Shown here: positions 1 through 29,540 of the stretch, one piece after another
Position numbering within the stretch: position 1 is the first letter of the stretch
Layout of the letters: the number at the start of each line of letters is the position of its first letter
Origin: a virus
Taxonomy: Duplodnaviria > Caudoviricetes
Virus record (IMG/VR): IMGVR_UViG_3300028326_000318
Coordinates: 1-29,540 of that record
Strand: one strand, 5' to 3'
DNA length: 29,540 nucleotides
Notes under the pieces: generated by a model
Seen by the model: only the letters and a program-made list of their open reading frames with translations
The model's database searches: none
What the model was told of the DNA's origin: nothing
Translations under genes and position numbers: made by a program

Positions 1-150
1 TTGGAAGTGATCAAAAACGCCACAGGGAAAACGGTCTGTCAGGCGGACGCCGCAGGCAAGAGCGTCGTCATCGTGCAAAAGGGGCATAGAACCGTAATCG
101 AATTCCTGGACGACGGAACCATGAGGGTCATCAACACGAAGGTCGCGTAA
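1..150 (+). CDS. Small hypothetical protein (49 aa, MEVIKNATGKTVCQADAAGKSVVIVQKGHRTVIEFLDDGTMRVINTKVA); start may lie at or beyond the window edge
   Basis: Open frame TTG(1) to TAA(148-150), below the ORF-track cut-off; lies directly upstream of the structured leader of the sigma-like gene. Confidence 0.6.
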   Translation: MEVIKNATGKTVCQADAAGKSVVIVQKGHRTVIEFLDDGTMRVINTKVA

Positions 151-162
151 AAACAAAATAGT

Positions 163-278
163 GAATCCGCAGAACCGCTAGACGGGCATGGATGCGTACC
201 CCCCCCGGGGTACACCCAGCCCGTCTATCTGTTTCTCCGGATACGGCTGGCTCCTGCGGATTCCGAGAGGAGCCAACC
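163..278 (+). promoter_or_regulatory. Structured 5' leader with alternative pairings and an SD-sequestering hairpin
   Basis: tagacgggc(179-187)/gcccgtcta(219-227); tggctcct(248-255)/aggagcca(268-275) covering the SD; gaatccgcag(163-172)/ctgcggattc(254-263). Confidence 0.6.
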
Positions 279-746
279 ATGGACCAGCGTCAGTATTGCA
301 TTACGATCGACGGCGCATGCGTTCCCGTATCGAGAGAGGTCTACTACGCCTACAAACGCCCCGTCTGGGCCGAACGGAAGCGTCAGGAGCGCTGGAGCCG
401 GTGCCGGAAACCCGACGGCAGCCGCTGCGAAGGCGCTTGCGGCGCATGCCCCAATCAGCGGACCGGAAGTGTTCTTTCCTTAGACAAAAGCCGCGAGGAG
501 GGTTTTGAGCCCCAAGATCCCACATCCGAAGTGGCCGACATCGTCACCAACAAGCTGCTGCTGGAGAAGTTGCTCCATCTGCTCGCGGAGCTGGACCCTG
601 ATAGCCGGCGCATCTGCGAGCTGATTAGCCAGGGCGCATCCGAGCGTGAAATCGCTGCGGTACTCAATATTCGGCAGTCCACGCTGAACTACCGCAAGAA
701 CAAGCTGTTCGACGAGCTCCGTCAGCACCTGAAAAGTTTTATTTGA
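279..746 (+). CDS. Sigma-70 region-4 (ECF-like) HTH transcription factor, 155 aa
   Basis: GAGGAG SD before ATG 279; C-terminal LDPDSRRICELISQGASEREIAAVLNIRQSTLNYRKNK region-4 HTH; Cys cluster CRKPDGSRCEGACGAC. Confidence 0.8.
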   Translation: MDQRQYCITIDGACVPVSREVYYAYKRPVWAERKRQERWSRCRKPDGSRCEGACGACPNQRTGSVLSLDKSREEGFEPQDPTSEVADIVTNKLLLEKLLHLLAELDPDSRRICELISQGASEREIAAVLNIRQSTLNYRKNKLFDELRQHLKSFI

Positions 747-751
747 GCATT

Positions 752-782
752 TTCGTTCAAGGCATCGGCTTCTGTCCTGTGG
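752..782 (+). promoter_or_regulatory. Bipartite motif TTCGTTCAAG-N8-TTCTGTCCT-N-TGG, copy 1 (candidate promoter for the phage sigma-like factor)
   Basis: Same blocks and spacing recur at 5334-5364; both copies head an operon. Confidence 0.6.
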
Positions 783-826
783 GTTGTGAGGGGAACCAAC
801 ACAGCCCTCGGATCGGAGGTGAGACG

Positions 827-1054
827 ATGCAGAACACCAACAAGCGGGATGAAGAACTGGCAGATGTACTGACGGCGATCAGCGTGGTCGCAAAGCGCCT
901 GGCGAAGCAGCTGATGCAGCTTTCCGGGCAGAGTCAAGCAGCGGAAGGGGGATACCAGCGTGAGCGAGCTGTCTGCGGCGGTTGCCGGGCTGCGCAAATG
1001 CGGCGAGATCCTGATCACGATCTCCGAAACCCTCGCCACTCTTTCCCGCGATGA
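827..1054 (+). CDS. Small phage hypothetical protein (MQNTNKRDEELADVLTAISVVAKRLA...)
   Basis: GGAGGTG SD before ATG 827; amphipathic helix; 3' end overlaps the next gene by 95 nt. Confidence 0.55.
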   Translation: MQNTNKRDEELADVLTAISVVAKRLAKQLMQLSGQSQAAEGGYQRERAVCGGCRAAQMRRDPDHDLRNPRHSFPR

Positions 1055-1247
1055 CGCGACCGAGCAGACGCAACCGGCGGAGCCTGCGCCCACGCTGGAA
1101 GAAGTCCGTGCCGTCCTTGCCAGGATATCTGTGGACGGCCGCACCGCTGAGGTCCAGGCGCTGATCCGAAAACACGGTGCGGACAAGCTCAGCCAGATCG
1201 ATCCGGCTCAGTATGCCAACCTGATGGCAGAAGCGGAGGCGCTGTAA
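960..1247 (+). CDS. Conserved small phage replication-module protein, 95 aa
   Basis: GTG start after AAGGGGG; TLEEVRAVLA...KHGADKLSQIDPAQYANL pattern typical of the gene preceding DUF2800; TAATG coupling to the next gene. Confidence 0.75.
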   Translation: MSELSAAVAGLRKCGEILITISETLATLSRDDATEQTQPAEPAPTLEEVRAVLARISVDGRTAEVQALIRKHGADKLSQIDPAQYANLMAEAEAL

Positions 1248-2368
1248 TGTCACACGCCCTCCTTTCCGCATCATCTTCCCACCGCTGGCTGAACTGCAGC
1301 CCGTCCGCCCGTCTGGAGCAGGGGTTCGAGAACCGGGAGTCGGAGGCTGCCGCTGAGGGCAGCGCTGCCCACGCGCTGTGCGAGCACAAGCTTCGCCGAG
1401 CGCTGAAAATGCAGTCCCGAAAACCCGTCTCCCAATACGACTGCGATGAGATGGACGCCCACGCCGATGGCTACGTGGAGTTCGTCCTCGAAACGCTGGC
1501 CGACGCGAGGCAGCACTGCGCGGATCCAATCGTGATGATCGAGCAAAGGCTGGACTTCTCCTGCTACGTGCCGGATGGGTTCGGCACCGGCGACTGCGTC
1601 ATCATTGCGGACTGTACGTTGCACATCATCGACTTCAAGTACGGCCAGGGCGTGCTGGTTGACGCCGAGCAGAATCCGCAGATGATGCTCTACGCCTTGG
1701 GAGCGCTTGCGATCTACGATGCCTTGTACGATATCGATCAGGTTTCCATGACGATCTACCAGCCGCGCCGGGAAAACGTCAGCACCTGGACGATCCCCGT
1801 CACCGAGCTCAAGGCTTGGGCAGAAAACACACTTCGCCCCCGTGCGATGTTGGCCTATGAGGGTAAGGGTGAATACCTGCCGGGCTCCTGGTGCACTTTT
1901 TGCCGAGCCGCAGTTAAGTGCCGCGCCCGGGCGGACGCCAAGATGACGCTGGCGAAGCACGAGTTCGCGCTCCCGCCAATGCTAACGGACGCCGAGATCG
2001 AGGACATACTCGGCAAGCTGGACGACCTGACCAAGTGGGCCAACGACATCATGGGCTATGCGCAGGACGCGGCGCTGAACCACGGGAAACAGTGGTCCGG
2101 CTTCAAAGTGGTCGAAGGCCGCTCCAACCGCAAGTATGCCGATGAAGATGCGGTGATCGACGCGGCCAACGCAGCCGGCTACCACGACCTCTACAAGAAG
2201 ACCCTGCTGCCCGTCACGGAGATGGAGAAGCTCATGGGCAAGCAGCGCTTTACGGACATCCTCGGGAACCTGATCCATAAGCCACGCGGCAAGCCGACGC
2301 TAGTACCCATCTCCGATAAGCGCCCGGCCATAACCAATGCAACAACCGACTTTCATGAGGAGGAATAG
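1247..2368 (+). CDS. DUF2800 family PD-(D/E)XK (Cas4-like) exonuclease
   Basis: HALLSASSSHRWLNC N-terminus, FGTGD...IIDFKYG nuclease motif, WCTFCRAAVKC Cys cluster. Confidence 0.9.
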   Translation: MSHALLSASSSHRWLNCSPSARLEQGFENRESEAAAEGSAAHALCEHKLRRALKMQSRKPVSQYDCDEMDAHADGYVEFVLETLADARQHCADPIVMIEQRLDFSCYVPDGFGTGDCVIIADCTLHIIDFKYGQGVLVDAEQNPQMMLYALGALAIYDALYDIDQVSMTIYQPRRENVSTWTIPVTELKAWAENTLRPRAMLAYEGKGEYLPGSWCTFCRAAVKCRARADAKMTLAKHEFALPPMLTDAEIEDILGKLDDLTKWANDIMGYAQDAALNHGKQWSGFKVVEGRSNRKYADEDAVIDAANAAGYHDLYKKTLLPVTEMEKLMGKQRFTDILGNLIHKPRGKPTLVPISDKRPAITNATTDFHEEE

Positions 2369-2373
2369 AAACC

Positions 2374-2919
2374 ATGGCTAAGCAGTCAAGCGCCAAGGTC
2401 GTCACCGGCATCGTACGCCTCTCCTACGCCAACGTCTGGGAGCCCCGGTCCATCAACGGCGGCACAGAGAAGTATTCTGTCTCGCTCATCATCCCCAAAT
2501 CCGACACCGAAACCATCAACGCGATCAACGCGGCCATCGATGCAGCCATCCAGGAAGGTGCGCACAAGTTCGGCGGCAAGATTCCGAACCGCGCCGCACT
2601 GAGAATACCGCTGCGCGACGGCGATACGGAGCGCGACGACGAAGCCTACAAGGGCTGTTGGTTCGTAAACGCCAACAGCACCACGGCCCCGCAGATTGTG
2701 GATCAGCGCGTGCGCCCCATCCTCGACCGCAGCGAAATCTACAGCGGCGTGTACGCTCGCGTGTCCCTCGGCTTCTATGCCTTCAACTCGAACGGCAATC
2801 GCGGCGTGGCCTGCGGGCTGGGCAACATCCAGAAGGTCCGCGACGGCCAGGCGCTGGGCGGCAAGAGCAATGCGGCGGACGAGTTCACCACGCTGGAAGA
2901 CGACGATTTCCTGGGCTAA
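2374..2919 (+). CDS. DUF2815 family single-stranded DNA-binding protein (T7 gp2.5-like)
   Basis: VRLSYANVWEP, YSGVYARVS, GLGNIQK motifs; acidic tail EDDDFLG. Confidence 0.9.
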   Translation: MAKQSSAKVVTGIVRLSYANVWEPRSINGGTEKYSVSLIIPKSDTETINAINAAIDAAIQEGAHKFGGKIPNRAALRIPLRDGDTERDDEAYKGCWFVNANSTTAPQIVDQRVRPILDRSEIYSGVYARVSLGFYAFNSNGNRGVACGLGNIQKVRDGQALGGKSNAADEFTTLEDDDFLG

Positions 2920-2930
2920 CATATGACGCT

Positions 2931-2968
2931 GGAGCGGGTGGCGGGGGCATCTCCGCCACCCTTGCTCC
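2931..2968 (+). other. GC-rich intergenic hairpin without a U-tract between the SSB and polymerase genes
   Basis: ggagc-gggtggcgg / ccgccaccc-tt-gctcc. Confidence 0.5.
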
Positions 2969-2984
2969 ATGTAAGGAGCAAAGA

Positions 2985-5294
2985 ATGAAGACACTCAGCT
3001 GCGACATCGAGTCGTTCTGCAGCATGAACCTAGCCAAGTCGGGCGTATTCCGATACGCGGAGGGCGAGGATTTTGAAATCCTACTGTTCGGATACTCTGC
3101 CGACGGTGGCCCTGTGCACTTAGTTGACCTGGCCAGCGGCGAACAGCTTCCTGCGGACATAGTGGCCGCGCTCACCGATCCCAGTGTGACGAAATGGGCC
3201 TATAACGCGCTATTCGAGCGGGTGTGCCTATCCCGCTTTCTGGGCCTACCCACCGGGGAATACCTTGATCCGTCCTCGTGGCGCTGCACGATGGTCTGGG
3301 CGGCCACCCTGGGGCTCCCGCTTTCGTTGGAAGGTGTGGGCGCTGTTCTTAGTCTGGAAAAGCAGAAGCTCAAGGAGGGCAAAGACCTCATCCGGTTTTT
3401 CTGCCAGCCTTGTGCGCCGACAAACAGCAACGGCCAGCGCCTACGCAATCTGCCCGAACACGCGCCGGAGAAATGGGCGCTTTTTAAGGCGTACAACCGC
3501 CGCGACGTGGAAACGGAGTTAGCCATCCAAGCGCGGCTCGCGAAGTTCCCGGTGCCGGATAGCCTGTGGGAGGAGTATGTGCTCGACCAGCAGATCAACG
3601 ACCGCGGTATCGCACTGGACATGACGCTGGTTCACCAGGCGATCCGCTGTGACGAACAGTTCAAGCAGGCCCACCTGGACATAGCGCGGGAGGTCACTGG
3701 GCTGGAAAACCCCAACTCCCCAACACAGTTGAAAGCGTGGCTGGCTGAACAGGGCGTTGAGGCCGATTCCCTCTCCAAAGCCGCCGTGCTGACGCTACTG
3801 GAGAAGGCCGAGGGCAGCGTGGAGCTAGCGCTCTCTCTTAGGCAGGATCTCGCTAAGAGCAGCGTCAAGAAGTACGCCGCCATGGAGAACGTCGTCTGCC
3901 GGGATGGCCGCGCGCGAGGTCTTCTCCAGTTTTATGGCGCCAATCGATCCGGTCGATACGCAGGGAGGCTTATCCAAGTTCAGAATTTGCCAGTCAACCG
4001 CTTGCCCGATTTGGAGGTCGCACGCCAGCTGATCTACGAGGGTCAGTTCGAAACGGCAGAGATGCTCTACGAGTCCGTCCCGATTGTGCTGTCGGAGCTC
4101 ATTCGGACCGCGTTCATCCCCAGACCCGGACATCGCTTTTTCGTGGCCGACTTCAGTGCGATCGAGGCGCGCGTTATTGCGTGGATGGCTGGCGAGCAAT
4201 GGCGGTTGGACGTGTTCAAGAACGGCGGCGACATCTACTGCGCGTCCGCGTCGCAGATGTTCCATGTGCCGGTGGAGAAGCACGGCGTCAACGGTCACCT
4301 CCGGCAGAAGGGCAAAATTGCGGAACTCGCTTGCATTGCCGAAGGCAGCCTGGTGCTGACGGACAGCGGCCTTGTCCCCATCGAAAAAGTCGAACCGGAC
4401 ATGCGCCTATGGGATGGCGACGCCTGGGTGGCGCATGACGGTGTCGTCTTCAACGGCGCAAAAGAAGTTATCGTGTATCAAGGGCTCAGAGCAACCCCGG
4501 ATCACCTCGTCTGGATCGAGGGACAATCGCAGCCAGTTCCGTTTGGATCCGCCGCCGCAAATGGCGCGCGCCTTGTTCGATTCGGGGAGACGGGCGAGAG
4601 AATGATGCCCTTACAAGGCCTTACGAAAGTTTATGATATCCGAAACGCAGGGCCGCGGCACCGGTTTATCGTATCCGGGCGGCTTGTGCACAACTGTGGC
4701 TACGGAGGTGGAGTCGGCGCGTTGAAGGCGATGGGCGCAGTCGAGATGGGCGTGCCGGAAAGCGAGCTGCCCGACCTCATCCAACAATGGCGCACGGCCA
4801 ATCCCAATATCGTGAAACTCTGGCGGGCTGTGGACACCGCCGTGAAGACCTGCGTCAAGCAGCACACCGCTACGGTAACACACGGTATCCAATTTGTCTA
4901 CCTCAGTGGAATCCTATTTATCACCCTCCCCTCCGGCAGAAAGCTGGCCTATGTGAAACCGCGAATCGGCGAGAACCGGTTTGGTGGCGAGTCGGTCACC
5001 TACGAAGGCGTCACCGGCATGAAAAAGTGGGACCGAATTGAAAGCTTTGCTGGAAAGTTTGTGGAGAACATTGTCCAGGCAACGGCGCGGGACCTGCTTG
5101 CGGGGGCCATGCTTCGGCTTGATGCCGCCGGATATCGGATCGTGATGCATGTGCATGACGAGGTGGTCGTCGAGGCACCAGCGGACTCCTCGCTGGAGAA
5201 CATCTGCGCCATCATGGGGCAGGTGCCCACCTGGGCGGACGGCATGTTGATGCGGGCCGATGGGTTCGTCTGTGATTTCTACAAGAAGGAATGA
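2985..5294 (+). CDS. Phage family-A DNA polymerase, 769-aa precursor containing an intein (648 aa spliced)
   Basis: AAGGAG SD before ATG 2985; Exo I DIE, motif A ADFSAIEAR, motif B RQKGKIAELA|CGYGG, motif C HVHDE. Confidence 0.95.
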   Translation: MKTLSCDIESFCSMNLAKSGVFRYAEGEDFEILLFGYSADGGPVHLVDLASGEQLPADIVAALTDPSVTKWAYNALFERVCLSRFLGLPTGEYLDPSSWRCTMVWAATLGLPLSLEGVGAVLSLEKQKLKEGKDLIRFFCQPCAPTNSNGQRLRNLPEHAPEKWALFKAYNRRDVETELAIQARLAKFPVPDSLWEEYVLDQQINDRGIALDMTLVHQAIRCDEQFKQAHLDIAREVTGLENPNSPTQLKAWLAEQGVEADSLSKAAVLTLLEKAEGSVELALSLRQDLAKSSVKKYAAMENVVCRDGRARGLLQFYGANRSGRYAGRLIQVQNLPVNRLPDLEVARQLIYEGQFETAEMLYESVPIVLSELIRTAFIPRPGHRFFVADFSAIEARVIAWMAGEQWRLDVFKNGGDIYCASASQMFHVPVEKHGVNGHLRQKGKIAELACIAEGSLVLTDSGLVPIEKVEPDMRLWDGDAWVAHDGVVFNGAKEVIVYQGLRATPDHLVWIEGQSQPVPFGSAAANGARLVRFGETGERMMPLQGLTKVYDIRNAGPRHRFIVSGRLVHNCGYGGGVGALKAMGAVEMGVPESELPDLIQQWRTANPNIVKLWRAVDTAVKTCVKQHTATVTHGIQFVYLSGILFITLPSGRKLAYVKPRIGENRFGGESVTYEGVTGMKKWDRIESFAGKFVENIVQATARDLLAGAMLRLDAAGYRIVMHVHDEVVVEAPADSSLENICAIMGQVPTWADGMLMRADGFVCDFYKKE
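4332..4694 (+). mobile_element. Mini-intein (121 aa, no homing endonuclease) in polymerase motif B
   Basis: Block A CIAEGSLV, block B TPDH, block F VYDI, block G VHN followed by Cys+1; removal restores KIAELACGYGGG. Confidence 0.93.
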
Positions 5295-5295
5295 G

Positions 5296-5325
5296 GTCAG
5301 GGGGCATCCCCCTGACTCTTTTTTT
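5296..5325 (+). terminator. Rho-independent terminator after the polymerase gene
   Basis: gtcaggggg-cat-ccccctgac followed by tcttttttt. Confidence 0.85.
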
Positions 5326-5333
5326 CATTTTTC

Positions 5334-5364
5334 TTCGTTCAAGCCCGGTGTTTCTGTCCTTTGG
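5334..5364 (+). promoter_or_regulatory. Bipartite motif TTCGTTCAAG-N8-TTCTGTCCT-N-TGG, copy 2
   Basis: Directly after the terminator and before the next operon; matches 752-782. Confidence 0.6.
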
Positions 5365-5403
5365 ATATTGGAAGCCCCAATACAAAACGAGGAGGTACCC
5401 ACT

Positions 5404-5751
5404 ATGTTCTACACCAAATCCAAACTGCCGGGTGGCCGGACCATCAAGATTGAACTGACCGACGAAAACGTGTTCACCAACTGCTCAGAGTGTGGATGCG
5501 AGCTACCCCTTTCCCTCACGGACGAATTCATGCCCGATATCCTTTGCTCCCGCTGCGAAGAGAAGAAGATGAAACTCAGGCCTACCTTTGACGGAATTCT
5601 TTGGCTGGTAAGCATCCTGGTTCGGTCGAGGTTTTCGGTGGATGTTATGGGCCTCTTCGATCAGTTCGACATCGACGACTTGGCAAAACTGCCCCCCTGC
5701 GAGTATGCCGAATTCGGGGACGCGCTCGAAAGAATCTTCATGGATGCTTAG
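5404..5751 (+). CDS. Hypothetical Zn-ribbon protein, 115 aa
   Basis: GGAGGT SD before ATG 5404; CSEC...CSRC motifs. Confidence 0.75.
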   Translation: MFYTKSKLPGGRTIKIELTDENVFTNCSECGCELPLSLTDEFMPDILCSRCEEKKMKLRPTFDGILWLVSILVRSRFSVDVMGLFDQFDIDDLAKLPPCEYAEFGDALERIFMDA

Positions 5752-5812
5752 GGGCCCACGGTGCGCGGGGGGATTATTCCCCTCGCCACTACTTTACCAA
5801 TGGAGGTACTAC

Positions 5813-6223
5813 ATGACCATCAGCAAGTACAACCACGAGGGCTACCACGACCCAACGGCCTACGAAGCCTTCTCCAAAATGAATCACTTTCGCCCCATCG
5901 TCTACGTATGCTCCCCATACGCCGGGGACGTAGAGCGGAACACCACCAACGCCCGGCGGTACTGCCGGTTCGTAGTCGAGCGCGGCTGCATCCCTATCGC
6001 GCCGCACCTGCTGTTCCCCCAGTTCATGCACGAAGACGACGAGCGTGATCTGGCGTTGTTCATGGGCATCGTGCTGCTCACGAAGTGCGCGGAACTCTGG
6101 GCGTTCGGCGACACCATCACCAAGGGCATGGAGCTCGAAATCGCCAGGGCAATTCGTAAGGGCCAGCGGGTTCGCTACTTTACCAAAGAATGTGAGGAGG
6201 TAACAGGATGGGTGAAGTTTTGA
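5813..6223 (+). CDS. DUF4406-like (nucleoside deoxyribosyltransferase-like fold) phage protein, 136 aa
   Basis: GGAGGT SD; EGYHDPTAYEA N-terminus; VYVCSPYAGD, PIAPHL, GMELEI motifs. Confidence 0.8.
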   Translation: MTISKYNHEGYHDPTAYEAFSKMNHFRPIVYVCSPYAGDVERNTTNARRYCRFVVERGCIPIAPHLLFPQFMHEDDERDLALFMGIVLLTKCAELWAFGDTITKGMELEIARAIRKGQRVRYFTKECEEVTGWVKF

Positions 6224-6750
6224 AAGAGGCACTTAGGCTCGCTATGAATTATGACGGTTCATACAGCGGAGCAGTAGATGCAGGCTTTTTGTATCTGTTA
6301 CAGCACAAAGATGGCAAAGGCAAAGAAAAGCCTGCCAAATGTGTTTATGTGATCGAAACCGACAATGGTCTTGTGAAAATCGGTGTATCACAGTCTCCTA
6401 AGGCCCGAATCAAGACTATTGAAAAGACCGGTGGTCACATAATTGTCAATCAGTATATATCCGAACCATGCAAAATTGCTCAGATGATAGAACTAAGCGC
6501 ACACAAATCCTTCCAGGCCAAACGAAAAATTGGCGAGTATTTCACTTGCACATTCGACGAAGCTGTGGCGCAAGTAGAAAGGCTTATCAAACAGCTATCT
6601 GCGGAGGTAGCACCCGAATTAACCGCTGAAGGCGAGTTAATCGTGCCATCCTGCGGCTCTTGCCCCACTTCGGGGGGCGACACGACCTGCTGCGGTAGCT
6701 CACAGGGCAAGTTTGGAGAGGAGGAAACGACGGATGGACTATCCCGTTAA
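6208..6750 (+). CDS. T5orf172/GIY-YIG-like domain protein
   Basis: VYVIE...VKIGVS..PKARI...E..AH..F...R..GEYF signature; visibly lower GC than its neighbours. Confidence 0.75.
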   Translation: MGEVLKEALRLAMNYDGSYSGAVDAGFLYLLQHKDGKGKEKPAKCVYVIETDNGLVKIGVSQSPKARIKTIEKTGGHIIVNQYISEPCKIAQMIELSAHKSFQAKRKIGEYFTCTFDEAVAQVERLIKQLSAEVAPELTAEGELIVPSCGSCPTSGGDTTCCGSSQGKFGEEETTDGLSR

Positions 6751-9094
6751 AATCGCCGTCTGCAACCGGAAGACCGATCGGAAGTTTAAGAACCAGGAGC
6801 AGACCTGGGACTACCTCGTAAACCGCAACCGCGCGCCCATCCGAACTTCCGAGACGGCCCAAGAGTACCCGAAGCTGCCAAAGGAACAGCGCGACGCGCT
6901 GAAGGATGTCGGCGGGTTCGTAGGCGGGTGGTTGAAAGATGGTGTCCGCAAGAACGGCAACATCATCTGCCGATCGGTCGGCGCGCTCGACGCCGACAGC
7001 ATCCAGGGGGATTTCGTTTCCTTGGTTCGGCGGGCGCTGGAGGGAGTAACGTACTTCATCTATTCCACCCACAGCCATACCGAGGAAGTGCCGCGCTGTC
7101 GCTTAATCATCCTGTTCGCGCGCGAGGTCAGCGAAGACGAGTACCCCGCGCTCACGCGGATGATCGCCAAGCAGATCGGCATGGAACACTTCGACGATTC
7201 CACCTACCAGGCGAACCGCATGATGTACTGGTCTTCCTGTCCCTCCAACGGCGTGTTCATCTTCGACGAGGGCGTCGGCGCGCCGCTCGATCCTGACAAG
7301 TACCTCGCGATGTACCATGACTGGCGGGACGTCACCCAGTGGCCGACGTCCAGCCGCGAATCTGAGGTGATGTTGCGCGGCGCCGCCCAGCAGAAGGACC
7401 CGCTGGCAAAAGAGGATCTCGTCGGAACGTTCTGCCGGGCGTACGATCCCATTGAGACCGCGATTGATGAGCATCTAGCGGAGGTGTACACGCCATCGGC
7501 TTGCGAAGGGCGATACGACTACACCTCGGCGGAAAGCAGCGCGGGCGTCGTGATCTACGAGGAGAAGTTCGCCTACTCCTTCCACGCTTCCGACCCAGCC
7601 TGCGGCAAGCTGCTTAACGCGTTTGACCTGATCCGCGTCCACCGCTTCGGTGATCTGGACGAGAAGGCCAGCTACAAGGCGATGTGCGAGTTCGCGCTGA
7701 CGCTGGACAAGGTGAAGCTCCAGCTTGCAGAGGAGCGCCAGGCCGCAGCGAGGGCGGAGTTCGGCGCGAAAGACTGGAAGACGCTCCTCAAGTATATGCC
7801 GCGATGCAGGCTACTGGAGAACAGCGTGTGGAATCTGATGCTGATCCTCAACAATGACCCCGACCTTGCCGGCTTTGGCTACAACGAGCTCGCCAACCGG
7901 GTACAGGTCACGGGCACCGTGCCCTGGGACAGGCCCGCCGACAACAAGTACTGGCGCGACGCGGACACGGCGCAGTTGAAAGCCCTCATCGACGTCCGCT
8001 ATTTATCCTTCTCCAGCCGGAACCACGATGTGTGCTTCACTAAGGCCGCCGACGATAGGCGCTTCCACCCGATCAGGGACTACCTTGACGCCTTGCAGCC
8101 TTGGGACGGCACCCCGCGCATCGAGACCCTCTTCGTGCGATGCCTGCAGGCCGACGACACCCCCTACGTCCGCGCCGTCAGTAGGAAGACGCTCGCCGCG
8201 GCTGTCGCCCGAATCTACCGTCCGGGCACCAAATTCGACAGCATCCTGGTGTTCGACGGGGCCCAAGGCATCGGTAAGAGCACCTTGTTCAAAGACCTCG
8301 TAGGCGAGGAGTTCTACTCGGAAACGCTGTCCCTCACAGATATGGACGACAAGTCCGGCGCGGAGAAGTTGCAGGGGTTTTGGGTGGTAGAGATCGGCGA
8401 ACTGGCTGGGATGAAGAAGGCTGACATCGAAAAGGTGAAGGCGTTCCTCTCCACATCGGACGACAAGTACCGCCCCAGCTACGGCAAGGTCGTGGAGAGC
8501 CATCCCCGCCAGTGCATCATCATCGCGACGGTGAACGGCGAGCGCGGCTACCTTCGCGACATCACGGGCAACCGCCGGTTCTGGGTCGTGAAGGCGCGTC
8601 AGGAGGAGCAGCAGAAGAAATGGCACTTCGCGCCCGGAGAGCGCGACCAGATCTGGGCGGAGGCAAAAGCGCTCTACGAGAGCGGCGAGAAGCTGTACCT
8701 GGAGGGAGATATGATCTCTGCGGCCGAAGAGGCGCAGCGTGAGGCGATGGAGGTCGATGAGCGCCAGGGCATGGTGGAAGAGTACCTTGAGACCCTGCTG
8801 CCGGAGGGCTGGGACGCCATGGACATCTATAGCCGCCGGAATTTCATCACGGAGCGGGACAGCCCGGTATCCGCCAAAGGCAGCATCCGCCGCGACGCCG
8901 TCAGCAATGCCGAAATCTGGTGTGAGTGCTTTGGACGACAGCTTTCAGAGCTCAAGCCCGTCGACAGTTACGCGATAGCGGCCCTGATGACGCAGGTCAA
9001 CGGCTGGGAGCGGTCCAAACTGTTCATGCGTTTACCCTTCTACGGGAAGCAGCGCATCTACAGACGAACTTGTTCCAACCCAAAACCCTTGTAA
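6734..9094 (+). CDS. VapE-family primase-helicase (N-terminal primase-like region plus P-loop ATPase), 786 aa
   Basis: GAGGA SD before ATG 6734; GGFVGG, LDAD, STHSH N-terminal motifs; Walker A GAQGIGKS; EIGEL; DITGNRRFW. Confidence 0.9.
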   Translation: MDYPVKIAVCNRKTDRKFKNQEQTWDYLVNRNRAPIRTSETAQEYPKLPKEQRDALKDVGGFVGGWLKDGVRKNGNIICRSVGALDADSIQGDFVSLVRRALEGVTYFIYSTHSHTEEVPRCRLIILFAREVSEDEYPALTRMIAKQIGMEHFDDSTYQANRMMYWSSCPSNGVFIFDEGVGAPLDPDKYLAMYHDWRDVTQWPTSSRESEVMLRGAAQQKDPLAKEDLVGTFCRAYDPIETAIDEHLAEVYTPSACEGRYDYTSAESSAGVVIYEEKFAYSFHASDPACGKLLNAFDLIRVHRFGDLDEKASYKAMCEFALTLDKVKLQLAEERQAAARAEFGAKDWKTLLKYMPRCRLLENSVWNLMLILNNDPDLAGFGYNELANRVQVTGTVPWDRPADNKYWRDADTAQLKALIDVRYLSFSSRNHDVCFTKAADDRRFHPIRDYLDALQPWDGTPRIETLFVRCLQADDTPYVRAVSRKTLAAAVARIYRPGTKFDSILVFDGAQGIGKSTLFKDLVGEEFYSETLSLTDMDDKSGAEKLQGFWVVEIGELAGMKKADIEKVKAFLSTSDDKYRPSYGKVVESHPRQCIIIATVNGERGYLRDITGNRRFWVVKARQEEQQKKWHFAPGERDQIWAEAKALYESGEKLYLEGDMISAAEEAQREAMEVDERQGMVEEYLETLLPEGWDAMDIYSRRNFITERDSPVSAKGSIRRDAVSNAEIWCECFGRQLSELKPVDSYAIAALMTQVNGWERSKLFMRLPFYGKQRIYRRTCSNPKPL

Positions 9095-9229
9095 CACAAG
9101 GAGAGGCACAAGTGGAACAATTCTACTCCTTATATTCAAAATGGATTAGGGGAAACAAGGAACAACATTACGAGCACACCCGCGCGTAAGGAATATAAGG
9201 ACGGAATTGTTCCACTGTTCCACTTGTTC
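9087..9229. repeat. AT-richer inverted/direct repeat cluster, candidate replication origin
   Basis: agtggaacaattc(9111-9123)/gaattgttccact(9204-9216); ccttatattc(9128-9137)/gaatataagg(9191-9200); ccttgt-aac-acaagg; iterated TGTTCC. Confidence 0.65.
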
Positions 9230-9247
9230 TCGATTCAGGAGGTAAAA

Positions 9248-9763
9248 ATGGAGAGATCAATTTCCGAAGCCTATATCAGAAGGTGCCACAAACGGCTCAT
9301 TGAGCTAGGCGCGCCTTTAGAGGATTGGTTCTGCGAAAATGTCTATGACGAGGAAGATGCGTCATTCACCTGTGAACTGTGCGACTGCGTTAAGGTTCGG
9401 TATGTGCATGTCATGCGTAATCTACGATACCTGGGCACAGTCTCCGTCGGCTGCATCTGCGCGGGCATCATGGAAGGCGACATTCTGGCCGCGCAGGAGC
9501 GTGAGCGTGATGCGCGAAACCGCGCCCAACGCAGGAAGAACTTCGTGAATAAAGGCTGGACACCTTTGAAAAACGGAGTTCTGGTCCGTTCCTATCACGG
9601 GACGGTCTGCAAGATCATGGTGAGCAAATACAACAAGCAGCAGTATGGTGTGCTGTATCAGGGCCGGTGGTGCTGGAACTATCACCAAAAGCCGATAACC
9701 AGTTTCGCCCAAGCGGCCACAGCAGCCTTCTACGCTTACGAAAAGGAGCATGCCAATGCGTGA
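9248..9763 (+). CDS. Hypothetical Cys/His-rich (probably Zn-binding) protein, 171 aa
   Basis: AGGAGGT SD before ATG 9248; CELC...H...GCIC. Confidence 0.75.
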   Translation: MERSISEAYIRRCHKRLIELGAPLEDWFCENVYDEEDASFTCELCDCVKVRYVHVMRNLRYLGTVSVGCICAGIMEGDILAAQERERDARNRAQRRKNFVNKGWTPLKNGVLVRSYHGTVCKIMVSKYNKQQYGVLYQGRWCWNYHQKPITSFAQAATAAFYAYEKEHANA

Positions 9764-10040
9764 GAAGCTCAATGAGCAAAACCTGGTACAGGCCGTCCGT
9801 CGGATGGGCGGCCTCGCGCCCAAGTTCACCTCCCCCGGATGGGCAGGCGCGCCCGACCGCCTTGTCCTGCTCCCGGGTGGGCGCCTGGCGTTCGTGGAAG
9901 TGAAAGCGCCGGGGAAGACCCTGCGCCCGCTGCAGGTAAGGCGGAAAGGGCAGCTGGAGGCGCTAGGGTTTCAGGTGTACGTGATCGACCGACCGGATCA
10001 AATTCCAGAGATTCTGCACGAAGGGGGTGATGCCCAATGA
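9756..10040 (+). CDS. VRR-NUC domain nuclease
   Basis: SPGWAGAPDRL...FVEVKAPG..LRPLQ; alternative ATG at 9750. Confidence 0.9.
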   Translation: MREKLNEQNLVQAVRRMGGLAPKFTSPGWAGAPDRLVLLPGGRLAFVEVKAPGKTLRPLQVRRKGQLEALGFQVYVIDRPDQIPEILHEGGDAQ

Positions 10041-10132
10041 AGTTCATACCGCACGAGTACCAGAAGTTCGTGACCGAGTACATCGAACGCCATGAGGTGG
10101 CCGCCGTACTCCTAGATATGGGCTTGGGTTGA
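10037..10132 (+). CDS. N-terminal 31-aa segment of the SNF2 helicase (MKFIPHEYQKFVTEYIERHEVAAVLLDMGLG*)
   Basis: SD plus ATGA overlap with the VRR-NUC stop; Q-motif PHEYQ and first half of Walker A (DMGLG), then TGA. Confidence 0.8.
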   Translation: MKFIPHEYQKFVTEYIERHEVAAVLLDMGLG

Positions 10133-11397
10133 GCAAAACCGTGATTACCCTGACCGCCATTTTCGACCTGTGCCTGGACAGCTTCGAGGTGCGCAAGGTA
10201 CTGATCGTCGCCCCGTTGCGGGTTGCGCGGGATACCTGGCCATCGGAGATTCAGAAGTGGGACCACCTGCGGGGGCTGACCTACTCGGTAGCGGTGGGCA
10301 CGGAGCCCGAGCGGAAGATCGCGCTGCGGCAGCGGGCCAGCGTGTACATCATCAACCGTGAGAACGTCCAGTGGCTGATCCAAGGCAGCGGGCTTCCGTT
10401 TGACTACGACATGGTCGTGATTGACGAGTTGTCCTCCTTCAAGTCCCACCAGGCCAAGCGATTCCGGAGCCTGATGAAAGCGCGCCCCCATGTCAAGCGG
10501 ATCGTGGGCCTGACGGGCACCCCCTCCAGCAACGGCCTAATGGACCTGTGGGCGGAATTCCGGCTGCTGGACATGGGCAAGCGCCTGGGCCGGTTCATCA
10601 CCCACTACAGGGACGAGTTCTTCACCCCCGACAAGCGGAACCAGCAGATGGTGTTCAGCTACAAGCCCAGGCCCGGCGCTGAGGACGAGATCTACCGCCG
10701 GATCGCGGACATCACCATCAGCATGAAGAGCGCCGACTACCTGAAGATGCCGGAGTGCGTGATGAACGAGGTGCCGGTGACGCTCTCCGATGTGGAGCAC
10801 AGCGCCTACGACACACTTCGCAGGGAACTGGTCCTGTCCCTGAAGGGTGAGGAGATCGACGCCGTGAACGCGGCCGCCCTCTCCGGCAAGCTCTGCCAGA
10901 TGGCCAACGGCGCGGTGTACGGCGAAGAAAAGCGCGTCGTCCACATCCATGACCGGAAGCTGGACGCGCTGGAGGACCTGATCGAAGCCGCGAACGGTAA
11001 GCCCGTGCTGGTGGCCTACTGGTTCAAGCACGATCTGGCCCGTATCAAGGAGCGCTTCCATGCGCGGGAGATCAGGACGAGCAAGGACATCCGCGACTGG
11101 AATGCCGGCACAATGCCGGTCGGCCTGATCCACCCCGCATCTGCCGGGCACGGTTTGAATTTGCAGGCAGGCGGATCAACGCTGGTGTGGTTCGGGCTGA
11201 CCTGGAGCCTTGAGCTCTACCAGCAGACCAACGCCCGGCTCTGGCGCCAGGGGCAGCGGGCAGAGACCGTGGTCATCCACCACGTCATCACGAAGGGCAC
11301 AATCGACGAGCAGATCGTCGCCGCCCTGAAACAAAAGGATAAGACCCAAGCCGCGCTGATTGATGCGGTGAAGGCGAGTTTGGAGGGATACCAATGA
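10129..11397 (+). CDS. SNF2-family helicase, main segment (begins at the KT of Walker A)
   Basis: DELS (motif II), LTGTP, GHGLNLQ, QTNARLWRQGQ; TTG start overlaps the TGA of the upstream segment. Confidence 0.88.
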   Translation: MSKTVITLTAIFDLCLDSFEVRKVLIVAPLRVARDTWPSEIQKWDHLRGLTYSVAVGTEPERKIALRQRASVYIINRENVQWLIQGSGLPFDYDMVVIDELSSFKSHQAKRFRSLMKARPHVKRIVGLTGTPSSNGLMDLWAEFRLLDMGKRLGRFITHYRDEFFTPDKRNQQMVFSYKPRPGAEDEIYRRIADITISMKSADYLKMPECVMNEVPVTLSDVEHSAYDTLRRELVLSLKGEEIDAVNAAALSGKLCQMANGAVYGEEKRVVHIHDRKLDALEDLIEAANGKPVLVAYWFKHDLARIKERFHAREIRTSKDIRDWNAGTMPVGLIHPASAGHGLNLQAGGSTLVWFGLTWSLELYQQTNARLWRQGQRAETVVIHHVITKGTIDEQIVAALKQKDKTQAALIDAVKASLEGYQ

Positions 11398-11618
11398 ATG
11401 ACGACAACTGGCAGGGCCTCGCAGACGCCATCGTCGTGCAGGCAACCCGGGACTACAGAACCGCGCTTCAGGGCCTGCGCAAGAATCCGGAAAGCACCGG
11501 GAAGCTCCGTGAGCTGGAAGATTTCTTTCGTTCAGGCTGGTTCCAGACGTTATGCGACCTGGACGGCGTACGGCTGATGTGGATGCTGAAAAACGAAGTT
11601 AGGGGGAAGCACATATGA
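11394..11618 (+). CDS. Small conserved phage hypothetical protein, 74 aa
   Basis: ATGA coupling on both sides; LADAIVVQATRDYR...FFRSGWF. Confidence 0.75.
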   Translation: MNDDNWQGLADAIVVQATRDYRTALQGLRKNPESTGKLRELEDFFRSGWFQTLCDLDGVRLMWMLKNEVRGKHI

Positions 11619-12058
11619 CGGCCAAGGAGTATCTCTCCCAGGCATACCGACTCGACCAGCGCGTCAACAGCAAGCTCGAGCAGGTGGAGTCCCTGCGTGC
11701 GCTCGCGCAGAAAGTCACAACCTCGTATGAAAGCGAGCCGGTCTCGCGCTCACGGTGCGTCACTTCGTTGGAGGACACCATCACCCGCATGATAGAGGCT
11801 GAGGCGGATCTGAACCAAACAGTAGACGCGCTGGTTGACGTGAAGATGGAGATGGCCAGGTACATCGATCAGGTTGAAAACTACGACGATCAGTTGGTGC
11901 TCGAAAAGCGCTACCTGTGCTTCAAGACCTGGGAGCAGATCGCTGACGACATGAACTTCAGCCGCCGTTGGGTGCAAATCGTCCACACACGCGCCCTGGA
12001 TGCCATGGATGGTATTCTACGGGAAAGGAGTGAAATCCTCCAAAAGTCAGCACAGTAG
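11615..12058 (+). CDS. DUF1492/RinA/ArpU-like late transcription activator
   Basis: MTAKEYLSQAYRLD start; LEKRYLCFKTWEQIADDMNFSRRWVQIVHTRAL HTH; position at the end of the replication module. Confidence 0.85.
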   Translation: MTAKEYLSQAYRLDQRVNSKLEQVESLRALAQKVTTSYESEPVSRSRCVTSLEDTITRMIEAEADLNQTVDALVDVKMEMARYIDQVENYDDQLVLEKRYLCFKTWEQIADDMNFSRRWVQIVHTRALDAMDGILRERSEILQKSAQ

Positions 12059-12073
12059 TGCACATTACTTCGC

Positions 12074-12101
12074 TTGTGTTTCCGCCCAAAAGTGGTATAA
12101 T
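12074..12101 (+). promoter_or_regulatory. Sigma-A-type promoter (TTGTGT-16-TATAAT with extended TG) at the usual late-promoter position
   Basis: TGgTATAAT at 12093-12101, just downstream of the activator gene. Confidence 0.65.
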
Positions 12102-12124
12102 AGGGTTAGTGAAAATGGGTTCCG

Positions 12125-12163
12125 GGGCGTCCGCAGAGCAATCTGTGGGCGCTCTCTTTCTTT
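12125..12163 (+). terminator. Terminator-like hairpin in the metK leader
   Basis: gggcgtccgcaga-GCAA-tctgtgggcgctc then tctttcttt, abutting the SD GAGGAGG. Confidence 0.6.
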
Positions 12164-12178
12164 GAGGAGGTCGTCCCC

Positions 12179-13225
<1,047 letters not shown>

Positions 13226-13307
13226 AACCCGAATAACCTATGATTCGCTTGACTTTCATCTCCTTCTGAGTGAGTAATGTCATACCCAATCCGAAGGAGG
13301 TTTTGAC

Positions 13308-14243
13308 ATGACAATTGAAACCCACACCACCGACCGCAAAGCGCTGGCGCACAGGATTTCGGAACTTCTCCAAGTGGACGTAGCCTACGCCGGCGTCCCA
13401 TCCTGCGCCTACAACGTCGGGCCGGTGACGATCGACCGCGGCGGCGCCATCCACATCGACGATCCGGAAGCGCAGGGGTCCCTGACGCCCTTTCTCATCG
13501 AGCAGGGCTGGATGGCGCCAGAAAGTGAAACGGTGCCGGTTGCGGAACTGGATGCTGCCCTGGTTGCGGAACTGGATGCTGCCCTGGTTGCGGAACTGGA
13601 TGCTGCCCTGGTTGCGGAATCTGTCGCGGACCTGGACGCCGATTTGAAAGCCCCACCCGCCATTGAGCACATGGACATCAGCGTCCCTGCGGAGGGGCTG
13701 ACGGTCGACAACCTGAAGAACCTGGTTTTCATGCTTTACAGCGAGCAGTACCTGCTGAACCGGGCGGTGGGCACGGAGGTGCTCTCCATCTCCGACGGCT
13801 TGATCGCCTGGCTGAAGGAATACACCCCTGAGACGCCGGACGACTTCTCCGCCCTGTTGGCTGATTTCAAAGCCCTGGGTGAACTGGACGGCTTTGACGT
13901 CCAAAACGGACAGGTCACGCTGACGTTCCCCTTCGAGGAACAGAAGCCGGAGAACTGGTCGGCGTACGGGTTCCTGCTTGGACATATCGTCAAAGCGGCG
14001 CAGGCTGCCGAGCGCGTCTTCCCTAAGCGCTGCCAGCCGGAGAACGAGAAGTATTTCATGCGCAGCTGGCTCCTGCGGCTGGGGCTGGGCGGTCCGGAAT
14101 TCAAGCCGCTACGGGCGCTGCTGCTACGAAACCTGAAAGGCCACACCGCCTTCCCTGACGATGCCGCTGCCAAGAAGCACAAGACCCGGTACGCGGAAAA
14201 GCGCAAAAACGCCAAAGCGGCGAAGGAGGCGACCTCCGAATGA
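13308..14243 (+). CDS. Phage 'virulence-related' protein with an amidoligase-like C-terminal domain, 311 aa
   Basis: AAGGAGG SD; YAGVPSCAY N-terminal motif; ENEKYFMRSWLLRLG...GHTAF C-terminus. Confidence 0.75.
   Translation: MTIETHTTDRKALAHRISELLQVDVAYAGVPSCAYNVGPVTIDRGGAIHIDDPEAQGSLTPFLIEQGWMAPESETVPVAELDAALVAELDAALVAELDAALVAESVADLDADLKAPPAIEHMDISVPAEGLTVDNLKNLVFMLYSEQYLLNRAVGTEVLSISDGLIAWLKEYTPETPDDFSALLADFKALGELDGFDVQNGQVTLTFPFEEQKPENWSAYGFLLGHIVKAAQAAERVFPKRCQPENEKYFMRSWLLRLGLGGPEFKPLRALLLRNLKGHTAFPDDAAAKKHKTRYAEKRKNAKAAKEATSE
13538..13619 (+). repeat. Perfect 24-bp in-frame tandem repeat x3.4 (VAELDAAL)
   Basis: ggttgcggaactggatgctgccct at 13538, 13562 and 13586, partial copy at 13610. 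Confidence 0.95.
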
Positions 14244-14761
14244 CCGAGACCATGAAGCAAATGCTGCTTGATTTGAAAACCCGGCAGCATGCAGGTGAGC
14301 ACATGCCCTGCCCGCGGTGCGGGAGCGATGTGATGAACACCCATGTGACGCGCAACGCCCTCAGCCGCCACGCGGACATTTTCGTGTGTGACGACTGCGG
14401 CGTATCGGAGGCGATGCTGGACTTCATGAAGAATCCACTGCCGTTGCACCAATGGTCCTTCTTCCAGGAGGGCCGGCCGATCTCCAATTTCAAGTCGATG
14501 CCGGGCCCCCTGGTATGGGCGCGGCTCCAAAAACAGCAGGTTCCATACCTGATCGACCTGTACAAGCGGTGGCTGGACGTGGAGGGGAAAGAAGACTTCG
14601 AAGCGTACCGTGCGGAGGCATACCTACACTGCCCGGGACTGACGCACTTGTGGCTACAGCCCTTCCAGGCGGTCTACAATGTATTCGAAGGCCAGCTACT
14701 GCTCCGGTTCAGAAAGACGGGCGACGATGTTGAGATCGCCCACGACCTGATCCATCTCTGA
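14240..14761 (+). CDS. Hypothetical Zn-finger protein, 173 aa
   Basis: ATGA coupling; CPRCG...NALSR...CDDCG.SEA. Confidence 0.8.
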   Translation: MTETMKQMLLDLKTRQHAGEHMPCPRCGSDVMNTHVTRNALSRHADIFVCDDCGVSEAMLDFMKNPLPLHQWSFFQEGRPISNFKSMPGPLVWARLQKQQVPYLIDLYKRWLDVEGKEDFEAYRAEAYLHCPGLTHLWLQPFQAVYNVFEGQLLLRFRKTGDDVEIAHDLIHL

Positions 14762-14894
14762 CGATCGCCCAACGTCGCCGCACAGACGCCCCTGTCGCGG
14801 GCCGGTCGCGCTGGAGCCGGGTCGTTCCCCTACCCCACGATCTGCGCGCACTTGGCGCGACTGGCGCAAGATTTCAAAGCTCCATAAACGACAG

Positions 14895-14922
14895 AAACCG
14901 CCCTCACTTGAGAGCGGCTTTT
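14895..14922 (-). terminator. Terminator between convergent operons (possibly bidirectional)
   Basis: Minus strand gccgctctc-aagt-gagggcggt then ttct; T-run on the plus side as well. Confidence 0.65.
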
Positions 14923-14947
14923 GTTGTGTCTAACGCAACCGGGTGCA

Positions 14948-15385
14948 TCAGGCCTTGCGTCCTAGGCTTCGCAGCAGCGCGGGCTCCAGGGCCTTCTCTA
15001 TTTCGGAGCGAAACCCCAGCGCGAGGTAGGCGCGGCGAATGCCCTCGAAGTAGTCCCGGGTCGGCGGCGCGACGCGCTTGTGGTTCATCAGGTAAATCAT
15101 GCCCTTGATTTCGGAGCCGTCTGTCATGCGCACAGTGCGCTCCGCCTTGATGTAGTAGCTGGGGTAGCCCTCGTAGCGGTCGAGCATGGCCTCATCGGCC
15201 TCGCTGATCTCCCAGACAGCCACCGGTACCTTGGCGTCCTTTGAGCGGGCCTGCTCCACGGTAGCGTGTAGATAGAACTCCAGCTGGGCGGCGGGCAGGT
15301 AGCCCATCCCGATGAGCCGGGCGCCCGGGCAACGGTACGCCATCTGTTCCTGGACCATGTTAGAGCCGTATGCGATGTATTTCAA
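14948..15385 (-). CDS. Gamma-glutamylcyclotransferase (AIG2-like)
   Basis: YIAYGSNM...RCP, LDRYEGYP..Y motifs; AGGAGG SD, TTG start. Confidence 0.92.
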   Translation of the reverse strand: MKYIAYGSNMVQEQMAYRCPGARLIGMGYLPAAQLEFYLHATVEQARSKDAKVPVAVWEISEADEAMLDRYEGYPSYYIKAERTVRMTDGSEIKGMIYLMNHKRVAPPTRDYFEGIRRAYLALGFRSEIEKALEPALLRSLGRKA

Positions 15386-15458
15386 GATCGAATCCTCCTA
15401 AATGTGAAAGCTGGTGTGAAGGCGCACTTGGTAGTGTAATCCAGTCGGAAATGCAAGG

Positions 15459-15812
15459 TCAAGTGCCTTCATCGCCGGAAACAGCGCGGCTTGATTTCGA
15501 AGCGCCGGTGATCAGCGCCAGGTCTGCGATCTTTAGGTTGGCGTACTGCCGGGCGGCTTGGGCAGTGCGCATGGCGTGGGCATGTGCATACATCAAGTCG
15601 GATTTCAACTTGGCCTGTTCGGCGTCGATGGCCAGCGCGGCATCCTCCGCTGCTTGGGCCGTAGCTAGTGTGGCATCCACAGCCGCCCGGGCTGCCGCGA
15701 TCGTAGCCCGGAACGGTGTCTTATCAACGGAAGTCATCGCCTTGCTTAGTGTGTACGCGGCCTCGGACGCTGCATGGACAGCGCTCAATGCGGCCTGTCT
15801 TTCGTGTTCCAT
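15459..15812 (-). CDS. Ala-rich helical hypothetical protein, 117 aa
   Basis: GAGGAGG SD; co-oriented within the operon. Confidence 0.65.
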   Translation of the reverse strand: MEHERQAALSAVHAASEAAYTLSKAMTSVDKTPFRATIAAARAAVDATLATAQAAEDAALAIDAEQAKLKSDLMYAHAHAMRTAQAARQYANLKIADLALITGASKSSRAVSGDEGT

Positions 15813-15852
15813 AGGGGAAACCTCCTCGAAGTAGATTTGGGAACAGTTTCGG

Positions 15853-16038
15853 TCAGCCGCATCGGGCGCAGGCGATGATCACCGAGATCATCCGGAGCGG
15901 ATGCTTGAGCGTCAGCCGGATCGCGGCCTTGCGCGCCTTCTCGTGCAGCCCCGCGCGCTGCAGCGCCCAGTAGCGCTCGGGATCCTCGGCGTGATCGAAG
16001 ATGTTCCAGCAGGTGGTCCTGTCAAAGATGTGCTTCAT
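15853..16038 (-). CDS. Hypothetical protein, 61 aa
   Basis: GGAGG SD before ATG. Confidence 0.65.
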   Translation of the reverse strand: MKHIFDRTTCWNIFDHAEDPERYWALQRAGLHEKARKAAIRLTLKHPLRMISVIIACARCG

Positions 16039-16062
16039 GGCTTGTTCCTCCGCTTCTTGATT

Positions 16063-16311
16063 TCAAACCCTGACGGCGATGTACAGTGGCTCTCCCGTCG
16101 TGATGACGCGGACCTCGTACCGGTCGCATTCACAGATGATCCGTGTGTGGGTGCTGCCGAATCGGACGCTCATGCCGGCCAGCGCGCGCTTGATCGCCCG
16201 CCGGACATCATAAGCGCTGGTGCGGATCCGCCCGCAGTACTGCGTGCTGTTCCAGGTCCAGCGCCCGTCCTCTGACTGACTGGCGCTGACGCGATGGATC
16301 TCAAGGACCAT
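16063..16311 (-). CDS. Hypothetical protein, 82 aa (MVLEIHRVSASQSEDGRWTWN...)
   Basis: GGGAGG SD before ATG 16311; the longer ORF-track start overlaps the upstream gene. Confidence 0.7.
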   Translation of the reverse strand: MVLEIHRVSASQSEDGRWTWNSTQYCGRIRTSAYDVRRAIKRALAGMSVRFGSTHTRIICECDRYEVRVITTGEPLYIAVRV

Positions 16312-16349
16312 GTGCGTTCCTCCCGGACTAGATTTGTAAGCTGCTGGGC

Positions 16350-16562
16350 CTACCTGCTCCGAATGATGGTCAGCTGGTACTCGGTGCCGTCCGGCAGGCT
16401 GATGACCAGGCCCTTGTCGCGGGTCATCACGCCGTCCTCGGCAAAGGTCTGCACGCGCAGGTTCTCCCAGCACAGGTCCTCCGCTGTGCGGTAGTCGCCG
16501 TCCTGGGCGATCAATTCCCGCAGGCCATCCTGCAATAATTCGTCGAAGTCGTATTCGCTCAT
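16350..16562 (-). CDS. Hypothetical protein, 70 aa (MSEYDFDELLQ...TFAEDGVMTRDKGLVISLPDGTEYQLTIIRSR)
   Basis: GAGGAGG SD; acidic N-terminus and beta-rich C-terminus. Confidence 0.75.
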   Translation of the reverse strand: MSEYDFDELLQDGLRELIAQDGDYRTAEDLCWENLRVQTFAEDGVMTRDKGLVISLPDGTEYQLTIIRSR

Positions 16563-16664
16563 GGTCGTGTTCCTCCTCAACTTGATTTGGTAGAGTTGCG
16601 GCTTTCCGCGGTCAGCTTGCTATTTCGGGCCGTTGCCAGCAGCCCATCGTCAGGCGGACTTGAT

Positions 16665-17060
16665 TCAGAAGCCAGTGGGGGCGAAGAGCGCGATGTAGTC
16701 GTGCGCCGCTTTGGATAGTGCTTTCAAGTCTGCATCGGTCGGTTGCCCGTACCAGTCGGGCTTACCCTGATACACCCAGATGTGCGGAGTCTTCATGTCA
16801 CCGCCGGGTGTGCGAATGGAGGCGAAGTGGTCTTGATTCCGAAGCAGGAGTGTGTCGACCTTGCCCTCGGTGCGGTTGAGGATGGTGACCTGTAGGGCCT
16901 CGTATTTGTCCGCTGTGCCGGTGGTGACGAACTCGATGCGCGCCCGGATGTGCTCATCCAGCGTCAGGAATGCTGCGCGGCCGACGTAGACCGGGCTGGT
17001 TGATTTGAAAGCGGTGTTCCTGCCGGTGAGCGCCCGGAGCTGCTGTTCAAAGAAGTTCAT
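16665..17060 (-). CDS. Hypothetical protein, 131 aa (MNFFEQQLR...)
   Basis: AGGAGG SD before ATG 17060. Confidence 0.75.
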   Translation of the reverse strand: MNFFEQQLRALTGRNTAFKSTSPVYVGRAAFLTLDEHIRARIEFVTTGTADKYEALQVTILNRTEGKVDTLLLRNQDHFASIRTPGGDMKTPHIWVYQGKPDWYGQPTDADLKALSKAAHDYIALFAPTGF

Positions 17061-17154
17061 GGTGTTCCTCCTAAAAATGATTTCTGAGCTTGCGGCTTCC
17101 CGCGACCAGCAGTGCCGGTTTCGCCTCGGTGCCACCGAGGTCTCGTCAGGCGGG

Positions 17155-18051
17155 TCAGATGGCCGTGGCCATGGGCGGGCCGTTGCGCCAGGCGCTGTTC
17201 CCAGGCAGGGCGGCCGTCAGGTGTTCCCGAGCGGTCTCGAACTCGTCACCAATGAAGCCCAGTTTCAGGAGCCAGCACCGGAAGGCGTACTTGGGGTTGT
17301 CGGTCTCCGGCCGACGCGGGCTGGCGTAGCTTGATTCCAAAGCCAGGTGGCTGATGGCCAGGGCGAGCTGGATGTAGGACTTGACCTTGCCCGCGTGCAG
17401 GGTTGCGTTGAAGGCCCGGAATTCGATGGTGCCTTTCTGGAACACGCTGTGCAGGTTCAGCAGGTGGTAGCGGCTCGGGTCGTAGTGCTCGTGTGCGCGC
17501 CGTTCCGCCCGGAGTGTGCTGCTCTCGTCGTACCAGAGCTGTGCGAATTCGGGGAGTGTGCGGGGCTTGCGCCGGTTGAGCTTCTCCAGGAAGTCCTGCT
17601 CCACCGGTCGGCACCAGCGAGCCCGGCGTTCCGGGCTGATTTGGAGCGCCTGGGTGAGAAGGTCCTCCTTGGCGTTGACCACGTTGGTTAGGGTCCGAAG
17701 GGTCGCGGCCGTGTGCCTGCCCAGCCCGACGTGGACGTGGATCCCGCAGCTGGGGTCAGCCTTCGCTCCCGCCGCCCGCAGGGCCCGCACCAGGGCCTGG
17801 ACCGTCTCAATGTCCTCCCAGTGGCAGATGGGGCTGACCACCTCGGTCTGCTGTTCCCAGGGCCCGGCGATGCTGGCGTCGGAGACCACCTTCCAGACCC
17901 GGCCGGTTCCGTCCGGGACGGTGCGCAGGTCGTAGCTGCGGCCCGGGATGTACTCGACCTGTGTGCCGAAGTGGTCGGCGAGTACCTGGGCGGCCTTTGC
18001 CCGAGAGATACCGTTCATTTCGAGTTCGATCCCGAAGGTCTGTGTTTTCAT
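17155..18051 (-). CDS. Amidoligase_2 family (COOH-NH2 ligase) protein
   Basis: FGIELE, WKVVSDASI, EVVSP, SCGIHVH, RY..LNL, TIEFR motifs. Confidence 0.92.
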   Translation of the reverse strand: MKTQTFGIELEMNGISRAKAAQVLADHFGTQVEYIPGRSYDLRTVPDGTGRVWKVVSDASIAGPWEQQTEVVSPICHWEDIETVQALVRALRAAGAKADPSCGIHVHVGLGRHTAATLRTLTNVVNAKEDLLTQALQISPERRARWCRPVEQDFLEKLNRRKPRTLPEFAQLWYDESSTLRAERRAHEHYDPSRYHLLNLHSVFQKGTIEFRAFNATLHAGKVKSYIQLALAISHLALESSYASPRRPETDNPKYAFRCWLLKLGFIGDEFETAREHLTAALPGNSAWRNGPPMATAI

Positions 18052-18079
18052 GGCCCGCGACCCCTTTCGTTACCGTCCT

Positions 18080-18185
18080 GGCAGGCGACCTTCGCCCGTC
18101 GCCCCGCGGGCCCCGCCCGTCTACCCGCGACCTGTGCCCGGAGCGGCCCGCCCGCCCCGGCCGCCCGGCAGGCGACCTTCGCCCG
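18080..18185. repeat. Two perfect 19-bp direct repeats ggcaggcgaccttcgcccg (18080-18098 and 18167-18185), each a hairpin
   Basis: Direct reading; internal ggcga/tcgcc stem. Confidence 0.85.
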
Positions 18186-18200
18186 GTTTTCCGGCCGGCG

Positions 18201-18230
18201 AGCGTAGGATACCGTTTCCCGGGCCGACAA
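18201..18230 (-). promoter_or_regulatory. Possible promoter for the amidoligase operon (TTGTCG-18-TACGCT)
   Basis: Weak sigma-A match on the minus strand about 150 nt upstream of the amidoligase start. Confidence 0.3.
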
Positions 18231-18370
18231 AAAAGCCGGTTTTGCCGTCGTTTGGAGCTTCTCACCGATCGTTTTCGGCGTCGTTTGGGATAACCGGCGG
18301 CCGGCAAAAGGCCTTCCTATAACACGCGAACGCGAAGTCCGACCTGGGCCGGCGACTGCGGTCCCGGCCA

Positions 18371-18574
18371 GGCACACTTCTGCGGTTTGCTTTGGAGAAG
18401 TCCGACCAGCCCGGTTGACTTTCGGGGTTTGCTTCGGAGAAGTCCAACGGGCACGGTCGGCTTTCGGACTGTGCTTGGGAGAAGTCCCACCGGCGCAGTT
18501 GACTTTCAGCGTTTGCTTTGAAGAAGTCCGACCGACGTGGTGGACTTTCACGCTCCGCTTCGGTGAAGTGTGCC
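18371..18574. repeat. 42-bp periodic degenerate tandem array (4 full units plus a partial) bracketed by a 10-bp inverted repeat
   Basis: Units start at 18385, 18427, 18469 and 18511; each has AAGTC-N14-G(A/G)CTT; ggcacacttc(18371-18380)/gaagtgtgcc(18565-18574). Confidence 0.9.
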
Positions 18575-18666
18575 GGGAAGGGGGGATCGGATCTCTGGGG
18601 ACCTTTCACCGGAGACCGCGGCCCTCTCTCACGCGAGTTTTCGCGAAATTCAGGACCCGGGGTATT
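18575..18666. other. Candidate cos/packaging-initiation region
   Basis: G-run...ATCTCT...GACCGCGGCCCTCT...TTTTCGCGAAATT resembles the non-coding segment preceding the packaging genes of HNH/P27-terS cos phages (pattern recognition, not verified). Confidence 0.5.
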
Positions 18667-18727
18667 CGGCCCCAAAACGAAAGCAGCCGCTCGTGATGGG
18701 CGGCTGTTGCGATTGAAGGAGGCTTCT

Positions 18728-20032
18728 TTGAATACGAGCATGAACCTGCAGCGGATCCCTGTTGAGATGCTGAGGCCCGCGAAATACAACCCGCGAAAAG
18801 ACCTGAAACCTGGCGATCCGGCCTATGAAAAGATCAAGCGGAGCCTCCGCGAGTTTGGCTATGTCGATCCCGTCATCTGGAATGAGGTGACCGGGAACAT
18901 CGTGGGCGGGCACCAGCGCTACAAGGTGCTGACGGCGGAAGGCGCCACCGAGATCGACTGCGTGGTCGTACACATCGAGGATCCGGCTGATGAAAAAGCG
19001 CTCAATATCGCGCTCAATAAAGCTGTCGGCGAATGGGAGCCCGTTGCGCTGGCTGACCTGCTTACCGATTTGCAGCAGAACGGGTATGATCTGGACGCGA
19101 CCGGGTTTGACGCAGTTGAAATCAACGAGCTGTTTTCCAAGATCCATGACAAGGAGATCAAAGAAGACAGCTTCGATGTGGACGCCGAATTGCAGAACCC
19201 GTGTTTTTCTAGGCTGGATGATGTATGGCATCTTGGCCACCATCGCGTCATTTGCGGAGACGGCACGCTCCCGGGCACCTTTGAAAAGCTGATGCAGGGC
19301 ACAAAGGCTAACCTCGTATGTGTAGACCCGCCGTATCTTGTTTCGCTGGAAAGCGCGTCAGGCAAGATCAAAAATGACGACCTGAATGATGCAGAAGGCT
19401 ATGATTTTATCGCAAAAGCTCTTAACCGGCTCGCGGAAAACATGGCCCTGGACGCGTCCATCTACATGTTCCACGCCGACTCCAAGGGACTGCTTTTCCG
19501 GCGTGCATTTGATGCGGCGGGTTTCCACCTGGGCGCAACGGTCATTTGGAAAAAGGACCAACTAGTGCTGACGCGTACCGACTTCAAGTACCTGCATGAG
19601 CCGATTCTCTATGGCTGGCTTAAAAAGGGCAAACACAAATGGTATGGCGACCAGAAGCAAACCACCATCATCGAATTCCCGCGTATCAAAAACTCCAAGA
19701 CCGAGGGCTGCGGCCACCCCTCTTCCAAACCTGTTCCGCTGATCGCTTACCTGGTCAAACTCTCGACGCTGACGAACAGTGTGGTGCTGGACTCCTTCCT
19801 GGGCTCCGCCTCGACATTAATGGCCTGCGATCAGCTCGACCGGGTCTGTTATGGCGTTGAGCTTGAGCCCAAGTTTGTGGACGTCGCCGTGAAAAGGTTC
19901 CTTGCGGCGCATGACGGAGACGCATCGGCGCCGGTCGTTTTTGTCGAGCGATTCGGTCAGAGGCTGACGTTTGATGAAGCAATGCAGTGCATGGAACTGG
20001 TAAAGAAGGAGGATTCCGAAGATAGTGAATGA
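18728..20032 (+). CDS. ParB-like N-domain plus beta-class N6A/N4C DNA methyltransferase, 434 aa
   Basis: AAGGAGG SD before TTG 18728; YNPRK, GGHQR (ParB); DPPY; HPSSKP; LDSFLGSAST. Confidence 0.92.
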   Translation: MNTSMNLQRIPVEMLRPAKYNPRKDLKPGDPAYEKIKRSLREFGYVDPVIWNEVTGNIVGGHQRYKVLTAEGATEIDCVVVHIEDPADEKALNIALNKAVGEWEPVALADLLTDLQQNGYDLDATGFDAVEINELFSKIHDKEIKEDSFDVDAELQNPCFSRLDDVWHLGHHRVICGDGTLPGTFEKLMQGTKANLVCVDPPYLVSLESASGKIKNDDLNDAEGYDFIAKALNRLAENMALDASIYMFHADSKGLLFRRAFDAAGFHLGATVIWKKDQLVLTRTDFKYLHEPILYGWLKKGKHKWYGDQKQTTIIEFPRIKNSKTEGCGHPSSKPVPLIAYLVKLSTLTNSVVLDSFLGSASTLMACDQLDRVCYGVELEPKFVDVAVKRFLAAHDGDASAPVVFVERFGQRLTFDEAMQCMELVKKEDSEDSE

Positions 20033-20777
20033 AAAGCACAAATTATATGCTGGTGCCGTTGTTGGTAAACTGGAATTGCTGGAACGGTTCAGAGATGCAA
20101 ATTCGTGGCGATGGCGTTGTATCTGTGCATGCGGTCAACATGTTACGCCATTGGAAAGCAATCTCCGGAACGGATATAGCAAAAGCTGTGGTAGCTGTGG
20201 CAAAAACGATTACCGTCCCTGCTCTGATGGCGTGACCGTTAAGGTCACTTCAACAAATGGCTTTACCTTTATCATTGATAAAGACGATGTGCCTCTGGTG
20301 AAAACCAAAAAGTGGCATGTCGTAACAAACCAGATAGGGCTACAAACCGTTATCGCATCAGATAAAACCTATTTGCATCATATGTTGATTGGCAACCATA
20401 AGGGGATGGAAGTCGATCATATTGACGGGAATCGTATGAACAACAGACGCGATAACCTCCGTGTTTGCACACATCAACAAAACCAGTGCAATCAGTCCCT
20501 ACAACGCAATAACACCTCTGGTGTTGCCGGGGTCAGCTATCATTCAGCGAGAAAGAAATTCATTGCGCGGATCAAGGCGTCTCAGCACGGTATCCATTTG
20601 GGTTACTACCTGACATTACTGGAAGCGACTCAGGCACGCAACGAAGCAATGCGCTTAATGTTTGGGGAGTATGCAAGAATGAACGATGTACCGGAAGCCC
20701 CTGAATGGATAAAAAACCTGGTCTATGAAAAGTGCAGCCGCTTCAAAGAGAAAGCGGCTGTTCCTTTTAGCGCATAA
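20025..20777 (+). CDS. Free-standing HNH endonuclease with C-terminal AP2-like domain
   Basis: WRCICACG...KSCG N-domain; VDHIDGNRMNNRRDNLR; NNTSGVAGV...HLGYY; lower GC. Confidence 0.88.
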   Translation: MNEKHKLYAGAVVGKLELLERFRDANSWRWRCICACGQHVTPLESNLRNGYSKSCGSCGKNDYRPCSDGVTVKVTSTNGFTFIIDKDDVPLVKTKKWHVVTNQIGLQTVIASDKTYLHHMLIGNHKGMEVDHIDGNRMNNRRDNLRVCTHQQNQCNQSLQRNNTSGVAGVSYHSARKKFIARIKASQHGIHLGYYLTLLEATQARNEAMRLMFGEYARMNDVPEAPEWIKNLVYEKCSRFKEKAAVPFSA

Positions 20778-20829
20778 ACTCACATGCGGCAATCCAGTGC
20801 CCACTTTATTCGGAAAGGAGCTGTGCTAT

Positions 20830-21342
20830 GTGGCGATCCGCGGCAGAAAACCCAAGCCCACCACAATCAAAAGGCTTGAGGGAAATCCTGGCAAACGCCC
20901 TCTCAACAACAACGAACCCATACCGCCCAAGGGCGAATTGAAGTGCCCTTCATGGCTGCTGCCAGAAGCGAAAAAGGAGTGGAAGCGGCTGGCCCCCACT
21001 CTGGAAGCGATGGGCGTGCTTACGATGGCTGACTTGACCGAATTCATCGGCTACTGCCAGGCGTTCGCGCGCTGGAAGGAAGCGGAGGATTTCATTACGC
21101 AGCACGGCTCCATCTTCAAGACGCCCTCCGGCTATATCCAGCAGGTGCCCCAGGTGTCCATTGCGCAGCAAAACCTGAAAATCGTGCAGTCTTTTTGCGC
21201 GGATTTCGGCCTGAACCCCGCAACCCGTTCGCGGCTTCAGATCAGCTTGCCGACCGACACGAAAGAGAGGAGCGAGGACGCCATGTTGACCTTGCTCGAA
21301 GGCAAGCTGGTGAACTTTGATGACTGGCGGGGTGAACGGTAG
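20830..21342 (+). CDS. terS: Terminase small subunit, P27 family, 170 aa
   Basis: AAGGAG SD before GTG 20830; GRKPKPT..K.LEGNPGKR, CPSWL...AKKEW, FGLNPATRSR. Confidence 0.92.
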   Translation: MAIRGRKPKPTTIKRLEGNPGKRPLNNNEPIPPKGELKCPSWLLPEAKKEWKRLAPTLEAMGVLTMADLTEFIGYCQAFARWKEAEDFITQHGSIFKTPSGYIQQVPQVSIAQQNLKIVQSFCADFGLNPATRSRLQISLPTDTKERSEDAMLTLLEGKLVNFDDWRGER

Positions 21343-22892
21343 TGCCCTTCAGCGAAGCAAAAGCGCAGCATGCCATCCAGTTTATCGAACAGCTCAAGCA
21401 TACAAAAGGACGCTGGGCAGGTCAGCCGTTCAAGCTACTGCCCTGGGAAGTAGAGCTAATCCGTCAGACCTTCGGCACACTGCGCGATGACGGAACCCGA
21501 CAGTATCACACAGTTTATGTTGAGATACCGAAAAAATCAGGTAAATCTGAGGTTGGCGCGGCCATTGCACTGTACATGCTGATGGCGGATGGCGAAGCAA
21601 ACGCGGAGGTTTACTCGGCAGCATGCGACCGCCAACAGGCGAGTATCGTCTTCAACACTGCGGTTCATTTCATTGAAGGGCATCCTGTTCTACGCCAGAT
21701 TACGCAGGTGGTGGCATCCACCAAGCGCATCGTATTCCCGAAGACCGGCAGTTTCTATCAGGTGCTATCGTCGGACGTCAAGTCCAAATCCGGGCTGAAC
21801 ATATCGGCGGCCGTCATTGATGAGGCGTGGACGCATCCGTCACCAGACCTGATCAAGATGCTAACGACCGGCTCGGGCGACGCGCGGACGCAGCCACTTT
21901 TCCTGATTCTGACCACGGCGGGAAACCGACTGGAGGGGATCGGATGGGATCTGCACCAACGCGCCAAGGGCATCCTCGAAGGCCGGAAGGTCGATCCGAC
22001 ATTCCTGCCCATCATATATGGATTGGAGCCGGATGACGACTGGGAGGACGAGAAGAACTGGTATAAGGCTAATCCATCGCTAGGGCACACCATCCAACTG
22101 GACCGCATACGCGAGCAATTTGAAGCGGCAAGAGACAATCCTGCCGACATCGCGCTCTTTAAGCAGCTCCGACTCAATATGTGGCTGAAGCAGAACATCA
22201 AGTGGATGGTCGCGGAGAGGTGGGGCGAATGCAGCTTTACCATCGATGAAGAGGCGTTGCGTGGCAGAGCTTGTTATGCCGGACTGGACTTGTCCAGCAC
22301 GACCGACATCACCGCGTTCGTACTGGTATTCCCACCAATGGACGTGGAAGGCAGGTACTGCGTCTTCCCGTTTTTCTGGCTGCCGGAGGATACGCTTGCG
22401 TTGCGCGTGCGACGCGATCACGTGCCGTACGATCGGTGGGAGGCGCAGGGACTAATAAAAACCACGGAAGGCAACGTCGTCCACTATGGCTACATCGAAC
22501 AGTTCATTGAGAAGCTTGGCACCCTGTACGACATTCGGGAGATCGCGTACGATCGCTGGAATGCGACGCAGATGGTCCAGAATCTCGAGGATGACGGCTT
22601 CAAGATGGTGCCGTTCGGTCAAGGCTTCCGGGACATGAGCCCGCCAACCAAGGAGCTGATGCGGCTGGTTCTGAACCGTCAGATTGCGCATGGTGGGAAC
22701 CCGGCGCTTTCATGGATGATGGACAACGTATACGTTCGGACCGACCCGGCCGGCAATGTCAAGGCGGACAAGGAAAAGAGCACAGAGAAGATTGACGGCG
22801 TGATTGCGCTGATTATGGCGCTGGACCGGGCGATGAAAAACCAGGGCACGGGCGGCAGCGTGTACGACAATAGAGGGTTGCTCTTCATTTAG
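21342..22892 (+). CDS. terL: Terminase large subunit
   Basis: IPKKSGKS Walker A, VIDE Walker B, GLDLS, EKIDG nuclease motifs. Confidence 0.96.
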   Translation: MPFSEAKAQHAIQFIEQLKHTKGRWAGQPFKLLPWEVELIRQTFGTLRDDGTRQYHTVYVEIPKKSGKSEVGAAIALYMLMADGEANAEVYSAACDRQQASIVFNTAVHFIEGHPVLRQITQVVASTKRIVFPKTGSFYQVLSSDVKSKSGLNISAAVIDEAWTHPSPDLIKMLTTGSGDARTQPLFLILTTAGNRLEGIGWDLHQRAKGILEGRKVDPTFLPIIYGLEPDDDWEDEKNWYKANPSLGHTIQLDRIREQFEAARDNPADIALFKQLRLNMWLKQNIKWMVAERWGECSFTIDEEALRGRACYAGLDLSSTTDITAFVLVFPPMDVEGRYCVFPFFWLPEDTLALRVRRDHVPYDRWEAQGLIKTTEGNVVHYGYIEQFIEKLGTLYDIREIAYDRWNATQMVQNLEDDGFKMVPFGQGFRDMSPPTKELMRLVLNRQIAHGGNPALSWMMDNVYVRTDPAGNVKADKEKSTEKIDGVIALIMALDRAMKNQGTGGSVYDNRGLLFI

Positions 22893-22911
22893 TCTATATG
22901 GAGGTTTCTGC

Positions 22912-23238
22912 ATGCCGCGAACACCGAAACGAACCTGCCGTCATCCCGGCTGCCCCAACCTCAGCGATGAGCCCTACTGCGAGCAGCACCGGAAGCAGTA
23001 CGCCCGCGAAACGGCGACACAGCGGGGCTACGACGGGCGCTGGCGGAAGGCGCGGGCGCTCTTTCTTCGGAAACACCCGCTCTGTGCGGAGTGCCGTAAG
23101 TATGGCGTACTGACCCCGGCCACCGTAGTCGATCACATCATCCCCCACCGCGGTGACGAGCGGCTTTTCTGGGATCAGGCTAATTTTCAGCCGCTCTGCA
23201 AGCCCTGCCATGATAAAAAGACTGGCGGCGGGCTATAG
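22912..23238 (+). CDS. Packaging-associated HNH endonuclease (HK97 gp74-like)
   Basis: RGYDGRW, HPLCAEC, VDHIIPHRGD, NFQPLCKPCHDKKT. Confidence 0.92.
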   Translation: MPRTPKRTCRHPGCPNLSDEPYCEQHRKQYARETATQRGYDGRWRKARALFLRKHPLCAECRKYGVLTPATVVDHIIPHRGDERLFWDQANFQPLCKPCHDKKTGGGL

Positions 23239-23270
23239 ATGGCCGGCATACGCCCAAATGTAGGGATGAT

Positions 23271-23304
23271 CTATCTTTATCTTTCAAGATAGGTCTGATA
23301 CAAT
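23271..23304 (+). promoter_or_regulatory. Extended -10 promoter (TGaTACAAT) with upstream inverted repeat ctatctt-N8-aagatag
   Basis: TGATACAAT at 23296-23304; inverted repeat 23271-23277/23286-23292. Confidence 0.5.
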
Positions 23305-23338
23305 ATATACAGTACCAACAGAATGGGGGTGGTGTCTG

Positions 23339-23794
23339 ATGAACCTGATAGCTGAGTTTGATGAGATAGTCCTCGACACTTTTAAGCTGTTGGGTAAGCC
23401 CGTCGACAAAAGGAAATACTTAGTTGTCGATAGGCCTACGCCTCACAATCCGGAGAAACTGCCCCCTGGTAATATGGGCATTTGTACGTTCTGGCACAAC
23501 GGCAATGCATTGGTGATCGGAAGAGCTGGCCCCAATAGTAATCCGCGGTTTTTTAGCCAACACTACAACCCAAAGTCCTCGCAAAGCAATTTGGCTGCAT
23601 CTCTACTATCGGATGAATCAATGAGCCGCCTCGGAATTTCAGAAGCGAATGTCGGCGAATGGATAAAAAGGAATTGCAGGAGAATCGACATACTGCTGGA
23701 TGCTAATCTCGGCATCATAACTTTGGAGCGTATAAAAGCAGCCCTCGTTGAAAAATACAAGCCCAGATATGCGGGAAGATCAGCACAGCACTGA
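23339..23794 (+). CDS. Moron-like hypothetical protein, possible degenerate GIY-YIG-like fold, 151 aa
   Basis: Lower GC, own promoter and terminator; GICTF-x7-VIG...R pattern. Confidence 0.7.
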   Translation: MNLIAEFDEIVLDTFKLLGKPVDKRKYLVVDRPTPHNPEKLPPGNMGICTFWHNGNALVIGRAGPNSNPRFFSQHYNPKSSQSNLAASLLSDESMSRLGISEANVGEWIKRNCRRIDILLDANLGIITLERIKAALVEKYKPRYAGRSAQH

Positions 23795-23817
23795 ACCCCT
23801 TTCCTTCGAGCCTCTTC

Positions 23818-23846
23818 AACGCTCATCCACCGATGAGCGTTTTCTT
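23818..23846 (+). terminator. Rho-independent terminator after the moron
   Basis: aacgctcatc-cacc-gatgagcgtt then ttctt. Confidence 0.75.
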
Positions 23847-23870
23847 ATGCCCACTTTAGGGAGGCGTAGT

Positions 23871-25091
23871 ATGAAAAACCCATTCTCCCGACTGTTCCGT
23901 TCGCGTGACAAACCCCAACCTCAAGACAGCGTCAGTTCCGCCCTGACGTTCTACTTCGGCGGCAGCGCCGCTGGCAAGCCCGTGAACCCCAAAACGGCGG
24001 TGCAGATGACGGCAGTGTACGCCTGCGTGCGAGTGATCGCGGAGACGGTGGCCAGCCTTCCGCTACATGTCTACCGATACACGGATCGCGGCAGCGAAAA
24101 GGCGTTCACCCATCCGCTCTACCGCATCCTGCACGACGAGCCCAACAGCGAGATGACCTCGTTCATCCTGCGGGAGACGATGCTCTCCCACCTCCTGCTC
24201 TGGGGCAATTCCTACTGCCAGATCCTGCGAAACGGGCGCGGCCAGATCCTGGGCCTGTACCCGCTGCTGCCGGAGAAGATGGGAATGGACCGGGATGTGC
24301 GCGGAAGCCTGACTTACGACTACACCTCGCGGGACGGCGGCGTGGTCCGGCTTCAGCCGGAGGACGTCTTGCACATCCCTGGGCTTGGCTTTGACGGCAT
24401 TGTGGGCTACAGCCCCATCGCACTTGAAAAGAACGCGATCGGTCTCGGCATCGCGGCGGAGGAGTACGGCAGTCGCTTCTTCTCCAACGGCGCGACTCCC
24501 AGCGGCGTGCTGACCCACCCCAACACTGTCAAGAACCCCACTTCGCTCCGTGAGAGCTGGAACGCAGCCTATGGTGGTTCTACCAATTCAGGCAAGGTGG
24601 CCATCTTAGAAGAGGGCATGAAATTCGAAAAGGTGTCCATCCCCAACAACGAGGCGCAATTCCTGGAGAGCCGGAAGTTCCAGGTGGCCGAGATCTGTCG
24701 GATCTATCGGGTCCCGCCCCACCTGGTGGGCGATCTGGAGCACGCAACGTTCTCGAACATCGAGCACCAAGCCATCAGCTTCGCGATGCACACCATCCGC
24801 CCCTGGCTGGTCCGGATCGAGCAGGCCATGAACAAGGCACTCTTCCCCGAACGGGAGAAGAGGCTTTTTTATGTGCGTTTCAACATCGACGGTCTGATGC
24901 GCGGCAGCTACAAGGAGCGCATGGAGGGCTACGCCATCGGGCGTCAGAACGGCTGGTTGTCTTCAAACGATATACGTGGTCTAGAAAATCTGAACCCACT
25001 ATCTGATGAGGACGGGGGCAACGCGTACCTGGTGAACGGGAACATGGTGCCCATCACAGCAGCACAGATGAACAGGAGGGATTCCCCCTGA
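23871..25091 (+). CDS. HK97-family portal protein, 406 aa
   Basis: GGGAGG SD before ATG 23871; AVYACVRVIAETVASLP, LLLWGN, GYSPI, FSNIEHQ. Confidence 0.96.
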   Translation: MKNPFSRLFRSRDKPQPQDSVSSALTFYFGGSAAGKPVNPKTAVQMTAVYACVRVIAETVASLPLHVYRYTDRGSEKAFTHPLYRILHDEPNSEMTSFILRETMLSHLLLWGNSYCQILRNGRGQILGLYPLLPEKMGMDRDVRGSLTYDYTSRDGGVVRLQPEDVLHIPGLGFDGIVGYSPIALEKNAIGLGIAAEEYGSRFFSNGATPSGVLTHPNTVKNPTSLRESWNAAYGGSTNSGKVAILEEGMKFEKVSIPNNEAQFLESRKFQVAEICRIYRVPPHLVGDLEHATFSNIEHQAISFAMHTIRPWLVRIEQAMNKALFPEREKRLFYVRFNIDGLMRGSYKERMEGYAIGRQNGWLSSNDIRGLENLNPLSDEDGGNAYLVNGNMVPITAAQMNRRDSP

Positions 25092-25918
25092 GAGAGATAC
25101 ATTTGAACGGCTACATCGACGAAGAAGTGTTCTTCGGCGACGAGATCACGCCTGGCAGTTTGCACGACGCGCTTTACGGCGATGACAATCAATCCACAGA
25201 CGATGTGCACATCCGGTTGAACAGCTACGGCGGCAGTTGCAATGCCGCCACCCGGATGTTCGATGACGTCCGTGCTTACCCCGGCAATGTTCATATCACG
25301 ATCTCCGGCACGGCGGCTTCCGCCGCGACGGTCGTGGCCATGGCGGCCGGACGTCTTGAGATGACGCCGGGGAGCCTTTTTATGGTGCACGATCCTTCGG
25401 TCATCGCCTGGGGCAATGAGCGCGACCTGTCGGAAGCGATCAGTCTCCTTCGCGCCTGCAAGGAGAGCATCCTGAACATCTACGGCACACGGTGCAAAAA
25501 GGATCGCGGTGAACTGGCCGCCTTGATGACGGCGACCACCTGGATGGACGCCAAGGCCGCGCTCGCCAATGGATTCATCGACGGGATCTCTGAGGAAGAG
25601 CCAGGTATGGGTCTAACCAATGCCGCTATCTCCCGAGTCACAAACCACAAGGAGGCGGAAATCAAGGTCAAGGCCTGGTTGGACCGCCATCGGAAACAGC
25701 CGTCCCGCTCTGGTAAGGGCGATGATCATACATCCATTGTATTGCCTGACGTTGATCAGGCGGAAAGGCCCGAAGTCCAGGACGGGGCGGCGCTAACAAT
25801 GCCGGAAGACAACAGTTCCCCTGGTCCGTCCACGAGACCCGAACAGCCGGAAACGACCGGCACCCCAATCGCCCAGCTGCAAAAGCGGCTGGGCTTACTG
25901 ATGCCCACGAGGCGATAA
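25088..25918 (+). CDS. ClpP-like prohead maturation protease (probable CTG start at 25088; alternative TTG 25103)
   Basis: LNSYGG, AASAA, FMVHDP, TWMDA..A...GFID. Confidence 0.9.
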   Translation: MREIHLNGYIDEEVFFGDEITPGSLHDALYGDDNQSTDDVHIRLNSYGGSCNAATRMFDDVRAYPGNVHITISGTAASAATVVAMAAGRLEMTPGSLFMVHDPSVIAWGNERDLSEAISLLRACKESILNIYGTRCKKDRGELAALMTATTWMDAKAALANGFIDGISEEEPGMGLTNAAISRVTNHKEAEIKVKAWLDRHRKQPSRSGKGDDHTSIVLPDVDQAERPEVQDGAALTMPEDNSSPGPSTRPEQPETTGTPIAQLQKRLGLLMPTRR

Positions 25919-25930
25919 TAGGAGGAAACT

Positions 25931-27130
25931 ATGAGCAAGGTACTGGAAATGCGCAGCAAGCGCGGCGAGGTCTGGGACAAGGCCAAGGCGTTCCTGGAAT
26001 CCCGGAAAGACGAAAACGGCCTTCTGTCCGCGGAGGACACGCTGGCTTATGAGCGGATGGAGCAGGAGGTCGTAGACCTGGGCCACGCCATTGAGCGCGA
26101 AGAACGCGCGACTGAACTTGAGCGGGAGCTGGGCGCACCTGTGAACGCCGCACTGGTCTCCCGCCCGGAGAAGACAACCGACAAGCCTGGCCGCGGCGGC
26201 AAGGCCTACAACGATGCGTTCTGGAAGCTGATGCGCGACGCGGACCGCCGCGGGTACGAGGTTCGCAACGCCCTACAGATCGGCGAGCTCAGCGAGGGCG
26301 GGTACACCGTGCCGGACGAGTTTGAGCACACGCTGGTGCAGGCGCTTGAGGAAGAGAACATCATGCGCGGGCTCGTGCATGTGATCACCACATCTTCCGG
26401 TGATCGCAAGATCCCGCTGGTCACCAGCAAGGGCGCGGCGTCCTGGGTGGAGGAGGAGGCGGCCATCCCCGAATCGGATGACGGGTTCGGCCAGATCACG
26501 CTGAGCGCGCACAAGGTGGGCAGCATGATCCGGATCTCGGAGGAACTGCTGCGCGATTCCGCGTTCGACCTCGCCGCGTATATCACCGGGGAGTTCGCGC
26601 GTCGCGTGGGCGCCGCAGAGGAAGCAGCGATCCTCGCCGGCGACGGCAGCCACAAGCCCACCGGCCTTCTGCACGACACGTTGGGCGCGGAGACAGGTGT
26701 GACGGCTGCTGCAGCCACGGTGATCACCGCGGATGAACTGCTCGACCTGCAGCATTCGCTGAAGTCGGGCTATCGCCGTAGGGCCGCGTTCATCATGAAC
26801 GATGCCACTGTCAAGCTGATCCGCAAGCTGAAAGATGGAAACGGGCAGTTCCTCTGGCAGCCGGGCCTTCTCTATGGGCAGCCGGACACACTGCTCAACC
26901 AGCGCGTGCTGTCTTCGAACTACATGCCGCTGCCCACCGCGGGGAATAAGGCGATCCTGTATGGCGACTACAGCTACTACTGGCTGGCTGACCGCGAAGG
27001 CCGTTCGCTGCAGCGGTTGAACGAGCTCTATGCGGCGACCGATCAGGTCGGCTTCAAGATCACGCAGCGCGTGGACGGCCGCCTGATTCTCCCCGAGGCG
27101 GTCAAGTGCCTGAGGATGAAGATCGCCTGA
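25931..27130 (+). CDS. Major capsid protein, HK97 fold
   Basis: N-terminal coiled delta domain; EGGYTVPDEF, ISEELLRDS, KLKDGNGQFLWQP, RVDGRL. Confidence 0.96.
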   Translation: MSKVLEMRSKRGEVWDKAKAFLESRKDENGLLSAEDTLAYERMEQEVVDLGHAIEREERATELERELGAPVNAALVSRPEKTTDKPGRGGKAYNDAFWKLMRDADRRGYEVRNALQIGELSEGGYTVPDEFEHTLVQALEEENIMRGLVHVITTSSGDRKIPLVTSKGAASWVEEEAAIPESDDGFGQITLSAHKVGSMIRISEELLRDSAFDLAAYITGEFARRVGAAEEAAILAGDGSHKPTGLLHDTLGAETGVTAAAATVITADELLDLQHSLKSGYRRRAAFIMNDATVKLIRKLKDGNGQFLWQPGLLYGQPDTLLNQRVLSSNYMPLPTAGNKAILYGDYSYYWLADREGRSLQRLNELYAATDQVGFKITQRVDGRLILPEAVKCLRMKIA

Positions 27131-27246
27131 GAAATGTGGAGGGGCTAACTCTATAAGGTCTTTGGACTACATCATATCGTGGTTTCATGCGAACAAGGCC
27201 ACGATATGTTGTGGGTCAGCCCCTTTCTGAACAAGGAGGTATTGTG

Positions 27247-27531
27247 ATGAACCAATCCAGCCGGAATTATCACGCCCACGGAGGCAACGAGTGGGTGGTC
27301 GGCGGCAAGCTGACCTTCCTGCCTGGCGCCACCGTGGAGGGCGCTGAAGGGCTGTTCGATTTGCCTGCCGGGGAACCGCTGCGTCTGCCGCCCATCCCCG
27401 CCAGTGAAGCGACCACCGTCGCCACGCTTCGGGAGGATTTCAACCGCCTGATCGAGGGGCTGAAGGCCGTCGGTCTGATGACGACGGCTGCGCAAGCTAT
27501 TTCTGCTCCGGATGACGTTCCGTCCGAGTAA
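27247..27531 (+). CDS. Head fibre/decoration-like protein, 94 aa
   Basis: AGGAGGT SD; NYHAHGGNEWVVGGKL; SEATTVATLREDFNRLI..LK..GLM. Confidence 0.75.
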   Translation: MNQSSRNYHAHGGNEWVVGGKLTFLPGATVEGAEGLFDLPAGEPLRLPPIPASEATTVATLREDFNRLIEGLKAVGLMTTAAQAISAPDDVPSE

Positions 27532-27543
27532 GGCGGTGTGCGC

Positions 27544-27828
27544 ATGATCGTCACAATCCCGGAGGTCAAGGCCCACCTGCGTGTCCAGCATGAGGATGAA
27601 GATGCCTACATCGGGAGCCTGATCGAGCAGGCGCAATCGGCGGCAGAGGACTTCTGCCGCGTTTCCTTTTCGGAAACCACGCCGCCGGCTGTACGGCTGG
27701 CCATGCTGCTCATGATCGGGCACTACTTCGAGAACCGGGACAACCCCGACAAGCATGTATACCTCGCGATGCGGATGGCGTTTGAGAATCTGCTCTACCC
27801 GCACCGGGATGTGACGAAGTTCTTCTGA
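27544..27828 (+). CDS. Head-tail connector (HK97 gp6-like)
   Basis: EVKAHLRV..EDED, AMLLMIGHYFENR; alternative GTG at 27538. Confidence 0.9.
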   Translation: MIVTIPEVKAHLRVQHEDEDAYIGSLIEQAQSAAEDFCRVSFSETTPPAVRLAMLLMIGHYFENRDNPDKHVYLAMRMAFENLLYPHRDVTKFF

Positions 27829-27865
27829 TACGAAACTCATCGGAAAGTGGAGGAAGTGATGTGCC

Positions 27866-28222
27866 TTGCGCGGATACAAAAACTTCGAATCCGATCCTCA
27901 CCCTGGGGATCTGAAGCATCTGGTGGAGATCGGATACACCGAGAACACCATCAATGAAAACGGCTACCCGGAGCCCGCCGAAGTGGTGGTCTGCAAGGTG
28001 TGGGCGGCGGCCACGGACGCGGGAAACCAACACTTTCGTGCTGCGGACACCATCAACGCCGAGGCGGTCATCAACTTCACCATCCGATTCCGTGAGGACA
28101 TCCAGCCGGGCATGTGGGTGAAGTTCCGGGGCGAGAAATGGATCATCTCCACCTTGGGCGAGTACGAATTCAAAAGGCGCTACCTGGGTCTGAAGGCGTC
28201 CATCGTGAAGGGGGTCAGCTGA
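27866..28222 (+). CDS. Head closure/head-tail adaptor (SPP1 gp16-like)
   Basis: GDLKH, VWAA, FTIRFR..I...M.V; position. Confidence 0.88.
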   Translation: MRGYKNFESDPHPGDLKHLVEIGYTENTINENGYPEPAEVVVCKVWAAATDAGNQHFRAADTINAEAVINFTIRFREDIQPGMWVKFRGEKWIISTLGEYEFKRRYLGLKASIVKGVS

Positions 28223-28581
28223 TGAAGCAGGTGCAGCAGGCACTCTCCGGCGTGGACATCCCCGTGTACGCCGGGATCTGGCGGCCCACCGCTTCCGGGC
28301 AGAACCCGCCCGCGCAGTATGCCGTGTACGCCACCACGACCACAGAGGATGTGCATCTGGACGACACCGTCGTCTCCCTCAAGACCTTCGTGTACCTGAA
28401 CCTCTGGAGTGACGGGGATCCCACCGATACGGCCGCCCGGATCCGAAGCGCTATGTATGCCGCAGGGTTCATCATGGTCGAAGAGACGGATATGGGGTAC
28501 AACCAACCCGCCTACGACAGCGCCACTCGGCAGTACAACATGCATTGGACCTGGTGCCTGCGCTCGGGGGTAGCCCCATGA
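28222..28581 (+). CDS. Probable tail terminator/completion protein, 119 aa
   Basis: TGATG coupling; P..YAVY, LNLWS, M..AGF. Confidence 0.7.
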   Translation: MKQVQQALSGVDIPVYAGIWRPTASGQNPPAQYAVYATTTTEDVHLDDTVVSLKTFVYLNLWSDGDPTDTAARIRSAMYAAGFIMVEETDMGYNQPAYDSATRQYNMHWTWCLRSGVAP

Positions 28582-28991
28582 GCATGAAGCTCGACGGCGT
28601 TGGCCAACTGATGGGCGATTTCGCCGCCATGGCCGCGCACCTTCATGAAGATGGCCCTACCTGCAATGAGATCCTGGAAGCGGCGGCGGTTCCCATCCAC
28701 CAGCAGATGAAAGCCAATGCGTCGTCCAACCCCAAGATCATCACCGGGGCATTGCACCGATCGATCAAGGTCGGTCGTGCCAAAAAGCGAAAGACCGGAC
28801 GGAGCATCACGATCGGCGTGCACCACTCGGCAGAGGGGGCGTACTACGCAAACGCTGTCGAGTGGGGGCACGGCGGTCCCGCGCCGGCCCCGGCACATCC
28901 CTTCGTTCGCCCCGCTTACGACACCAAGGCCGATGAATCCTACGACATCATCCGGGCCGGGCTTCGTGATGCTGTAAGCAAAAACCCCTGA
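28578..28991 (+). CDS. HK97 gp10-like neck protein, 137 aa
   Basis: TGALHRSI, YYANAVEWGH, AHPFVRPAYD. Confidence 0.88.
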   Translation: MSMKLDGVGQLMGDFAAMAAHLHEDGPTCNEILEAAAVPIHQQMKANASSNPKIITGALHRSIKVGRAKKRKTGRSITIGVHHSAEGAYYANAVEWGHGGPAPAPAHPFVRPAYDTKADESYDIIRAGLRDAVSKNP

Positions 28992-29012
28992 TATGTGAAG
29001 GAGGAGAAACCC

Positions 29013-29540
29013 ATGCCCAATACCGCTTCCCCCGCCGTGGCCAGTACGGTGGGTCTCAAGAACGTCGTCATCGCACCGGTCGTTTCTGATACCGACGCAG
29101 GCGTCAGCTACGGCACATTGCAGGACTTTGCGGGTGCCATCGACGCGCAGATCGCGCCGGAGAACGCTGATCCTGAAGTGCAATATGCTGATGATCAGGA
29201 GTTCGACGTCGTGTATCCGGATCCCGAGATCAAGCTCACCATGGAGATGGCGGACATTCCGCTGCTCATCCAGGAGATGATCTTAAGCAACATCATCGAT
29301 GACAATGGCGTCCTGATCCGCGCGGCAGGCGACACCCCTGGCTACTTCGCGCTCGGTTTCAAGAGCGAGAAAGCGGATGGAACCTACCGCTACGTTTGGC
29401 TCTTCAAGGGGCGTGCTGCACCCATGACCGAGCAGTATCACTCGAAGGAAGGCACCACACTGACTCGCCAAACTGGCAAGCTGGAATGGACGTTTATCAA
29501 GCGTACCTTTGACAAGCGCTACCAGGCGATTGCCGACGAA
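29013..29540 (+). CDS. Major tail protein, phi13 family (truncated by the window edge)
   Basis: AGGAGG SD, ATG 29013, open to the end; GLKN, YADD, ALGFKSEKADGTYRYVWLFKG. Confidence 0.9.
   Translation, partial: MPNTASPAVASTVGLKNVVIAPVVSDTDAGVSYGTLQDFAGAIDAQIAPENADPEVQYADDQEFDVVYPDPEIKLTMEMADIPLLIQEMILSNIIDDNGVLIRAAGDTPGYFALGFKSEKADGTYRYVWLFKGRAAPMTEQYHSKEGTTLTRQTGKLEWTFIKRTFDKRYQAIADE

Follow-up and report, generated by a model that had tools for sequence, protein, structure and literature searches.

Short stop-led coding gaps in the Walker A motif of phage SNF2 helicases: a probable ribosomal bypass of likely HNH-cassette origin

To our knowledge, natural translational bypassing is known from very few genes. 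The closest described systems are MobA and the T4 gene 60 cassette, the latter called unique in 2022 (Manning & Atkins, 10.1101/2022.08.31.505936); the passages of that preprint used here describe the MobA bypass insert as blocking self-nicking and often outliving its nuclease, and gene 60 homologues as showing a Gly46/Asp45 shift. For the terminase gene of phage Hau3, the passages used of Antonov et al. 2023 (PMC10732093) report a bypass junction peptide by mass spectrometry in E. coli, with a UAA variant. In E. coli, the synthetic stop-hops of Weiss et al. 1987, as described in passages of Atkins et al. 2016 (PMC5009743), were low-level and obtained in signal-free constructs, and the same passages of that 2016 review state that no in-frame stop hop was known from nature. 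Here we describe a short gap in the Walker A motif of a phage SNF2 helicase that is almost certainly real, conserved and under selection. Judging from sequence comparison, its five bases are probably what is left of an HNH homing cassette, and a hop by tRNA-Gly probably carries the ribosome across them, which would give DMGLG-KT.

The interrupted helicase and its gap family

The window, meaning the whole stretch of DNA analyzed, is a 29.5-kb virus record in which profile and family matches identify a replication operon (exonuclease, ssDNA-binding protein, PolA, VapE primase-helicase, VRR-NUC nuclease, and SNF2 helicase) together with a head module of the HK97 type. Each of the nine marker kinds of “Ca. 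Heliusvirales” is represented among its genes, and one close helicase match is filed under that group; its authors ask for nine marker genes and a TerL score of >700 against their model (PMC11283538), and the window may belong there. The sequence-only reading of this DNA had described an SNF2 Walker A motif split by a 5-nt insert with a stop, which we confirm: positions 10115-10140 read GAT ATG GGC TTG GGT TGA GC AAA ACC, with ORF1 (10037-10132, 31 aa) ending in DMGLG* and ORF2 (10129-11397) comprising 422 aa counted from its TTG start, or Lys-Thr and 418 further residues past the five-base gap. ORF2 belongs to the SNF2-related family (PF00176, phrog_62) and retains motif II DE, motif III TGTP, and motif VI QTxARLxRQGQ, so that all the marks of an SNF2-type phage helicase (phrog_62 match and motifs I, II, III, and VI) are present, motif I only across the gap. 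The features of the locus are as follows.

9750..10040, + strand: VRR-NUC-type endonuclease gene (phrog_93) with cassette-type last codons ...EGGDAQ*; its TGA overlaps the ORF1 ATG
10005..10036, + strand: putative left end of the cassette-derived segment, with 19 nt missing in gap-free L111 and L120, then the ORF1 ribosome-binding site; an HNH gene stands here in 24 gapped loci, none in the window
10037..10129, + strand: ORF1, 31 codons, the putative replacement helicase 5' end, MKFIPHEYQ...DMGLG
10040..10048, + strand: 5' arm of the predicted long-range helix, AAGTTCATA, codons 2-4
10117..10125, + strand: 3' arm of the predicted helix, TATGGGCTT, codons 27-30, ending one base before the take-off codon
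10127..10129, + strand: predicted take-off codon GGT (second Walker A Gly)
10130..10134, + strand: coding gap TGAGC, with the stop TGA at 10130-10132 and the predicted landing triplet AGC at 10132-10134
10135..11397, + strand: ORF2 body, 420 aa with motifs intact, running to the stop from AAA, where decoding is predicted to resume (Walker A Lys-Thr)

Assembly error, which the sequence-only reading had wanted checked, is ruled out. A helicase 92% identical at the amino acid level in another genome (L110) has the same five-base gap, its DNA aligning to 9756-11310 at 91% with no indel; in an independent DNA run, a single contig covers 10033-10169 and differs by 6 substitutions without any indel; and TGAGC itself is inserted in 29 IMG/VR stretches, where full-length helicase identity is 47-79%. 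Chance is rejected as well: a scan that accepted any 5 bases there gave 120 matches, of which 101 were in-register SNF2 genes, most of them with a stop at the head of the gap. In the any-base scans 91/101 five-base and 65/69 four-base gaps were stop-led (156/170).

The insert is therefore not unique to this genome: tBLASTn and pattern scans place it in a DMGLG/KT gap family of 192 among 327 unique loci (hereafter carriers), the gaps being 4-10 nt long and of 31 different sequences. Because most carriers came from pattern scans, 192/327 reflects the searches and not prevalence; among best tblastn relatives, picked regardless of the site, 3/79 viral and 7/79 GTDB loci had an insert. Carriers are 42-95% identical in amino acid sequence (14 of 474 aligned loci were dropped from the family alignment), and their gap lengths modulo 3 divide 108/60/24, so all three frames occur. 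Deposited genomes split or truncate the gapped gene, PV036450 listing a 31-aa hypothetical protein and a truncated ORF, and such entries would need correction.

Gaps of the same kind are carried by three helicase lineages about 24% identical or less. One, here called the second lineage (L724-L731, L738, L782, L798, L807, L821, and L822), has gaps of 2-10 nt after the Asp, Met, first Gly, Leu, or second Gly of DMGLG. In two further SNF2 lineages, both very distant (L432, L434, L460, L486, and L381), a stop-led gap of 4 or 5 nt at DMGLG/KT is accompanied by a strong 5' helix that differs in sequence; upstream of these five loci no HNH gene was seen.

Elsewhere on the + strand of the window, the DNA polymerase A gene contains a 121-aa insert (4332-4694), from CIAEG to LVHN then Cys, that looks mini-intein-like by eye, and Pfam gave no intein match over nearly the same stretch. 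Further free-standing nuclease genes lie at 6208-6750 (T5orf172), 20025-20777 (HNH_3, before the small terminase), and 22912-23238 (HNH, after the large terminase), and 12179-14243 holds phage genes for S-adenosylmethionine synthetase and an amidoligase-like protein. Between VapE primase-helicase and VRR-NUC is a 179-aa ORF with CxxC pairs (9224-9763), without a match in Pfam or PHROG; a relative of it lies near 4 carriers and 4 gap-free loci.

Codons on either side of the gap

The codon before the gap is GGY in all 170 carriers from the any-base scans, which are unbiased at that base, and in the window it is followed directly by the stop TGA. The last gap triplet lies within one mismatch of GGC/GGT in 191/192 carriers, being an exact GGY in 42 and one mismatch away in 149, and in gaps of at least 6 nt, where this triplet is freed from the stop, it is GGN in 32/32. 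The window's GGT to AGC is a near match with a first-position mismatch. A Leu-to-Leu hop (TTG to TTG) was also considered and rejected: it would give GLSKT in the window, and the Leu codon and gap start are not tied to one another.

An unlikely alternative is that the ribosome recodes at a shifty stop without a clean hop, with a separate event for every gap length (a -1 or +2 shift at 5 nt, a +1 shift at 4 and 7 nt, and readthrough at 6 and 9 nt) and one or more residues gained by the P-loop, as GLG-LS-KT or GLG-S-KT in the window. The stop that opens 178/192 gaps suits such recoding (the other 14 open on CCA/TCG/TGG/CGG/AGG, and an in-frame stop follows within 4-15 codons), and frameshifting or readthrough would still leave Gly-Lys-Thr in 103/192 carriers; moreover, TAGG(A/C/T) gaps resemble a TTAGG duplication, and two second-lineage loci (L736 and L821) have gaps of 1-2 nt. 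However, several mechanisms would be needed at one site, gap-free genes show no length variation there, and in 89/192 carriers, the window included, decoding of the last triplet would make the residue preceding the Walker Lys a Ser, Asp, or Arg, at a position where Gly is near-invariant in P-loops. The -1 slip from GGT to GGG suggested by the sequence-only reading fares poorly too, with gaps in all three frames and no conserved -1 codon among 107 five-base gaps (AGG 58, CGG 26, GGG 22, and TGG 1).

In the second lineage (about 24% identical), 10 distinct gaps follow four different motif codons (Asp, Met, first Gly, and second Gly), and 9 of their 10 landing triplets share at least 2/3 letters with the codon before the gap. 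Overall 20/30 landing letters match versus 11.4 when permuted (p=0.002, a value that overstates independence because the loci are related by descent); for this test 25 duplicates were dropped, 6/84 loci were unparsed, and L807, gapped by eye, lies outside the p value. Such a pattern is what re-pairing by the P-site tRNA would produce. Gaps after Met, however, have TTG/GTG/CTG/ATA as their last triplet, and after the gap at Asp the frame continues with ATG; since possible start codons remain, re-initiation also fits these cases.

Re-initiation is the basis of a quite improbable alternative, the two-chain helicase, in which ORF1 would terminate, ORF2 would restart at the overlapping TTG, and the 31-aa peptide would join in trans. 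The window does have the TTGA overlap; in the second lineage, a number of gaps are followed by a possible start codon with GLGKT intact behind it; and homing cassettes are known to split genes into two chains (MobA and MobE, in the passages used of 10.1101/2022.08.31.505936). Neither the overlap nor the TTGGG/TTGAG near-repeat, both remarked on in the sequence-only reading and real in the window, is conserved, however, with a start codon before the Walker Lys in only 18/107 carriers, yet Lys-Thr and the next codons are under selection: in carriers dN/dS is 0.086 across 14 codons from Lys-Thr on, and in the any-base scan synonymous variation is seen at the Lys and Thr codons that follow the gap, as expected if they are read in frame. 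Shine-Dalgarno pairing is weak before the TTG (-2.4 kcal/mol versus -11.4 before ORF1), which together with the 18/107 indicates that two chains are not the general rule. The cut would also fall inside the P-loop, leaving an MSKT product without the P-loop glycines, and the Gly-like last triplet would go unexplained. Of the four options that the sequence-only reading put forward, a 5-nt bypass restoring GLG-KT is the best fit.

Predicted long-range helix and selection

The most constrained synonymous columns in carriers, six of 435, are codons 2, 29, 3, 27, 31, and 4. Since one search pattern fixed codons 27, 29, and 31, only any-base scan counts are unbiased for them, and by these codon 29 is GGC in 165/170, versus a gene usage of 0.32; codons 2-4 are AAG in 80/80, TTC in 78/84, and ATA in 64/74, versus 0.49, 0.47, and 0.21. 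A predicted helix joins codons 2-4 with codons 27-30 (10040-10048 with 10117-10125 in the window), placing RNA structure upstream of the predicted take-off. The duplex beats synonymous shuffles in 67/112 carriers versus 6/64 gap-free loci, and in the three distant lineages in 11/11 gapped versus 1/13 gap-free loci (L738 counted as gapped; L736, with its 1-nt gap, in neither group). The distant lineages pair by other letters, the third position of the first Gly codon taking part in a G:C, A:U, or C:G pair, and the helix of the main family is conserved with little covariation. Taken by itself, the helix of the window does not reach significance (z -0.8; z -1.0), and the shuffle test is passed by 1/5 shifted-gap loci. 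Carriers share MKFIPH, whose codons also form the helix, and codons 2-3 are somewhat constrained in gap-free genes too (0.46 and 0.43).

By geometry, the 3' arm would sit inside the stalled ribosome and emerge over about the gap length. That the helix would drive the hop we infer by analogy with the gene 60 5' stem-loop (passages of 10.1101/2024.12.09.627546).

A conserved predicted RNA helix beside the site could also fit removal of the gap from the RNA, by cleavage-ligation or polymerase skipping, with normal translation afterwards. We know of no self-splicing intron as short as 4-10 nt, no boundary sequence is fixed, and the stop-first, tRNA-matching pattern points to the ribosome, all of which make this very improbable. 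None of 24 sequencing runs considered contained half of the window, and of the four examined the two labeled as RNA do not cover the junction. Long inserts such as introns were also sought at the site in two scans: one gave no long insert among 114 SNF2 matches of 120, and a metagenome scan allowing up to 30 nt gave no longer gap among 14 SNF2 matches of 117, its remaining matches being unrelated genes, so that it yields no prevalence.

It is equally doubtful that the gene is dead or dispensable, a cassette or slippage hot spot having knocked it out with the gap left uncrossed: many loci are prophages, and the three cultured second-lineage phages examined are gap-free or annotated full length, but ORF2 is at least 400 aa long in 143/144 carriers (132/132 gap-free loci), dN/dS in 34 disjoint carrier pairs (ORF1 0.138, ORF2 0.085) equals that in 35 gap-free pairs (0.124 and 0.092), and neighboring carriers often differ in gap sequence and length while keeping the rule. 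With its ORF2 motifs intact and these dN/dS values, which the sequence-only reading had called for, the gene is otherwise undecayed, as that reading held. Its suggestion of a programmed feature rather than a lesion is supported by the gap family, the intact ORF2, and purifying selection; it missed the family, the 5' helix, and the HNH cassette. The two ORFs jointly encode one conserved protein with noncoding bases between them.

The probable HNH cassette and comparison with described bypass systems

An HNH_3 gene lies directly before ORF1, between VRR-NUC and ORF1, in 24/137 carriers spread over deep and shallow clades, versus a weakly similar HNH gene before the helicase in 2/129 gap-free loci (Fisher p=5e-6, likewise overstating independence among related loci). 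At L108 the HNH gene begins in the place of the native helicase start and ends overlapping the new ORF1. No HNH gene is present between VRR-NUC and ORF1 in the window, which retains 19 extra bases and the cassette-type GGDAQ* junction. The GG[DV]Ax* junction is found in 78/113 HNH-less carriers (the window among them), 15/24 HNH carriers, and 0/126 gap-free loci; because this tail is a translated ribosome-binding site, it marks the cassette type, not HNH loss as such. Close gapped and gap-free pairs are 0.84-0.93 identical in ORF2 and mostly 0.54-0.70 in mid-ORF1, and changes between the two states on the ORF2 tree number 28 versus 60 when shuffled. In these alignments, ORF1 is exchanged as a block together with the gap.

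In all likelihood the gap marks where a homing-endonuclease cassette of the HNH kind ends on its right side. This bears out one part of a further suggestion of the earlier reading, a recombination footprint acting as a switch, but nothing suggests a reversible DNA switch. VRR-NUC was considered and rejected as the mobile nuclease: present in 137/137 carriers and 129/129 gap-free loci, it does not travel with the gap. The window's HNH_3 gene at 20025-20777 matches the cassette HNH over 29 residues only and was not regarded as the missing cassette gene. In the second lineage, HNH genes precede 5/16 gapped loci and are of several types, and therefore possibly belong to separate cassettes. In one genome (G005, which holds L160 and L169) this helicase is present in three close copies; one of them, at least, is gapped and lies next to a frameshifted HNH gene, and one is gap-free. 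Homing between prophages could occur in such a setting.

In the mechanism that we favor, a cassette made up of the HNH gene, a new ribosome-binding site, a recoded 31-codon 5' end, and the gap would have replaced the native 5' end of the helicase, the gap likely breaking the nuclease target in conserved Walker A DNA; in the window the HNH gene would have been lost since insertion. HNH cleavage and gap immunity are here assumed by analogy with MobA. The ribosome would stall, GGT occupying the P site and TGA the A site. Codons 2-4, which would have left the ribosome well before, would pair with codons 27-30 as these exit, favoring forward movement and blocking back-slip. Peptidyl-tRNA-Gly would detach, slide five bases, and re-pair at AGC (2/3 positions with a GCC anticodon), and decoding would resume at AAA to give DMGLG-KT.

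More tentatively, these loci may stand for a widespread type of bypass cassette reduced to the minimum, where the helix between first and exiting codons alone drives a 4-10-nt hop to a mismatched landing site. Since an initiating ribosome would cover the 5' arm, hop efficiency would then depend on ribosome loading, and HNH-less carriers would keep the gap as dosage control on the helicase. If so, the HNH-less phages (113/137 carriers) would retain it for regulation, and the class would include the first natural in-frame stop-hops. Nature supplies about 190 variants within a single lineage, and three distant lineages besides. With gap length, stop codon, take-off, and landing all varying within a 100-nt unit that fits a reporter, the family makes testable the minimal needs of bypassing, the looseness of P-site re-pairing, 5' pairing as a driver, and regulatory bypassing. 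It also suggests a further route for homing nucleases into conserved motifs without an intron or intein.

The helicase gap is a variant of the MobA/gene 60 kind, not previously reported in the literature searched. A search outside subscription journals and supplements found no report of this gap; the word “helicase” is absent from the main text of PMC10732093 and of the Manning & Atkins preprint, and the main text of the Heliusvirales paper (PMC11283538) contains no “SNF2,” “frameshift,” or “stop codon” and leaves the gap unmentioned.

SNF2 Walker A inteins (DMGLGK/C) share the conserved motif as a homing target, their site lying three bases further on, but leave by protein splicing. Among viral DMGLGKC loci, 29/46 (L543-L588) carry an intein-like HN-T/S/C end, with an insert of roughly 290-380 aa in large SNF2 helicases; no Walker A intein was found in the present helicase family. 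An explanation of the gap by intein immunity was set aside, inteins at GLGK/C occurring only in distant helicases and the HNH cassette explaining more.

Like the Streptomyces phage Hau3 terminase, the family has short gaps (7-10 nt there) in a phage ATPase gene and a slow A-site codon. According to the passages of PMC10732093 used, Hau3 bypass is triggered by a rare UUA codon, is a proposed growth-phase sensor, and concerns few genes, and they mention no homing nuclease, whereas the helicase gaps are stop-led, occur at about 190 loci, and would use tRNA-Gly. The synthetic stop-hops, as described in the passages used of PMC5009743, share the Gly-stop-Gly geometry with the 24/192 carriers whose stop-led gaps of 6 or 9 nt are in frame.

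The nearest parallels, taken from the passages of the cited preprints, remain gene 60 and MobA. Unlike gene 60, whose bypass is compared here with a gap known from sequence, the helicase family has gaps of 4-10 nt instead of about 50, leaving no room for a take-off/A-site stem-loop or mini-SD; its predicted helix pairs the gene's first codons with the codons immediately preceding take-off; and predicted landing is looser than in gene 60 homologues, mostly with one mismatch. The MobA element is a topoisomerase large-subunit insertion in T4-like phages with CTE/NTE tails; here the target is the Walker A motif of an SNF2 helicase in temperate phages of Bacillota, so that the helicase cassette works like MobA but is not that element, and it replaces the gene start rather than splitting the gene into two subunits. 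As in T4 gene 60/MobA, however, an endonuclease gene, a recoded replacement 5' end, and a coding gap in a conserved motif form one unit, the gap often outlasts the nuclease, and take-off, here as predicted, is at Gly or a neighboring codon before a stop or “hungry” AGG-type A-site codon. A 5' RNA helix, predicted here, is likewise described for gene 60 (Wills et al., 10.1101/2024.12.09.627546), and the way in which second-lineage landing tracks take-off parallels the Gly46/Asp45 shift of gene 60 homologues.
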